DNA from: Sedimentisphaerales bacterium
GTDB lineage: Bacteria; Planctomycetota; Phycisphaerae; Sedimentisphaerales; SM23-30
Strand: one strand, 5' to 3'
Length of the DNA stretch: 64,000 nt
NCBI GenBank assembly: GCA_963666285.1
Contig: OY762711.1
Shown: piece after piece, positions 1-64,000 of the stretch
How positions within the stretch are numbered: the stretch's first letter is position 1
How the letters are laid out: every line of letters starts with the position of its first letter
Translations under genes and position numbers: made by a program
Notes under the pieces: model-generated
Told to the model about the DNA's origin: nothing
Seen by the model: only the letters and a program-made list of their open reading frames with translations
Databases searched by the model: none

Positions 1-32
1 CGTAAGTTACTTGCATAGATGTTACTTTTCTC

Positions 33-61
33 TGGACATGGTCTGTGAAATTCAATAGAAT
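33..61 (+). promoter_or_regulatory. Candidate sigma70 promoter
   Basis: TGGACA-N17-TAGAAT, about 100 nt upstream of the ORF at 165. Confidence 0.4.
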
Positions 62-164
62 ATAAAATTCAATAGAAATAGAATGTTTCTGGCTGACAAA
101 GCCCCATGATTTACCTAAGCTATAATAGATAAAAGAGATATAAAATCTGAAAGGTTAAATAATA

Positions 165-1004
165 ATGAGTTCTGACCAAAGTCACAATTCGCATATGCAT
201 GGCATGGAAGAAAATAACGATGACCTGGCTGCGATGCTGAAAAAGCATGGCAATAATATTTTGCTCGTGATTATACTGGTAGTTTTGAGCCTGGTTTCAT
301 GGACCTGGCTTAAAAACAGCCAAAAAGTAAAAACCATGGAGAAACAGCAGGCATTGTCAAAGGTTCTGGTAGCGAGAGGTGTTTCTCAAGCTCAATCTTT
401 GGGAGCATCTGATGACAGTTTGATAGGTGATTCTTCTTATCAGCCTTTATCTGAAATCAATCAGCTTGGTGAACTGGCAGCTAAGGAAGCTGGAACCAAT
501 ATCGGCAGTAATGCGATGGTCCAGCAGGCCAACACAATTATGAGTCAGTTATATTTTGGTAAAGAATATATAACTGCCGAGAAAAAAGCTGAAATATGTT
601 CAAAAGCAGAAGAGATATTTAACAGTGTAATCTCGAAATATCCCGAAAGTGCGACCGCTGTTTGTCAGGCTAAGCTTGGAATTGCCGGTATTGCGTGTGA
701 GATGAAAGATTGGGATAAGGCGACAGAACTATATAATAGTATTATTGCCAAAAAGGAAGCATTGGCCAGTACAGTATTTCCTGCGATGGCTGAAGCCGGA
801 TTAAAGCGAATAGACGATCTCAAAGAAATTAAAGATATTGAGTTTCCGCCTGCTCCAGAACCAGAAGAGCCGGAAGTTGTAGATACTCCTGAAGAAGAAA
901 CTGTTCTTCCTGGAATGCCGGAAAATGTCGGAGTTGAATTACCGGCCGAAATACCTGCTGCAGAAACACCAGTTAAAGAGCAGGAAGCAGAAAAAACAGA
1001 ATAA
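165..1004 (+). CDS. Membrane-anchored TPR-like protein (YfgM-like)
   Basis: 279 aa; N-terminal TM helix, TPR-like helices (AEEIFNSVISKYP, DWDKATELYNSII), acidic Pro/Glu tail; AAGGT RBS. Confidence 0.6.
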   Translation: MSSDQSHNSHMHGMEENNDDLAAMLKKHGNNILLVIILVVLSLVSWTWLKNSQKVKTMEKQQALSKVLVARGVSQAQSLGASDDSLIGDSSYQPLSEINQLGELAAKEAGTNIGSNAMVQQANTIMSQLYFGKEYITAEKKAEICSKAEEIFNSVISKYPESATAVCQAKLGIAGIACEMKDWDKATELYNSIIAKKEALASTVFPAMAEAGLKRIDDLKEIKDIEFPPAPEPEEPEVVDTPEEETVLPGMPENVGVELPAEIPAAETPVKEQEAEKTE

Positions 1005-1037
1005 TATTTGGAATCAAATTGAAAAAGGTTTATATAG

Positions 1038-1076
1038 AAAGTGAGCTGGTTGGATAGACAACGGCTCACTTTTGTT
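1038..1076 (+). terminator. Intrinsic terminator-like hairpin
   Basis: AAAGTGAGC...GCTCACTTT stem followed by T-rich tract. Confidence 0.55.
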
Positions 1077-1097
1077 ATTAATAGAATACTGTAATTT

Positions 1098-2174
1098 ATG
1101 TCAGAAGAGCAAATAAACAACGAAGAACTGCTAGATCAGGATAGCGAGCAGCCGGAAGAAACCCAGGATGATGATGGTGCCAGACATGTGTCCCTGAAAA
1201 TCCGCAAGGATATTTCCAAGCGTATAGACAGCTATCTTACCCACAGGTTTCCTGAGATGTCTCGTAATATTATTCAGAATCTCATCAAGGAAGGTGGCGT
1301 AACAGTTAACGGTAATAAGACCAAAAACAGTTACAAGCTGATGGCCAGGGATATTGTCGATATTATATTACCGGCTCCTCAAAATAATGAGATGGAAGGT
1401 GAGGATATCCCGCTTGATGTTATTTACGAGGATGACCATATCCTGATATTAAACAAGCAGGCAGATTTAATCGTACATCCCTCTCGTGGCCACAGGAGCG
1501 GAACCTTAGTTAATGCACTTATATATTACAGCGATTCACTGTCAAATGTGAACGGAGAATTCAGGCCGGGTATAGTGCATAGGCTCGACCGTAATACAAC
1601 CGGTGTTATAACAATTGCAAAAACTGACACTGCACATTGGCGAATAGCACACCAGTTTGAACATCGCCTGACAAGGAAAGCATATATCGCTGTTGTACAG
1701 GGCGGGATGGAACTGGATGCGGATATGATCAATAAGCCTCTTGACCGTCATCCTAAAATTCGTGAAAAATTTGCGGTCAGCCCAACAACCGGTAAAACAG
1801 CTGTTACCACCTGGCAGGTTCTTAAACGGTACCAGGGTTATACTTTACTCAAGCTTATTCCCAAAACAGGTCGAACCCATCAGTTGAGAGTGCACTGCAG
1901 CTACATCAAAAAGCCGATTGTTGCTGATGATATGTACGGCGGAAAAATTGTCACGCTCGAACAGATTGTAGGCAATCAGCCTTTACCTGTAGAAGGTGAA
2001 CCAGGTTTTGGATTGAACCCTAACGATCCGGTGATCTCTCGTCAGGCTTTGCATGCTGTTGAGTTGACATTTCGCCATCCAATTTCCGGTGAATCAATGA
2101 CATTCGAGGCACCTTTGAAACCGGATATGCAGTTGCTGATAGATCTCCTGGAAAAATATCGGCCATTGAAATAA
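1098..2174 (+). CDS. rluD: RluA/RluD-family 23S rRNA pseudouridine synthase
   Basis: S4-like N-terminal domain (KRIDSYL), catalytic GIVHRLDRNTTG, TGRTHQLRVH, RQALHA. Confidence 0.9.
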   Translation: MSEEQINNEELLDQDSEQPEETQDDDGARHVSLKIRKDISKRIDSYLTHRFPEMSRNIIQNLIKEGGVTVNGNKTKNSYKLMARDIVDIILPAPQNNEMEGEDIPLDVIYEDDHILILNKQADLIVHPSRGHRSGTLVNALIYYSDSLSNVNGEFRPGIVHRLDRNTTGVITIAKTDTAHWRIAHQFEHRLTRKAYIAVVQGGMELDADMINKPLDRHPKIREKFAVSPTTGKTAVTTWQVLKRYQGYTLLKLIPKTGRTHQLRVHCSYIKKPIVADDMYGGKIVTLEQIVGNQPLPVEGEPGFGLNPNDPVISRQALHAVELTFRHPISGESMTFEAPLKPDMQLLIDLLEKYRPLK

Positions 2175-2244
2175 TATATGGTTCCTGATTGTCCTGGTAA
2201 ATCCATGATTTAATCGTCCTATAATATATATAAGTTTTTTTGAT

Positions 2245-2273
2245 TTGACATTATTGTTTGTTATCCTTATCTT
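2245..2273 (+). promoter_or_regulatory. Candidate sigma70 promoter for the sensor kinase
   Basis: TTGACA-N17-TATCTT. Confidence 0.4.
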
Positions 2274-2474
2274 TGGTTATTCTAATAGTCTGGAATTTGC
2301 CTGTTGATATTTCGATTTGGTTCCATTAAAGGCCTTTATTCGTGCTGAAATATTGTTTTTGGAGTATATGTAAACTCCGATGGTCTCAGGAGAATCTGGC
2401 AAAATCAGTTATTTGATGTTATTACTCAATTAATATTATAAATCGTTCGATATTATTGTTAGGAATAGGACTAT

Positions 2475-5400
2475 ATGGCAATAATCAGAGCAAAAATATT
2501 TCATTTTGGAATTAGCTGTATCCTGATTTTTTCTTCTTTTCAGGTACAGGCAGAGATTATCAGTTTTGATGATACGTTATTTCCCCTTTGTAAGTTGGCC
2601 GAAGATGTTACCTCTGCAAAAGATGCATATATACAATTCGGCAGTTATCCTGAAGTTCTGGTTAATGGTGATTCACAGTTGAATCCGTTAATATTAATAT
2701 TGGCAGTTTCAGCCCTTTTAATTATTTCTTTTTGGATGTTGCTTAAAACTTTACGGAACCAGGTGAGTAAGCAAACTGATCAGATTGCAGAAAGCCGGCA
2801 AAAATATCGTGATCTTGTGGAGTCAACCAATGACTGGGTCTGGGAAGTCGATCTTGACGGCAAATATACTTATTTCAATACGAAGGTTGAAGATATACTT
2901 GGTTACAGTCCGGAAGAAATGAAAGGTAAAACCGCTTTTGATTTCATGGAACCTGTTGAAGCGGAACGTGTTCTGCATATATTCCATGATGTATTAGAAA
3001 GCCGGGAACCGGTGATCGGGCTTGTCAATTACAATATTCATAAAAATGGTCACCAGGTTGTACTGGAGACTAACGCGATTCCAATTTTAGATAAGAATGG
3101 TAATCTTAAAGGATATCGTGGTACAGATAGAAATATTACAGAACGGATAGAAAATCAGGAATTAATCAAAAGGACTGAATATGAGCTAAAGACCATTTAT
3201 GAAAATGTGCCTTTGGCTATGCTTCTGATGAATCGGGATAGAGAGATTGTCAGGCTCAATGCCAGGGCGTTGGAGTTTGTCAACAAACAAGAAGACGATT
3301 CTATCGGTCTTAAGGGAGGCGATTTTCTCAACTGTATCCATGCTTCTGATAGTGACGGTGGATGCGGCAAAGGTTGCCATTGTCAGAGTTGCGGTTTGCG
3401 AAATGCGGTAGCGAAGGCTTTTGAAACCGGTGAACCGGTTATTAACGAAGCAGCTTTTATTGAATTTAATTCTACTGACAATCAGGTTTGCGGTATTCAT
3501 ATAAGATTATCAGCTATTCCTCTGAAAGAAATGGATGAGGATGTTGTCCTGGTCTGCTTGGAGGATGTTACTTCTCAGAAGAACAATGAAGAATCAATCA
3601 AACAGAATGCCAGGGAAATGTCGGCATTAAATCTTTTGGGCCAGCAGGTCAACAGCAGTCTGGCAATTGAAAGCGTGCTGGATTTCGCCTTGAAAGGCAT
3701 TTCTGATATTATCAATCCGGACACATGTTTTATTTTTATTGCCGAAGACAGTAAACTTAGTGTAAAAGCTCAGCGGTGTAACGTTGACCGGCTCAAAATG
3801 GACAGGGAACCCCATGTTTTCGGCGAATGCCTGTGTGGGATTGCTGCCAGGGATAAAAAACCAACCTGGTCAAAAAATATTAACTCTGATTCCAGGTGTT
3901 CCTGGACTGAATGTAAAGAGGCCGGGCTTGTCTCCTTTGCCGCCTATCCGCTTATGAAGGGAGATGAAGTGCTGGGCGTACTTGCTCTGGGTTCTGTTTC
4001 AGAGAGAGATTTCAGTGAGAAACAAAAATTTCTTGAAAACGCTGCCAGTCAGATTGCGGCCGGTTTATATAATGCCAAATTATATCAGCAGCTGAAAGAA
4101 CATGCCGAGCAGCTTAATTGTGAAATTGAAGATCGCATAAAAGCAGAAAATTCTGCCAGAGAGAGCCGGGAGAGACATCGCCATTTTGTTGAGAGTTTCC
4201 AGGGGATTGCATATCAGGCTGAATTGAATAGCTACAAACCTGTTCTGTTTGAAGGGACGGTTAAGGATGTTATCGGATATTCCGCAGAAGAATTTCTAAA
4301 TGGCAGTGTGAAATGGTTTGATATTATTTATCCTGATGATATGGCTGTTTTCAGTACGGAAACGGAAAAACTGCATGCTGAAACTGGTTATGTTGTCTGT
4401 GCCGAATATCGTATATTTGATAAAAACGGCAATATTTGCTGGGTTAGAGATGTCGGCAGGGTTGTAAATGTTGGCGATAACCAACTCATACAAGGTACTA
4501 TTGTAGATATTACCGATAGAAAACGAACTGAAGAAGCGTTGGAAAAACGATTATTGGCATTAACAAAGCCGCTGGGGCTTGATGAAACCATTGAATTTGA
4601 AGATTTATTTAATATTCAGGATATCCAAAAACTGCAGGATGAATTTGCTGAGGCTGCCGGTGTCGCTTCGATTATCACTAAAACTGACGGCTCGCCTATA
4701 ACCCAGCCAAGCAATTTCTGCAGGTTGTGTAATGACATTATCCGTAATACGAAAAAAGGCTGTGCAAACTGTTTTAAGTCTGATGCCGCGATTGGAAAAC
4801 TTTGTCTGAATGGTCCGACTATCCAGCCTTGTATGAGTGGTGGTTTATGGGATGCGGGGGCAGGTATCTCGGTCGGTGGGCGTCATGTGGCAAACTGGCT
4901 GATTGGCCAGGTTCGGGATGATACCCAGTCTGAAGAGAACATCAGGGCATATGCCAGGGAAATTGAAGCTGATGAGGATGAAGTGGTGGAAGCTTTCTTT
5001 GAAGTTCCGGCGATGAGCCCCGAGCATTTTAAGAAAGTTGCCCAGGCTTTATTTACCCTGGCCGGTCAACTGTCGAATACGGCATATCAGAACATTCAAC
5101 AGGCCAGGTTTATCGATCAGGCAAGAAAGGCCGAGGAAGTACTTAAAAATTATAATGCTAATCTTGAAGTAGAGGTTCTTGCCAGGACTGAAGAGCTTGT
5201 TGAAAAGAATGTTGCTCTGGAAAAACAGATTGTAGAACGTGAAAAAGCTGAAAATGAACTTAAAACGGCAACTTCGCAATTAGTTCAGGCAGAAAAACTT
5301 GCTACTATTGGTCAACTTGCTGCCGGAGTGGCTCATGAGATAAACAATCCATTGGGGGCTATTGGTTCATCTAATGGAATTATTTCTAATAGTTTTGGAA

Positions 5401-6233
5401 GTATAATTCATGACTTCGATAAGATTTCTTTTCTTCCTGATTCTGAAATTGTTTTAATAAAAGGAATTATTAACTTAATATTAACCAGTAAATTTAATCT
5501 GTCTTCCAGGGAAAACCGTCAATATAAGCAGCAATTGATAAAAAATCTTGAGGAAAACAATATAGCCAATCCTTCACCGGCTGCTTCACTTTTTGTCAAT
5601 ATTGGTTTAGTTGATAATTTTCTCAAATATCTGCCTCTGCTGCAAAGCGAACATAGTTTGCAGATTATCGACTTTTTGCAGGATGTGTATTCAGTTGCCC
5701 ATGGTACCAGGATTATTGATACTGCAATTAGTCAATCTTCACGTGTTGTTAATGCATTGAGAGACTTTGCCCGGTCGGATGAATATGCGGAGGAGGTGAA
5801 AGTCGATATCAAGGATACTTTGGATACCGCAATGGTGCTTTATGGCAATATGGTTAAGCGTGGAGTCATATTTAAATTTGATTTTGATGAAGTGCCACCA
5901 ATAAATTGCCACCCGCATAAACTGTGCCAGGTTTGGTCTAACCTGATTCAAAATGCTGTCCAGGCAATGGATCATGAAGGCACGCTGACTATTTCTCTTA
6001 AACAAATCGACGATAATGTTCAGGTTTGTGTTTCTGATACCGGCTCTGGCATACCCGATGATATTATTGATAAGATATTTGAGCCGTTATTTTCAACCAA
6101 GGCTATTGGTGAAGGTACCGGTCTTGGCCTTGATATTGCCAAACGAATTGTCGAGCGTCATAATGGTACGATTGAAGTTATCAGTGAAGTCGGTAAAGGA
6201 ACAACATTTACGGTTTCGTTACCGATAACCTGA
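2475..6233 (+). CDS. Membrane-anchored sensor histidine kinase (PAS-PAS-GAF-PAS-PocR-HisKA-HATPase)
   Basis: PAS/PAC 'DITER' junctions; GAF ([14 protein letters not shown]); PocR-like [17 protein letters not shown]...NFCRLC...NCFKSD...WLIGQV; H-box [10 protein letters not shown]1/G2 boxes NLIQNA, DTGSGI, GTGLGL. Confidence 0.9.
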
Positions 6234-8705
6234 TTATTTATTTTTTTGCAGTAAATACCACATTGTTTCGTGTTTCGGGTCTAGCAGTATTTTATTCTTT
6301 TCTATTTTAACTTCTTCTCTTATGGTTCCATCTGGGTAAAGAGCGTAGCATTTCCAGTTTCTCAAATTTAATTCCTTAAATTCAAGATACCCTTTGACTG
6401 ATTCTATTTGAGCCGGGCCGCTGCCCCAGTTTTTCCCGACAGTGTTGCGGTTGTCAGAAAAAATCATATCAACATTTTCGCTTCTGCCGCAGGCAGTAAT
6501 TAAATACTTACTATTTCCGGTTAGAGGGTTGATGGATATTACAGCGGAACCGGGAGAGTCTATCTTAAATTTGAATGTTGAATTTTCTGACTCAGAAAGA
6601 CTTGCCATGTTCCCGGCATAAACTCCGCAGCTGCCGTCAGAAACTATATAAACTCCGTCGTGCCAGCTGTCCAGACCTTCCATTTCGCTTACTATGTCAG
6701 GCTTGAACAGGGCTTTCATATTGCGGTCATGCCGGGCATGAGTTTTGGCCAGGCTTTCAAGCATTGGTGATTCGTTTTGCTCCAACTCGAATTTCCTGGG
6801 TGTTTTGTATTCCTTCAGGGCAAAAGACCTGAAGGCAGAGGCTCCGAATCTTACAAAGCCCCATTTGGCAGGATTAGTGTCAACGTCAAAATAACTGTTG
6901 ATATAATTACGATCCCATTGCTCATTGCTATGTGAATAGGTATAGAGCCATACGCCGTTCCAGTCCTGTCGGGCGGCCCACGAAGCGATCATCGGCACGC
7001 ATTCAGCCTGGCTGTCCAGTGGTGCCGGGTGATTATATTCACTTACAGTATAAGGTTTACCGGCAAGTCTTTCAGATGAAAGTTCTGCCAAAGTCGAGCC
7101 TTGAGGAAAATCTGACATCGCCTGCTGCTGGATTATCCAGTTGCCGCTGTCCCATGGTTTGCCGGGGAAATTTGGGTGTTTCCAGTATGCATGGGAGTCA
7201 ATGTAATCCATATTACTTTGGGCCCATAATCCCAGCGGGCCAAATACTATCGTTCCGGTAACGTTAGCCCGGCAGCCGAGTTCTTCTTTTATATATTTAT
7301 ACATCCCGTCAAAATACGATTTTTCAGTTTCGGCATAAAACATCATTCTATCTACCGTTCTTGTCGGCGATTCAATGTCTTTATAAAGTTCAACTGACAT
7401 GTTTTCCAGAGACTCATTTTCTGACATTTTATATTCTACCCCGGGCTGCATTATAATATTTGCCAGGTAAAATTCTGTATCATCTTTTCCAAAGATAAAT
7501 CCTATCCGGGCGTTTTTGTCGTTTTGTTTAGCGATAAAGTTATACCTGTATAAATTCCAGCTTTTGTCCAGTTTTACTGTTTGAGCCAGTCCCAGGTTTT
7601 GCCAGTCGGCATGATTTTCCATCACGCTCAGACTAACTTCTCTTGGCTTTGCCGCAGCGGCATAAAAGCTTACGGTATAAGGTTTGCCGACCTCGATTTT
7701 TAAGTCTCTCTGATTGAATTGCAGGTGCCAGGAGATACCATCAATATTTTCCGGTTTTATCTCTATGCATTCCTTATCCTTCCAGGTAGTTGAACTGATC
7801 GTTGCCCTTGCCTGGTCATGCTGTTCCAGCATCCAGTTTTTTACCTGGTTGTTTTGTACGTTTGACAATTCTGAATTTAACAGTATGTTATTTTCAAGCG
7901 GAACGCTCTGGCTTAGCCACGCCTGCACTAGTTCATGGTCGCTGGTATATTTTGTTTTTAGCCAATGGTTATATTGATTCTGTAGTAATTTTGCATAATA
8001 CTCCGGCAGGTTTGGTAAAGTTGCGGCAGCAGACCACATAAACAGGCTGTTTTCATTGGTTATCTCAACAAAACCAATCGCATAGTCATCAGCATAGCGA
8101 ACGCCGCGATATTTGTTCTTATGCGTCAGCAGCGCCCTGGCATATCTTTTCTGCGCTTCGATGATTTCAGGGGTGAATATACTTATCATTTTATCATATC
8201 GCAGATCGTAGCTTTTGGGGGCCGCTATGTTAAGGTCTGTACTGTGTTCCTTGCCTACATGCAGGTTAATGTTTGAGTAAATTCCGCATTCGGCCAGCTG
8301 GTCGATAAAGTAATCAAGCCTGTCAAGAGCTTCCGGGTGAAATTTGGTTCCGCTGTTGTCCCATATCCCCCTTGGCCATTTCGCGGAGTCCATATGATGA
8401 AGACGGACAGAATTTATTCCGGCACCGGCAAGCCTTTTTGCCAGTCGTTCGGCGTCTGAGTGACTCGGAAAGCATGCCCCAAATGACATATTCACACCCC
8501 AGATTCGTATGGCTTTTCCTTCATTGCTAATAAAATCTTCTCCCTTGGCTGTTAGTCTGTCTGACTCATTTAAGGGCTGATAATCAAAAACGAGCTCAGA
8601 TTCGGGTGACTGATCAACCGGAATAACAAAAGGGGCGAAATCTTGTGCCGGGATAGCGGTGCCAAAAATCAGTATTGGCAGCATTGATATTATCAGTCTG
8701 TACAT
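6234..8705 (-). CDS. Secreted GH5-like (clan GH-A) glycoside hydrolase with inserted CBM4/9-like module
   Basis: Signal peptide; GINSVRLHH, EITNEN acid/base motif, VSEYNH nucleophile-like motif; central CBM-like WHLQFNQ...GKPYTVSF. Confidence 0.65.
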   Translation of the reverse strand: MYRLIISMLPILIFGTAIPAQDFAPFVIPVDQSPESELVFDYQPLNESDRLTAKGEDFISNEGKAIRIWGVNMSFGACFPSHSDAERLAKRLAGAGINSVRLHHMDSAKWPRGIWDNSGTKFHPEALDRLDYFIDQLAECGIYSNINLHVGKEHSTDLNIAAPKSYDLRYDKMISIFTPEIIEAQKRYARALLTHKNKYRGVRYADDYAIGFVEITNENSLFMWSAAATLPNLPEYYAKLLQNQYNHWLKTKYTSDHELVQAWLSQSVPLENNILLNSELSNVQNNQVKNWMLEQHDQARATISSTTWKDKECIEIKPENIDGISWHLQFNQRDLKIEVGKPYTVSFYAAAAKPREVSLSVMENHADWQNLGLAQTVKLDKSWNLYRYNFIAKQNDKNARIGFIFGKDDTEFYLANIIMQPGVEYKMSENESLENMSVELYKDIESPTRTVDRMMFYAETEKSYFDGMYKYIKEELGCRANVTGTIVFGPLGLWAQSNMDYIDSHAYWKHPNFPGKPWDSGNWIIQQQAMSDFPQGSTLAELSSERLAGKPYTVSEYNHPAPLDSQAECVPMIASWAARQDWNGVWLYTYSHSNEQWDRNYINSYFDVDTNPAKWGFVRFGASAFRSFALKEYKTPRKFELEQNESPMLESLAKTHARHDRNMKALFKPDIVSEMEGLDSWHDGVYIVSDGSCGVYAGNMASLSESENSTFKFKIDSPGSAVISINPLTGNSKYLITACGRSENVDMIFSDNRNTVGKNWGSGPAQIESVKGYLEFKELNLRNWKCYALYPDGTIREEVKIEKNKILLDPKHETMWYLLQKNK

Positions 8706-9009
8706 AATGGCCTCATTTAAGTTTGTAGAATATTATATGGATTATTATATATTTTGTAATCATACCCAATTATTTACCATTAATCATTATTATTATGGGA
8801 CCGTTGTTGTTTTTCCTTCTAAGTTCTCTTTAATTATTGTCGATATATATTATAGTATAAATAGGGTTGATGCCTTTTTGTCAAGGTTAACCCGTCGTTA
8901 GTGATTGCCTAATTGATGAAATAACGTATTCTGGGATGAGATAAACTTATATTTTCAGGTAGTTTAAATATTTGCAGTTTCTGGGTTGCTGACTAAATGA
9001 GGTATTGAT

Positions 9010-12000
9010 GTGAAAACCAAAACAGATCCGCAATTAATCCAGGAGAGACTTCGACTGGCACTGGAAGCTGTCAGTGATGGTATCTGGGACTGGGACCTGG
9101 AAACCGGGGAGGTTTACTGGAACCCGCTTAGTTATACAATGCTGGGCTATGAACCTGATGAATTTAAGGTGACATACGATAAATGGAAAGAGATGGTTCA
9201 CCCTGATGATATTTGTGGATGTGAAAATTCAGTTCAGGATGCTTTAACTTCAGGTGAAATATTCAAAATAGAATTTCGAATCAAATGTAAGGATGGATCG
9301 TGGAAATGGATGTTGGGTAGAGGAAGGTGTGTTTCAAGGGATAAAGATGGGAATCCGATTAGAATGGTTGGCACACATGTTGATCTGACTCAGCATAAAA
9401 AAGATGAAGTTGAATTGCATAAAAACGAGTCTGAATTAAAAGCTATTTACGAAAATGCGCCTCTGATTATGTTGTTAGTTGACCAGGATAGGCGTGTCTT
9501 AAAAATGAATGGTCAGGCTCTTGAGTTTTCGGGAAGGTCTTTACAGGAGAATGTTGAAATCCGTGGTGGTGAAGCTCTACGTTGTGTACACGCTTTTGAT
9601 GATGCTAATGGTTGCGGGTTTGGCCCGGAATGTAAAAATTGTGGTGTACGCAAATCTATCTTGGAAACGTTTGAGACTGGAAAGGCTATAAAATGTCGGG
9701 AAGCTGCTATTTCCAGTCAATCCGGTGAAGGCCGTAAAGATATAAATCTGCTCGTTTCTACAAAACCGCTTGAAGGGTTTGAAAAAAAAGTTGTCCTGGT
9801 TTGTATTGATGATATTACCGATCGGAAACAGACTGAAAATGAACTTAGAGCTGAAAAGGAATTTACCGAAGCTGCATTGGACAGTCAGGGTGATACTTTT
9901 TTCCTGTTCGATCCTGAATCCGGCAAACCTGTGAGATGGAATAAGGCTTTATGTGATGTTACCGGTTATACTGATAGTGAAATAGCTCAGTTGATTTGCC
10001 CTTATTCGTATTTCAAAAAAGAAGATTTTGAGAAGGTAATTAATTTTATCCGGCATGTTATTGAGAACGGCAGCGGAACTATTGAATTGGACCTTGTCTG
10101 TAAAGATGGCCATTCTATTCCATTTGAGTATGGTGTTTCTGCTGTTAAAGATTCTTGTGGACGGTCTGAGTATCTGATTGCAATTGGACGAGATATAACT
10201 AAAAGAAAAGCTACTGAAAAACAACTCTTGGAAAGTGAAAGTGTTTTATCAGCTTCTTTCAGCAGTATCCAGGATGGAATAGTTATATTGGACAATAATT
10301 TTGATATTATCCGCATCAATCCTGTTATAGAGAAATGGTGTGATGGTGCTGATCGTGTTGTTGGCGCCAAGTGTTACAGCTGTTTTAGAGATTCACCTGA
10401 ACCTTGTGATTTCTGCCCGACACGTAAAGCTTTGGAATCCGGTAATGCTGAATTTAAAGTGTTAAAAGGTTTTCCAGGATCAGGAGTCGAGTGGCTCGAA
10501 GTATATAGTTATCCCATCAAATCTGTTGATACCGGAGAAATAACAGGTGTTATAGAATTTCTACGTGACATTTCCGATCGTAAACGTTCTGAAGAGGCTT
10601 TACTGGAAAGCGAAAATAAACTTCGTGAAGCACAGCAGATGGCACAGCTTGGACACTGGCACTGGGATGTTAGTACCGGTGAAGTTGAGTGGTCTGAATG
10701 GGTTTATAAAATTTTTGGTCTGAATCCTGATGAGTTTACTCCTACTATAGATTCGGTTATGGCAATGTCGCCCTGGCCGGAAGATCATCAGCGGGATAAA
10801 GAATTGATTCAAAAAGCAATAGAAAGTCACGAGAAAGGTGAGTATGAACAGAAGTTTTTACGGTTAGACGGCAGCCTGGGTTACTACTATTCAACTTTCC
10901 AGGGCGTTTACGATCAAAATGATCAGCTTGTTGCCATCAAGGGAACTGTTCAGGATATTACCGAGCGAAAGCTGGTTGAACAGGAACTGTTGCGGGAGCG
11001 TGACAGGCTTGAAATGGCCCAGGAAGCTGCCGGGTTTGGCATGTTCGATTGGGATCTTATCAATAACAAGACTGTTTGCAGCGACAGATATTTCCAGCTT
11101 TTCGGACTGGAGCCGCAGGATAAAATGATTACCAGGGAAGATTGGCTTAATCTGGTTCACCCCGAAGATAGAGAGCGTGTTAGCCGGGAAGTCAGGCATT
11201 TTTTGGAAAATGGTGATGTTTATGATACTGAATATCGTGTGGTCTGGCCGGATGGCTCTGTGAAATGGTTAAACAGTAAATCCAGGGTATTTAGTGATGA
11301 ATGCGGCAAGCCTTATCGAATGATTGGAATAATGTCAGATATAACAGAACGCAAACAGGCCGAAGAAGTAGTCAAGACATATAATTCCCGCCTGAAAAAT
11401 GAAGTGAAAGAACGCACCGAAGAGCTTCAGGAGAAAAACATTCTGCTTGAAAATGAGATTAGCGAGCGTATTAAGGCTGAAAAAGAACTTAAAACTGCTG
11501 TTTCACAATTAATCCAGGCTGAAAAGCTCGCTACTGTCGGCCAGCTGGCCGCCGGTGTTGCTCATGAGATAAATACTCCGCTTGGCGCTATTGGCTCCTC
11601 CAATACCACAATTCAACAGCAATTTGAGAGCATCCTGGACAATATTGACCAGGAATTCGAAATTCTAAAGGATAATGCCAACCTGATTAACCAGGTAATC
11701 AATCGAATTACCAGTTCCAGCATAGATCTTAACTCTCGACAGGCCCGGCAAATGAAAACCATTTTGACTGAGAGGTTAACCGGACTTAATGTTAAGCATC
11801 CTGAGGTAACCGCTTCTTTACTGGTTTCTATAGGGCTTGTTGAAAATTACGAGTCATATTTACCTTTGTTTGAAAAGGAAAACAGTACCCAGATTATAGA
11901 CTTTGTTCGAAAAATCTCTAATATCATCAGCGGAAGTAAAATTATTGATACTGCGGTAAAACAATCTTCACGGGTTGTTTATGCCTTGCGAGATTATGCC

Positions 12001-12468
12001 AGAGCAGATCAGGAAGAAGTAAAGGTACTGGCAAATATCAAAGATACCATAGAGACAGCTATTGTATTATATGGTAACAGGGTAAAACATGGCATCGATT
12101 TGAAAGTTGAGCTTGATGATAATATTCCTGAGATTGAGTGCCATCCCCATGAACTTTGCCAGGTTTGGACCAATCTTATCAGCAATGCGGTTCATGCAAT
12201 GAACAATTGCGGGTCGCTTTCGATCAGGCTCAGGCAGGTTGAGGATAATATCCAGGTGACCATAGCTGATTCCGGTTGCGGCATACCGGATGAGATAAAA
12301 GGCAGGATATTTGATCCGTTATTTACTACTAAGCCGGTTGGTGAAGGTACCGGTTTGGGCCTTGATATTGTCAAAAGAATTATTGAGAGGCATAACGGCA
12401 CACTTCAGCTTGAAAGCCAGGTTGGTGTGGGAACGACCTTTACTATAACAATTCCAATAACCGGCTAG
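9010..12468 (+). CDS. Soluble multi-PAS sensor histidine kinase
   Basis: GTG start with GAGGT RBS; about 6 PAS/PAC domains; H-box AHEINTPL; NLISNA, DSGCGI, GTGLGL. Confidence 0.9.
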   Translation: MKTKTDPQLIQERLRLALEAVSDGIWDWDLETGEVYWNPLSYTMLGYEPDEFKVTYDKWKEMVHPDDICGCENSVQDALTSGEIFKIEFRIKCKDGSWKWMLGRGRCVSRDKDGNPIRMVGTHVDLTQHKKDEVELHKNESELKAIYENAPLIMLLVDQDRRVLKMNGQALEFSGRSLQENVEIRGGEALRCVHAFDDANGCGFGPECKNCGVRKSILETFETGKAIKCREAAISSQSGEGRKDINLLVSTKPLEGFEKKVVLVCIDDITDRKQTENELRAEKEFTEAALDSQGDTFFLFDPESGKPVRWNKALCDVTGYTDSEIAQLICPYSYFKKEDFEKVINFIRHVIENGSGTIELDLVCKDGHSIPFEYGVSAVKDSCGRSEYLIAIGRDITKRKATEKQLLESESVLSASFSSIQDGIVILDNNFDIIRINPVIEKWCDGADRVVGAKCYSCFRDSPEPCDFCPTRKALESGNAEFKVLKGFPGSGVEWLEVYSYPIKSVDTGEITGVIEFLRDISDRKRSEEALLESENKLREAQQMAQLGHWHWDVSTGEVEWSEWVYKIFGLNPDEFTPTIDSVMAMSPWPEDHQRDKELIQKAIESHEKGEYEQKFLRLDGSLGYYYSTFQGVYDQNDQLVAIKGTVQDITERKLVEQELLRERDRLEMAQEAAGFGMFDWDLINNKTVCSDRYFQLFGLEPQDKMITREDWLNLVHPEDRERVSREVRHFLENGDVYDTEYRVVWPDGSVKWLNSKSRVFSDECGKPYRMIGIMSDITERKQAEEVVKTYNSRLKNEVKERTEELQEKNILLENEISERIKAEKELKTAVSQLIQAEKLATVGQLAAGVAHEINTPLGAIGSSNTTIQQQFESILDNIDQEFEILKDNANLINQVINRITSSSIDLNSRQARQMKTILTERLTGLNVKHPEVTASLLVSIGLVENYESYLPLFEKENSTQIIDFVRKISNIISGSKIIDTAVKQSSRVVYALRDYARADQEEVKVLANIKDTIETAIVLYGNRVKHGIDLKVELDDNIPEIECHPHELCQVWTNLISNAVHAMNNCGSLSIRLRQVEDNIQVTIADSGCGIPDEIKGRIFDPLFTTKPVGEGTGLGLDIVKRIIERHNGTLQLESQVGVGTTFTITIPITG

Positions 12469-12926
12469 CTGCCCAAGCTATTGGAGACACTTCTTTTGCA
12501 GGGCTGAAATATCTATCGGATATAAGGTTTGTATCAAAAATAACAATTTTTTTACTGCTTTATTTGCACGTCCTTATTTTATGGAGTATAATTTATATGG
12601 ACGTAAGGTACGGCCTGATTTGGTCAAATACAATCTGCTAACATCATACACATTTATGTATAGCCTGCTTAGCACATCATATTTTATTATTCTATAATTA
12701 TTGTGGCAGGTAGCTTGTTATAGCAGGGCGTAAAACAATCATCTTTATAATATGTTCATTATTTCTATCAGAACTTCTGGTTCGGCATGCAAGAAAAGCG
12801 CGCATTTTTTGTGGCTCGTTCCCGGTATTTGTTCGGACAGAATAGAAATATGTACTGATCGATTCGTTTTTATGTTTATCTATTCAAGTATTTAATGCCA
12901 TTAATTAATTAAGATGGGAGGCTATC

Positions 12927-14258
12927 ATGGAAACTCACAACAACCCCGACCACGATAAAAACCAAAATGTTAACCAGGCAAAAAAAGGAGACCCCAATAG
13001 TAATTACGCTGTTATTAACAGGACACCGGTGAATTATAACCCGAAACCCATGGCCCATAAACTGGCTAACATTATATACTGGGCCAGTATTATAATGCTG
13101 CTGATCGGTGCCCGTGAACTTATCAGCCCCGGCACCAGGAAGCCAGGCGATACTATCCAGATTTTTATTACACTTATCTCCTTTGAAGTCTATATGTGGC
13201 TGCTGGTAATGCTTAACAAATGGCATTATGGTAAAAAAATGTTAATTGACAGTGTCCGCAGTATAGTCTTCATACTGGCTATTACCGGTTTCTTTTTTAT
13301 GAATCTCAATGAGCTTTATCTCATTAGCGGACGATTTGGAATGAGCATATCCTGTGCCGCTTTTGTCACCTGCCTGCTAAAAATGAAGTTAATGTTCAAA
13401 ACCGTCAATCTCAGGATGCCACGCTATCAGCAGGCATATATACTTGGCTGGCTTATACTTATCATTATACCGGCACCATTATTCAAAATGATGTCTGATG
13501 AGGCCAGGCATCTGAACTCTATCCTCTACTGCTGGGTTCTCACCATTTACCTGACTTCACATGTTTATGCTATCAGGTATCAGAATCAGGCCGGCTACCA
13601 GGAAAACAAAAAGAACCCGTATAGAAACTGGCAGGCACCTTGGGCGGTCCTGGCGATTATGTTTATTTTCTCTGTTGCCCAGTGTGCTTCTGTAATATAT
13701 GTATTTGCTGACTACAGTTACTGGTATTTCACACCGATTTATACCACTATGGCGGTTTTGGCTATCGCTATGGCCCATACTTCCAAACGCGGCATCGGGT
13801 ATGCCTGGATCCTGCTGGGTGCTGTTCTGCTCTATATGTGTACCAGTGCCGCAGGTCCGCTGCTCCCGGCATCTTATCCAAGGTCTATGGGAGCGCCCAG
13901 TGACTCCCTGGTACGGGTTTACAACAGTGTCGGCATGGAATACCTCATCAACCCTTATCTGCCGTCACTTTTGTACGGCTCTATGGTATTTGCCCTGTGT
14001 GGAGCGGTGCTTACCGCATGGTGGATGATGTTTGCTGCTGCGGTTGCACCTTCTATACTTACCAGTATGTGGACGGTTAACTATGTATCAAAATGCAAAA
14101 ACGGCAAAGGGTTCGCCATGCTGCTGGGTGCGTTCCTGCTGCTTGGCTGCGGTATCGCTATCCAGTGGGCCCAGGAAAAATTTCATTCCAAAAGAGACCC
14201 CGAACCATATCCTGAAATCATTACTGCCGAAGAGACCCATAAATCTCCTTTAACATAG
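12927..14258 (+). CDS. Polytopic membrane protein, unknown function
   Basis: 443 aa, many hydrophobic helices, GGAGG RBS. Confidence 0.7.
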   Translation: METHNNPDHDKNQNVNQAKKGDPNSNYAVINRTPVNYNPKPMAHKLANIIYWASIIMLLIGARELISPGTRKPGDTIQIFITLISFEVYMWLLVMLNKWHYGKKMLIDSVRSIVFILAITGFFFMNLNELYLISGRFGMSISCAAFVTCLLKMKLMFKTVNLRMPRYQQAYILGWLILIIIPAPLFKMMSDEARHLNSILYCWVLTIYLTSHVYAIRYQNQAGYQENKKNPYRNWQAPWAVLAIMFIFSVAQCASVIYVFADYSYWYFTPIYTTMAVLAIAMAHTSKRGIGYAWILLGAVLLYMCTSAAGPLLPASYPRSMGAPSDSLVRVYNSVGMEYLINPYLPSLLYGSMVFALCGAVLTAWWMMFAAAVAPSILTSMWTVNYVSKCKNGKGFAMLLGAFLLLGCGIAIQWAQEKFHSKRDPEPYPEIITAEETHKSPLT

Positions 14259-14275
14259 TTGTTGTTTTCTCCCTT

Positions 14276-14314
14276 AACGCCGGGCTGGTATTAAGTTATC
14301 ACCCGGCGTTTTTT
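14276..14314. terminator. Hairpin between convergent genes (likely terminator)
   Basis: AACGCCGGG...CCCGGCGTT followed by T run on the + strand. Confidence 0.6.
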
Positions 14315-14960
14315 ATTTTCCACCTGATTTGGTTATGTCTTCTGTTACCAGTACTTCATAAGTTGTCGCCATGAAATATTGCCTCCAGTTTTCAGTATTG
14401 GTAAACGGCAGGGGTGCTCTGGACCAATTAATAGGTATAAGTTTCTTGCCGAAAACGGTCTGCATCAGGTATCCGCCCCTTTTATCCAGGATAATGTCGC
14501 CTAGCAGCTGTTCGCTTTGATCGTAAACCAGGTAGCTGCACCAGGCGGGAAGCTTTATATTAAATGGACCTTTGACTATCCAGCCGATCAAGGCAGCGTT
14601 CCAGTAGAAAAATGCCTTGGGTGATGATTTTATCTGGACAATCTCAAAGCTGTCTTTGCCTATGTTGCCGATAATATAAAATGCTCTGCGCAGCCAGAAA
14701 TGCCCCATACTTTTGCCGGAGACCAGCCCGACAAATTCCCTTTGACTTTCTTCTTCGTTTTGCCAAAAATTCTTATCATCATATTTCATGAAAATCTGAC
14801 CTGCAATGCAATCCAGGTTTTCATGCCATTGCAAATATCTGTCTTCCTCCAGTTCCCTGATCGTATATTTTGCCCGGTATTCAAGATATCTTTCACGCGC
14901 AGCTTCTATCTGCTCTTTTTCTTTCGTCTTGATATTTTCAATTGTTTCAAGATCAATCAA
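14313..14960 (-). CDS. Hypothetical protein
   Basis: 215 aa ORF overlapping the upstream gene by 8 nt (translational coupling). Confidence 0.6.
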   Translation of the reverse strand: MIDLETIENIKTKEKEQIEAARERYLEYRAKYTIRELEEDRYLQWHENLDCIAGQIFMKYDDKNFWQNEEESQREFVGLVSGKSMGHFWLRRAFYIIGNIGKDSFEIVQIKSSPKAFFYWNAALIGWIVKGPFNIKLPAWCSYLVYDQSEQLLGDIILDKRGGYLMQTVFGKKLIPINWSRAPLPFTNTENWRQYFMATTYEVLVTEDITKSGGK

Positions 14961-16047
14961 TTTTTTCTTCTTCCTTATCAGTATTATATTTCTTTACATA
15001 CCTTTCTGCATATTCCTTGATTGAGCCAACCGGGTCACTCTTTAACAGCAGAAGCAATTCCATATCTTCTGAAAGTTCGTAATCGTTATTGTCAGAATCA
15101 GTATGGGTGGCGAAAATGGTCTTCATTTTATCTTTCGGTCTGACCTCTTCTGGCAAAAAGTTGAATTCTTTCTGGATCTTCTCAACTGTGTTTTTCCAGT
15201 CAAAATGTGATTTGTTATTTATTTCAGGTGAGATTATATAGAGATATGGCATCGCGATAATTTCATAACCTTGCTCTTTTCTTACCAGGAACGGTCCTTC
15301 GAATCGCATTTTACTGTTCTGCTGCTCTGTTTTAGCTGTTTTAATATCGTTCAGGCAATCATCACAAAGACCTAGTCCCTTATTGCTCCGGCCAAACAGC
15401 TTATAGATAGGCGTTAAATACACATCAACACTGGCTTTCATCAGGCAATTATTATTGCAATGGCTGCCGTCTCCGTGTTCGGTATTTGTTGCCAGGCCGA
15501 GTATATGGCCCAGTTCATGTCGAATAAAATGCAGCTGGGCGACTTTGTTATGTTTGACATAGGATGTATTAAAAAATGCTGTCGTCGCCGTATTGCCGTA
15601 AACATAAGGATTTTTTATATTCGCCTTAATGTCTTTTTGCCTGTCATAAAAGAAGCAGTGTATATATGCACAATCGCCTTCGGTAGCTCTCGGCCCGTCA
15701 GTGTACAGCAATGAGATCAGCTCCACCGGCATATCCTTCTGGTTCGGTTTCAGCCTTATCGGATCATCCTTTACTATCGTTATGGTCTCCTTTTCGCAAT
15801 GCTGACCCAGGAAATCACTGATCGTTTTCAAATAGAGTTCCGGCACTTCCGTATCTTCCAGGCTGTCAACTTCTACATAAATTTTAGAATATGGCTCTTG
15901 CTGCAGGTATAGTTGGTATGGATGATACTCCAGCGCATCTGCAAGCTTGTAATCATTGTTATCCGGCTTACCGCAGCCGGAAAGATATAACGCCAGAATT
16001 ATTATCAACAGAGTTGCTGGAATTATTTTTTTTCGTAATATTATCAT
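14953..16047 (-). CDS. Lipoprotein zinc metallopeptidase (metzincin-like)
   Basis: Lipobox LSGC; HELGHILGL...H..HCNNNCLM zinc motif with Met-turn-like CLM. Confidence 0.7.
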   Translation of the reverse strand: MIILRKKIIPATLLIIILALYLSGCGKPDNNDYKLADALEYHPYQLYLQQEPYSKIYVEVDSLEDTEVPELYLKTISDFLGQHCEKETITIVKDDPIRLKPNQKDMPVELISLLYTDGPRATEGDCAYIHCFFYDRQKDIKANIKNPYVYGNTATTAFFNTSYVKHNKVAQLHFIRHELGHILGLATNTEHGDGSHCNNNCLMKASVDVYLTPIYKLFGRSNKGLGLCDDCLNDIKTAKTEQQNSKMRFEGPFLVRKEQGYEIIAMPYLYIISPEINNKSHFDWKNTVEKIQKEFNFLPEEVRPKDKMKTIFATHTDSDNNDYELSEDMELLLLLKSDPVGSIKEYAERYVKKYNTDKEEEKID

Positions 16048-16148
16048 CCAAAACGTCTCTTTATGTGTTAATTGTATTTGTGTATAATCATAAAAGTAAG
16101 GCTTCTAGCTCACATGGAACAATGAGCCTTGAGTATAATAGTTGCACA

Positions 16149-19100
16149 TTACTTCCGTTTCTTGTTTGACTTCGTTGATGTAGGATTGTCACGAGCCTCT
16201 ATAGCCTCAAGCAACCTAAGTTCTTCGGCATAGAGCTTCTCCAGGAACTCATTCCAATCATCCATGTCAATATCAGCCATCATGTCAGGGTATTCAACAG
16301 GAATCTTTTCTAACCAATCAATAATGTCTGCTATTCTATATAGTTGAGCCTCCAATGGAAGTTCTGCGGCTTCAGCAGGGTCAATATATACAGTGTTTGC
16401 ATATTCATCAGCATAAGGGTTTTCTGCTTCCAGCATTACTGGTTCCAGCATGAAGCTTGTCATTGTTGACATTACAGACATTGGCGTGGCATCATACCAG
16501 CAAGCACTCCATAGCCAGATGCTAGTAAAATCGCTTAAGTCGTCAATATCAACAGTATTGTCATCATCCATATCCCAGGTATCATACCAGTTTGGATCAG
16601 AGGAAGTTAACAACCATGTTTCAGCAAGCCCACCAAATTCATGCTGATTGATAATTCCGTCAGCATTTATGTCATATTCATGTGAAATACCATCACTGCA
16701 ATAGACATACTCATCTGCACCCATGTCAACCGTGAGGCTAATACCACCATTAACAATACGTGTTTCACCGTCAATATCAGTTTCATCGATGCCAACACCT
16801 GTATTGTAACCTAGATCAATACAAGTTGAATTAGAACTTAGATGGAAATCTAAATAAACATTTGGATCGCCGTAAGCAAAATCAGGATAGCAATGAATAT
16901 TATTATAAGTAGAATCCGGCGTACTGCTTGAAGTGTTCGGATCTTGAACGCAGCTGTATGTTACATCACAACCTGATGGAAGCTGGATAATCTCACCATT
17001 ACCCCATAAAATTGAATTTGTAATTGTCGGAGCATTACTGCCAGAATATGATACGCCATACCTTTTATTATATGCAATTGTATTGTTACGGAATACGGCA
17101 ACAGAGGATGGACTATTCAGGTTTACACCATGATAATAACCGCTGGAACCATTTTTGTATATCATGCAGTTGGTAACTGTAGGTGTAGAATTTTCACAAT
17201 ATACTCCGTCTTTTTGATTACCAAATATTTTACTACTCTTGATTGTTAGTGAATTACTTGAACCTGTGTGAGAAATACCATGCTCGCCACTATTTTTAAC
17301 AACACAAGAATCTACTATTACATCGCTATCTGCAAAATCAATACCGTGTGTACCACTATTACTTATTACAGTGTTAGCAATAGTGCAATCAGCACTATCG
17401 CCACTAATACCACTTTCAACTGAGTTTTTCACAACAAAACCATCCAAGACAGTATCATCCTGCAATACAACAAGATTGTTATTGATGGCATTTCCTTTTA
17501 GTGTCGAATAATATTTCCCCCAGTTTCTATCGGTACGATATTCTTCATTACCAATGAAACCACCATAAACTTCTATATCATAAGGTATTTCAAATTTATC
17601 ATTGGCACTTTCCCCAGGAGAATAGTTGCCATGAGCAACCCAGATTTCTGAACCACATTCTATCCCCAAAGCTCTGGCATTGTTGATACGGTCAATTGCC
17701 ATTGAAAGCTTCGTATAAGCCGTTTCCCAGCTGGTACCAGTCTCGAAGTAATTATTAGGATCAAGAGTGGCATTAACATATATTACTCCCGGAGCTGAAT
17801 CAATATCTGCCCAGCAGCATACAGGATTAGTTTCTGATGTTTCTGCCCAAGACGTGTCAGATTCTATCCAAACATAATTCACTACATCTGATACTGGGTC
17901 AGCTTGCGGATTAAGCATAACTGTAAGGCTAAAAACTGTACTTGTTTCACTTGGCTCTAAGGTACCAATTTCCCATGTAACTGTATTATTCATAAAATCA
18001 AATACAGCAGTATTTGGATCGGCAGACACAAATGTTAATTCGTCTGGTAAATAGTCAATTACAACTACATTAGTATGGCTTTCTTCTACTGCACGAAAAT
18101 CAATCTCATATTCAATTTCATCGCCGGGAGTTATGCATGTATCAAAATCCAGCATTTCTTTTGTGATATGCAGGTCGCTTTCACCAAGTGCGCAGTTCAT
18201 CAATACTGGCTCTGCACGAAAAGTATTAGTTCCATCTCCTAATTGGCCTGAGCCATTATCTTCCCAACTCCAAACATTACCGTAAATATCTATTGCCAAA
18301 ACATGTTTATAACCAGCTTCGATAGCTGCGATATTTTCCAGATATCCACTTGATGTCTCCATTTCGCCGTCAGTTACTAAACTGGGTGATCCACCTGTAT
18401 CCCATTCCCATACATATCCGGAACTGTCCAAACCTAAACAATAATCTGAACCAACTCGAACATCTACAATATTTTCCAGATAACCGGAAGTAGTCTCCAT
18501 GTCTCCATCAGTTACAAGTGAGGGGGTACCACACGCTTCTTCCCAACTCCAAACCATACCGCTTGAGTCAAGTGCGGCGGTATAATCACAGCTTGAGATA
18601 GCTATAATCTCAGTATTATTTGGGTCTGGAAAACCTATCTTTTTGGCATATTCGGTACCATCACCCCATTCCCATACATCACCCGCCTGGTCAAGTGCAG
18701 TTGAATGGTGAATACCTGCCTGCACATCAATAATTGGGCTGGCACTTCCAAGCTTCACAGCAGGATCATCGTCTGTATATATATAATGAGGTAATTCTAC
18801 ATAGCCTAGCCCATTGATTTGCGAACCACACTGGTAAGAAGCATTTAGTCCCCATGCAAAAACATGGCCTGCACTATCTGCGGCCAATGAATGTTGTCCG
18901 CTGCGACCAGCAGAGATTGATACTATATTGCTTAGTACTGTATTTGGGTCAGTATTTTGCTCACCAGAAAGAACGATTTGCGGTGTGTTGAATTGAATCC
19001 CTAAATCTCGTCCTATCCCCAATCTTCCATCATCGTTACTGCCCCATGCATAAACATAACCATCTGAGTTGGAGGCAAGCGAATGCATCCACCCAGCATC

Positions 19101-19382
19101 AAACAGTGCTACATTTTCTAAATATCCTGTTTCTGTTTCCGCTTTCCCATCAACAACTCGATCAAGATTAAGAAAATTCCCTCCATAATTTGAACCGTTA
19201 CCTAATTGGTAGAAACTATTTCCCCCGCAAGCCCATAATGTAGCATTATCCATTAATACTAACGTATGATCTTCTCCTCCAGACACCTCTACAGCTTCTA
19301 TGCAGTTCAAGGTAGCGAAAGACATATTAACAAACAAAACTGAAAATATAAATGCGCGCAGTATCTCTATTATATTTTTCAT
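16149..19382 (-). CDS. Large secreted protein: RCC1-like propeller + DUF11-like domain + right-handed beta-helix + dockerin-like EF-hand pair
   Basis: Signal peptide; RCC1 repeats (AGWMHSLA..DGYVYAWGSNDDGRLG); DUF11-like DLHITK...PGDEIEYEI...TNVVVIDYLP; parallel beta-helix (NNTIAYN, TNSILWGN, DMGADE); DINADG/DMDDDN EF-hand-like pair. Confidence 0.75.
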   Translation of the reverse strand: MKNIIEILRAFIFSVLFVNMSFATLNCIEAVEVSGGEDHTLVLMDNATLWACGGNSFYQLGNGSNYGGNFLNLDRVVDGKAETETGYLENVALFDAGWMHSLASNSDGYVYAWGSNDDGRLGIGRDLGIQFNTPQIVLSGEQNTDPNTVLSNIVSISAGRSGQHSLAADSAGHVFAWGLNASYQCGSQINGLGYVELPHYIYTDDDPAVKLGSASPIIDVQAGIHHSTALDQAGDVWEWGDGTEYAKKIGFPDPNNTEIIAISSCDYTAALDSSGMVWSWEEACGTPSLVTDGDMETTSGYLENIVDVRVGSDYCLGLDSSGYVWEWDTGGSPSLVTDGEMETSSGYLENIAAIEAGYKHVLAIDIYGNVWSWEDNGSGQLGDGTNTFRAEPVLMNCALGESDLHITKEMLDFDTCITPGDEIEYEIDFRAVEESHTNVVVIDYLPDELTFVSADPNTAVFDFMNNTVTWEIGTLEPSETSTVFSLTVMLNPQADPVSDVVNYVWIESDTSWAETSETNPVCCWADIDSAPGVIYVNATLDPNNYFETGTSWETAYTKLSMAIDRINNARALGIECGSEIWVAHGNYSPGESANDKFEIPYDIEVYGGFIGNEEYRTDRNWGKYYSTLKGNAINNNLVVLQDDTVLDGFVVKNSVESGISGDSADCTIANTVISNSGTHGIDFADSDVIVDSCVVKNSGEHGISHTGSSNSLTIKSSKIFGNQKDGVYCENSTPTVTNCMIYKNGSSGYYHGVNLNSPSSVAVFRNNTIAYNKRYGVSYSGSNAPTITNSILWGNGEIIQLPSGCDVTYSCVQDPNTSSSTPDSTYNNIHCYPDFAYGDPNVYLDFHLSSNSTCIDLGYNTGVGIDETDIDGETRIVNGGISLTVDMGADEYVYCSDGISHEYDINADGIINQHEFGGLAETWLLTSSDPNWYDTWDMDDDNTVDIDDLSDFTSIWLWSACWYDATPMSVMSTMTSFMLEPVMLEAENPYADEYANTVYIDPAEAAELPLEAQLYRIADIIDWLEKIPVEYPDMMADIDMDDWNEFLEKLYAEELRLLEAIEARDNPTSTKSNKKRK

Positions 19383-19405
19383 AAATCATAAGCTCCTTTC
19401 AAAAG

Positions 19406-20047
19406 TTATCTTTTTCTTCTTTTAATAATCCCGATGGTTCCAATTACTACCATTGATACAATAGAAGGTTCTGGTACTACTGTTGTTTTTGTTACCACTC
19501 CTCCAAAATTGAAATCAACTAATTCATTTGAATAATCTTTTCCTTGAACAAATAAATAATTTGATGCATACTCTTCAATAGTAGCTGGTCGTAATTCTAA
19601 ACTATCATTTACTGAATCATTGAAAATGCATTGAAAAACTAATACGGGCGATAATACTTGACTATTAATATTATTACTTTTACTTTTTATATAATAGTCT
19701 CCTTTATCTGAATTTGATATTGATATCGAATAGTCAACATCATTCGGATTTGTTTGAATTATAAGTGATTCATCGGTATTGTTGGGGTTAACTATTTCCA
19801 GATACATTCCACTTTGACCAGAATAATAATAGTACCCTTTTGCATTTGTGCTTTCATAGAGACTATCAGGTATGGTTTCGTAGGTATAATACCCCGAATA
19901 AGTCGCACCAACTGTTAGGTATGATGGCAATAAATCAGAAGAAGACCCAACACTATCAATAACTCCTTCAAATTCAACCTTAACAAGTGACGCACTAAGA
20001 TTTCCAACAATACATAAAAAACCGATAAAAAATGTTATCTTTTTCAT
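19406..20047 (-). CDS. PEP-CTERM protein (array copy 4)
   Basis: Signal peptide; C-terminal VPEPS + TM + KRRKR. Confidence 0.85.
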   Translation of the reverse strand: MKKITFFIGFLCIVGNLSASLVKVEFEGVIDSVGSSSDLLPSYLTVGATYSGYYTYETIPDSLYESTNAKGYYYYSGQSGMYLEIVNPNNTDESLIIQTNPNDVDYSISISNSDKGDYYIKSKSNNINSQVLSPVLVFQCIFNDSVNDSLELRPATIEEYASNYLFVQGKDYSNELVDFNFGGVVTKTTVVPEPSIVSMVVIGTIGIIKRRKR

Positions 20048-20066
20048 AATATAATTCCTTTTAAAA

Positions 20067-20720
20067 TTATCTTTTTCTTCTTTTAATTATCCCTATTGCA
20101 CCACAACCAAACAATGTTAACGATAGAGGTTCAGGAACAACGTCCACAGAAGATATTTCTACAAAAATATTAAAATCAGGCGCTTCGTTACTCTGATAAT
20201 CTTTGCCAATAATAGTTAATACATTTGAACTGTAATCGTCTAATGAAACTGGCCTTAACCCTAAACTTGTGTTTCCAGAGATTAAATTGCTTAAACGCCA
20301 ATTGAAGTCAACAATGGGGGCAAGAGAAGCATCATTTGATATATTATTCTCACTTGTAATAATATACCCGCCTTCATAAATTGTATCGTTTTCAATAAAT
20401 ATCGAAACTGATACATTTGTTGGATCAGTTTGAAATATTAAAGACTCATTATCATTATTGGGATTTTTAATTTCAACATACAAAGAACTTGGCAATGAAT
20501 CAAATTGGTACTCCTTTGCATCACCATAATCTATAAAAGAAAAATCGTTAGTATCATATTGATAGTACCCTTCAATAACTGAGCCGTTTGTAACATAATC
20601 CGGTAAAGCTCCTTCAAAACCAGAGCCAGTTATAACTCCTTCAAATTCAACCTTAACAAGTGACGCACTAAGATTTCCAACAATACATAAAAAACCGATA
20701 AAAAATGTTATCTTTTTCAT
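20067..20720 (-). CDS. PEP-CTERM protein (array copy 3); true start is ATG at 20720
   Basis: AAGGA RBS before MKKITFF; C-terminal VPEPLSLTLFGCGAIGIIKRRKR. Confidence 0.85.
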   Translation of the reverse strand: MKKITFFIGFLCIVGNLSASLVKVEFEGVITGSGFEGALPDYVTNGSVIEGYYQYDTNDFSFIDYGDAKEYQFDSLPSSLYVEIKNPNNDNESLIFQTDPTNVSVSIFIENDTIYEGGYIITSENNISNDASLAPIVDFNWRLSNLISGNTSLGLRPVSLDDYSSNVLTIIGKDYQSNEAPDFNIFVEISSVDVVPEPLSLTLFGCGAIGIIKRRKR

Positions 20721-20739
20721 AATATAATTCCTTTTAAAA

Positions 20740-21387
20740 TTATCTTTTTCTGCTTTTGATAATCCCGATGGTTCCAATTACTACCATTGATATAATAGAA
20801 GGTTCTGGCACAACTGTTGTTTTTGTTACCACTCCTCCAAAATTGAAATCAACCAATTCATTATTGTAATCTTTTGCATCAATAAAAATATACCCCATTT
20901 CATACTCATCTAATAAAGCTGGTCGTAAACCAAAGCTACTATTATCTGAATTATAAAATGACAAATCAAAAACAACAACAGGTGATAATAAATCATTATT
21001 ACTGGCAATATTGTTACTTCTAATAACATATTGTCCTCCATCAACATTTGATATCGTTATAGAGTAACCCTCATCCGCTGTAGTTGACTGAAATGAAAGG
21101 TAATCATTTGAGTTATTGGGATTAATTATTTCCACATAAATAGCACTTGGTTCGTAATTGTAGTTATAGGTAATTCCATTGCTGTACGTAACAATATTAT
21201 CAGGATTGATGTCATTGTCATAGACATAATACCCGGTATAAGTCGCACCAACTGTTAGGTATGATGGCAATAAATCAGAAGAAGAACCAACACTATCAAT
21301 AACTCCTTCAAATTCAACCTTAACAAGTGACGCACTAAGATTTCCAACAATACATAAAAAACCGATAAAAAATGTTATCTTTTTCAT
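20740..21387 (-). CDS. PEP-CTERM protein (array copy 2)
   Basis: Same N-terminus as copies 3 and 4; VPEPSIISMVVIGTIGIIKSRKR. Confidence 0.85.
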   Translation of the reverse strand: MKKITFFIGFLCIVGNLSASLVKVEFEGVIDSVGSSSDLLPSYLTVGATYTGYYVYDNDINPDNIVTYSNGITYNYNYEPSAIYVEIINPNNSNDYLSFQSTTADEGYSITISNVDGGQYVIRSNNIASNNDLLSPVVVFDLSFYNSDNSSFGLRPALLDEYEMGYIFIDAKDYNNELVDFNFGGVVTKTTVVPEPSIISMVVIGTIGIIKSRKR

Positions 21388-21406
21388 AATATAATTCCTT
21401 TTAAAA

Positions 21407-22036
21407 TTATCTTTTTCTTCTTTTAATTATCCCGATGGTTCCAATTACTACCATTGATATAATAGAAGGTTCTGGCACAATACTAGTAATATTTGCTGAA
21501 ATTTGAAAATATGATGAATACTCTTTACCGTAAAGATAAAGATTGTTTCCTTGATAGTTTTCTAAATCAGGAATAAACAGTTCTGTATTGTCTGCTGGTT
21601 CTATAGCACTCCATAGTTTCAAACTGAAATCAAATAGTGTAGGTAATGAAAAATCGTCACAGGCCCACGTATTACTGCCAGCTGTAAAAGTTCCAGATGG
21701 ACCAATTATTATCCTGAAATCTACATTTGAAGGGTCACTTTCAATTAAAACATAATCATTTTCATCGTTTGGATTAATGAATTTAACTGCCATACCATAT
21801 GGAGCACTATCATACTGGTAAATTGCGTTATTAGTATTAGGGTTTATTATTGGAGAAACATCAGAATCATATACATAACACCCTTCTATTATAGCCCCCT
21901 CGGCAACATAGTCTGGAAAAGGAGAATTTAGGTCATTGATGTGAGTGATCTCAGCTTCAAACTCAACTGTAATAATTCCGGCATTCACAAAACTTGTTAA
22001 AATCAAAATATTTAGAAGTAAAAATATCCTTTTCAT
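21407..22036 (-). CDS. PEP-CTERM protein (array copy 1)
   Basis: Signal peptide; VPEPSIISMVVIGTIGIIKRRKR. Confidence 0.85.
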   Translation of the reverse strand: MKRIFLLLNILILTSFVNAGIITVEFEAEITHINDLNSPFPDYVAEGAIIEGCYVYDSDVSPIINPNTNNAIYQYDSAPYGMAVKFINPNDENDYVLIESDPSNVDFRIIIGPSGTFTAGSNTWACDDFSLPTLFDFSLKLWSAIEPADNTELFIPDLENYQGNNLYLYGKEYSSYFQISANITSIVPEPSIISMVVIGTIGIIKRRKR

Positions 22037-22221
22037 AACAAATAAACCCTTCTGGTTTTTTAACCATAATATAATTATAAGTTCCCTACGTTAACATTAG
22101 TTTTGATGAAATCAGGCCGAAAAACAAAACGCTTAACATACTATTATAATTTACCAATTTAAGAAGTCTTATACAAGAACAAAGTTGATGATATATTGCC
22201 GGTTTTAATGCTATTTAGCAC

Positions 22222-22251
22222 ATTAAACTTCCACACGGTTATTGTTGTCAA
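22222..22251 (-). promoter_or_regulatory. Candidate sigma70 promoter for the PEP-CTERM/RCC1 operon
   Basis: Minus strand TTGACA-N18-TTTAAT, about 185 nt upstream of 22036. Confidence 0.35.
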
Positions 22252-22420
22252 GCAACCTAATGACCAATTCAAAAGTGATTTGCACGTCTGTATATGTGTA
22301 AAGAAAGAATGAGTTCTCATTATTTGTACTAAAATTTCGTTTTTTCGGGAAAAAACCGCTTCTTTTTCATATTATTAAGTATAAACACAGACTATAGAAT
22401 TGTTTTTTCAAGGAGCCAAA

Positions 22421-24832
22421 ATGCAGAAAAATCCATTATTGCCCGTTCGCATATTTACTGCCTTACTAATCATCCTGTTAGCCTTTGTATCTACGGCACT
22501 TACAGCGATACCGCTTCCGCCGGAACCAAACCCCATCGGCCAGGACCAGCCCGAATTCAGCTCTGTCGACGGCATGTTCACTTTCGACGGCAAGCCCGCG
22601 GTCATTATCTCCGGTTCGGTACATTACCCGCGTGTACCGCGTGATTATTGGGCCGATCGAATCCAGAAGGCAAAGGCCATGGGTTTCAACTGCATTGCAA
22701 CTTACCTGTTCTGGAACGCTCACGAGCCGCAGACCGGCAAGTTTGATTTCTCCGGCAATCTCGATGTGGCCGAGTTTGCCCGCGAATGCCAGCGGCAGGG
22801 CATGTGGCTTATCGTAAGGCCCGGACCGTATATCTGCTCGGAATGGGATTTCGGCGGACTGCCCGCCTGGCTGCTAAAAGATCCGGATATCAATATTCGT
22901 TCTAACGATCCGAAATTCCTCGATATTACCGCTCGTTATATCAGCGAAGTTGGCAAACAGCTCAAAGACCTGCAGATCAACCACGGCGGACCGATCATCC
23001 AGGTTCAGGTCGAAAACGAATATGGCCAGTTCGGCAGACCGGATAATGCCGAAGATTCTGCCTATAACTATGCTATCTACCAACAGCTAAAAGATTCTGG
23101 ATTCGATACGATGTTCATCCGATGTGACTGGGCGGTTAAACGTACTATTCGCACAGCTTATATTGATGGCGTATATACCACTATGAACTTTGGCGGTGGT
23201 GCACGAGATGCATTTAAATTCTTTGAACAGGAATATCCCGGTCAGCCGAAGATGAGCGGCGAGTTCTGGGTCGGCTGGTTTGACCATTGGGGTGCCAGGC
23301 ACAATACCAGGCCGCTTGAACCTTTCATCAAGCAGGTTGACTGGATGCTCAGCGAAAATATTTCTTTCAATATCTATATGCTGCACGGCGGCACAAACTT
23401 CGGGTTCTCATCCGGTGCCAACTGGTCCGGCCAGTATAGTGCCGATACTACCAGCTACGATTATGATTCGCCGATGGATGAAACCGGCAAGATCAATCAG
23501 AAATTCTTTATGTTCCGTGATACAATCAAAAAGTATCTGCCCGCGGGCCATATTCTGCCCGAACCGCCTGCCCAGGTCAAAAAGATTGATATCCACGAGT
23601 TCACGCTCACCCAAACCGCCGGCTTCGACCAGCTACGCAGGAAACCGTATAAATCTGATAAGCCGACATATCTGGAGGCTATCGATCAGCTCCAGGGACT
23701 GGCTATTTACAGTACAACCGTTGATATGCCGGAAGCCGGTAATTATTTCATAAATTTCGAGCGGCTCAATGATCGGGCTATCATTATTGCTAACGGCAAA
23801 CGCATTGCTACCCTTGACCGCCGCATGAAACAGACTCGCACCCGCATTAAACTTCCAGCCGGTAAAGTCAAGCTTGATATCCTGCTCGAGAATATGGGCC
23901 ATCTCAACTACTCGCGTGAGATGATGCGCGACCGCAAAGGTATTGATGGTGTCACTCTTGACGGCAAAGAGCTTACCGGCTGGCAGATATATAGTTTCCC
24001 GCTCACTTTGGATGATATTGCGGGGCTGAACTTCAACCTGAAAAAAATGCCTGACCCGGCACTGCCGGTTTTCTATCGTGGCGAATTCGCTGTCAATGAA
24101 ATCGGTGATACTATGCTCGATATGACAGGCTGGGGCAAAGGTATGGTCTGGGTCAACGGCATAAACCTTGGCAGATTCTGGGATATTGGCCCGCAATATA
24201 CATTATATATGCCCGGTTGCTGGCTCAGGCAGGGCAAAAACGAAATTGTCGTGATGGATATCGAGCCGACCGGCCATAATACCATTCGCGGCGTGAAAGA
24301 ACATATATGGGGGCTGAAAATCGACAGCAATCTCAAGCGTCATCGCAAGCAGGGCGAAACTATACGGCTTAGCCCTGATGATATTATCGCATCCGGCAGC
24401 TTTACTCCCGGCGATAGCATCCAGGAAGTTAGCTTTGCCAAACCCGTCAAAGCCCGTTATCTCTGTATTGAGTCGCTCAACTCTCTTAGCGGTGATAACT
24501 ACGCCAGTATCGCTGAGATTTACCTGATCAATGCCAAAGGTCAGCGTATCGATCGCAATAGCTGGTCGGTTATCTATGCCGATAGTGAAGAGCTGGTCGG
24601 CGAACCGGCCGGGGCCGACAATATTATTGATGAACAGCCCGTGACCATCTGGCATTCACAATGGCAGGATGGTAAACCAAACCATCCGCACCAGATAGTT
24701 CTCGATCTGGGCAAAATAACCGAATTCTCCGCTTTGCATTATCTGCCCAGAAATGGCAGTGCCCCCGGCAAAATCAAGGACTATAATATATATGGCAGCA
24801 ACAAGCTGTTCAGCGGTTTGAAAGTTGATTAG
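22421..24832 (+). CDS. Secreted GH35 beta-galactosidase with C-terminal F5/8 type C (CBM32-like) domain
   Basis: AGGAG RBS before ATG 22421; SGSVHYPR, RPGPYICSEW, QVENEYG, EFWVGWFDHWG, YMLHGGTNFG, TSYDYD; discoidin-like TIWHSQW...HPHQIVLDLG. Confidence 0.9.
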   Translation: MQKNPLLPVRIFTALLIILLAFVSTALTAIPLPPEPNPIGQDQPEFSSVDGMFTFDGKPAVIISGSVHYPRVPRDYWADRIQKAKAMGFNCIATYLFWNAHEPQTGKFDFSGNLDVAEFARECQRQGMWLIVRPGPYICSEWDFGGLPAWLLKDPDINIRSNDPKFLDITARYISEVGKQLKDLQINHGGPIIQVQVENEYGQFGRPDNAEDSAYNYAIYQQLKDSGFDTMFIRCDWAVKRTIRTAYIDGVYTTMNFGGGARDAFKFFEQEYPGQPKMSGEFWVGWFDHWGARHNTRPLEPFIKQVDWMLSENISFNIYMLHGGTNFGFSSGANWSGQYSADTTSYDYDSPMDETGKINQKFFMFRDTIKKYLPAGHILPEPPAQVKKIDIHEFTLTQTAGFDQLRRKPYKSDKPTYLEAIDQLQGLAIYSTTVDMPEAGNYFINFERLNDRAIIIANGKRIATLDRRMKQTRTRIKLPAGKVKLDILLENMGHLNYSREMMRDRKGIDGVTLDGKELTGWQIYSFPLTLDDIAGLNFNLKKMPDPALPVFYRGEFAVNEIGDTMLDMTGWGKGMVWVNGINLGRFWDIGPQYTLYMPGCWLRQGKNEIVVMDIEPTGHNTIRGVKEHIWGLKIDSNLKRHRKQGETIRLSPDDIIASGSFTPGDSIQEVSFAKPVKARYLCIESLNSLSGDNYASIAEIYLINAKGQRIDRNSWSVIYADSEELVGEPAGADNIIDEQPVTIWHSQWQDGKPNHPHQIVLDLGKITEFSALHYLPRNGSAPGKIKDYNIYGSNKLFSGLKVD

Positions 24833-24862
24833 ATATGTAATGTGAAATAATGTTGCTTTCCC

Positions 24863-24896
24863 AGGCTCCCTTCGCTTCGGCAGGGGAGCCTTTTTT
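24863..24896 (+). terminator. Intrinsic terminator
   Basis: AGGCTCCC...GGGAGCCT followed by T run. Confidence 0.8.
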
Positions 24897-25107
24897 GATA
24901 TTATTTATAGATTTATCTCTGGATTATACTGATCTCAAATATTGCTAAAATGTAAACAGGTTTATGGGATAGGTATATTTTGTTCTGGTTAAAAAGTTCA
25001 ACTTGAAATATACCTAAACATCTATTACTATTCAATTAGTAGTATTATAATTTTATTATACTGTTGTACTGGAATATTAATTGAAAACAGTTGGTTAGGA
25101 CATATTG

Positions 25108-25617
25108 ATGATTAATGTGAATTTTAAAGTAGGAGATATTATTGAAGAAGTTACAGATGGTCTTGTTTGTTCCGGAAATGTTCAGTTGAATATGTCTGGA
25201 GGGATTAATGGTGAGTTACTTCTTCGAGGTGGGAATAATATGCAAGTACAACTTCATCAAAAGCTCAAAGATCTTTCTAAGAATTTCGTTGAGCCAGGGT
25301 TTGCTATGCGGATTGGGCCTGAACCATTTCATTTTAAAACTATTGTATATACTGTTGCTATTGATGGTTTTTATGATTCTTCGGTTGAACTTGTCGAGAA
25401 AGCTTTAATAAATGCTTTGTCTATAATTGAACAGGATTGTTGTTCAACTGTTAGCATTCCTGCTCTTGCAACAGGATATGGACCATTGTCGTATCAGGAT
25501 TTTGGAATTGCATTAAAAAGATGTCTTGAAGTAAAAAATTGGAACTTTACTGAAATTAAAGTTGTTTTGAAAGATCAAAGCGTAATGGAAGAAGTCAGGC
25601 AGGGGTATAAATCATAG
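25108..25617 (+). CDS. Stand-alone macro domain (ADP-ribose-binding/processing) protein
   Basis: GDI...DGLVCSGNVQLNMSGGING and SIPALATGYG match macro-domain motifs; alternative TTG start at 25105. Confidence 0.75.
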   Translation: MINVNFKVGDIIEEVTDGLVCSGNVQLNMSGGINGELLLRGGNNMQVQLHQKLKDLSKNFVEPGFAMRIGPEPFHFKTIVYTVAIDGFYDSSVELVEKALINALSIIEQDCCSTVSIPALATGYGPLSYQDFGIALKRCLEVKNWNFTEIKVVLKDQSVMEEVRQGYKS

Positions 25618-26043
25618 TGTTGTATTTGGCATAATCTCCATTGTCAGGCAATAGTCTCTGTATCCAACTGCCCGCCAGAATTCAACTGCTGCGGTATTAG
25701 CTGTGAGTACTTCAACGACCATGCGTTTGTTGCCGGACCATATCTCTTTTCGCAGTATATCTATAGCTTTCCGGCCAATGCCTTTCCTGCGATTATCTCT
25801 GCATACGTATAAATGACGCAGGTATATCTCTGTTGGATTCTCCCGAAATAGTGCATAGGCAACCGGCTTTCCTTCGACATAAAACAAAACCGCACGATAC
25901 ATCTTCGACCGCAGCCAGCCTCCCATTCTTTCCCGCAGTTGCCGCACGGTCATCTTATTGCGATGGCCTTCATCCTGGATCAATTGATGATTCCACTCTC
26001 CCAGCAGATCAAAATCTATTTTATCAGCAAATTTATATTCCAT
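25612..26043 (-). CDS. GNAT family N-acetyltransferase
   Basis: LYVCRDNRRKGIGR acetyl-CoA motif A; NTAAVEFWRAVGY. Confidence 0.85.
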   Translation of the reverse strand: MEYKFADKIDFDLLGEWNHQLIQDEGHRNKMTVRQLRERMGGWLRSKMYRAVLFYVEGKPVAYALFRENPTEIYLRHLYVCRDNRRKGIGRKAIDILRKEIWSGNKRMVVEVLTANTAAVEFWRAVGYRDYCLTMEIMPNTTL

Positions 26044-26122
26044 ATACGAGTTGGATAATATGATATCAGGATATTGTCAGTACAAAAAACTCCTTGCTTC
26101 TCGCTTCTTTCTTCTCGCTTTT

Positions 26123-27049
26123 TTATTCTACCGCTCGTGAACGTATCTTATTGCGGTATTGCTTCGGTGTACATTTGAACTTTTTCTTGAATAGTCGATG
26201 GAAGAAATACACATTACCATAGCCGACCCTGCGGGATATCTCGTTACAGTTTAGCTCTGTCGAACGCAATAGTACCTGTGCTGCCTGCAAACGCAACGTC
26301 TGCTGGTACGATACCGGGGTTACCCCGTATACTTCCTTAAAGATACGGAACAAATAGCCCTTTGAAACACAGCACTGCTTGGCGAGCTGTTCGGTGGTAA
26401 TGTGCTGGTTATAATTTTTCTCGATATATTCTTTAACGCGTACCGCTCGCTGGTCAAAGTTCGCTTCCTGTTCTGCATCAACGCATTGTGCCGAACTGGT
26501 AACTATATTCTCAAATATCTTTGCCATACGAAGCTGCACGTAAAACATTGATAAGGGGCGAATATTCTCCAGGTAATCTGTTATGTCAACTATTGCCATA
26601 TACACGGCCTGGGCGGCTTCTTTAGACAGTTGCAGCTGGTGTTCGATTTCGATTTCAACTCCGGTAAACGCTCCCAGCAGCTTATTAAACGGTTGGACAA
26701 ATGAAGTACCGTCTTTGCTTTCCATCGCAAAAGTTATTTCTGAATATACCGAGTTGCCGCGATGTGTTACCAGGTCATGTTTCTGGCCCGGGGAGATAAT
26801 TACCAGTGAATTTTCAGGCGCATCAAAAGTCTTTCCCTCAAGGGAATAGCCGCCTTGCTTTGTATATAAGTTCAGGTGGTATAAATCGTGGGCATGCTCT
26901 TTAAATGTGAATGTTTCCCCATATGCCCGGTCCTGGTTGATCGCAGTATGAAGAATCATAGGCGAATATGTCTTATTATCCTGAGCTACAGTAAGAACCT
27001 GTGGCCCGGTATGCTCTTTTTTTATTTGTACATAGCGGAACATATTCAT
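26123..27049 (-). CDS. AraC family transcriptional regulator
   Basis: N-terminal cupin (HAHDLYHL); C-terminal double HTH (YLFRIFKEVYG...VGYGNVYFFHRLFKK...TPKQYR). Confidence 0.9.
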   Translation of the reverse strand: MNMFRYVQIKKEHTGPQVLTVAQDNKTYSPMILHTAINQDRAYGETFTFKEHAHDLYHLNLYTKQGGYSLEGKTFDAPENSLVIISPGQKHDLVTHRGNSVYSEITFAMESKDGTSFVQPFNKLLGAFTGVEIEIEHQLQLSKEAAQAVYMAIVDITDYLENIRPLSMFYVQLRMAKIFENIVTSSAQCVDAEQEANFDQRAVRVKEYIEKNYNQHITTEQLAKQCCVSKGYLFRIFKEVYGVTPVSYQQTLRLQAAQVLLRSTELNCNEISRRVGYGNVYFFHRLFKKKFKCTPKQYRNKIRSRAVE

Positions 27050-27299
27050 AAAATTGACATTCTAAGGCTTAATAAAGTTTGAAATTCGTATCTCCTACAA
27101 CAGTACTATTGTACAACTATGGTATGTGGTAAAAAAGAAAAATTTTGAAAAATTTACTAATACTAATGTTAATAGTGTTAAAATAAAGGAGTTATGAGCT
27201 TTGTTTGTTAACTTTTGCACTATAGTGTTTTGATTGTTTGTGGAGTATTTGTGATTATACTGTAATAACTTATGGAATTATTTCTAATTGGAGTGACAT

Positions 27300-28151
27300 A
27301 TGAAAAAGAATGTATTGCTGTTTTTTGTATTTTTCTCGTTTTTTGCTGCTGCTCAGCTTGTTTTTGCCGCTGATAACCAGCAGGTTAGCTACAAAATCGA
27401 TAGCAACTTGCTATACAGGTCTCAGGAAGTGGCCGAAAAAGATGACTATATCAAGCAACGATGTCGGCTGGATGTGTATTATCCGGAAAATCGCAAGGGG
27501 TTCGCTACTGTAGTCTGGTTCCATGGCGGCGGGCTCGAAGGCGGCGAACGCTTTATCCCGGAAGAGTTCAAGAACAGGGGGATTGCTGTTGTACCTGTAA
27601 ACTACCGGCTCAGCCCAAAAGTTTCCAGTCCGGCATTTATCGATGATGCCGCAGCTGCTACCGCATGGGTGTTCAAGAATATTGAAAAATATGGCGGTAA
27701 TCCGGATCTTATTTTTGTATCCGGCCATTCTGCAGGTGGTTACCTCACTAGTATGATAGGCATGGATAAGCACTGGCTGGCTCAATATGATGTTGATGCC
27801 GATAAAATTGCTGGACTTATACCTTTCAGTGGGCATACCATTACGCATTTCACTATCCGCAAAGAACGGGGAATCCCGGGTACCCAGCCGATTATCGACC
27901 AGTTTGCTCCGCTATACCATGTCAGGGACAATGCTCCGCCACTTGCTCTAATTACCGGTGACCGTGAGCTGGAAATGTTGGGCCGATATGAGGAAAATGC
28001 CTATATGTACAGGATGATGAAAGTCGTTGGCCATAAAAATACCACTATTTATGAATTAGATGGCTTTGACCATGGCGGCATGATGAGCCCGGCATGTTCC
28101 ATTGCGCTTAGATTTATCGATAGAATAGTTCAAAACGCAAAAAATAATTGA
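27300..28151 (+). CDS. Secreted alpha/beta hydrolase (HSL-like esterase)
   Basis: Signal peptide; WFHGGG oxyanion motif, GHSAG nucleophile, C-terminal DHG. Confidence 0.85.
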   Translation: MKKNVLLFFVFFSFFAAAQLVFAADNQQVSYKIDSNLLYRSQEVAEKDDYIKQRCRLDVYYPENRKGFATVVWFHGGGLEGGERFIPEEFKNRGIAVVPVNYRLSPKVSSPAFIDDAAAATAWVFKNIEKYGGNPDLIFVSGHSAGGYLTSMIGMDKHWLAQYDVDADKIAGLIPFSGHTITHFTIRKERGIPGTQPIIDQFAPLYHVRDNAPPLALITGDRELEMLGRYEENAYMYRMMKVVGHKNTTIYELDGFDHGGMMSPACSIALRFIDRIVQNAKNN

Positions 28152-28175
28152 CAAAATCCCTTTTTTTGCTATAAT
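28148..28175 (+). promoter_or_regulatory. Consensus sigma70 promoter with extended -10
   Basis: TTGACA-N16-TATAAT with TG at the extended -10 position. Confidence 0.75.
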
Positions 28176-28232
28176 ATCCGATCTTTAGTTGTAAGTGAAT
28201 TTGTAAATATTTATATACAGGAGATTTAGGAC

Positions 28233-28466
28233 ATGGGCCAGAGACGCGACAGATTCGACGCCAGGTTGGCAAACCAGATTTCTACCAGGCGTGAAAATTC
28301 TCTGAAAAAAGATAATGAGCGTATCCGTAAAACTGAACTTAACACCAAGTTGATCAAGGAAGGTGCTTTTCCATACACTCCTGCTTTGATGAGCTGGCTT
28401 AGTGCTGAGATGGGCAAAAAAGCATCTCAGATTACAGAAGCTGATGTAAAAGCTTTTGTTAGCTAA
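28233..28466 (+). CDS. Small basic hypothetical protein
   Basis: 77 aa, Arg/Lys-rich; own consensus promoter, AGGAG RBS and terminator. Confidence 0.75.
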   Translation: MGQRRDRFDARLANQISTRRENSLKKDNERIRKTELNTKLIKEGAFPYTPALMSWLSAEMGKKASQITEADVKAFVS

Positions 28467-28500
28467 TTTATTGCTCTATCACAAATATATGTTTATCATT

Positions 28501-28536
28501 AAAGCCAGACAGCGCAAGTTCGTCTGGCTTTTTTTT
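28501..28536 (+). terminator. Intrinsic terminator
   Basis: AAAGCCAGAC...GTCTGGCTTT followed by T run. Confidence 0.85.
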
Positions 28537-28608
28537 CTGAAAATATGATTTTGTTGATAAATCTTATCTGGAGAGATATTCTGTCTTGGGCAGAATATCA
28601 GTTTTGTT

Positions 28609-30480
28609 ATGAAAAAGGATATGAATTATATTTTGAGTGGTGCATTTGAGCATGCCGGCATGGCTATCCTGGTATTTGGCCCTGGTAATACAATTATACT
28701 TGCAAATGCCAAAGCCGGTGATATGCTTGGAGTCAATCCTGATGAGATTGACGGTGACATTTTCGGTGACCTCATCGAAGATCCGGATTCCATTCTCTGG
28801 AACGAGCTTCAGGAAAATTGTTTGGCCGGTCCTTATACCATTGATACTATCATCAGGCTTAGTGCCGGTAAAAAAATGGCTGTTCGTATCCAGGCTGTAT
28901 CTGTCTCTGATAATGTTTATTTATACATTTCCGATAATTCTGAACTTGAATGGAGTCGGCAGGAACTGCTGCTCACAAATGAACAGCTGGAAAGAAATCA
29001 GAGAATGGCGCGGGAAAAAGAAAATTATCTCCGTGCTATTTTTCGTGCCTCTGGTACCGGCATTGCCCTGTTAAATCTCAATGGAAATACTATCGAGTGT
29101 AACAGCTTCTACCAGACCCTCGCCGGTAGGACTATCGATCAATTGCGTTCGCAGTCTTTCAGTACATACGTTCATCCGGATGATCGAAGAGGGTCGCTGG
29201 CTATTTTTACTGATCTCGCCTCTGGTAAATGTTCTCACTATCAGCTTGAACATCGCCAGCTGCATAATGACGGTAGTTATGTCTGGGTAAAGGTCTCTGC
29301 TTCTCTTATTCGTTCTGATGCCGGGGTGCCGGATTTCGCCTTGTTTATCCTGGAAGATATTACCGAGCAGAAGGAAGCTGAACTGTCATTCCAGCAGAGT
29401 GAACTGAAGTATCGTACCCTGTTCCAGAGTATGCTTGATGGTTTCTGCTGCCATCGGGTTGTGCGAAATGAGGAAGATAAAGTTATCGATTACGAGTTTA
29501 CCGAGATAAACGATTCTTTTGCTGAAATACTCGGACTGGAACGTAAGGATATTATTGGTGAAAAAATTACTTCTGTTCTAAGTAACTCTCGATTTACTCT
29601 TGAATGGAGCAAATTATATCGACGTGTCGATGAATGCAAGATACACATTCGCCATGATATTTTTGCCTACGAAATTGAAAAATGGTTCTCGGTTCTTGCC
29701 TATAGCCCGGAACCGGATTATTTTGTTACTTTCATCGAAGATATTACCGAACGTCGCCAGATTGAAGAAGAGATTCGGGTCTTTGCTACCGAGCTTGAAT
29801 GCAGCAACAGGGAACTGGAGCATTTTGTCAATCGGGCCAGTGGAGAACTTACTTCAAGGCTTTCTCTTATTTCTGAGGGGCTCGATAGTCTGGATTTCTG
29901 CTGTGGTGATATGACTGACCAGGGACGCGATACCCTGCAGGACATTCAAACCCATTGCAACAGTCTGCAGGGAATGCTCGATGGTTTGCTTGTCTATTCC
30001 AGGATGGTTTATCGCGGTAACCCGTTTGAGCCGGTTGATCTTAACCTGGCTGTCGAAGATATGGAAAAAATATTTGCCGGTAGTATTGCCCGAGGAAGTA
30101 TCATAGTTGAAAAGTCGCTTTTGCCGACTGTTGAAGCCGATGCACAGCAGATGAATCTTTTATTCGAAAAAATTATCGACTGGATGCTGCTATTCAAAAT
30201 GGATGATGAACTTAATGTTAATATCTCCAGTATTCAGTCCGGCAAAAACTGGGATGTTACTGTTGTCGGTTGCAGGATTGATATACCCGACCAGATAGCT
30301 AAAATTATTTTCGATGTGTTCCGTTCTTTCGAATATAATGGCAAAACTTATAGTACCGGTATCCATCTTCCGTTATGTAAAAAGATTATGGAACGGCATT
30401 GCGGCCAGATAGCCCTTAGTGCCAGGGACAACAATCAATGTGTGTTCCATCTGACTTTCCCAATTCCTACTATTGATTAA
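28609..30480 (+). CDS. Multi-PAS histidine-kinase-like protein with degenerate H-box and ATP-binding boxes
   Basis: 3 PAS domains, then ELEHFVNRASGEL (no His), EKIIDW in place of the N-box, GCRIDI in place of DxGxG, STGIHLPLCKKI. Confidence 0.75.
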   Translation: MKKDMNYILSGAFEHAGMAILVFGPGNTIILANAKAGDMLGVNPDEIDGDIFGDLIEDPDSILWNELQENCLAGPYTIDTIIRLSAGKKMAVRIQAVSVSDNVYLYISDNSELEWSRQELLLTNEQLERNQRMAREKENYLRAIFRASGTGIALLNLNGNTIECNSFYQTLAGRTIDQLRSQSFSTYVHPDDRRGSLAIFTDLASGKCSHYQLEHRQLHNDGSYVWVKVSASLIRSDAGVPDFALFILEDITEQKEAELSFQQSELKYRTLFQSMLDGFCCHRVVRNEEDKVIDYEFTEINDSFAEILGLERKDIIGEKITSVLSNSRFTLEWSKLYRRVDECKIHIRHDIFAYEIEKWFSVLAYSPEPDYFVTFIEDITERRQIEEEIRVFATELECSNRELEHFVNRASGELTSRLSLISEGLDSLDFCCGDMTDQGRDTLQDIQTHCNSLQGMLDGLLVYSRMVYRGNPFEPVDLNLAVEDMEKIFAGSIARGSIIVEKSLLPTVEADAQQMNLLFEKIIDWMLLFKMDDELNVNISSIQSGKNWDVTVVGCRIDIPDQIAKIIFDVFRSFEYNGKTYSTGIHLPLCKKIMERHCGQIALSARDNNQCVFHLTFPIPTID

Positions 30481-30532
30481 GTGTTAATCTAAGTCCCGCT
30501 AATTTCCACTCTTAACTTGTATAGACTATCTT

Positions 30533-31573
30533 CTAATCCAAAAATATTACATCGTCCGGTTCAACTGACAAACTTACACTATCGCCGGTATTAAATGGAC
30601 ACTTGCTTGGTGTTTTTGCCTTCATGGTCGTTCCGCAGACATCAATCTCAAGAACAGCATTTTCACCCTGGTATATCCTGTTCAACACGGTGCCCGTCTG
30701 CCTGCCTTTCGTCGGCCCTTGTACATCCAGGTCTTCCGGCCGTATACCGAATTTTACCGAACCTTCACAGTCGAACGGCATCTCAACATCGCCGATAACG
30801 GCATGAACCATCCGGTTATTGCCTTTGTCAACTTTACCTTTTATGAAATTACATTCTCCGATAAACTCCGCCACAAACGAGTTGGCAGGGCGGCGATATA
30901 TCTTCTCCGGTGTACCGACTTGTGCTACCTTACCGGCATTCATCACCGCTATTTTATCTGCCATAGACAGTGCTTCCTGCTGGTCATGTGTTACATAAAC
31001 TCCGGTAATATGATTGTCTTTCACTATTCGATGGATTTCTTCACGCATGGTTAGCCTGAGCTTGGCGTCCAGGTTACTTAATGGTTCATCCAGCAGCAGC
31101 ACTTCCGGGCGAGATGCCAGTGCTCTTGCCAGTGCCACACGCTGCTGCTGACCGCCCGACAGCTGGGTCGGCTTTCGACTTGCCAGGTGTGCCATTTGGA
31201 CCATCTCCAGCTTCTCCATCGCTTCCGCTTTTCTCTCCGATGCCGAAACACCTTTCATCTGCAAACCAAATTCGACATTCTTCAATACTGTCATATGCGG
31301 CCACAATGCATAATTCTGGAATACCATCGGACAGTTCCGTTTTTGCGGCGGTTCTTCGGTCACATCTTTACCGTCAAATAGGATCTTACCGGAAGTTGCA
31401 TCGATAAGCCCGCTGATAATCCTCAGCAGGGTTGTCTTGCCGCAGCCGCTTGGCCCCAGTAAAAAATAGAATTCACCCTGGTTTATTTCCAGGTTGATAT
31501 CCTTCAATACATGGATAGTGTTGCCAGGCTGCTGGTACGATTTGTTTATTCTTTCTATTCTTATTCCAGTCAT
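30533..31573 (-). CDS. ABC transporter ATP-binding protein (FbpC/PotA-type, TOBE domain)
   Basis: Walker A GPSGCGKTT, LSGGQQQR, LLLDEP. Confidence 0.92.
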   Translation of the reverse strand: MTGIRIERINKSYQQPGNTIHVLKDINLEINQGEFYFLLGPSGCGKTTLLRIISGLIDATSGKILFDGKDVTEEPPQKRNCPMVFQNYALWPHMTVLKNVEFGLQMKGVSASERKAEAMEKLEMVQMAHLASRKPTQLSGGQQQRVALARALASRPEVLLLDEPLSNLDAKLRLTMREEIHRIVKDNHITGVYVTHDQQEALSMADKIAVMNAGKVAQVGTPEKIYRRPANSFVAEFIGECNFIKGKVDKGNNRMVHAVIGDVEMPFDCEGSVKFGIRPEDLDVQGPTKGRQTGTVLNRIYQGENAVLEIDVCGTTMKAKTPSKCPFNTGDSVSLSVEPDDVIFLD

Positions 31574-31690
31574 ATTTTCTGTTCACAATACTATTATTTG
31601 ATTTGTTATTTTTAGTTTTTGCAAAGCTTTTAGAATCAGGTCGCAGGCTGATATCCGTCTAAGACAGAGCGACATCTTCTTTTCGCTTTT

Positions 31691-33397
31691 TTATGCTCTA
31701 AATATAGCACCCAGTTTCTTACCCAGCAGGCAGCTTGCAATCCCTATCGCACCGCCCATTATCAGCATACCCACAACGCCCAGTGCCGCTGCCAAGGAAG
31801 CCGCATCTGCATCAGAGTCTAGTGTCACAGCATACATCTGTTTCGTTATTGGATAGTGTGCTTCCTGTTGTGCCAGGATAAGTGAATCACTTACCTCCAG
31901 CATTGCAAATGAGAATGCCAGTACCGAAGCTGCAATAATATTTGCTGTTACCAACGGCAGGGTAACCTTGGTAAATGCGGCAAACTTGCTCGCGCCCAGG
32001 TTTACCGCTGACTGTTCCAGGGTCTCAGGTATCTGCTCCAGTCCGGACGATACACCTCGCACTACAAATGGCAGCCGCCTTACCGCATATGCGATTACAA
32101 TTATGATGAACGGGTTGAAGCCCGGCCCGAATTTCTCCAGTGGTGTACCAAATGCCGTCAGCATTACATAACCTGCTGCCATGATTAAGCCCGGGATTGC
32201 CAGCGGCAGCATCAGTACGCCGTCAAGGATCTTAGCACCAATATGCTTCTTGCGTATTATCAGCCATGCCGCGGTTATACCGATTACAAGGTCAAGTATG
32301 GTCGAACATGATGCATATTTTACACTGTTCAAAATACTGGTCCTGGTCTGCTCATCGGTAAATGCCTGCAGAAAGAATTTCGCGGTAAAATGCTGCGGTA
32401 GAATGGTATTTACCCAGTCTTTTGAAAATGCTATCAAAATAACTCCGATATGCGGTAAAATAGCCATAATCAGGACCGAAAGAAATAGTAAATGTACGCC
32501 CATCGCACCTTTTAGCGAAAGCTTATCTATTATCGCCGCTCGCGACGCCTTGCCGCTTTCCGAAGCTACCGTCTTTTTCACCATGAACTTGCTTGTTATA
32601 TATAACAGCAGCGAAACTACCAGCAGGATAATTACAAAGCCGTATGCGCTGCCGTCTATATTCGCCATTTTCAGCTCGGTGAATATCTTTATCGGGGCCA
32701 GGTCGTTATAATTGAATATCAGCGGGGTTCCGATATCGGTAAATGACCAGATAAATACCAGTGACGAACCGGCAAAGATTCCAGGGCTCAGCAGTGGAAT
32801 TACAACTTTCAACAGTGTCCGCCATCTGCCTGCTCCCAGGTTGTTTGATGCCTCTACCATTGCCGGGTCCATGTTTGCCAGGGCAGAACTGAGGTTCAGA
32901 TACATAATCGGAAACAAATGCAGCACCTGCAGCAATACCACCGCACTAAAACCGGCGCCCAGCCAGTCATAGGCCTGACCATATTCAATAATACCTGTTT
33001 CGATCAGGAAGCGGTTCAGGATACCATATTGGGCCAAAAACCTTTTTACACTCATCGCTCCGACAAACGGTGGCAATATTAGCGGGGCCAGCATAAGGGC
33101 ATTATATAATGTCTTAAACCTGAAATTATATTTGCTCGACGCTATTGCCATTGGCAGCGAAATGATAATCGATATCACTGTCGTCGATATCGCCAGGACA
33201 AAACTGTTGATCAGTGATTTCAGCAGTACCGGCTCTTTTATGATCGTGCTCAGCCAGTAAAAGCTGAACTTGCCCTGGTAATAGAAGCCTTGCTTGGCTG
33301 CCATTAAAACAGGGACGACAAAGAATGCCGTCATCATTATCAGTATAAACAGAAACGCTAATTGCGTTGACCAGGATATTCGTTTTTTCTTTAGCAT
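31691..33397 (-). CDS. ABC transporter permease (FbpB/ThiP-type, duplicated domain)
   Basis: Two EAA loops (EASNNLGA, EQSAVNLGAS); about 12 TM helices. Confidence 0.88.
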   Translation of the reverse strand: MLKKKRISWSTQLAFLFILIMMTAFFVVPVLMAAKQGFYYQGKFSFYWLSTIIKEPVLLKSLINSFVLAISTTVISIIISLPMAIASSKYNFRFKTLYNALMLAPLILPPFVGAMSVKRFLAQYGILNRFLIETGIIEYGQAYDWLGAGFSAVVLLQVLHLFPIMYLNLSSALANMDPAMVEASNNLGAGRWRTLLKVVIPLLSPGIFAGSSLVFIWSFTDIGTPLIFNYNDLAPIKIFTELKMANIDGSAYGFVIILLVVSLLLYITSKFMVKKTVASESGKASRAAIIDKLSLKGAMGVHLLFLSVLIMAILPHIGVILIAFSKDWVNTILPQHFTAKFFLQAFTDEQTRTSILNSVKYASCSTILDLVIGITAAWLIIRKKHIGAKILDGVLMLPLAIPGLIMAAGYVMLTAFGTPLEKFGPGFNPFIIIVIAYAVRRLPFVVRGVSSGLEQIPETLEQSAVNLGASKFAAFTKVTLPLVTANIIAASVLAFSFAMLEVSDSLILAQQEAHYPITKQMYAVTLDSDADAASLAAALGVVGMLIMGGAIGIASCLLGKKLGAIFRA

Positions 33398-33466
33398 AAA
33401 ATATATAATTATAATCGAGCGTTTGCGACATCTCTTTACTTAACTAAAACTAACCGAAAGACAGTT

Positions 33467-34795
33467 TTAGTTATCTATTATCTCGGTAAACAACTTCCTG
33501 AAATGTTTGCTCCATTCGCTTACGATTGCATAACGTTCGTCGTTGTTCTTGATTTTTGTATGCAGCTGGTGAATCTTTTCAACTGTGTCGATATTCTCCG
33601 GCAGAATTGCAAACTTCTTTATCAGCTCTGGGTTCTCATGAACCTTTTTACGGGCTTTTTGTAATAGGTCTGTATTGTCTATTGCCGCCGCTTTAACCAG
33701 GTAAACCAGTACATCATAACGTACTTCACGAAGTTCTCCGTCCAGTTGCAGTGGAGCTGCTATCTTATATGGACTCTTGATATATTCAGGTAGTTCGTCT
33801 TTGTAAATGTCATAAACATCTTTCCTGATCGGCATACGGTTTAACGCCGCACCTTCAGGGCCGTCTTTTGCTCCCGATGGCAGGATCCACAAGGCCTGGC
33901 CTTTAGGACTCAGGATAAATTCTATAAATGCCTTGGCTGTTTCCTTATGTGGCGGATTCTTTAGCATTGATATCGGGTCAGGGGTGTAGCCTGTTCCGCC
34001 TTCAGGGCTGACATACCCTAAAGCTTCAGGGTTTTTGGCTACCCGGTCCAGGCCGTAATAGTCGATACAAGTTGCTGCCGCAGCTTCACCCAGTCTAGGG
34101 GCATCTGCTGCTTCGCCGCTGCCCTGGGTGAACTTCTTGGCATTACCCAGAATTGAAATTACCAGCTGCCAGCCGTCCTGCCAGTTGTCACATGACTGGA
34201 CGATCATCTCGAGGGTAGCCGCCATAGAGCCGGAATGTGAAGGGTCCGCCAAAACTACCTGCCCGTAAAATTCCGAGCCGGCAATATCTGACCATTGTTT
34301 CGGGGTCGGCAGGTTCAGATTAGTTAAAATTTCTTTATTATAGATCATGCCAAAGCTGCTCAATACATTGCCGTACCAGCATTTGCCTTTGCCGTACATC
34401 CTCATTCCGCCAAACTCTTCCGGGATGTTCTCATATATTGCTGCTGATAGTTCCAATGGTTCCAGTAGGCCTTCCTTTTCCAGCAGGATATGAGGGTTCT
34501 CGCCCGTTCCCCATAGCAGGTCGATACCACAGGTCTCTGAGCTGGAATATACGTTTCGGATATAATTTAGAATGGTACTGCTGCCGCCGTCAATAGAGCG
34601 GGGCACAAACCGAACCTCTCGACCGGTCTGCTCTTTGTAATATTTTTTGAATGCATTTTCAAATTCCGATTTGATTGACTTCTTATGAGGGCTGATATAT
34701 ACCAGTTCATCGGCATCTGATGCTGATTTCTCCGAACATCCTGTCAGCAGGACTGACGCAATTGCTGCTAGTATAAAGGCGCACATATTCTTCAT
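33467..34795 (-). CDS. ABC transporter substrate-binding lipoprotein (Fe3+/thiamine/AfuA-like family)
   Basis: Lipobox LLTGC; ADPSHSGS; AKAFIEFILSPKGQ; likely start ATG 34795. Confidence 0.85.
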   Translation of the reverse strand: MKNMCAFILAAIASVLLTGCSEKSASDADELVYISPHKKSIKSEFENAFKKYYKEQTGREVRFVPRSIDGGSSTILNYIRNVYSSSETCGIDLLWGTGENPHILLEKEGLLEPLELSAAIYENIPEEFGGMRMYGKGKCWYGNVLSSFGMIYNKEILTNLNLPTPKQWSDIAGSEFYGQVVLADPSHSGSMAATLEMIVQSCDNWQDGWQLVISILGNAKKFTQGSGEAADAPRLGEAAAATCIDYYGLDRVAKNPEALGYVSPEGGTGYTPDPISMLKNPPHKETAKAFIEFILSPKGQALWILPSGAKDGPEGAALNRMPIRKDVYDIYKDELPEYIKSPYKIAAPLQLDGELREVRYDVLVYLVKAAAIDNTDLLQKARKKVHENPELIKKFAILPENIDTVEKIHQLHTKIKNNDERYAIVSEWSKHFRKLFTEIIDN

Positions 34796-35190
34796 TTTGT
34801 CATAAACTCCAATCACTCATAAAGTTAGGTCCGGAACCACTGCTCCGGAGTTAGCAAATTAATGCTAATTAGTTTACCCTAAACCTGTTCAGATTTCATT
34901 AACAAAATTACTTCGTCAGTTATCGCGTTCAAATTCTCGTACTATCCATAACTTTCTCGTTTGATTTGTCTTGTTTTTTAGAAGTTGTGTGCAAAAGTAT
35001 GCCTGTCTGCGGCAATCTTTTCAAACTTAACATAGATTAGTTTGGTTTAAGCTAAATCTTTTAATTGCAATTGGATATGAGTTTTATTAACCTTATGTAA
35101 AATTTTCTTTTTGTTTTAACTGCATTATGTACAATGTTAAAACAAAATTAGGTTACATATTGCTATAAAGGTATTGTTGTTTTACTGTCA

Positions 35191-35391
35191 GTTTACTTTA
35201 GCAGTTTTTAAGTTGCAATAACGAAGTGCCTCTGGTAAATCGTCTAAAAGGGCCTTCCTGCAACGCTTTGAATTAAATATACTTTCGAGAATTAGCTCGG
35301 AAATACATTTAAATATAAAGTTTTTCATTCAAAAGGCCCTGTTCTGGCCTTTGCGTGTAATGTTGAACAGTCAAAAGTACGATACCGCACT
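35191..35391 (+). ncRNA. Candidate structured 5' leader / cis-regulatory element, copy 1
   Basis: Blocks 35191-35269 and 35335-35391 recur at 39603-39681 and 39784-39840; several stems visible; ends 20 nt before the GH38 ATG. Confidence 0.5.
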
Positions 35392-35411
35392 GTAAAAAAG
35401 GTGAATATATA

Positions 35412-38400
35412 ATGTTATCACATGAAAATACATTTACGCTTAACAAAATAATCGCTCGTATCAAGCTTATCGAACCGCTTGTCTTTAGAAATCGTCTGCC
35501 GCTTGGCAGTATCAGCTATATCGAACATGAAAGAGCTGCCGTTTCGCCGCTTATCCACGAACCCATCGACGAAAGCTGGCAGACTCTTACCCCGCCGTGT
35601 AACTGGGGCGGCTGGAACAGAAATTATACTATGCGTGCCGCTTTTTCAGTTCCTGCCGAATGGGATCAATCTCAACCGGTCGCACTGAACTTCAATCTCG
35701 GCTCTATCGATATCTGGGATTTTACCCATCCGGAAAATCTCCTCTATATCGACGGAAGAGAAATATCTGCTGTTGATATAAACCATACGGTTGTCTATAT
35801 CCCCGCTGAATTCTGTGATGGCAAAAAACATGAAATCGCTATGCACGGATATACCGGCCGCTGGGATATTCACGATAAAGACCCAGGCGGTACTCTGTTC
35901 ATGAACCATAACTACCTCGTACAGATTGACGAGCCGACCAGGGACCTGCTGGCCTTAATGCGGGTTGCTTCTGAAACCGCGAAACGTTTGGATAACAAAG
36001 ATTTCGCTCGTATTCGTATCCTGGATGCGTTAAATACAACCCTGCTGAAACTGCATTCTTCATATTCACCTTGCGATGCCTTCTATGCAACTGTACCAGA
36101 AGCTATGAACATCTTACAGGCCGAACTCCAAAAAGCAGGCCCTGCAATGGATGTCGAACTTAGTGCTATCGGTCATTCTCATATAGATGTTGCCTGGCTA
36201 TGGCGGCTCGAACAGACCCGCCGTAAATGCGGCCGGTCTTTCAATACCGTACTTGCTCTTATAAAGGAACATCCGGAATATATCTTTACCCAGTCTCAGC
36301 CGCAGCTTTATGAATATGTCCGCCAGGATTACCCCGAATTGTTCGAGGGTATCCGGCAGGCCGTCAAAGACGGCAACTGGGAGATCATCGGCGGTATGTG
36401 GGTTGAGGCCGATTGCAACCTTACCGGCAGCGAAGCACTTGCCCGCCAGTTCCTCTACGGCCGCAGGTTCTTCCAGCAGTATTTCGGCAAAGATGTTGAA
36501 TCACCTGTCCTCTGGCTGCCGGATGTGTTCGGCTATAGTGCCAACCTGCCGCAGCTTATCAAACAGGCCGGGCTGGATTATTTCTTTACTATCAAACTGT
36601 CATGGAGCCAGTTCAACCGCATGCCTTACGATAGCTTCTGGTGGCAGGGCATCGACGGCACACAGATTCTTACCCATATGGGCTCAACCCGTACTGATAT
36701 GACCGCACGCGGCGTTACCTATACCGGCATGGCTACCCCCGAAGAGATTATGAACACATGGGAAAGCTGCAATCAGCAGGAACATCATCAGAATATCATG
36801 ACCTGTTTCGGTCATGGCGATGGCGGCGGCGGACCAACCCGTGAAATGCTCGAAAATATCAGTATTATGAATGATTTTCCCGGCCTGCCCAAAGTCAAAC
36901 ATGACAAGGCAATTGACTTCTTCCGCAAGCTAGAGAAAAACAGCGGCGATCGTCTGCCCAAATGGGTCGGAGAGCTCTATCTCGAATATCACCGCGGAAC
37001 ATACACCTCTCAGGCCAAAAATAAACTCGCCAATCGCAGAAGTGAGTTCGGCCTGCACGATGCTGAGTTCCTCGCATCATACGCCGGCATCGTCGACAGC
37101 AGTTATACCTATCCGAAAGCCGAGCTCGAAAAAGCATGGAAGCTTGTCTGTCTGAACCAGTTCCACGATATTATCCCCGGCTCCAGTATCGCCGAGGTCT
37201 ATGTTGATTCTCTCACCCAGTATGAAGAGATCATGGATATTATCAGGTCTGCTATAAATGATTCGCTCACTTGCATCGCAGCAAAAACCGGCGGCGATAT
37301 CATAGCAGCCAACCCAACATCGTTCACTCGCAGCGATTACCTGCTTATCGAAGATAAACTTCAGCCTTCCCAGTCTGTTCAGGCTCCGGATGGTACTGTG
37401 CTTGCCGTCCAGCCAACAGCCGATGGCACACTTATCGATTGCGGCACACTCACACCTTACAGTATCACCCCGCTGACGATTGTTTCCGAACTAACCTCGT
37501 CACCATTTGCCATGACTGTTTCTCAGTCTCTGCTCGAAAATGAATTTATCCGTATCGAGCTTGATAGCTCCGGCGATATAACCCGTATCTTCGACAAGGC
37601 AAATGACAGGGAACTTATCCCGGCCGGTGAAATAGCAAATCAGTTTATCGCTTTCGAAGATCGACCGCTCAGGTGGGATGCCTGGGATGTCGATATATAC
37701 TTCCAGGAAAAAACAAACTTCGCAGCCCCCGCATCAGCTGTCAAAGTCGTAGAAGATGGCCCGCTGCGAGCGTCTGTTGAGATCACCCGAAAAATACTCT
37801 CCAGTACATATACCCAGAAGATATCTATCTCAGCTAACTCACCTAAAATCGATTTTACTACTACAATCGATTGGCAGGAACGCAGTATGCTGCTAAAGGC
37901 TTCCTTCCCGCTCGAGCTGCTCTCAGATCAGGCAACCTACGAGATCCAGTGGGGCAATGTTAAACGGCCTACCCATACCAATACCAGCTGGGATTGGGCC
38001 AAGTTCGAAAGTTGTGCCCAGAAATGGGTCGATCTCAGCGAACCGGACTATGGTGTCAGTTTGCTGAACGACTGCAAGTACGGACATGATATCCATGACA
38101 GCGTTATGCGGATAACCCTGCTAAAATCCGGCATATACCCCGATCCAAACGCTGATAAAGGTACCCACACCTTCGCTTACTCCCTGCTCCCTCATACCGG
38201 TCCTGTCGGCAATGAAACCATCAATGCAGCCCACGCTCTCAACGATCCGTTAATCGGATATTCGAACCAAAAGTCTGCCGCTGAAATTAAACCGCTAAAC
38301 TCGTTTGTTACTTGTGACAGCAACAATGTCGTTATCGAAACAATCAAACTTGCCGAAGATTCCGACTCTGTTATCATCAGGCTCTATGAATCGCTCGGCC

Positions 38401-38558
38401 GGCGTTCCACTGTCAGATTAAATACTTCGTTCACTTTCAAATCCTGTTATCTGTCAGACCTGCTCGAAAACCAGCTGGAACAAATCAATGTTATAGATAA
38501 TACTGTCGAACTCAAACTTACACCGTTCAAAATAGTAACTCTCAAGATCGAGCTATGA
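35412..38558 (+). CDS. GH38 alpha-mannosidase (class 2C, cytoplasmic)
   Basis: GHSHIDVAWLW, WLPDVFGY, GHGDGGGGP, ELYLEYHRGTYTSQ, NQFHDIIPGS, LNDCKYG. Confidence 0.93.
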   Translation: MLSHENTFTLNKIIARIKLIEPLVFRNRLPLGSISYIEHERAAVSPLIHEPIDESWQTLTPPCNWGGWNRNYTMRAAFSVPAEWDQSQPVALNFNLGSIDIWDFTHPENLLYIDGREISAVDINHTVVYIPAEFCDGKKHEIAMHGYTGRWDIHDKDPGGTLFMNHNYLVQIDEPTRDLLALMRVASETAKRLDNKDFARIRILDALNTTLLKLHSSYSPCDAFYATVPEAMNILQAELQKAGPAMDVELSAIGHSHIDVAWLWRLEQTRRKCGRSFNTVLALIKEHPEYIFTQSQPQLYEYVRQDYPELFEGIRQAVKDGNWEIIGGMWVEADCNLTGSEALARQFLYGRRFFQQYFGKDVESPVLWLPDVFGYSANLPQLIKQAGLDYFFTIKLSWSQFNRMPYDSFWWQGIDGTQILTHMGSTRTDMTARGVTYTGMATPEEIMNTWESCNQQEHHQNIMTCFGHGDGGGGPTREMLENISIMNDFPGLPKVKHDKAIDFFRKLEKNSGDRLPKWVGELYLEYHRGTYTSQAKNKLANRRSEFGLHDAEFLASYAGIVDSSYTYPKAELEKAWKLVCLNQFHDIIPGSSIAEVYVDSLTQYEEIMDIIRSAINDSLTCIAAKTGGDIIAANPTSFTRSDYLLIEDKLQPSQSVQAPDGTVLAVQPTADGTLIDCGTLTPYSITPLTIVSELTSSPFAMTVSQSLLENEFIRIELDSSGDITRIFDKANDRELIPAGEIANQFIAFEDRPLRWDAWDVDIYFQEKTNFAAPASAVKVVEDGPLRASVEITRKILSSTYTQKISISANSPKIDFTTTIDWQERSMLLKASFPLELLSDQATYEIQWGNVKRPTHTNTSWDWAKFESCAQKWVDLSEPDYGVSLLNDCKYGHDIHDSVMRITLLKSGIYPDPNADKGTHTFAYSLLPHTGPVGNETINAAHALNDPLIGYSNQKSAAEIKPLNSFVTCDSNNVVIETIKLAEDSDSVIIRLYESLGRRSTVRLNTSFTFKSCYLSDLLENQLEQINVIDNTVELKLTPFKIVTLKIEL

Positions 38559-38835
38559 CAGATTTTTTTTCATCTAAGGTGTTTACATTGATATGACTCT
38601 CATATGCAGAAAACCAAGCTTAAACTCACGTTAGAGATAATCTATTAATAATCTTTCGATTAAATTGGATTTGTTTTTGGTTAGCTGATCATATCTGTTA
38701 TACTGCCATTGACCTGATATCTTTTGCAGTTTAACAGTTGCAGGTAACAAAATCTCTCTGCTAAATACCAAAAGTATGCTTCGTATATAATGTCAGTCTG
38801 AGCCGTACGAATTAAATTTGTTTTTGGAGTTGGAT

Positions 38836-39414
38836 ATGGACCTTAGAATCTATCTGCTTGCTATTGTCCCGATGTTTGTTGCTGCCGATCCGATTGGTAT
38901 GCTGCCGATTTTCCTTGGGCTTACCGAAAGATTCAAAGAAAAACAGCGACGTAAAATTGCAGTACTCTCTGTTGCCGCTGCTTTTGTTGTTTCTGTTTGT
39001 TTTGTCTTTATCGGCAAAACCATGTTCAATTTCCTTGGCATCACTATGTATGATTTCATGATCGCTGGCGGTTCGCTGCTTTTCATTATTGCCACTATGG
39101 ATATAGTCAGCGGTGCAAAATCCGCTCACGGCACCAGGGTATCCGGTATCGTTCCTATTGGCGTTCCGCTCATAGCCGGGCCCGCTGTATTGACTACCGC
39201 TCTTATGCTCATCGACCTCTATGGCATAGCAGCAACCCTTGTCTCGATCATCATAAATTTTGCTATGGTCCTGGCCGTGCTGCTCACCAGCGGTTTCTGG
39301 ATCAGGCTGCTTGGTAAATATGTTGCCGAAGCTATGTCTAAAATTATGAACCTGCTGCTTGCCGCTATTGCCGTTATGCTTGTCAGAAAAGGGCTCGAAG
39401 GGCTGCTGGGATAG
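38836..39414 (+). CDS. MarC family integral membrane protein
   Basis: DPIG...FMIAGGSLLF...VPIGVPLIAGP...KIMNLLLAAIAV; GGAG RBS before ATG 38836. Confidence 0.88.
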   Translation: MDLRIYLLAIVPMFVAADPIGMLPIFLGLTERFKEKQRRKIAVLSVAAAFVVSVCFVFIGKTMFNFLGITMYDFMIAGGSLLFIIATMDIVSGAKSAHGTRVSGIVPIGVPLIAGPAVLTTALMLIDLYGIAATLVSIIINFAMVLAVLLTSGFWIRLLGKYVAEAMSKIMNLLLAAIAVMLVRKGLEGLLG

Positions 39415-39423
39415 TATATGGAT

Positions 39424-39585
39424 ATGAAAATTAGAAACGCTGTAACTCAAGATGCCCGGGCTATTGCCGACATTTTCAACTATTATCTGGCCAATACCCA
39501 AATAATGTTCCAGGATCATCTGGTATTTACCAAATTCCTTTCTCTTTTTAGGCTCAATTATTACTTAAAGCCGCAATATGATTAA
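39424..39585 (+). pseudogene. Truncated GNAT (phosphinothricin/YncA-type) N-acetyltransferase fragment
   Basis: MKIRNAVTQDARAIADIFNYYLANTTIMF resembles the YncA/Pat N-terminus; the ORF then drifts and stops at 53 aa. Confidence 0.65.
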
Positions 39586-39602
39586 GTCGATTTATACTAT
39601 AC

Positions 39603-39840
39603 GTTTACTTTTGTAGTTTTTAAGTTGCAATAACGAAGTGCCTCTGGTAAATCGCCTAAAAGGGCCTTCCTGCAACGCTTTAATATTAAATAAAACGTGA
39701 GACGATAGCGAATTATTCCTGATGTCAACGTACATCAGGACACCTTAATTTTTCATTTTTCACTATTCGTTTTTCACTTAATTGGCACTGTTCCGGCCTT
39801 TGCGCGTAATGTTGAACAGTCAAAAGTGCGATACCGCACT
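39603..39840 (+). ncRNA. Candidate structured 5' leader / cis-regulatory element, copy 2
   Basis: 76/79 and 53/57 identity to the copy 1 blocks; different 102-nt hairpin spacer. Confidence 0.5.
39717..39740. repeat. REP-like palindrome TCCTGATGT-CAACGT-ACATCAGGA, copy 1
   Basis: Identical at 44200-44223 and 45873-45896. Confidence 0.85.
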
Positions 39841-39889
39841 ATCTGACTGCGTATATTTTTAATAAGTGCTTGCCAGAAAGGAATTTAGA

Positions 39890-41089
39890 ATGAAAAATAT
39901 AGTTTCAGCTGCCTTCTCGCTTTTACTTCTTCCCGTTATAGTAAATGCTCAGATTTATTACTGGAATACTTCTCAGGTAATACCCGGCACTGAAAACATT
40001 ACTCCCGGTCCGGGAACGAATCTTTCCGGGTGGAATGGTTATGGTAACAGCAGTCTTGATTATGCCGACCTTTCCGGCGGATTGGATTTAACCGGAAGTG
40101 ATTTCTCTTCCAGCAGTATGAACTTTTCCCGGATGTCGAACGCGAACTTAACTGACAGCCGGTTTGTTATGACTAATATGGCTAACGCCGATTTAAGCAA
40201 TACGAATCTCAGCGAAAGTAATTTCTTCGATGCCTATATGGTTGATTCAGATCTTAGCTATGCCAATTTGTTTTATACAGATTTTATGGATGCCGATTTG
40301 ACAAATGCTGACCTGTCTTATACCGGCCAGAACGGCACCCGGTTCTCCCAGGCAGATCTTTCTAACGCGATTTTTGATAATGCCGTTATAAATGGCGCCA
40401 AATTTGAAAATGCAGTAAATTTTACCAGTCAGCAGCTGTATTCTACCGCCAGCTATATTAGCAGCAACCTGTCAGAAACTATTTTTAATAATTATAATAT
40501 CTCCGGTTGGGATATGTCCGAGCAGAATCTGACTTATGCCGGATTCTTCTTTTCCAATACCACCGATACCGACTTTAGCAGGGCCGACATGCGAAAAGCT
40601 GATTTCGATCAGTATATGTATTCCGCTATTATCGATGACACTATCCTTCCCGACGGTCATATCAACGGACTGGAACTTGGTTCCGGCCAGTCTTTGCCGG
40701 TTCGCGATTTCGACGGCAATCTTGCCATTACTGTCGATAATAAAATGATTCTTTTTTCCGGAAGTGATATAGAGTTTATTTTTGAAGATGATACCTGGGG
40801 TTCCAAGATCACCCTTTCTGAGAATCTGCCGGTTATCCTTGATGGATCAATTACGCTTGCTTTTGCCCCCGGAACTGATATCAAGTCTTTGGTCGGAACG
40901 ACATTCGACATTTTCGATTGGAACGGCCAGCTCAGTATAAATGATGCCTTTAACGAGATAATCTCTGACTACATCTGGAATACTGACAATCTTTATTCCA
41001 CAGGTGAAGTTACACTTGTCGCTGTTCCCGAACCGGCAGCTGTTCTGTTCTTACTGGCCGGTTTGGGTTTGGTTAAAAAAAGACTGTAA
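39890..41089 (+). CDS. Pentapeptide-repeat PEP-CTERM protein
   Basis: AAGGA RBS before ATG 39890; signal peptide; ADLS/ANLT pentapeptide repeats; VPEPAAVLFLLAGLGLVKKRL. Confidence 0.88.
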   Translation: MKNIVSAAFSLLLLPVIVNAQIYYWNTSQVIPGTENITPGPGTNLSGWNGYGNSSLDYADLSGGLDLTGSDFSSSSMNFSRMSNANLTDSRFVMTNMANADLSNTNLSESNFFDAYMVDSDLSYANLFYTDFMDADLTNADLSYTGQNGTRFSQADLSNAIFDNAVINGAKFENAVNFTSQQLYSTASYISSNLSETIFNNYNISGWDMSEQNLTYAGFFFSNTTDTDFSRADMRKADFDQYMYSAIIDDTILPDGHINGLELGSGQSLPVRDFDGNLAITVDNKMILFSGSDIEFIFEDDTWGSKITLSENLPVILDGSITLAFAPGTDIKSLVGTTFDIFDWNGQLSINDAFNEIISDYIWNTDNLYSTGEVTLVAVPEPAAVLFLLAGLGLVKKRL

Positions 41090-41285
41090 CTTCCTGCAAT
41101 ATCAAAAAAATGACAGGGCGGTACCGGTTGTATTAGATAACTAAAGGCCACTCTCTTCTTCGCTCAATAACAAAGCTCTCTAAGGAGCGACAGTTTGCAG
41201 CAACGGGCGTGAGCCGTGGAAAAATTTCAATTACAGCAGCAAATCCCTTTAGAGCTGCAGAACTTTTCTCTATTGAATTATCCAA

Positions 41286-41427
41286 CTTTGCGGTCTTTGC
41301 GAGATCAAAAATACAAAACACATTCATCTTGCAAACCAACTTTCTTAATTTTTAATTTCCCTCCTTGCTTTTCTCTTCTAACTCTTCTGCGTCCGTGGTT
41401 CAATCTTTACTCCCGCACCAGATTTAA
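41286..41427. repeat. ~150 bp direct repeat, copy 1
   Basis: Closely matches 44018-44173. Confidence 0.85.
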
Positions 41428-41540
41428 ATATACGTCCTATTGTTGAGCATAGCGAAATCCCAATTAATCGGGAATCATCAAGGCAAAATTTACCTCTCAC
41501 TTCTCTTATTTTTACTCTTTTTATTTTACACTTTACACTT

Positions 41541-41565
41541 TCAAACTGCCCATCGGGCAGTTTGA
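41541..41565. terminator. Perfect hairpin right after the stop of the minus-strand gene
   Basis: TCAAACTGCCC-ATC-GGGCAGTTTGA. Confidence 0.55.
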
Positions 41566-41566
41566 G

Positions 41567-43444
41567 TTAATATGGTATCAGTTTGCCGCCGCCGGATAGA
41601 GCTATAGTCTTTCCTTCCAGCCATTTATTGGTTTCAGCTTCCTTTTTATAATATATATCATGGCCGTTATCGTGGATATTTGATAAAGTAATATCATCAT
41701 TCATAAGGCCTGTCAGGTACGACTTGCCTGTTACTTCCCAGCTGCTGCTTTCGTCCATCTCCAGTAATATTCTGTCAGCGCTGTCGTCGGTATTTATCTT
41801 ACCTTCCAGGATCGTACTCTTTCTCAGGATAGCTGTTACCCGGCTGTTCTTATCGCATTCTATATCTCCGGCCAGTTTTTCGTTCTCAGCCTTAAATACA
41901 ACTTTACCGCCGTTTGAGCCGCTTCGACCCCATCTGTCCGAACCTGCCTTGATCAAAATACCGGACGCCGCTTCCAGCTTTGCGCCTTGCTCTATCTCAA
42001 TATATGCCGATGTGTTCGTGATATAAAACATCGGGCCTTCGGCTGCTGTCATAGCTCCGCCTTCCATCTTCAAGACACTTGTTCCTACCCCGGCATCACC
42101 GGAAAAACTCTGGTATAGCATTGCGCCGCATTTCTTCAGGCAGCTCAATTTTGTATTTACCAGGTAAACACTGTTTTTACCCTCAATTACTATCGCCTCT
42201 GAAGCTGTCGCACCGCAATCTGCGTCCTTAACGGTGATCTTACCGGTCGAATATATCGCTGGCGAGCGTGTTCCGGATGTATAGGCACTGCCGCCGGTAA
42301 ACTCTATTGTTCCGCCGCCCCGGTCTGTCGAAATCGCAGCCGATGCTCCGTTTCCGGCCGTCTTGATATCTACATTCTTACATATCACAGTACCGGCTAT
42401 GGTCGCGTCCACTCCGTGTGCGCCTGATGCCTTACAATCGATCAATACATCAGACAGTTCTACTATCGAACCTTCACCAACTGCAAAGGCCCCGTTTGCA
42501 CCGGTACCGGTTGTTATAATGCTTCCTCCCGACATCTTTATCTTACTGCTTGATAGTGCCAATACCCCGGCATTAAGTCCGTAGAAACTGGAGTTTTCCA
42601 TATTGATTGTATTGCCAGATGTGTTTACTTTACAATCTTTCAATATGAGTGTTCCGCTGTCGGTTGTCTTTACCCCGGACATGCACGTTTTAGATGTATT
42701 GTAAACTTCATTTGTCTTTTCTGCTGTCCCTCCGATTTGTGTGTATTTTGCGGTTCCCTCTGTTGTTTTTATTTTCAGCTTTAGCGGTGCGCTGGCTATT
42801 ATATCTAATGTTGCTGTCACCGAAACCGTTGTCTCCGCATTCCTGTTACCCATGCCGCCGCCCGGTCCACCCGGTCCGCCACCCGGCATGCCCATACCAC
42901 CGCCCGGTCCACCCGGTCCGCCACCCGGCATATCCATTCCACCGCCTGGCCCGCCAAACATGCCTGGTCCGCCTTGCTGATTTCGGCGTCTTTGCCCTGT
43001 GCCGCTGTTACTCCTGGTAGTTGTCCCGCCAAAACCCGGCCCGCCTGGGCCGGGACCGTCAAAACCGGGACCGCCGCCCATGCCCGGACCGCCTTCACCT
43101 GGCATACCCATTCCTTCGCCCGGACCGCCTTCACCTGGTGGCATGCCGCCTCCGGGACCGCCCATGCCGAAGCTGCTCCCCTCGACGGGCGTTATCATGC
43201 CGGTATTAGATATTGTCACCAGCCTGTTATCTGAAACTGACCATTTTACCGATTCCGTAACTACCTTGGAGCTTCCATCGGCATAAGTTGCCGTTATGCT
43301 CATCTGCATACTCTCGCCCGCCAGCAGTGTCGTTGTTTTCGGCTTATCGATCCTTATCGATACCGGCTCAGCTGCCCAAACTGTTGTGCCGGGAACTATT
43401 ATCGATAAAGCTATACCGGTTAAATACTTGCAAATTATATTCAT
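41567..43444 (-). CDS. Secreted protein: Ig-like (Big_2) domain with Gly/Pro/Met-rich insert, then beta-helix domain
   Basis: AAGGA RBS before ATG 43444; signal peptide; ATYADGSSKVVT..VKWSVSD Ig motif; GGPGG repeats; beta-helical C-terminus (NSSFYGLNAGVLA, STDRGGG). Confidence 0.75.
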   Translation of the reverse strand: MNIICKYLTGIALSIIVPGTTVWAAEPVSIRIDKPKTTTLLAGESMQMSITATYADGSSKVVTESVKWSVSDNRLVTISNTGMITPVEGSSFGMGGPGGGMPPGEGGPGEGMGMPGEGGPGMGGGPGFDGPGPGGPGFGGTTTRSNSGTGQRRRNQQGGPGMFGGPGGGMDMPGGGPGGPGGGMGMPGGGPGGPGGGMGNRNAETTVSVTATLDIIASAPLKLKIKTTEGTAKYTQIGGTAEKTNEVYNTSKTCMSGVKTTDSGTLILKDCKVNTSGNTINMENSSFYGLNAGVLALSSSKIKMSGGSIITTGTGANGAFAVGEGSIVELSDVLIDCKASGAHGVDATIAGTVICKNVDIKTAGNGASAAISTDRGGGTIEFTGGSAYTSGTRSPAIYSTGKITVKDADCGATASEAIVIEGKNSVYLVNTKLSCLKKCGAMLYQSFSGDAGVGTSVLKMEGGAMTAAEGPMFYITNTSAYIEIEQGAKLEAASGILIKAGSDRWGRSGSNGGKVVFKAENEKLAGDIECDKNSRVTAILRKSTILEGKINTDDSADRILLEMDESSSWEVTGKSYLTGLMNDDITLSNIHDNGHDIYYKKEAETNKWLEGKTIALSGGGKLIPY

Positions 43445-43632
43445 TATATTCCTTTCACATCTCGCCATGTAAAAAGTAAAGGTAAGAACGCAATGCCTCA
43501 ACTGTGGTTAAATAAAGTTTCTCCTCTTTCGCCGTTCCCCATAGATAATAACGTCATTTATTCCGTAACCATTCGCTCAATATGATTTTCTATGAAAAAT
43601 GAGGCATTAAATTATCAGGCCTTGCCCGGAAG

Positions 43633-43700
43633 GTAGGGTGGGTTAATTTTGTCAACCTGCCCTGAGCTTGTCGATGGGCGTTGACAAAGAACCCATGCGG
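43633..43700. repeat. GTAG-type REP-like nested hairpin
   Basis: GTAGGGTGGGTT...TTTGTCAAC-CTGCCCTGAGCTTGTCGATGGGC-GTTGACAAA...AACCCA. Confidence 0.6.
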
Positions 43701-43874
43701 TTCTTCTGTTATTTTTCACAAACGAAGCAAGCCAACCTGTAATTATTTGTACTTACCCGTAGCCGTGTTTTTTATTGTCAATTATTTTCTTAATTCTTAA
43801 TTGATCAGACAAAAAACTTTACAATATATTTAGACTCAACAATTTCCTACCAAACCAACATTGTTAAGGATATA

Positions 43875-43898
43875 GTAGGTCAGGCATCCCTGCCTGAC
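43875..43898. repeat. GTAG-type REP-like hairpin
   Basis: GTAG followed by GTCAGGCA-TCCC-TGCCTGAC perfect stem. Confidence 0.65.
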
Positions 43899-44017
43899 AA
43901 TAAACCAGTCATCGCGCAAGTGATACCTCCTTTACAATTTTTATTTTACCCTTTACTCTTTGATACCATCCTTCATTAACTTCACTTCCTTCATGGTCAA
44001 ATAATATTCTTTGCAAG

Positions 44018-44173
44018 CTTTGCGTCCTCTGCGAGATCAATAATACAAAACACATTCATCTTGCAAACCAACTTTCTTAATTCTTAATTTTTAATTTCCC
44101 TCCTCCCTCCTTGCTTCTCTCTTCTAACTCTTCTGATTCGTGGTTCAATCTTTGCTCTCGCACCAGCTTTAAA
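44018..44173. repeat. ~150 bp direct repeat, copy 2
   Basis: Matches 41286-41427 with two extra 7-nt units. Confidence 0.85.
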
Positions 44174-44199
44174 ACAAGTCGTCCGCAAATGCGGATTAT

Positions 44200-44223
44200 T
44201 CCTGATGTCAACGTACATCAGGA
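44200..44223. repeat. REP-like palindrome, copy 2
   Basis: Identical 24-mer followed by CACC and TTTTCAT-type heptamers. Confidence 0.85.
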
Positions 44224-44445
44224 CACCTTAATTTTTCATTTTTCACTATTCATTTTTCATTTAACAACGCTTGCCATTAGGCTCATTATAATGTTGAAAC
44301 ATTACAGGCAATCTGTTATATTAGAGCACTTATATCTTATTACTGTAACCGTGTGAACGGTTACTAATTTGTTTGTTGTTGGTCGCCGCCACTGATTACC
44401 GGCTTACTGGCAGCTGGATGCCGATTACTGTTTAGAGGTCTTGTT

Positions 44446-45648
44446 ATGGAAGTATACATTAGTATTATCGTATTTGCCGCATTGGGATTGGTATTTTTTC
44501 TGTTTAGAAATTCACGTATCCCGATTTATAGAAAAACCATCAATGTCCCTTCAGACCGGGTAAAAGATATTATCTGTAGTATTCTCAGTTCCAAAACAGA
44601 TTTTAAGATCAGGTGCCTTTCCAAAAAGGGTGACTGGAAAGATGTTCATTCCTTAAATAGAATCCATGTTAATAATAATGCTAATATCGAAATTGCATCC
44701 TTAACCAAAACGGAAAAAGGTGGTTTGCAAACCGATTACCTGCTGACCCTCGATATGGAAGCTAAAAAATGTTCCGTCTGTGTAACTTTATTTGAATTAG
44801 CTTCTCTATTAAGCCCATCCATTTTAATTGTAATTGGAACAATATTTGCAGTGCATGAATTCAGTTCGGTAGCAGATGGTCCTGATTATTTCGGGAGATT
44901 CTTTGTTTTAATATTTCCTATTGTTGGTTTTGTTCTATTATTCTTTTCTTTACGCAAGATTGTCCGGTTTGCCAAAGTCACTAACGCACTCGGCATAGCC
45001 GAACATCCCTCCATTCCTTCATCTGCCCGGCATGTTAATCATCACCAGCCGCGGGATGACTTTGATGAAGATTCGCTGCCCGACGAAGTTGTATCGCAGG
45101 ATCAGGACTCTTTCGTTTATGACGGCAGGGGGGCGAACTATTTCGTGTTATATATAGTTGCTGTTGTATGGAACGCAGCTGTTTGGGGTTACTTGTTCTC
45201 CCAAAGAGCAAAACTCTCCGGGTTCTTCTCCGATTTCGTCCCTCAAAAGATCATCGCCGTTCTATTGGCATCTGCCTTTATCCTGCTGGGCCTGTTTATC
45301 CTCTATCATGCGGCAAAGAATTTTCTTTTCGGAAAATTCACCGTCAGGGTTACACCTTCCGGCACACTCATCAAGGAGTACTTCTTAACAAACATGACTA
45401 TAGACTGTTCTATGATCGGGTCGGTCAAATGCATGGATTATAAAAAGAAAAATAACGGCTTCGGTCAAAAATGGCAAATATGCGATATCGAAAAAATGTC
45501 TGACCATGAAATCGACAATTGCGATTTCCGATCCGCCGTTATTCTTACCACTACCTCCGATCAGCAGATAGTGTTCTACCGTACCGACCGCGGGCTCGGC
45601 GCTGTCGACGAATTGGCCGAATGGATCAAAACCAGGATTTGTGCCTGA
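44446..45648 (+). CDS. Membrane protein, unknown function
   Basis: 400 aa, about 5 TM helices, GAGG RBS. Confidence 0.7.
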   Translation: MEVYISIIVFAALGLVFFLFRNSRIPIYRKTINVPSDRVKDIICSILSSKTDFKIRCLSKKGDWKDVHSLNRIHVNNNANIEIASLTKTEKGGLQTDYLLTLDMEAKKCSVCVTLFELASLLSPSILIVIGTIFAVHEFSSVADGPDYFGRFFVLIFPIVGFVLLFFSLRKIVRFAKVTNALGIAEHPSIPSSARHVNHHQPRDDFDEDSLPDEVVSQDQDSFVYDGRGANYFVLYIVAVVWNAAVWGYLFSQRAKLSGFFSDFVPQKIIAVLLASAFILLGLFILYHAAKNFLFGKFTVRVTPSGTLIKEYFLTNMTIDCSMIGSVKCMDYKKKNNGFGQKWQICDIEKMSDHEIDNCDFRSAVILTTTSDQQIVFYRTDRGLGAVDELAEWIKTRICA

Positions 45649-45872
45649 CCTTATATATTATTGGTGTAAACCTGTCCGCCTCAGGCGGATTTGTGTTTCG
45701 TGGTTTAGCTCTTCGGCATCTCAACCGTTACCCATGTCCTGAACGAACCACGTTTTCCTTCTCCCTCCTCGCTTCTCTCTTCTTACTCTTCTCACCCTTC
45801 AGGTGCCGCAATTTTGATTGAACTTTACCTACGCGTCAGCTTAAAATAAAGTTGTGAGCGAGAGCGAATTAT

Positions 45873-45896
45873 TCCTGATGTCAACGTACATCAGGA
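45873..45896. repeat. REP-like palindrome, copy 3
   Basis: Identical 24-mer followed by CACC and TTTACAC-type heptamers. Confidence 0.85.
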
Positions 45897-46556
45897 CACC
45901 TCCTTTACACTTTTTATTTTACACTTTACTCTTTGATGCCGCTTCGCGGCATCTGGTCTGCCCAACCTCCAAAAACAGGCCGACACCCTCAAGGTAAATT
46001 CCCGCCGTACCACCTCCGTGGCCCGCCACACACCCTCCGCTGGTCTGTTACGCTTATGCCGCGTGGTCGTGGTTACTATTGCGTGATACCACAAGAGCTC
46101 TTCTCACCGCCGCGTCAATCCGCAGGCCCTTCGTAATCCGCCGTGGCTCTTCGCCCGGTCTTCATTAACCGCTGTCCGCCGCCGTTACTGAGAAGGGCTC
46201 TTCTTCCCGCCGCGCATCCGCCGCAAAGGTCCCTTAACCCGCCTTAGCCCACCACGCGGTCTCCGTTAAACGCCGTCGGCCGCCAGCTTGCCATTTCCAG
46301 CTAAGATCTCATGCCAGCTGAACCGGACCGCATTACATTAGTAAAGGTAGGCCCTGGCCTATATCACAGCCATTTCATTGTACCATCCTGTCACGACAAT
46401 GGCCCGCCCAACCCGTTTCTGCCATTTTCCCGATATATTTAAACGAAAAAAAAGACACACTTTCTTAGCATGTCTTTCTTTATATCTGGGTCCGTATTTT
46501 ACGGTCTTGAGGGCTTTATTAATTCATATTCAATTTTGTTAAGATATTGCCAAAGC

Positions 46557-47360
46557 TTATTTTATATCAAATATACTGTCAGGCATTACCATATCAATCT
46601 CAATCACATCTACGTGAGAGATTACTTTTCCGTCACGAATTCTATCAATCTGATATATCATCGGCTGATCTTTGTCGACGATATACTCAAAAATATCGCC
46701 TAGCATTGGGTTTTTCGCCTGAACCTTCATACAGGCTTCTCCCTTAAACATAACCTCTTCTGAGCTGATAACTTTACTTGTACCAAGCAGTTTCTGAGTC
46801 GGTGAAAATTCAAACGGGAATACCTCTCCAAGCTCACCCAGAAGCATCATTTCTGGGCCATATGTTTCCAACGCCGGCTTGTACGAGATTGATCCATCTT
46901 TTTTCTTTATACTGTAACTTGCGGTACTGTTTGCAATTACAGTTCCGTCTGAAAATTCCATACGGTAATTGTTAGGCTTTTGCCACCACATCTCTACTGA
47001 GCTTCCCATAGTGCTCATCTTAAAATGCACATTCTCAAAATCAGTAATCTTACTTAATATATTGTCCGCAACAACGTTGGAATTACCGGCCTGATTATTA
47101 CCTATATTAAACATCGCCATGCTAAAGACGATTAGTAAAATCGCTGCAACTGCTGCTGTCTTAGATAGATATCGACCCAGTTGTAAAATTCCGCTACGGC
47201 TGCGAGCATAATTTGCAACAGACCTATCGGCCATTTGAACGCTCTCGAGCTGGGTTAGAAGTTTTGACCGGAGGAAGTCATGTCCCTGCTCGAATTTGTC
47301 ATAATGACCGGACAGGTCTTCAAAAAAGGAGGACAATGAATTGTTATTGTTGTTATTCAT
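46557..47360 (-). CDS. Putative anti-sigma factor (single TM, LolA-like periplasmic domain)
   Basis: Overlaps the ECF sigma stop; AAVAAILLIV TM helix; WWQKPNNYRMEF...MPDSIFD LolA-like pattern. Confidence 0.7.
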   Translation of the reverse strand: MNNNNNNSLSSFFEDLSGHYDKFEQGHDFLRSKLLTQLESVQMADRSVANYARSRSGILQLGRYLSKTAAVAAILLIVFSMAMFNIGNNQAGNSNVVADNILSKITDFENVHFKMSTMGSSVEMWWQKPNNYRMEFSDGTVIANSTASYSIKKKDGSISYKPALETYGPEMMLLGELGEVFPFEFSPTQKLLGTSKVISSEEVMFKGEACMKVQAKNPMLGDIFEYIVDKDQPMIYQIDRIRDGKVISHVDVIEIDMVMPDSIFDIK

Positions 47361-47886
47361 TATTGTTGGTTAAGTGTTTCTCTAAGCTCTTACGGGCCTT
47401 TTCCAAAAGCCTGAACAATGCACTTCTGGAAACATTTAATATACGGCATGCATCTTTTGCTTTCTGGTCCTGCATATAATAAACGTGCAGGGCGAGCCGC
47501 TCTTTTTCAGGCAGTTTCTGTAATGCCTGGTTAATCTCTTCGCTTATAAGGTTCTGATCTTGCTGATCTTCCGATTCCTGCTCCGGCATTTCATCTCCGA
47601 CATAAACATGTTTATCCCGAAATTTGCCTCGGCGGTATTCGCGAGCGATATTCTTTGCTATTGTAGTGAGCCAGGGCCCAAATTTATCTCGTTCTTCCAG
47701 TCTTTCCAGCAGGTTATAAGCCCGCAAAAAAACTTCCTGAGCCAGGTCCTGAGCTGAAGTCAGATCTTGCGTTGTGTCGTAACACATTGCCCTGATTAGT
47801 TTTGCATATCTGTCGTAAAGTTGACCGTAGGCTTCTTTATCGCCAGATAGCGTCGCTTCGACTAACTGTTGGTCTGTTAAACTCAC
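47353..47886 (-). CDS. ECF-family RNA polymerase sigma factor
   Basis: DQQLV...GDKEAYGQLYDRY, AQDLAQEVFLRAY, FGPWLTTIAKN, region 4 LQKLPEKER. Confidence 0.92.
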   Translation of the reverse strand: MSLTDQQLVEATLSGDKEAYGQLYDRYAKLIRAMCYDTTQDLTSAQDLAQEVFLRAYNLLERLEERDKFGPWLTTIAKNIAREYRRGKFRDKHVYVGDEMPEQESEDQQDQNLISEEINQALQKLPEKERLALHVYYMQDQKAKDACRILNVSRSALFRLLEKARKSLEKHLTNNNE

Positions 47887-48274
47887 TCGACGGCCTCCTG
47901 CTCGTTAGAGCCGAAACCATCGGCAAACAGACAAACATGCCCTTCAGCCAATATAATAGTGGCCGAATACTCTCGACCAGTCCCAAATTTTTTTGCTATT
48001 TCAGACATTATTCTCCGGATTATACGGCATACCAGCATGTTGTGTTCTTGCTAATATTAGATAAAGTATTATATATAATATGCTTATATATTATACGATA
48101 CCTTTGACTCTTCCGCTTTGGCTGCCGTATTTCCTTCTGGCAAATATACATAAGCTTTGTATTAGCGCAAACAGGTTTTCTATGCCTAACTTAAGTTATA
48201 TCGACATGTTAGGGTGAAAGGATTACCAACAATGAGGAGATTTGGAAAATTTATTGGACTTGTCTGAACTTCAT

Positions 48275-49396
48275 TCAGCTCGAATAAACGATATTGCCGG
48301 TCATGACAATGTCGTTCTCAATTATCTCATTTTTGACATTTTCCAGCTGGAAACTCTCAGAAAAGCTGATCGGAATTGCACCGGGACCATCACCAACTAC
48401 GATTGGGGCTGTATAAACCGCTACTCTATCTGCCAGTCGATTTACCAGCAGTTCATTCAGCAGGGTAGGTCCACCTTCAACCATCAAATTGCATACTCCC
48501 AGCTCGGCAACCTTTTCCATAACTGCTTTCAGGTCAAGGCGATTTTCTCCCGTACCGCCGACCGGTATCAGCTCACATCCCGCGTCACGAAGCTCATCTA
48601 CATGTACAAAACGGTCACGGATTGCTTTTTCTGTGGTGAAAATATAACACGGACCCGCAGCGGGGCTCTGAAACAGCTGGCGGTCAAGCGGCAAGCTCAA
48701 AGTTGAATCCAGGACAAAACGCCTGAGAATGGTGTTTTCAACTCCAAAAATACGTACATTCAGAATTGGATTATCATTCAGCACTGTTCTGCTGCCTACC
48801 ATTATGCCGTCGCAGAAATCTCGAAGCTCATGTACATGATGCCTTGCCAGGTCGCCGGTGAACCAGCGTCGAGGGTCGCCATCCTGAAAAGTCAGTTTGC
48901 CGTCAATACTCTGGGCCCATTTCAGGATAATAAAAGGTTTTTTCTCCCGGATCAGCTTAAAGAAGCCGACGTTCAGCTCGCGAGCCTCGGCCCCGCAAAG
49001 GCCAACGTCAACGGTAATACCATTTCGGCGGAGAACCTCAACGCCATTACCGGATACCTGCTCAAAATCATCTATCGTTGCAACTTCTACTTTGGTAATA
49101 CCAGCCGCCATGATCGCATCAGTACACGGTGGCGTTTTGCCGTGATGACAGCAAGGCTCAAGGGTAACATACATGGTAGCACCAGCCGGCTCATTGCCAA
49201 GACGCCTGCAGCATTCAATAGCGTCAACTTCCGCATGATTTTCGCCAAAAGCATGATGATATCCTTCGCCGATTACCTCGCCATCTTTCACAAGTACTGC
49301 TCCTACCATAGGGTTAGGAGCCACTCGGCCGGCTCCTTTGCGTGCCAGCTCTAATGCCCGATTCATATATTGTGTTCTTGCTGTATCGGTTTCCAT
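48275..49396 (-). CDS. ribD: Bifunctional riboflavin biosynthesis deaminase/reductase
   Basis: PNPMVGAV, HAEVDA, TLEPCCHHGKTPPC, KWAQSIDGK, VEGG. Confidence 0.95.
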   Translation of the reverse strand: METDTARTQYMNRALELARKGAGRVAPNPMVGAVLVKDGEVIGEGYHHAFGENHAEVDAIECCRRLGNEPAGATMYVTLEPCCHHGKTPPCTDAIMAAGITKVEVATIDDFEQVSGNGVEVLRRNGITVDVGLCGAEARELNVGFFKLIREKKPFIILKWAQSIDGKLTFQDGDPRRWFTGDLARHHVHELRDFCDGIMVGSRTVLNDNPILNVRIFGVENTILRRFVLDSTLSLPLDRQLFQSPAAGPCYIFTTEKAIRDRFVHVDELRDAGCELIPVGGTGENRLDLKAVMEKVAELGVCNLMVEGGPTLLNELLVNRLADRVAVYTAPIVVGDGPGAIPISFSESFQLENVKNEIIENDIVMTGNIVYSS

Positions 49397-49558
49397 ATGG
49401 AGTTGCCTTTCTTTCGATAATACTATATACCAGTTCGCAACTTCCTGGCAAAGAAAAAGTAGCTGAAGAATTGAGCAGCTCCAGTTTCAGGTAGTTAGTT
49501 TTTGTACTTATTCTCGTATGTTTGCCTGTTGCAATTATCGCCCCAAAGAGGGTTTATC

Positions 49559-49587
49559 TTGACATTTTTGCGGCTATTCAGTATAAA
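49559..49587 (+). promoter_or_regulatory. Candidate sigma70 promoter
   Basis: TTGACA-N17-TATAAA. Confidence 0.55.
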
Positions 49588-49751
49588 TTATAATTAAGGT
49601 TGCTGTATTTAATCTGTGTGATATGTAAGTTGGTTACTAAATGGGATTTATGATTTGTCCTTAATTCTGGTTTCTTTTATACAGCATAATTTCTGTGTCG
49701 CAATAATATTGTCTGTTTATGTGTTTATAATATAACAATTTGGGAGCAGCA

Positions 49752-50501
49752 ATGAATTCGGAAATATTAAGATTACTTCAGACTCAGCTTAATAACGGCG
49801 AAATAACAAAAGAAGTTTATGATGAAAGAGTGAAGTTATTAAGTTATGATTTTTCTAATCCGTCATCAAATAACAAGCTCTCGGCACCTGACCCCGGTAT
49901 TCGCCATGATTCCGGGCAATATACCAGTCCTGCCGGAAACAAAAAAACTGTTAACATGATGATTGTTATGCTTATTCTTGCCCAGGTCTTATTGGTTGGT
50001 GGCGGAGTTTTGGGAGTGGTTATTTACAGTGCGAGTAGTAAGGATGGAAAGTCTTATCAAAGCCAGACTTCAACATACAGAGACTCCAACACTACCAAAT
50101 CCTCATCTAGTAATACTATTAGTACTCAACAGCGACAGCCAAATGCAAGTACTACTCACACAAGTACTTCCAAACGTAGTGCTGTCAGTAATGTCGGGCG
50201 TGCTCTTGGTGATGATTCTCTGGTGGAACTGGTAGAAACTAGTGCTGAAGTAGTTGATACTATTAATCAGATCGATGAAGATTACAAAGTTACAGATTCT
50301 TTGAACGAAATTGGGCGGATCAGCCAGGAGAAATACAAAGAGCTGGACCAGAAATACGATATTAAAGGTAAAGCGGAAACTGCGGAGAAAAAAATACGCG
50401 ATACCGCCAAAAAATATAAGGTTAAAGAAAAGGCAGAGGCCGCTGAAAAGAAACTGCGAGAGGCTTCCAATAAATTTAATAAGTGGCTTAAATCAAAATG
50501 A
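49752..50501 (+). CDS. Single-TM protein with SHOCT-like N-terminus and amphipathic helical repeats
   Basis: GGAG RBS before ATG 49752; NGEITKEVYDERVKLL; Ser/Thr linker; KYxxKxKAExAEKK repeats. Confidence 0.65.
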   Translation: MNSEILRLLQTQLNNGEITKEVYDERVKLLSYDFSNPSSNNKLSAPDPGIRHDSGQYTSPAGNKKTVNMMIVMLILAQVLLVGGGVLGVVIYSASSKDGKSYQSQTSTYRDSNTTKSSSSNTISTQQRQPNASTTHTSTSKRSAVSNVGRALGDDSLVELVETSAEVVDTINQIDEDYKVTDSLNEIGRISQEKYKELDQKYDIKGKAETAEKKIRDTAKKYKVKEKAEAAEKKLREASNKFNKWLKSK

Positions 50502-50556
50502 GTTATGAGAATAGCTTCTGGGAGATCTTCCATTTTGTTTGATGTTTTCTTCTGAC

Positions 50557-51540
50557 CTATTTCAACCAGTTGGTGGATAATATTCCCAGGTCCGCCATAT
50601 CAATATTGCCAAATTCCTCGGTATTTGTCAGCCAGTTACTTGACATAATCGTAATGTCTGACAGGTTAACAAAACCATCGCAATTCATATCTGGCTGAGG
50701 GTGTAGGATGACTGGCTGGTAGAGTATGATGTTGCCCTCAGATCTGCCATAGTCTTCTGTGATATAAAGTTCTGTTCCCTTTACAGTTATGCCTTCTTGG
50801 TCTGAACCGGGCAGCTCCCATGTGCCTGTTGCAGTGCCGTCTGGCAGAATTGAGGCCAGAAGATTTTCATTCTCGTAAATAACATAAATTTGCTGCTGGC
50901 TGTGGCAGTAGTTAAGTGCGGAAATGTCGTCTGTGATAGATTCTATTGTCCCGACATGATTTACACTGGTTGAGCTGCTGCTGGTAATGATAGGTAGTTC
51001 AAAGATGTATATTTCGCCATTGTCCTGCAGTCCTGCGTAGAAGAAGCCTGTTTCGGGGGTGTTTTCATCTGGTACAAAGGTAAGCGCCTCAAGTCCGGCG
51101 TTTGATGGGCCGTCCATCCAGCTTGTCAAGTCGAAGCGGCGGGTTATCCGTTCTGTCTTGAGATGGAACTCCAGAATACTGTCTGGGTCTTCGTTTGCAA
51201 GGTATACGTATTCTGGTCGGTCTGGAACAACAGTTACTCCTTCCAGGTCAGCGTCGATTTCCCATTCTGAAATAATTTCAAAGTCTGGTGTAGCAGAAAC
51301 CAATATGCCGCCATCAGATACGATGAAAAAATGCTGCAAATCTCGCTGCCAGACTATCCCGCTGAATTCCATATTATCTAAATCTAGATCTTCGGTTATG
51401 GTCCGACCTGGCTCTGCTTCCTGCGGAAATTTCTGCTGGCTGTAGCTTGTTGAAATGATAATAGTTAAAATAACTATAACTAATTGTGGTAAAATGGATA
51501 ACAATTCAAATTTCTCTCTCGTAAATATCGCTCTGTGCAA
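50557..51540 (-). CDS. SdiA-regulated/YjiK-like beta-propeller with dockerin-like tail
   Basis: EFSGIVW, DLEGVT, GLEALTF, DQEGIT blade motifs; DMNCDGFVNLSD..NWL. Confidence 0.65.
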   Translation of the reverse strand: MHRAIFTREKFELLSILPQLVIVILTIIISTSYSQQKFPQEAEPGRTITEDLDLDNMEFSGIVWQRDLQHFFIVSDGGILVSATPDFEIISEWEIDADLEGVTVVPDRPEYVYLANEDPDSILEFHLKTERITRRFDLTSWMDGPSNAGLEALTFVPDENTPETGFFYAGLQDNGEIYIFELPIITSSSSTSVNHVGTIESITDDISALNYCHSQQQIYVIYENENLLASILPDGTATGTWELPGSDQEGITVKGTELYITEDYGRSEGNIILYQPVILHPQPDMNCDGFVNLSDITIMSSNWLTNTEEFGNIDMADLGILSTNWLK

Positions 51541-51666
51541 TATTAACCTTATGGATCATGTCAATCATAGCAAAAATGATAAATGTGAGTCAAGGTTTTT
51601 CAGTGTAGTCTTTGTGTAATCGGTCAATCGATTACATAGAGATCACGATTCTTTGTTTAAAATGAA

Positions 51667-51712
51667 ATACCCTTCAGTTATGATAACTAAAATTACTCAA
51701 ACTGAAGGGTAT
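51667..51712 (-). terminator. Terminator-like hairpin after GH3
   Basis: ATACCCTTCAGTT...AACTGAAGGGTAT 13-bp stem. Confidence 0.6.
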
Positions 51713-51721
51713 GTTTATGTT

Positions 51722-54142
51722 TTATTTCAGAAAAGATGGACCGATGACGAATGTTTCTCCGGTAATATTTATGGTTTTACGCAGGCGGATATCTTTTGAA
51801 CTGGCACCGACCATGATCTCAAATTTACCAGGTTCGACTACCCTTTGCTGGTTGCTATTTATAAGCCAAAAATCCTTAACCGGGTTAAGGGTAAAGTTGA
51901 CTGTTTTACTTTCTCCAGCCTTAAGATGAATTCTCTCGAAACCTCTCAGTACCTGTTCGAAGGTTATTATGCTGCTGTATTTATCGTTGATATAAAGTTG
52001 TACTATCTCGTCTCCGTCATATTTGCCGGTGTTGGTAATAGTAACGCTAACCTTAAGTGGCTTATCTGCCGTGAGTTCTGTGGCACTGAGTTTCAAATCA
52101 GTATAGTTAAATGATGTATAGCTCAGTCCAAATCCAAACGGATAAAGGCATTCAGTAACCCTGCTGAAACCGGTTCCATCGGCATTATATCCGTTGAACT
52201 GTTTGCCAAGGGCCCAGGGTTTTACTGGGAAGTTCATTGGAATCTGCCCGGCTGTACGTGGGAAGGTTGCTGATATTTTACCGCCCGGGTTATAATCTCC
52301 GAAAATTGCTTCGGATACTGCCTGGCCGAGGAATTCGCCGCCAAACCACGCGTCCAGTATCGCTGGCACATTTTTATCTTCCCAGTTGACACTGATCGGC
52401 CTTCCGTTGACTAGAACTGCTATTACCGGTTTGCCGGTTGCATGCAGCTTTCTTAACAACAGTTTCTGAATCTGTGGCAAATCAAGTGATGTTCGTGATT
52501 TACATTCGCCAACCATGTTTTCATTATCGCCGACAACAGCGATGATGTAATCACAATCCTTTGCAGCTTCGACAGCATTCTGGATTAATTTAAGCTGATC
52601 TTCGGATGGCTCGGTATAAATGATCTCGTTGACCGGCCAGCTTTTGTCATAGTGGGAACAGCCCTTGCTGTAAACAACTTCTGCTTTATCGCCGCAGTAT
52701 TTCTTTATTCCGTCATAAACACTGATAACCGGTCCCTGTTTAGGGCCGTATCGAGAACGGCACGCATCGGTTTCTTTAGCGTTTGGGCCTATCACTGCGA
52801 TTCTGTTAACAGTACCCAGGTCTAACGGTAGTATATTGTCCTGATTTTTTAGCAATACCATTGCTTCACGGGCTGCTCTTAAAGCAACTGCTTTATGGTC
52901 TGGGCATGCTACAAGTTTGTCAATTTCAGATGTATCAACATAAGGATTGTCAAACAGGCCAAGCTGAATTTTTACCTTTAGGACATCATGGACTCTTGAG
53001 TTAACAGTATCTATAGAAAGGGAACCTTCTTTTATGCATTTTCTGACCGGATTAATGAAATTTGCCGGGTCGTTAAATGTTGTCCTGACATTTCCACCGG
53101 CGGCCAGAAATCGACGGGTTGCTTCCTGATAAGTTGGTGCTACTTTGTGTTTATTGTGAATGTTAATTACTGCGTCAGAGTCTGATACCACATAACCATT
53201 AAAGCCCATTCGATCACGAAGGATATGGGTTAGAAAAAGCTCACTGCCGGAGATTGGCTCCCCGTTCCAGTCGTTATATGAACTCATAACCCCTGTGATA
53301 TCAACATTAGCGATAACCTGTTCAAAGGCATACAGATGTATCATTTCCATTTCACGCGGTGCGACATGAGTATCTGTTCTGGAGTCGGCATCTCTTCCGC
53401 CGTTAGGGATACTGTAAACTGCAAAGTGCTTGCAGGTTACGCCTGTTCCGGTACTGCGAATACCTTTGGCCTGTTGGATGCCCAGCTGTGCGACCAGGTA
53501 TGGTGATTCGCCGTAGCACTCGACTATTCTACCCCAGCGTTGGTCGCGGGGTACATCTAATATAGGGGAGTAAACCTGGGTATATCCTAGTGCGTCAGCT
53601 TCTTTACCGGTTATAATACCGATCTGGTTGACTAGATCTCGGTCCCAGGTAGCACCAACTGCAATCTGGCTGGGGAAGTTAGTAGCATATGAGTGACATA
53701 TACCGCGAATACCTTCGTTTGTGAAATCAACCGGTATGCCCAGGCGAGTCTTCTCTATAAACCAGCGTTGAGTATCATTGATTGCTGTAGTATGCTTTGA
53801 GGGAGGCCATACATAGTCGCTTCCCTTACCTATGCCGTTATGCTGCTCATCTATATTACCTATGCCATCTTTCCAAATCTGGTTATACCAATCATCGGTA
53901 GGCAGTTGATCCTTTAGGACTCGTTTAAAACCATATAGAGTAGCCAGTTGTGCAGTTTTTTCTTCAACTGTCATCTGACTGATCAGGTTTTCAATACGTT
54001 TCTCGATTGGCTGTTGACTATCTTCGTAGATGTCTTTTGTGCCGTTCTTATTGAAATCAATCCATGAAGTGTGGTAGATGTTTTCGGCATACAGGGGGAG
54101 TGATGCCGCCAGTAACGCTAGTGACACTATTGTTTTTGTCAT
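51722..54142 (-). CDS. Secreted GH3 beta-glucosidase/beta-xylosidase
   Basis: RLGIP, RDQRWGR, CKHF, VVSDS nucleophile, YPFGFGLSYT, Fn3-like C-terminus. Confidence 0.93.
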   Translation of the reverse strand: MTKTIVSLALLAASLPLYAENIYHTSWIDFNKNGTKDIYEDSQQPIEKRIENLISQMTVEEKTAQLATLYGFKRVLKDQLPTDDWYNQIWKDGIGNIDEQHNGIGKGSDYVWPPSKHTTAINDTQRWFIEKTRLGIPVDFTNEGIRGICHSYATNFPSQIAVGATWDRDLVNQIGIITGKEADALGYTQVYSPILDVPRDQRWGRIVECYGESPYLVAQLGIQQAKGIRSTGTGVTCKHFAVYSIPNGGRDADSRTDTHVAPREMEMIHLYAFEQVIANVDITGVMSSYNDWNGEPISGSELFLTHILRDRMGFNGYVVSDSDAVINIHNKHKVAPTYQEATRRFLAAGGNVRTTFNDPANFINPVRKCIKEGSLSIDTVNSRVHDVLKVKIQLGLFDNPYVDTSEIDKLVACPDHKAVALRAAREAMVLLKNQDNILPLDLGTVNRIAVIGPNAKETDACRSRYGPKQGPVISVYDGIKKYCGDKAEVVYSKGCSHYDKSWPVNEIIYTEPSEDQLKLIQNAVEAAKDCDYIIAVVGDNENMVGECKSRTSLDLPQIQKLLLRKLHATGKPVIAVLVNGRPISVNWEDKNVPAILDAWFGGEFLGQAVSEAIFGDYNPGGKISATFPRTAGQIPMNFPVKPWALGKQFNGYNADGTGFSRVTECLYPFGFGLSYTSFNYTDLKLSATELTADKPLKVSVTITNTGKYDGDEIVQLYINDKYSSIITFEQVLRGFERIHLKAGESKTVNFTLNPVKDFWLINSNQQRVVEPGKFEIMVGASSKDIRLRKTINITGETFVIGPSFLK

Positions 54143-54285
54143 AAATGTAAACCTTTCTTTGCTTTTCTTTTATAAAAATGTATCAGACATAAAGTTAGAA
54201 GTCAAAGGAAAATAGAATTGGGTACAACCGGCGGTATTATTTGTCTTTTTGATTTTCGACTATGCTATAATTTGCAGAGAATATT

Positions 54286-55242
54286 ATGAACTACAGAAAT
54301 TATGACAAAAAAACTTTAGCATTTTTTTTAACTAAACAGGGCGTTACTTTCCAGCAGGACGAGTTGTTGAGTAGTTATTGCAGTTGGCGGATAGGCGGCC
54401 CGGCCGATTATATCTGCCAGCCCAAAAGTATAATTCAGCTGCAGGAGCTGATATTGTATCTGGCTGAAAATGATATCCCTTATGTGGTGTTGGGAAAGGG
54501 ATCAAATTTACTGTTTTCGGATGATGGTGTAAGAGGGGTGGTGATAAAGCTGGATCAGCAATGGTCCAATTATAATATCGAAGGCAGGACTCTAATAGTT
54601 CAGTCCGGGATGTTTGCTCCGAAGCTGGCCAGGGTTGCAATGGAAAATGGGCTGTCCGGACTTACTCATATAGCCGGAATACCTGGCAATCTGGGCGGGC
54701 TGATTGTAATGAACGGCGGCAGCATGGGCAATGAGATAGGCAGCAAGGTTAGATGGGTGAAAGTGCTGGGTGGGAATGGCAAATTCTTGGTTTACGATGG
54801 CCCGGCCTGTGGGTTTAGCTATCGGCATAGCAGGTTCCAGGGTACGAATGAGATCATTCTGGAGGCAGCTTTAGAGCTTGACTATGGTGATAGTGAGCAT
54901 CTGCGATCTGAGATGCTCGCAGTGTTGCGTAATAGACGTGAGAAGATGCCGCGTCGTCAGCCGAGTTGCGGGTCGGTGTTCAAAAGTCCGACAGAACAAT
55001 ATCTTATGATGGGACCGCCTGGTTATGTCGTTGAATCGCTTGGACTTAAAGGTACAGTTTATGGAGGTGCTATGATATCTGACAAACATGCTAACTTTAT
55101 AGTGAATGTGGCAGATGCCCGGGCGAATGATATTCTGTCGCTTGTAAAAAAAGTTCAGGAAGCATTTTATGCCAAATACCTGAAGCCGTTTCATTGTGAA
55201 TTCAAATATGTTGATAACGTCGGGAATATATTATCCTTATGA
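54286..55242 (+). CDS. murB: UDP-N-acetylenolpyruvoylglucosamine reductase
   Basis: WRIGGPAD, LGKGSNLL, GIPGNLGGLIVMNGG, FSYRHS, PSCGSVFK, SDKHANFIVN. Confidence 0.93.
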   Translation: MNYRNYDKKTLAFFLTKQGVTFQQDELLSSYCSWRIGGPADYICQPKSIIQLQELILYLAENDIPYVVLGKGSNLLFSDDGVRGVVIKLDQQWSNYNIEGRTLIVQSGMFAPKLARVAMENGLSGLTHIAGIPGNLGGLIVMNGGSMGNEIGSKVRWVKVLGGNGKFLVYDGPACGFSYRHSRFQGTNEIILEAALELDYGDSEHLRSEMLAVLRNRREKMPRRQPSCGSVFKSPTEQYLMMGPPGYVVESLGLKGTVYGGAMISDKHANFIVNVADARANDILSLVKKVQEAFYAKYLKPFHCEFKYVDNVGNILSL

Positions 55243-55271
55243 TATCTGAAACTTAAAATTATTTTTTTTCA

Positions 55272-57326
55272 CTAAAAGCATTCCGATTCAGGTTCGCGGT
55301 TACAATTCAGCCAGTTTTCGGCAAAGATTGTCAGGTCAAGTATGTTCAGCTGGCAATCATCGTTAAGGTCATATTCCGGACATGGCAGTACCTCAGTAAC
55401 TGAGATGTTATCAACTGATATTTGTGTGGTGCCTGAGTTTGCTCTGCCGCCCAGGTTGAACGAGACGATCATATAGGGAGCAGTTGCGGTAAAGACTCCG
55501 TCGGTCGGGGCGCTGGTGCCGTTAGGTGAGCCCGTTATCGATTCCCAGCTCCATATTCCATCGGTAGTATTGAGATCACCGTTGCCGTAAGCTTTCTTGT
55601 AAACAATAGTTGAGGATGCAGGATAATTGCTGTCTTCGAAGGTTATGATTACCTCGGCCCAGTTTCTTGCCAAAGAGTCGGAGTCAACGGTGCCGGTAAT
55701 ATCGCCTGCCCAATCACCGCTGAAAATATATTGGCTGCCGACAGTCACCGGTATTGCCTGGAAGAAGCGGTTGTTGTTGGCACCGGTAGTACCGGTGTCA
55801 GTCTCGAGCAACGCAGAGGCGGGCGGGTTGCCGTTGGCAGAATCTAACGTTGAGGTGGTGGTACCGGAAGCACCGGATAATGCTATCGTTGTCCATGGTG
55901 TGAGTACTGAATCAAAGCTGCCGTTTTCAATAAGTTCTTGAGCGATAGGAGTTTCCGCCCATTTTGCCGTAAGCATAGCGAAATCAGTCATGTTTATCCT
56001 GCAATCGTCACTGAAGTCGGCTTTGATCGGTGAGCTGCACAACCAGTCAGCCGTTGCAGCTGATGCCGGTTCCGACCAGTCAGTTTCATTGGCATTATTG
56101 CTGTTGTCTCTTGCTTTTACCGCATAGCTGTAGGTTGTGCCGGGTGACAGGGCGGTATCGGTCCAGGAAGGTACATCGATCCAGCCGGAATCATGGCTGG
56201 ATTCGGTTAGGTTTGCAAAGTAGTATTGTACGCCGCTGCTATCGGTAGCGGTGGTTGCCTGCATTGCGATATCTACCCCGCCGGTAGAATATGGTTCTAC
56301 CGCCCAGGTTAGTGGATCAGGCGTAGGCGGTGTTGTGTCAGGTGTGTCAATATACTGTTGGCCAATTTCAGTTTTTGGCCCGGATTCAGCTGTTACAATG
56401 CTCTTAACTTCAGATGTAGGATAAAGATAATAGCTGTAATAATCCGCCGGGTCATAAGGCATCGTCGTGGTGTTGCCGGATCTTGAGCCGGTGCAATTGA
56501 TAAATTGCATGCCGGAAATATAGCAAGCAGCAGTAGAATCACATGTGATCGGGTTATTGCTGTCTTCGAAGACACAGTTCTCTATGACCAGTTGTGCCAT
56601 ACCTCGCGCATAATGACCATAACTGGTTATATTGCTGCCGTAGTTGTTGTATAAGTGACCTATCCCCATATCAAAACTTGGGTTACGCTGGTTGGTACTG
56701 TCAAACCAGCAATTGTTAATGGTCGTTCTGAAATCTGTTTCTTCGGTCCAGCCAAGCCCGAAGCATTTATTATGATTGCTCAGATGCACCCATGAGACGG
56801 TTACATAGTCACATACTTTCCTCAGGTCGATCAGGCCGTCACCGCAATGGGTGAAATGACAATGGTCGATCCAGATATGGTCACTGCCGTCGGCCTGTAT
56901 CGCATCGTAGTCATTTGTTTTACCATCATAATCACCTTCTACATAGGAGTCTCGTATTGTCAGATTGCGAATAATAATATTGCTGACATACAGAAGTCTA
57001 AGCTCCGCCTGGTAAAGAGTTGCGTTATCCCCCAGGCCAACAATTGTCTTATTGGATTTCACATCAATATTTGTTCCGTTTGATGGAGCATTGATAGTAC
57101 CTTCAACTAGAATGATATATGGATTTGATGATTCGGCATAATATTCCAGTTCGGACCAGGTGGTTACGGTAACTTTTTGGCCGCCTTCGCCGCCGGTTGT
57201 GGTACTCAGACCCAGGCCGCTGACTGAAGCAAAGCCGGTTGGCTGGTCGGCAGCAGTTAAAGAGAGGGTAAAACACGATAATGCCAACAATGCTGTTAAA
57301 ATAGAAAATCTTACCATTACAACCAT
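55272..57326 (-). CDS. Secreted PL1 pectate lyase + Fn3 + CBM-like domain with dockerin-like motifs
   Basis: TTGGEGG, SNKTIVG, NIIIRNL, HIWIDHC, QRNPS; Fn3 LSPGTTYSYAVKARD; two DxxDDC..N..D...W motifs. Confidence 0.88.
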   Translation of the reverse strand: MVVMVRFSILTALLALSCFTLSLTAADQPTGFASVSGLGLSTTTGGEGGQKVTVTTWSELEYYAESSNPYIILVEGTINAPSNGTNIDVKSNKTIVGLGDNATLYQAELRLLYVSNIIIRNLTIRDSYVEGDYDGKTNDYDAIQADGSDHIWIDHCHFTHCGDGLIDLRKVCDYVTVSWVHLSNHNKCFGLGWTEETDFRTTINNCWFDSTNQRNPSFDMGIGHLYNNYGSNITSYGHYARGMAQLVIENCVFEDSNNPITCDSTAACYISGMQFINCTGSRSGNTTTMPYDPADYYSYYLYPTSEVKSIVTAESGPKTEIGQQYIDTPDTTPPTPDPLTWAVEPYSTGGVDIAMQATTATDSSGVQYYFANLTESSHDSGWIDVPSWTDTALSPGTTYSYAVKARDNSNNANETDWSEPASAATADWLCSSPIKADFSDDCRINMTDFAMLTAKWAETPIAQELIENGSFDSVLTPWTTIALSGASGTTTSTLDSANGNPPASALLETDTGTTGANNNRFFQAIPVTVGSQYIFSGDWAGDITGTVDSDSLARNWAEVIITFEDSNYPASSTIVYKKAYGNGDLNTTDGIWSWESITGSPNGTSAPTDGVFTATAPYMIVSFNLGGRANSGTTQISVDNISVTEVLPCPEYDLNDDCQLNILDLTIFAENWLNCNREPESECF

Positions 57327-57519
57327 CCTTTTTCTGTCATCTCGGAATCATTCACAGCAAACATGTGCAGTTTTTCTGAATAATTACCATTAATCTAATT
57401 CTATCTCTATTGATTATCTCTTTTCTTTTCAAACGCAGAGTGTGTTATCATGAAAGCTTTATTTATCTTATCAAATTGAATAAAGATTAGATAATCGATT
57501 TTGTGATGATAATTAATGG

Positions 57520-57533
57520 AAATTGCGCAATTT
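57520..57533. promoter_or_regulatory. Perfect 14-bp palindrome, candidate operator
   Basis: AAATTGCGCAATTT between the divergent PL1 and GH106 genes. Confidence 0.4.
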
Positions 57534-57627
57534 TTCTAAGGCTTTTTTATTAGACATTCTAACTGTATTTATTACCATAACATTAGTTCTTATGATTAAT
57601 AATTTGATTTAAATATGGAATTTGAAG

Positions 57628-60600
57628 ATGTTTAGAATTTTATTAGTTTTATTGTTGGCGTCGGTAGAGTTAATTGCTGCGGGTGATTTGGCGGGAGATT
57701 TTGCGAATCCACCGCAAAAGGCAGGTGTACGTTGCTGGTGGTGGTGGCTAAACAGCAATGTAACCAAAGAAGCGATCACACACGATTTGGAAGCAATGGC
57801 CGGTAAAGGTTTTAGCGGTGCGATGATCTTTGATGCCGGCACAGAGCTTGGCTGGGGACCAGATAAAAATGTTCCCAACGGTCCGCAGTTCGGTAGTGAG
57901 CAATGGACCGAGCTCTATTTGCATGCTTTGCGTGAAGCTAAGCGATTAGGGCTTGAAATAGGCTTGTCCATCCAGAGTGGCTGGAACCTGGGCGGGCCGT
58001 TTGTGACACTGGACGATAAAGCCAAGCAAATCACAGCTTCCGAGACGCAGGTGGTAGGTCCGGGCATGGTAACAATGGACCTGCCGGTGCCGAAGTCTAA
58101 TTATGATTATTATCGGGATATCTCTGTACTGGCGTATCCTCAAAATGGTTTTGCCGGTCAGGTTTACCAGCTGTCAGCAAGTTCCAGCCAGCCGGATTAT
58201 CCGGTTAACAATATAAATAGCAAGGAGTTCTGGGTTAGCAGCGGCGAAAAGCCCGGTGAAGGACCGACCGCTGACAAGCCGGAATGGATAGAGTTCGAAT
58301 TTGAAAAGCCGGTGAAGGTTGCCGGTTTGAAGATTGCCGGTCGTCAGGGTTATGGCCCGAAGGTATGTCGGGTAGAAGCTGTTGGCAGCGGTGAAAAGAC
58401 AGAAAAGCTTAGCCTGAAAGATGGTGAAAACGAGCTAAAATTTAGAATGCTGGAAGGCAGGCAGATTCGGATTGTTTTTGAAGCTGCATACGACAGCCGC
58501 TATCCTGAATCAGCAAGGAATGTCCAGGTAATAAGTGCTCATCTAGTCAGCAGCGATGGTAAGGTGTTGACTGCAAGGTCAGATATAAAGAAAAAGCCTA
58601 TACGCGACCTGGATGCCAAAAGCGGTACACGTGAACTGGGTGGTTCTGCACCAGATAGCAAGTTCCTACTGGACGACTGGCCGGCTGTTGTAGGTGAGCA
58701 GGATTGCATGCTTACCGATATTGTTGATATTACCGATAAGCTAGGCGATGATGGGGTGCTGAACTGGGAGGTGCCGGAAGGGAAATGGACGGTCCTGCGG
58801 ATAGGTTATACTCCTACGCGTGCCCATGTTGCGACTTCGAGCGATAACTGGAAAGGGCATGTGCTGGATTATCTGAGTAAGGATGCGTTTAACCGGTATT
58901 GGGACCGTACAGTTAAGCCGCTATTGGATAAGGCCGGCGATATGGCCGGAACGGTATTGACTCAACTGGAAACTGACAGCTGGGAATGCGGGGGCATGAA
59001 CTGGAGTGAGGGTTTTGCTCAGGAGTTCAAGGATTACAATGGGTATGATATAATTAAGTATTTGCCGGTAGTGGCCGGTAAAATCGTTGAGAGTAGAGAG
59101 GTTAGTAATGCGTTTTTGGCAGATCTGCGAAAGACAATAGCACATTGTGTATCGGAGAATCATTACGGTACATTTGCCGAAAATGCCGCGAAATATAATA
59201 TCGGCATTCAGCCGGAGTGTTCCGGGCCGCATGCCGGGCCGCTGGACGGCATAACTAATTATTCCCATAGCGATATAACGATGAGCGAGTTCTGGATACC
59301 ATGTCCGCATCGCCCGGAGCCGCATAATCGATTCTATGTCAAGCAGGCTGCGTCAGCGGCACATATTTACGGCAAGCAGTATGTCGGTGCCGAGAGTTTT
59401 ACCTCGCTTCGTAAACCTCATTGGGGTGTAGAGTTATGGTATGATATTAAGCCGCACGCAGATTATGAGTTTTGTGAAGGATTGAATATGATCTTTTTCC
59501 ATACGTTTACCTGTTCGCCAAAGGAAATGGGCGTACCGGGTCAGGAGTATTTTGCCGGTACACATGTTAATCCGCAGGTGACCTGGTGGGATTATTCCGA
59601 TGCTTTTATCGATTATCTTAACCGTGTGCAGGTAATGACCCAGAAAGGCAGATTTGTTGCGGATGTTCTGTATTATTATGGCGACCATGTTCCTAACATT
59701 GCGGTAAATAAGGGTTTTAACCAGGGTGGAGCCTTGCCGGGTTATGATTTTGATGTCTGTAATGAGGATGTGCTGCTAAAGTTGAAGGTTGTTGATGGTA
59801 TGCTGGTAGTACCAAGTGGTCTGAGATATCGAGTTCTGGTATTGCCGGGGCATAAGGTTTTGTCAATGGCGGCCTTGGATAAGATTGGCGAGCTTGTAGT
59901 AGCCGGTGCAGTTGTAATCGGCGAAAAGCCTGAGCGGCTGGTGAGCCTGGTAGATGGTCGAACAGCTCAGAAAAATTTTACTGATCTGGCTGATATTCTA
60001 TGGGGAACAAACCCTGCACAAGAAGGCATACGAAAGACTAAGGCTGGTGGTGCGATTGTCTGGGGAACCGGATCGAGATTGTATCTGCAAAGCGTTGGAG
60101 TGCCGTATGATTTTGAGGTTCTGGGTAATATAAGGCAGCAGGATTTTGAATTTATCCATTATAAGGTTGATGGAACCGATGTGTATTTTGTTTGCAATCA
60201 GACTAATAAACCGCGGGCGGTTGATTGTGCCTTTCGGGTGACAGGTCGTCAGCCGGAACTGTGGGACCCGATAATAGGAAAAATATGGCCGGCTGATAAG
60301 TTTAGCCAGGCAGACGGCAGGACTACAGTGCCGCTGGAATTTGATCCGTTTGATTCTGTGTTTGTTGTGTTTAATGATGCGATAACAGATACGATGGAGG
60401 GGGCGGCAGACTCAAACTATCCGGTTAAGCGTACAGTCAGTAAAGTCGAAGGTCCGTGGCAGGTCGCTTTTGATACCGAATGGGGAGGTCCTGATCTGAT
60501 CGAATTTAAGCGACTGAAAGACTGGGCTGAGTTTGGTAATGATGGGATAAAATATTATTCCGGCGAGGCTGTCTATAAGAACACATTTGAGTTGGATGTG

Positions 60601-60930
60601 GAAGAAGGCAAACGATATTGGATACAGCTGAATAATGTGCTCGATGCCGGTATTGCCGCGGTGAAATTGAATGATATCGACCTGGGTGTTACCTGGACCA
60701 AACCGTTTTGCGTGGAGATTACCGATGCGGTTAAATCCGGTCGAAACAAACTGGCGATTACGGTTGTGAATACCTGGCAGAACCGGCTTATAGGTGATCG
60801 CGGCAAGCCGCAGGACCAGCGGTTTACCGAGACCAATATCAAGATAAAAGATGAATGGAAGCTGAGGCCGTCAGGCTTGATGGGCCCGGTGGAAATTAAG
60901 TGTGACCAGGTCAGTGGTGATATCAGGTAG
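57628..60930 (+). CDS. Secreted GH106 alpha-L-rhamnosidase-like protein
   Basis: RCWWWWLN..VTKEAITHDLEAM, ETDSWE, MSEFW, GAESFT, NRLIGD, SGLMGPV; inserted discoidin-like module; start ATG 57628 or TTG 57622. Confidence 0.85.
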   Translation: MFRILLVLLLASVELIAAGDLAGDFANPPQKAGVRCWWWWLNSNVTKEAITHDLEAMAGKGFSGAMIFDAGTELGWGPDKNVPNGPQFGSEQWTELYLHALREAKRLGLEIGLSIQSGWNLGGPFVTLDDKAKQITASETQVVGPGMVTMDLPVPKSNYDYYRDISVLAYPQNGFAGQVYQLSASSSQPDYPVNNINSKEFWVSSGEKPGEGPTADKPEWIEFEFEKPVKVAGLKIAGRQGYGPKVCRVEAVGSGEKTEKLSLKDGENELKFRMLEGRQIRIVFEAAYDSRYPESARNVQVISAHLVSSDGKVLTARSDIKKKPIRDLDAKSGTRELGGSAPDSKFLLDDWPAVVGEQDCMLTDIVDITDKLGDDGVLNWEVPEGKWTVLRIGYTPTRAHVATSSDNWKGHVLDYLSKDAFNRYWDRTVKPLLDKAGDMAGTVLTQLETDSWECGGMNWSEGFAQEFKDYNGYDIIKYLPVVAGKIVESREVSNAFLADLRKTIAHCVSENHYGTFAENAAKYNIGIQPECSGPHAGPLDGITNYSHSDITMSEFWIPCPHRPEPHNRFYVKQAASAAHIYGKQYVGAESFTSLRKPHWGVELWYDIKPHADYEFCEGLNMIFFHTFTCSPKEMGVPGQEYFAGTHVNPQVTWWDYSDAFIDYLNRVQVMTQKGRFVADVLYYYGDHVPNIAVNKGFNQGGALPGYDFDVCNEDVLLKLKVVDGMLVVPSGLRYRVLVLPGHKVLSMAALDKIGELVVAGAVVIGEKPERLVSLVDGRTAQKNFTDLADILWGTNPAQEGIRKTKAGGAIVWGTGSRLYLQSVGVPYDFEVLGNIRQQDFEFIHYKVDGTDVYFVCNQTNKPRAVDCAFRVTGRQPELWDPIIGKIWPADKFSQADGRTTVPLEFDPFDSVFVVFNDAITDTMEGAADSNYPVKRTVSKVEGPWQVAFDTEWGGPDLIEFKRLKDWAEFGNDGIKYYSGEAVYKNTFELDVEEGKRYWIQLNNVLDAGIAAVKLNDIDLGVTWTKPFCVEITDAVKSGRNKLAITVVNTWQNRLIGDRGKPQDQRFTETNIKIKDEWKLRPSGLMGPVEIKCDQVSGDIR

Positions 60931-60985
60931 GCCGCTGTAGTTATATTCTGTTTGCCTTTGTGCTTTTACGTTTGGGAATAACATA

Positions 60986-63208
60986 TTATTGCTCTACTAT
61001 CATATATAGACCGGCGTCGATGTACTGGTCTCCGCCATCTTCGTGACAGTGGATGGCAAATACATTTTGCCCTTTTGTAAGGATGTCAGCAGCTTGGATA
61101 TCGGTCACTATCATATCATAGTTGCGGTTAGCACCTTTGATTTCAAGGATGTGTTTGCCGTTAACATAAATGTTAGCGGTGTCATCATGCTTGATTTTGA
61201 TAGCTAGTGCAGCACATTTTGGCGGGGTTGCGTCCAGATTGAAGTTCTGGCGGATCCAGATATCGCTGCCTGTCCATTCGGTATTGCACACATTTGGCCT
61301 TATGTCATTGTCTCCGAAACCTGCCTGACCGGTTCTCCATCCGGAAATGTCAAACGTTGGTTTGTACCAGTCAGAACCGGGATTATCGAATGTGTAGTTC
61401 CATACTTTTGCATTTTTATCGCTGGCTTCAAGTACAGTTGCAACTCTTGGACTTTTGCCATATAGTTTCCTGGCGGCAGCAGCGGCGAGCTTATGGTCAA
61501 TTTTGATAATTTCCCGGTCGTAAGTCATAATTCCGTTAACCTCAACTTCTTCAACATCGGTTGTCTGGGTATATACTGCCGCTGAAAGACCGGCAGTGAT
61601 AAGCGGTCTCATATTAGTGAGCAGGCTTACATAAGCGTCAGTAAGCTCTTTGACGTTCTGGTAAGGTACATAATTCCAGTTATATCTCTCATGCCAGGTA
61701 TGGCCGTCAATAGGCATTCCCAGTCCGCCGAACTCACCCAGAACACATACCCTGTTTTCTTCTGCCGGTTTTGTATCTGGTCCGGGGTAGATATGCATGT
61801 CGGTTACATCGCCGCTGCCGCGGTCATTCCATCCGCTGGCCTCGTTGATTGGTCGGGTCGGTTCGTAATTCTGCAGCCAGTCAACCACCTGCGGAGTATC
61901 GTGCTGGCCCCAACCTTCGTTGAACGGTATCCACATAACAATTGATGGGAAGTTATGCAGGGTGTCAACCATGGCTTTTAATTCGTTCATGAAATTGTCT
62001 TTGGCCTGTTGGTGTTTGCCGGTATCGCCTGCCGGCATATCCTGCCAGACGAGCATACCCATTTTGTCGCAGGCATAATACCACCGGGCACATTCGTATT
62101 TTACATGTTTGCGGATCATGTTCATGCCGAAATCCCGGGTGACTTTGATGTCATAGATCATCGCTTCTTCCGTTGGAGGAGTATAGAGTCCGTCCGGCCA
62201 CCAGCCCTGGTCCAGCAGGCCATACTGGAATAGCGGTCTGTTATTCAGGAATAGCCTGTTCAGACCTTGCTCATCTTTTTTGACTTCAATCTTTCTCATG
62301 CCAAAGTAGCTGGTCACAGTGTCGACAGGCTTGTCATTGTTCAGCAGTTTTACTTCCAGGTCGTACAGGTTGGGTTTACCGGCATCCCAAAGAACTGGAT
62401 TATTGATTTTAAGGGCAGTTGGCGAACCTGACATAGCTTTCTTTTGGGCAACTTCTTTGCCTTTATAAGATGCGGTAATCTCTACCATTCTTAATGCAGA
62501 AGCGTTAACAGTTACATTTACTGTTTCATTATCGATGTCCGGAACGATTTTTAATGACTGGATGTAATCCATTGGAACTGTTTCCAGCCATACGGTCTGC
62601 CAGATACCGGTAACGGCTGTGTACATCATCCCGCCTGGATGAAGTACTTGTTTGCCTTTTGGCTGGTACCCTTTGTCTGTCGGGTCAAACACTTTTACGA
62701 TAAGTTCGTTGTCGCCGGATTTGACAACATCGCTTATGTCAAAGGTAAACGGATCATTACCGCCGGTGTGGCAACCGATGAGTTTGCCGTTAATCCATAC
62801 AGTAGACTGCCAGTCTACTGCATCAAAATGAAGAAGTGTGCGAGTGGAACTTTCTGGAATTGTCTGGAAATTCCTGTGATACCATAGCAGCTGGTCTGGC
62901 AGAACCGTTTTTTTGACTCCGCTCAAGGCAGACTCTACTGCAAATGGAACGAGTATTTCCCCATCCCATTTGACCGGTTTGGCCAAGCTGTTATCAGTGA
63001 TAGCATAGTCCCATAGGCCGTTGAGATTGGTCCAGTTACTTCGGACCATTTGAGGCCTGGGATATTCCGGCCAGACATTGTTTGGAGAAACGTCTTCAGC
63101 GAATTTAGAAAGAATATTACCTTTGACCGGTGCCCAGTCAGCGGCAGCAGATAATGAATTACCAACGACAAATGCAATTATCGTTGCAGTAATAATAATT
63201 TTTTTCAC
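60986..63208 (-). CDS. Secreted GH2 glycoside hydrolase
   Basis: PEYPRPQMVR, LLHFDAVDW, GIWQTVWLE, LDQGWWPDG, FNEGWGQ, GEFGG. Confidence 0.9.
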   Translation of the reverse strand: MKKIIITATIIAFVVGNSLSAAADWAPVKGNILSKFAEDVSPNNVWPEYPRPQMVRSNWTNLNGLWDYAITDNSLAKPVKWDGEILVPFAVESALSGVKKTVLPDQLLWYHRNFQTIPESSTRTLLHFDAVDWQSTVWINGKLIGCHTGGNDPFTFDISDVVKSGDNELIVKVFDPTDKGYQPKGKQVLHPGGMMYTAVTGIWQTVWLETVPMDYIQSLKIVPDIDNETVNVTVNASALRMVEITASYKGKEVAQKKAMSGSPTALKINNPVLWDAGKPNLYDLEVKLLNNDKPVDTVTSYFGMRKIEVKKDEQGLNRLFLNNRPLFQYGLLDQGWWPDGLYTPPTEEAMIYDIKVTRDFGMNMIRKHVKYECARWYYACDKMGMLVWQDMPAGDTGKHQQAKDNFMNELKAMVDTLHNFPSIVMWIPFNEGWGQHDTPQVVDWLQNYEPTRPINEASGWNDRGSGDVTDMHIYPGPDTKPAEENRVCVLGEFGGLGMPIDGHTWHERYNWNYVPYQNVKELTDAYVSLLTNMRPLITAGLSAAVYTQTTDVEEVEVNGIMTYDREIIKIDHKLAAAAARKLYGKSPRVATVLEASDKNAKVWNYTFDNPGSDWYKPTFDISGWRTGQAGFGDNDIRPNVCNTEWTGSDIWIRQNFNLDATPPKCAALAIKIKHDDTANIYVNGKHILEIKGANRNYDMIVTDIQAADILTKGQNVFAIHCHEDGGDQYIDAGLYMIVEQ

Positions 63209-63450
63209 AATTCTTCCTTTCTTCCTTCGTTGAGATGATGAACAATAAAATGATTCAATTGCTAAAAACAGGTTAATTCAAATATGTTTTTTTCAGTATA
63301 AGTATATTTGGCTGTGTTTAAATAAAAAAAAGTGAAGTCGGTATTTGTATATTTCATTTCTATTTGTGATAGAGTTTTCAATAATATTATGTATTTAAGG
63401 TTTGATTATCAAATATCTTGATATCAAAGTATGTTTAGCTTTGTATAGGC

Positions 63451-63479
63451 TTGACTTGCCTGGTGACAAATAGTACTAT
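63451..63479 (+). promoter_or_regulatory. Candidate sigma70 promoter
   Basis: TTGACT-N17-TACTAT. Confidence 0.45.
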
Positions 63480-63642
63480 TAATATTAAAATTCAGCTAGA
63501 CTAAGGATTTGTCTGACTGATTACGGCTTGATTGATAATCGTAACTGGTTACGTAAGTTATGATAACATGTGTGATTCTGACCTTAAAAAAATAAAGTCT
63601 GGTTTCTGATATAGTAAATACCTCATTTTTAAGATTTATCCT

Positions 63643-64000
63643 ATGAAAAGCAAATTATCTATATTGACATTGTTAATATTGTTGAACATCGTAATATCAT
63701 TGGCATTTTGTCAGGGCCTTGCGAGTGAAACCCGCCTGAATGAAAGTCGGGTAAAACTTCTGGCAAGCTGTGAAAAATCCGGCTACTATTTTACGGCAGA
63801 AGTATGTGATGCTTATATGACTTATATAAAACAGCAAACTCTGTGTGATCTTAAAAACGATCATAAGCAATTGCCGAAAGATTTCATTGACTGGATTGAC
63901 ACTAATCCGGCGATAGCGTCAGGTGTTTATAGTGCTCATAATAAACCAGCGGAAATAATGCAGTGGATGTATTCGCTTTATTTAGACCTTGGTGAAACTA
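63643..64000 (+). CDS. Secreted hypothetical protein, runs off the window end
   Basis: ATG 63643, MKSKLSILTLLILLNIVISLAFCQG signal peptide, frame open to 64000. Confidence 0.7.
   Translation, partial: MKSKLSILTLLILLNIVISLAFCQGLASETRLNESRVKLLASCEKSGYYFTAEVCDAYMTYIKQQTLCDLKNDHKQLPKDFIDWIDTNPAIASGVYSAHNKPAEIMQWMYSLYLDLGET

Follow-up and report, generated by a model that had tools for sequence, protein, structure and literature searches.

A tandem array of four PEP-CTERM genes in a 64-kb stretch of planctomycete DNA (64,000 nucleotides, referred to below as the window) combines near-identical junctions with old, divergent cores, and the variability of the encoded beta-barrels is concentrated on one sheet face. 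In the explanation that we put forward, and to which we give about an even chance, the junction DNA is kept identical by recombination, the hypervariable face would bind the RCC1 tip of the protein encoded by the neighbouring gene, and the array would act as a repertoire of surface receptors.

Array layout

The genes, numbered g1 to g4 in the order of transcription, are all on the minus strand. The first, g1 (21407..22036; 209 aa), has a unique 5′ end, and its ~24 codons at the 3′ end are homogenised with those of g2 and g4. Near-identity between g2 (20740..21387; 215 aa) and g4 (19406..20047; 213 aa) extends over ~54 N-terminal and ~37 C-terminal codons, while g3 (20067..20720; 217 aa) has only codons 1–30 and the last ~9 codons in common with the others, so that its sorting signal is homogenised over those ~9 codons only. 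The large gene adjoins g4, which is the likely cognate copy and the predicted RCC1 binder. A 120-nt block, consisting of the last codons and stop of one gene, a 19-nt spacer with the ribosome-binding site (RBS) and the first 89 nt of the next gene, is exact at all three junctions, J12 (21299..21418), J23 (20632..20751) and J34 (19959..20078), again on the minus strand. The outer edges of the array, i.e. the start of g1 and the spacer after g4, are unique.

A previous reading based on the sequence alone (the sequence-only reading) had described head-to-tail PEP-CTERM paralogues with one identical RBS spacer and a common GIIKxRKR ending, and both features were recovered, in 3/3 spacers and 4/4 genes, respectively. 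Its DNA-identical 30-codon start of copies 2–4 holds for g2 and g4, with g3 one synonymous base off (89/90 nt). The highly divergent centres that it noted are real at the DNA level (see below), with the refinement that the cores are homologous and the proteins are 34–66% identical in amino acids over their full length.

All four open reading frames are intact and have an RBS. The GC content of the array is 31–32%, compared with 41% for the genome. A promoter scan was near chance (41 vs 33.6±5.3), and there were no Rfam matches in the window. Located 23 nt downstream of g4, on the same strand, the large gene (16149..19382) encodes a likely exported protein of 1077 aa. The five genes probably form one operon, given spacers of 19–23 nt and an array in which no terminator-like site was found. 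The products of such an operon would be the exported stalk protein and the four barrels of the cell surface.

Assembly soundness and read depth

That the repeats are an assembly artefact is scarcely credible, although none of the listed contigs crosses the junction repeats or spans the array. Each core and each flank was found with 0 differences in the public contigs of two runs, X1 and X2, which come from one sample that is possibly the source of the assembly (a third run, X3, was too patchy and was excluded). The cores form separate contigs in these runs, breaking exactly at the junction repeats, and the depth of the contig made up of the 120-nt repeat is about threefold that of the cores (52.6 vs ~18 in one run and 85.6 vs ~28 in the other). 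Further, the junctions differ mutually at scattered bases, and the same design is present in an independent genome (G338). The artefact that the sequence-only reading had named as its refutation thus left no sign in these data.

In X1, the g2, g3 and g4 cores have depths of 17.8–18.3 compared with 25.3 and 29.2 for the flanks, whereas X2 is flat (26.8–29.5). Loss of g2–g4 in part of the cells would fit this dip, but nearby unique contigs range over 12–42x with X1/X2 ratios of 0.75–1.09; the dip is not counted because it is no larger than the control noise. A control region in X1 showed no AT-dependent drop in depth, and no rearrangement joint within the array was listed in the contig data.

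Probable recombination at the gene junctions

Synonymous divergence differs sharply along the genes. The junction tracts have dS values of 0–0.13, while those of the cores (columns 56–177) range from 0.95 to saturated, and a single duplication therefore cannot yield both. Because core dN (0.45–0.85) is lower than core dS, the cores are old rather than uniformly fast-evolving. The comparison of dN/dS between cores and ends bears out the mosaic for which simple old duplication had been judged a misfit. The limits of the shared tracts vary by pair: relative to the ATG they are -93..+88 for J12/J23 and -46..about +161 for J12/J34, and g2/g4 have a tract of about -113..0 relative to the stop. When polymorphic sites are considered, five of six pairs have a longest common run beyond chance (2000 codon permutations, p≤0.001), the exception being g1/g3 (p=0.37, 2000 codon permutations); we rely on this test because the tracts used in the Fisher test were picked after the fact. 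The dS contrast and the permutation test together support the previous suggestion of homologous recombination at the signal-peptide/RBS/sorting-signal junctions.

The pattern likely reflects gene conversion or unequal crossover by ordinary homologous recombination, and not a dedicated recombinase, a diversity-generating retroelement or silent cassettes. With recA present in the genome, we regard it as highly probable that exchange, itself probably RecA-driven, would take place between constrained blocks of tail, RBS and signal peptide. Such exchange would homogenise the ends and would allow whole cores to be gained, lost or swapped. The sequence data fit two histories equally, namely homogenisation of the ends around resident old cores and import of cores from other strains.

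Programmed antigenic variation, in which a dedicated recombinase, a diversity-generating retroelement or silent donors rewrite an expressed gene, would also produce constant ends around variable middles, and the genome does encode 20 tyrosine recombinase (integrase), 2 serine recombinase (resolvase) and 4 reverse transcriptase (RT) matches. This explanation is largely refuted, and we consider it very unlikely. The PF00589, PF00239 and RT matches are all elsewhere in the genome, in agreement with the previous observation that the window has no recombinase or RT. Site-specific cassettes of the shufflon or integron type were rejected on this absence of PF00589 and PF00239 and on the variable tract ends, silent cassettes of the pilE/pilS type on the four intact reading frames with RBS and the lack of any other core copy or donor in the genome, and a diversity-generating retroelement on the location of the RT matches and on the g2/g4 core differences, 46/133 of which lack A; indels are also present. 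The likeness to immunity-gene strings drawn by the sequence-only reading is borne out, and its antigen-cassette version with silent donors fails.

Searches for a second strain yielded only one 37-nt match at the DNA level (40 relatives) and only copies from this genome at the protein level. In the metagenome and viral contigs searched, there were 0 matches to the junction pattern, and no synteny block was found with three same-genus genomes.

Similar mosaics were observed in other PEP-CTERM genes. A second PEP-CTERM family in the same genome comprises 12 units in three chromosomal arrays, up to 4 Mb apart, which are segmental patchworks: the nearest neighbour changes along the gene, and exact tracts (341, 277, 260, 231 and 189 nt) occur, several of them running between arrays. 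In the independent genome G338, where four barrel genes are in tandem, some pairs reach 94–100% identity in 50-nt windows at their 5′ or 3′ ends and mostly 40–85% in between. Likewise, barrel genes b and g of G020 have 5′ windows of 95–97% around cores of ~45%, and two pairs in G003 have homogenised ends. The tandem pair in G016, one pair in G003 and most pairs in G020 have none.

Predicted barrel fold and its hypervariable face

TIGR02595 scores of 20.7 (g1), 18.3 (g2) and 19.8 bits (g4) are above the cut-off of 16, and g3 falls just below it (15.4 bits) with a PF07589 match at E 8.5e-4. The tail features are a C-terminal PEP motif, a transmembrane segment and a basic cluster. By inspection, the proteins begin with a signal peptide (basic start, hydrophobic stretch and a small-residue cleavage site near residue 19), and the g3 structure model has an N-terminal helix at residues 2–15. 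The genome encodes two PF09721 exosortase matches above cut-off and ~100 PEP-CTERM genes (104 matches, 101 at E<1e-4). The tail motif, signal peptide and genomic exosortases indicate that g1–g4 are likely PEP-CTERM/exosortase substrates with predicted surface attachment. As known from the biology of such proteins, they would be exported via the signal peptide and attached to the surface via the exosortase.

The g3 model is a confident prediction of a soluble beta-barrel (pLDDT 91, 86 alignment rows). Its top fold matches are generic barrels, PagL (Z 9.9, rmsd 4.3, 135 aligned) and Cap15 (Z 9.0, rmsd 2.5, 101 aligned), and a generic likeness of predicted folds shows no function. Foldseek returned no match for the barrel at E≤0.001. 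When 1.84 billion representatives were searched with a profile restricted to the core, 137 proteins matched at E≤0.001. The PEP-CTERM pattern is present in 76 of 138 barrel-family proteins and others bear different tails; the domain also occurs on other anchors and in multi-domain fusions. Barrel matches are located inside long proteins in G089 and G418. Pfam lacks a family specific to the barrel core (of 86 members, 43 match PEP-CTERM only, and two stray single matches were seen), no NCBIfam subfamily scores above cut-off, and Atlas and cluster look-ups of the barrel gave only hypothetical proteins.

Hypervariability sits on one sheet face of the barrel. Over 78 rows, the entropy of 18 face positions is 3.32–3.86 bits, compared with 1.19–3.29 for 17 positions that point outward from other strands (p=5e-7); both sets were hand-picked with the predicted interface and the alternation along strands as guide, and not by solvent accessibility. 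Only 1–5 of 16 face residues are identical within any of 12 paralogue pairs, which come from four genomes. Face pN (0.50–0.73) in the 12 pairs is close to pS (0.54–0.90), compared with 0.16–0.36 in the rest of the core; omega>1 is not claimable from these values because face pN is near saturation, and relaxed constraint would look alike. The variability is not focused on loops, as identical positions number 86/213 in loops and 90/259 in strands.

The neighbouring RCC1 protein and its homologues

The 1077-aa protein consists of a signal peptide, an RCC1 beta-propeller (about residues 24–402), a DUF11 domain, a right-handed beta-helix, a dockerin-like part and acidic helices. Its fold search was filled by RCC1 matches, with the other domains barely covered, and the first Atlas match of the dockerin-like C-terminal part (0.90) is a lead only. 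The genome (G000) has 17 homologues of the large gene, one a 378-aa fragment, which differ in their N-terminal domains. Each of these 17 genes lies beside a PEP-CTERM gene, within 100 nt in 16 cases, and 11 of 14 PEP-CTERM clusters are near such a homologue compared with 5 of 55 singletons. In relatives, the same pairing was observed in 19 of 20 loci examined. Three related 65-kb contigs carry six of the homologues, and one of these contigs encodes a terminase, portal, major head protein and integrase; no phage genes of that kind lie beside the large gene of the window.

Predicted barrel–RCC1 partnership

A complex model of the g4 barrel with the RCC1 domain scored 0.77, compared with 0.20 for the best of three controls. 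In a calibration set, 116 of 157 solved pairs reached the score mark, as did 2 of 215 mismatched ones; this calibration holds only roughly, as the g4 job differed from the calibration pairs in its custom alignments and three chains (the g4 barrel, the only array barrel used in a complex model, the RCC1 domain and the C-terminal part). The runs agree in at least 92% of contacts with a partner pLDDT of at least 87. The score may partly reflect likeness to known structures because solved complexes of RCC1-type propellers exist (4jhp, 4qam, 1jtd). The model supports, without proving, g4–RCC1 binding. All listed contacts are between the barrel and the RCC1 chain, and none is listed with the dockerin-like C-terminal chain. 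The barrel residues in contact are alternate positions of one sheet, and 18 of them are the high-entropy face positions. Similarly, the RCC1 contact positions are variable: among five G020 paralogues, 11–18 of 25 are identical compared with 82–94% elsewhere, and the corresponding barrels are 28–49% identical.

Gene order also relates the two partners. Barrel genes immediately precede an RCC1 gene or fragment in G020 (7/7, each barrel with its own RCC1 gene), G047 (2/3), G391 (2/3), G338 (2/4) and G548, and together with the array this order is found in six genomes of three families. In an unselected count, only 4 of 19 other genomes found via the barrel have it; the remaining 15 are without an adjoining RCC1 gene, and several of their loci end at contig edges. 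The RCC1 domain was detected in 13 of 301 genomes, and among the 12 other than this one, three have a barrel upstream, eight have other PEP-CTERM families adjoining and one has none seen. The barrel–RCC1 pairing is thus recurrent, not obligate. A binomial test was discarded for its biased count, which took in G000 and a genome found via RCC1.

A serious rival, if on balance unlikely, is concerted evolution without a partner, in which redundant surface or matrix proteins have constrained, converting ends and drifted cores, and the face is either unconstrained or driven by phages or predators. It accounts well for the excess of dS over dN in the cores, for loops no more divergent than strands and for the 15 of 19 genomes with a barrel and no RCC1 gene, and it agrees with the rapid duplication and loss of PEP-CTERM genes described in the accessible part of one study, which makes no mention there of recombination or a paired partner (PMC1569441). 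However, variability is confined to one face and does not extend to every outward position, the variable face is the one predicted to touch RCC1 loops that vary just as much, and the barrel-to-RCC1 order is kept across three families.

These last observations speak for paired recognition, in which g4 would capture the RCC1 tip of the neighbouring protein, a predicted step that we consider somewhat probable. The role of g1–g3 is more doubtful, and falls a little short of an even chance: they may be extra specificities that capture or accept partner alleles from other strains or lysogens, for allele-specific adhesion or kin discrimination, like the spare genes of immunity strings. More broadly, we tentatively envisage a polymorphic lock-and-key in planctomycetes, in which stalk proteins with swappable tips (RCC1 and others) would be read allele by allele by the barrel faces of PEP-CTERM receptors, repertoires would arise via junction recombination, and spread would be partly by temperate phages.

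Comparison with known systems

Immunity strings of type VII secretion systems (tipC/esaG) are tandem non-identical paralogues with homology blocks at start, end and spacer and with recombination between paralogues, and the most divergent part of TipC is a beta-sheet face implicated in partner binding, according to the consulted sections of one report (PMC9484751). The array has comparable 5′ and 3′/spacer homology blocks and a recombination signal, and its divergence is also on one sheet face, for which partner binding is predicted only. The genes differ from those strings, as far as the latter are described there, in carrying PEP-CTERM signals and in having as predicted partner a beta-helix protein that is tipped by RCC1 and in which no toxin domain is recognisable. 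The array may therefore be said to resemble an immunity-gene string in its workings, which is a likeness and not an established membership.

This likeness of layout lends some appeal to a toxin–immunity locus, in which the RCC1 tip would attack rival cells, the barrels would be surface immunity proteins or decoys and g1–g3 would be orphans. At other loci, fragments of the large gene stand orphaned between PEP-CTERM genes, which points the same way, as does the resemblance of the propeller to the inhibitor BLIP-II (1jtd). We nonetheless consider this improbable, since no toxin family was found in the 1077-aa protein (Pfam, NCBIfam and PADLOC) or in eight of its homologues (Pfam), the variable part is N-terminal, the partner gene is upstream and RCC1-tipped genes occur without barrels. 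Allele-specific capture or adhesion is favoured over toxin–immunity because of the missing toxin family.

Other recombining systems are comparable in part, as far as the consulted portions of the sources go. Neighbouring lpl lipoprotein genes of S. aureus can recombine at common blocks (summarised in PMC9484751); the block lies in the middle of an lpl gene, in contrast to the blocks of g1–g4, which straddle the junctions and are accompanied by a predicted partner gene. In the babA/B/C genes of H. pylori (PMC4552749) and in domain movement (DoMo) of type I restriction–modification specificity genes (PMC3077401), homologous ends enclose a variable middle that is exchanged through gene conversion or repeat-mediated recombination, between loci as well, and variation across strains has been shown. 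The second PEP-CTERM family of this genome resembles both in exchanging tracts across three loci, and the products differ: bab genes encode outer-membrane adhesins at separate loci and DoMo concerns DNA-binding domains. The mode of recombination is therefore already known from the accessible accounts of tipC/esaG, lpl, bab and DoMo. We found no published description of the lock-and-key module, nor any literature on PEP-CTERM arrays that recombine or on a pairing of PEP-CTERM with RCC1, in a search of main texts outside most subscription journals.

In cohesin–dockerin anchoring, a dockerin is bound by an anchor protein with a cohesin fold. The locus is similar in that the dockerin-like part of a large protein occurs beside small surface-anchored proteins. 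It differs in that the best folds of the small protein are beta-barrels, with no cohesin among the best 50 structure neighbours of the barrel (VIA), and in that the predicted contacts are at the RCC1 domain.

In many environmental bacteria, few gene sets change as fast as those for PEP-CTERM proteins, most of which are without a known ligand. The locus offers a turnover mechanism for these genes, i.e. junction recombination, and a testable partner in the form of the barrel face against the RCC1 tip. If true, the lock-and-key would provide a defined protein ligand for PEP-CTERM proteins and would involve them in kin discrimination, cheating or antagonism; should binding prove allele-specific, it would represent a self/non-self surface code, in part phage-carried, in a little-studied phylum. 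The five intact barrel–RCC1 pairs of G020 are suited to a direct specificity matrix.

Constant ends and orphan modules

Elsewhere in the same genome, the 5' leaders and 3' ends of a dispersed PEP-CTERM gene (C1:937450-938097, on the chromosomal contig) are 91-99% identical to those of the genes at C1 2148154, 3316171 and 3317984, and the cores are weakly similar (30-36%, in partial alignments). In sequence terms, the ends of these genes are constant from locus to locus.

Fragments of the large RCC1/beta-helix gene occur as orphans flanked by PEP-CTERM genes, singly at L010:6782-7918, L037:4974-5600, L045:4881-5444 and L049:3575-4006, and in pairs at L029:6046-7197 and 8604-9122 and at L064:7698-8024 and 9473-9805. 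An array downstream accompanies a C-terminal fragment, and an array upstream an N-terminal RCC1 fragment. Such fragments amid PEP-CTERM genes resemble Rhs-type orphan modules.

A second PEP-CTERM family in this genome comprises 12 units, shuffled segment by segment among three arrays that lie as much as 4 Mb from one another (L008, C1:1261193-1263168; L007, C1:1513424-1516755; L006, C1:5486400-5489769). Two copies carry G-run frameshifts, reflecting either slipped-strand switching or assembly error.

Phage-like contigs, repeats and depth

Large-gene/PEP-CTERM modules are also present on all three of the related contigs C2, C3 and C4 (about 65 kb each), and the genes on C3 include those for a terminase, a portal protein, a major head protein and an integrase, along with an ORF of 5491 aa. 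A dispersed repeat of about 100 bp has copies near C1 998376, 1264496, 2111475, 4092685 and 5058170, C2 32863 and 43916, C3 41247 and 56610, and C4 60100. Several copies lie immediately 3' of PEP-CTERM genes or close to integrases; the repeat is possibly a MITE, a terminator or an attachment-like site.

At locus L012 (11477-19611; C1:219477-227611), contig depth falls from about 35 to 25 to 13 in both sequencing runs, in segments adjoining IS copies, the last (13x) bearing a methyltransferase-like ORF. These segments are possibly missing in part of the population.

Neighbouring genes

After the large gene, on the minus strand (window 14313-16047), lie a 364-aa lipoprotein-like ORF with an HExxH zincin motif, whose M54/M12 matches are weak and below cut-off, and a 215-aa ORF that matched no family. 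An additional, unrelated PEP-CTERM gene (399-407 aa) lies at window 39866-41089.

In five other genomes (L084, L085, L089, L090 and L052), a non-barrel PEP-CTERM family, a candidate alternative receptor, stands directly 5' of an RCC1-tipped large gene.

Follow-up and report, generated by a model that had tools for sequence, protein, structure and literature searches.

A probable high-copy MITE with IS701-type ends behind a duplicated leader-like sequence in a Sedimentisphaerales bacterium

Introduction

Prokaryotic MITEs such as Correia/NEMIS, RUP, ERIC, Chunjie and QMITE2 are described, in the portions of a review and a census cited here, as non-coding elements of 100-250 bp that carry terminal repeats, are flanked by target duplications, lie between genes, occur in many truncated copies and hold optional internal modules, and similarity of their ends is used to infer a partner (PMC2229807, PMC10969869). 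The repeat analysed here shares these properties. It is unlike the elements in those portions in its IS701-type ends, its 5-bp duplication and its lack of TA termini, in the asymmetric hairpin at its right tip and its block-wise strand polarity, and in an interior geometry that is constant over 8 genera at ~55% identity. Term searches of the review and the census returned no mention of IS701.

The IS701 family, as summarized in part of a published account (PMC2266710), has the end signature ---YACT-Y--YR, a length of 1400-1550 bp and a typical target duplication of 4 bp, and most of the members surveyed there lack the full YREK motif. The consensus left end of our repeat fits this signature, and its candidate partner, at 1427 bp, falls within the length range. 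In contrast to that account, the duplication is 5 bp, the partner transposase has the full YREK motif and the repeat itself has no transposase. The duplication lengths given for ISH3 (4-5 bp) and IS1634 (5-6 bp) are compatible with ours, but neither family agrees in its ends or HMM. The part of an IS orientation survey cited here reports a bias for IS701 in few or no chromosomes (PMC3971601). As in the replication-linked bias described there, the orientation of our repeat follows the sign of the local GC skew; unlike that bias, it switches back and forth inside a replichore on a scale of tens to ~250 kb, with a purine/pyrimidine signature that differs from that of the replichore in this genome.

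Results and discussion

Two copies of one element

The window is a 64,000-nt stretch of contig OY762711.1, and coordinates below, other than those prefixed C1, refer to its plus strand. A sequence-only reading had described a duplicated two-part leader, and its measurements were reproduced: blocks A (79 nt) and B (57 nt) have 3 and 4 mismatches, the spacers are 65 and 102 nt, both sites share a strand and end 20 and 49 nt ahead of ATG codons at 35412 and 39890, and the hairpins that it listed are present in the sequence. Blocks A and B are the two halves of a single element found at 35191-35390 and 39603-39839. Block B had been drawn one base too long, as the target duplication already starts with its final base (35391 and 39840). 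The downstream genes do encode a GH38 protein and a pentapeptide-repeat protein, but the match of the latter to a PEP-CTERM model is below cut-off.

Copy 1 (200 bp), whose closest other copy is C1:652926 at 96.5% identity, has an 18-bp insert, a type I middle and a short right tip. Its left target duplication, TGTCA (35186-35190), matches the right one, TGTAA (35391-35395), at 4/5 positions. The left terminal inverted repeat (35191-35209) belongs to a family consensus that equals the end of an IS701-family element at 16/19 positions. The optional 18-bp module (35219-35236), of which 38/111 copies have one, contains a second M-like motif and precedes motif M (AGGGCCT, 35249-35255), the left arm of a conserved inner inverted repeat. 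The type I middle holds a central dyad, TTTCG-N10-CG(G)AA (35283-35302), with a spacer of 10 nt in 15/17 lineages, and is followed by the right arm of the inner repeat, motif M' (AGGCCCT, 35334-35340). The right terminal repeat (35373-35390) ends in a hairpin tip with a 5-bp stem that has one mismatch in this copy.

Copy 2 (237 bp) also has an 18-bp insert and a short right tip, and combines them with a type II middle that carries a nested hairpin. It is flanked by TATAC (39598-39602) and TATCT (39840-39844), a decayed target duplication that matches at 3/5 positions. Motif M is at 39661-39667 and the hairpin right tip at 39826-39839. The type II segment (39708-39781), which includes a hairpin with a 9-bp stem (39717-39740), is common to a separate intergenic repeat family with further window sites at 44191 and 45864. 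The spacers, which had been called unrelated, are two alternative middle modules, each present in dozens of copies.

Copy number and target duplications

Rather than two copies, the chromosome carries 134 full copies with sharp ends, and ~216 when partial copies are included. Lengths fall between 164 and 252 bp in 108 of 111 copies, the other three being shorter deletions, and none contains a transposase; called genes contain 0/133 copies. An exact 5-bp target duplication flanks 48 of the 111 (mean 1.7 and maximum 7 in shuffles), rising to 77 when up to one mismatch is allowed (11.1 shuffled), and 9 further copies have an exact 6-bp duplication. Exact duplications are likewise seen in 27/46 core-length copies from ten other genomes and in 22/50 metagenome copies.

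One copy, C1:5214283, is bounded by TTGCT on both sides and is inserted in another repeat that has 37 uninterrupted paralogues, the best of which is 97% identical and has a single TTGCT at the empty site. Among the joints listed from runs X1, X3 and X4, where coverage is patchy, no orthologous empty site was seen. Three identical 182-bp copies lie in unrelated flanks, each with its own duplication. Nearest-neighbour identity has a median of 0.90, and the copies are mostly older than those of the resident IS described below. Their modules are mosaic, every pair having been seen in all four combinations.

A non-autonomous element was among the options raised by the sequence-only reading, and it is this option that the IS701-type terminal repeats and 5-bp duplications support. 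We therefore consider it highly probable (roughly 0.85) that the element is a high-copy, gene-less MITE with IS701-type ends that is likely moved in trans by an NF049999 IS701-family transposase. With this identity, a false candidate is struck from the list of riboswitches, and an IS701 subgroup that makes 5-bp duplications and has a long-lived non-autonomous partner is put on record.

The terminal letters of the element had also prompted group II intron and attC readings, by comparison with consensus sequences. Both readings were dropped because the element has a target duplication. Neighbouring copies are no more alike than distant ones (0.796 versus 0.791, p=0.48), so local hopping was not detected, and the near-palindromic insertion site revealed no target asymmetry. 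Searches of plasmids and phages gave no match; one viral contig matched the motif, with the element itself absent.

Relation to genes and RNA families

The original proposal was that the blocks form a riboswitch-like leader, some other 5' leader that regulates in cis, or an sRNA family of the host. Besides the hairpins themselves, this proposal draws on the finding that full-length cores fold a little better than shuffles (plus-strand RNA z between -1.1 and -5.6, minus-strand z between -0.7 and -3.5) and on two compensatory changes in helix GTTGCA/TGCAAC between this genome and G003. Both strands fold similarly, however, and within this genome compensatory changes in the three helices of the proposal number 0, 1 and 0 (102, 101 and 37 copies), the first helix being complete in only 1/17 lineages. 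No Rfam family matched the window or the loci of six relatives at gathering score (best E 0.28).

The position of the element relative to genes also argues against regulation. Copies in tandem spacers are oriented 47 versus 38 (p=0.39), 15/33 in divergent spacers are nearer to a gene on their B side, and 15 copies lie in convergent spacers. Distances to the gene vary widely (median 114 nt, 10-90% range 23-531), and the genes downstream are heterogeneous and unrelated. The claim that the element supplies expression signals found no support, since the SD-like purine runs of both genes fall outside it and a sigma-70 scan found no plus-strand site within either copy. IS-type ends and random orientation to genes were observations that the sequence-only reading had named as evidence against a leader; together with the target duplications and the empty site they leave this explanation largely refuted and, in our estimate, extremely improbable.

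A candidate partner and a model for mobilization

The genome contains a resident 1427-bp IS701-family element in 7 identical copies, each with an exact 5-bp duplication, and a duplication of this length flanks 8/8 full IS copies. Its transposase scores 286.5 bits against the NCBIfam model NF049999 (cut-off 170 bits), matches PF13546 and has candidate acidic (DDE) motifs from residues 98, 190 and 317. The IS ends agree with those of the MITE at 16/19 positions on the left and 14/18 on the right. Although the terminal inverted repeats of the MITE are imperfect, TCGCA and a T-run core are common to both of its ends and to the IS ends. The partner departs from the family signature at position 4 and the right tip of the MITE at positions 4-6. 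Because the duplications of both IS and MITE are 5 bp instead of the canonical 4 bp, we class them as an NF049999 subgroup and not as canonical IS701.

Matching ends and duplication length suggest that a cognate transposase mobilizes the MITE in trans. The asymmetric right tip, GTGCGGTTT, occurs in a subclade of NF049999 elements (L062, L063, L066, L067, L312 and L314). An autonomous IS with the exact MITE ends was absent among 32 loci, 30 class-wide loci and 110 distinct metagenome motif matches. The sole transposase match among the metagenome motif loci, L228, proved to be a neighbouring classical IS701 and not a parent. Three genomes that are 93-98% complete (G001, G003 and G018) have the MITE but lack an NF049999 protein that exceeds the cut-off. 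The ends of the resident IS are symmetric and its copies 100% identical, in contrast to the mostly older MITE copies, so that this IS may be a later arrival. Its strand relative to the MITE (3 same, 6 opposite) gives no clear sign of shared polarity.

In the mechanism that we propose, the transposase would bind the TTTCGCA core found in both ends while tolerating altered bases 3-6 of the MITE right tip. The element would be excised and would enter AT-rich intergenic targets of the form T-W-W-W-A through cuts staggered by 5 bases, after which copies would likely exchange modules through recombination or conversion. An origin of the MITE from two IS right ends is plausible but unproven: outside the segments named next, the MITE arms are not alike (p=0.18 and 0.63). 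In the IS, the Ala-Leu codons lie 47-49 nt from the right tips; in the MITE, the distance between the left tip and M is 45-47 nt.

Strand polarity along the chromosome

MITE copies are co-oriented in chromosome blocks of tens of kilobases, as seen in 34/34 pairs less than 5 kb apart, and the MITE strand is the locally G-poor, pyrimidine-rich strand in 193/216 copies; the same strand rule holds in 3/5 relatives. The ~200 copies reveal a pronounced strand asymmetry that alternates along the chromosome. At four-fold sites the blocks have a purine/pyrimidine signature (A -7, G -7, C +6 and T +8 points). Neither tRNAs nor gene convergence were clearly associated with block borders in a segmentation that over-splits.

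A bias of insertion at replication forks, later scrambled by inversions, could produce such a pattern. The six youngest copies (at least 98% identical) are all in leading orientation, and two of these run counter to the block around them; agreement with the replichore declines with copy age from 14/18 to 9/19, and in G008 the MITE strand has a lagging-type composition (more C and A, less G and T). The block signature, however, is larger than the G+T signature of the replichore and unlike it, and an inverted relic of insertion on the leading strand should be G-rich, whereas the MITE strand is G-poor. The replichore explains polarity weakly, splitting runs 26/52, and gene direction, which agrees with blocks for 117/216 copies, offers no explanation. 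A related alternative makes a second, classical IS701 (5 copies) the mover in place of the NF049999 element: it has the polarity of the MITE in 5/5 cases and occurs together with it in G018 and L228, but its ends differ and its duplications are longer. We regard fork bias or this second mover as unlikely.

Returning to the NF049999-mobilized MITE, a strand-asymmetric host process might choose the direction of insertion, a step of which we are less confident than of those above. A broader proposal, which we hold to be rather unlikely, is that these planctomycete chromosomes consist of alternating polarity blocks of 10-250 kb produced by a directional DNA process other than oriC forks or transcription. 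Such a process would drive both pyrimidine-directed mutation of one strand and the insertion direction of the MITE and several other mobile repeats, with the M:M' repeat and the central dyad perhaps serving as a loading or recognition site. If it exists, such a separate directional process would represent a new aspect of how chromosomes behave in these bacteria.

A conserved interior

Metagenomes and 11 genomes, which represent 8 genera, contain a core of 179-187 bp. Lineage counts omit copies outside 175-187 bp; L120 of G007, whose left end is doubtful, was also dropped. Across 17 lineages at ~55% identity, the spacing of motifs is constant to a few bases, and the inner inverted repeat and hairpin right tip are retained; only these two features covary. 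The M:M' core forms 6.65/7 Watson-Crick pairs versus 6.33 when permuted (p=0.0002), its two-sided changes occur in separate lineages, and its helix is predicted with a probability of at least 0.97 on the plus strand in 13/17 lineages. The tip pairs at 5/5 positions in 17/17 lineages, most of which were gathered with a pattern that requires this tip; unselected copies of this genome include a compensated tip, GTACG/CGTAC.

These data might be taken to mean that selection maintains the MITE interior as a structured RNA or single-stranded DNA with a function, in which M:M' would form a closing helix around the central dyad and the tip would act as a minus-strand terminator. Yet covariation of M:M' is equally expected from a two-fold symmetric protein site or from palindrome correction, the arms between M and M' pair no better with their own partner than in chimeras of different lineages (-8.85 versus -8.73 kcal/mol, p=0.42), a terminator scan made no call at the tip, and copies have no orientation bias toward gene ends. 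We judge this interpretation improbable. A long rod-like hairpin was rejected, as its arms lack covariation.

For the transposition model, the near-invariant spacing across genera suggests cis requirements of IS701-type transposition that are open to mutation and assay. With less confidence, we propose that this constant spacing, together with the M:M' inverted repeat, could help a DNA loop of ~180 bp to join its ends. A 214-bp pair of copies without the central dyad, 98% identical and with separate duplications, counts against such loop geometry. Helical phasing of A-tracts was rejected, as 10.5-bp periodicity was significant only with the terminal repeats counted (1/17 lineages at p<=0.05 without them), a result that also counts against the loop. 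Among copies longer than 186 bp, lengths group loosely at 10-bp intervals (R ~0.35, n=67 copies that are not independent).

The repeated blocks are two halves of a mobile element

Blocks A (79 nt, 3 mismatches between the two copies) and B (57 nt, 4 mismatches) have the sizes reported in the sequence-only reading, as do the spacers between them (65 and 102 nt) and the gaps of 20 and 49 nt to the start codons of genes that encode a GH38 enzyme and a pentapeptide-repeat protein. That reading had listed a non-autonomous element among its options, and this is the one that has stood: we put at about 95% the probability that the blocks belong to a MITE. BLAST against the genome, a check it had proposed, uncovered many further copies, with both blocks at 133 loci, A alone at 47 and B alone at 28. 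Profiles of the ends yielded 134 full elements, every one on the chromosome (C1), and 216 when partial elements are counted.

The ends are sharp, and both were resolved in 111 of 131 candidate loci. An exact 5-bp duplication flanks 48 of these 111 copies (shuffle mean 1.7, maximum 7), and 77 have one when up to one mismatch is allowed (11.1 shuffled); 9 further copies carry an exact 6-bp duplication, and duplications of 2-4 bp show no excess among the resolved copies. The target approximates T-W-W-W-A and is near-palindromic. In the window, copy 1 (35191-35390) is flanked by TGTCA/TGTAA and copy 2 (39603-39839) by TATAC/TATCT. One copy (C1:5214283) splits a different repeat, of which 37 uninterrupted paralogues exist; the best match among them is 97% identical and contains the 5-mer once. 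Recent movement is indicated by three identical copies that occupy unrelated sites and are each flanked by a separate duplication.

The interrupted repeat belongs to an intergenic family of ~100 bp, found near G000:C1 4257600-4257704 and at more than 30 other places, which hosts a second MITE insertion at C1:1740876. At locus L079 of a related genome (G018:C10 near 12635), an apparent end of another IS lies directly 5' of a MITE right part, an arrangement that suggests a possible nested insertion.

Position relative to genes and modular structure

The proposal of a cis-regulatory leader did not survive comparison of the copies. By the approximate gene calls made for this analysis (4311 genes), none of 133 copies lies inside a gene. 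Copies in tandem spacers are oriented at random, 47 with the genes and 38 against (p=0.39), the B side is nearer the gene in 15 of 33 copies in divergent spacers, and convergent spacers hold 15 copies. The downstream genes are unrelated and the distances to them widely spread; the MITE is no leader. No Rfam family reached its gathering score in the window (best local match, E 0.28), and compensatory cells number 0, 1 and 0 for the three helices proposed earlier (102, 101 and 37 copies, respectively). The first helix does covary when related genome G003 is compared, yet a single lineage of 17 has it in full.

The spacers described as a 'variable stem' do hold nested hairpins, but they are modules common to other copies. 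The modules are an insert of 18 bp, two kinds of middle, three nested hairpins and, in the right tip, an insert of 22 bp; for each pair of the main ones all four combinations occur, and we therefore infer that copies exchanged modules among themselves. A second mosaic intergenic repeat family, with heptamer runs and small hairpins (41280-41560, 43900-44280 and 45720-45950), has the type II middle in common with MITE copy 2.

Between marC and copy 2 lies a 55-codon ORF (39418-39585, plus strand) that had no match in a Pfam search; its start looks GNAT-like, and it is possibly a gene remnant. Tandem repeats at 19385-22375 (period ~670 bp, 73-96% identical) resemble a coding domain that recurs on the minus strand.

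A candidate IS701-family partner

The left-end profile also detected an element of 1427 bp that has terminal repeats and is present as seven identical copies with exact 5-bp duplications; one copy at 89% and one fragment also exist. The 430-aa protein it encodes passes the NCBIfam model NF049999 (IS701 family). Compared with the IS end, the left consensus of the MITE agrees at 16 of 19 positions; its right end agrees at 14 of 18 and departs at positions 3-6. In related ISs, mostly from Sedimentisphaerales and other planctomycetes, the same tip positions vary and TTTCGCA is kept; 8 of 25 with both ends have an exact 5-bp duplication, and one subclade shares the MITE right tip, GTGCGGTTT. The left end also fits the IS701 signature ---YACT-Y--YR given in PMC2266710, whereas the 4-bp target duplication stated there differs from that of the MITE. 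We regard pairing of the MITE with an NF049999-type transposase as highly likely, although three related genomes (G001, G003 and G018) carry the MITE without such a transposase, and no IS with exactly the MITE ends was found among the fetched relatives, metagenome motif matches or class-wide loci.

A second IS701-type element of ~1.34 kb has five near-identical copies (G000:C1 515525, 2157782, 2346489, 4809531 and 5988884) that appear to be flanked by 6-bp repeats; locus L228 holds a close relative that passes NF033540. In L016, L048, L298, L307 and other NF049999 loci, the left non-coding end holds an inverted repeat in which an upstream anti-SD pairs with the transposase ribosome-binding site. 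These arms, judged by eye, appear to vary in step between elements, and the repeat likely serves as protection from read-through transcription.

A rigid interior across lineages

The notable traits of this MITE are its rigid interior and block-wise polarity. Full-text literature searches listed no paper that describes it in the title or the opening of the abstract; ISfinder, or the MITE lists that supplement PMC11602168, could hold the family. Of 301 genomes in the order, 19 contain the right-tip motif, several as a single chance match. Full cores were obtained from 11 genomes that represent 8 genera, and metagenomes supplied a further 50; exact duplications flank 27 of 46 and 22 of 50, respectively. 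At 72% linkage the cores fall into 17 lineages (median identity 0.55). Core length is 179-183 in 16 lineages; the left arm of the inner inverted repeat (M; AGGGCCT in window copy 1) starts at 41-43, the distance from M to the right arm (M'; AGGCCCT in window copy 1) is 82-85, that from M' to the end is 57 in 15 lineages, and the central dyad spacer is 10 nt in 15. M and M' covary (permutation p=0.0002, the lineages not being fully independent), and no such covariation is seen in the arms between them (p=0.42, 17 lineages). Conservation of the tip hairpin in relatives is partly circular, because most were gathered with a pattern that demanded it. A 214-bp form that lacks the central dyad moved recently; the core layout is therefore not strictly required. 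With modest confidence, we favour a DNA-level role of the conserved interior in end synapsis over a role as RNA.

Strand polarity on the chromosome

Neighbouring full copies are on the same strand in 98 of 133 pairs (null 66), and by distance in 34/34 pairs below 5 kb, 47/50 at 5-20 kb and 118/287 at 100-200 kb. Strand is predicted by replichore in 127 of 216 copies and by gene direction in 117. With codon-position and replichore means removed and elements masked, 193 of 216 copies lie on the G-poor strand and likewise 193 on the pyrimidine-rich strand (mean 108 and maximum 142 under the shift null). Base composition of the element strand at four-fold sites is shifted by A-7, G-7, C+6 and T+8 points, a signature that exceeds, and differs from, the replichore G+T excess. 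A fork-based insertion bias may apply, because the six youngest copies all follow the replichore. PMC3971601 reports an orientation bias that is small or absent for IS701, in contrast to the block polarity of the MITE.

Other repeats and ISs are also polarised (60/66, 28/32, 10/10, 10/11, 8/9 and 5/5), the first count being matches of the second mosaic family outside the MITE that lie on the block strand and the second the ~100-bp host family. Four smaller or weaker families (7/10, and 1, 1 and 2 of 4) and the partner IS copies show no clear polarity. Among related genomes, alternating skew blocks are also strong in G003, where all 13 loci with a match (14 fetched) have more pyrimidines on the element strand; the counts are 9/9 in G014, 11/11 in G008, only 1/3 in G001 and 2/3 in G018. 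The skew in G008 resembles that of an ordinary lagging strand, and G014 has both kinds of close pair (3 on the same strand, 4 on opposite strands). Throughout G000:C1, purine/pyrimidine skew at third codon positions alternates in blocks that set the orientation of several families of repeats and ISs, and the two window copies lie in a plus block.
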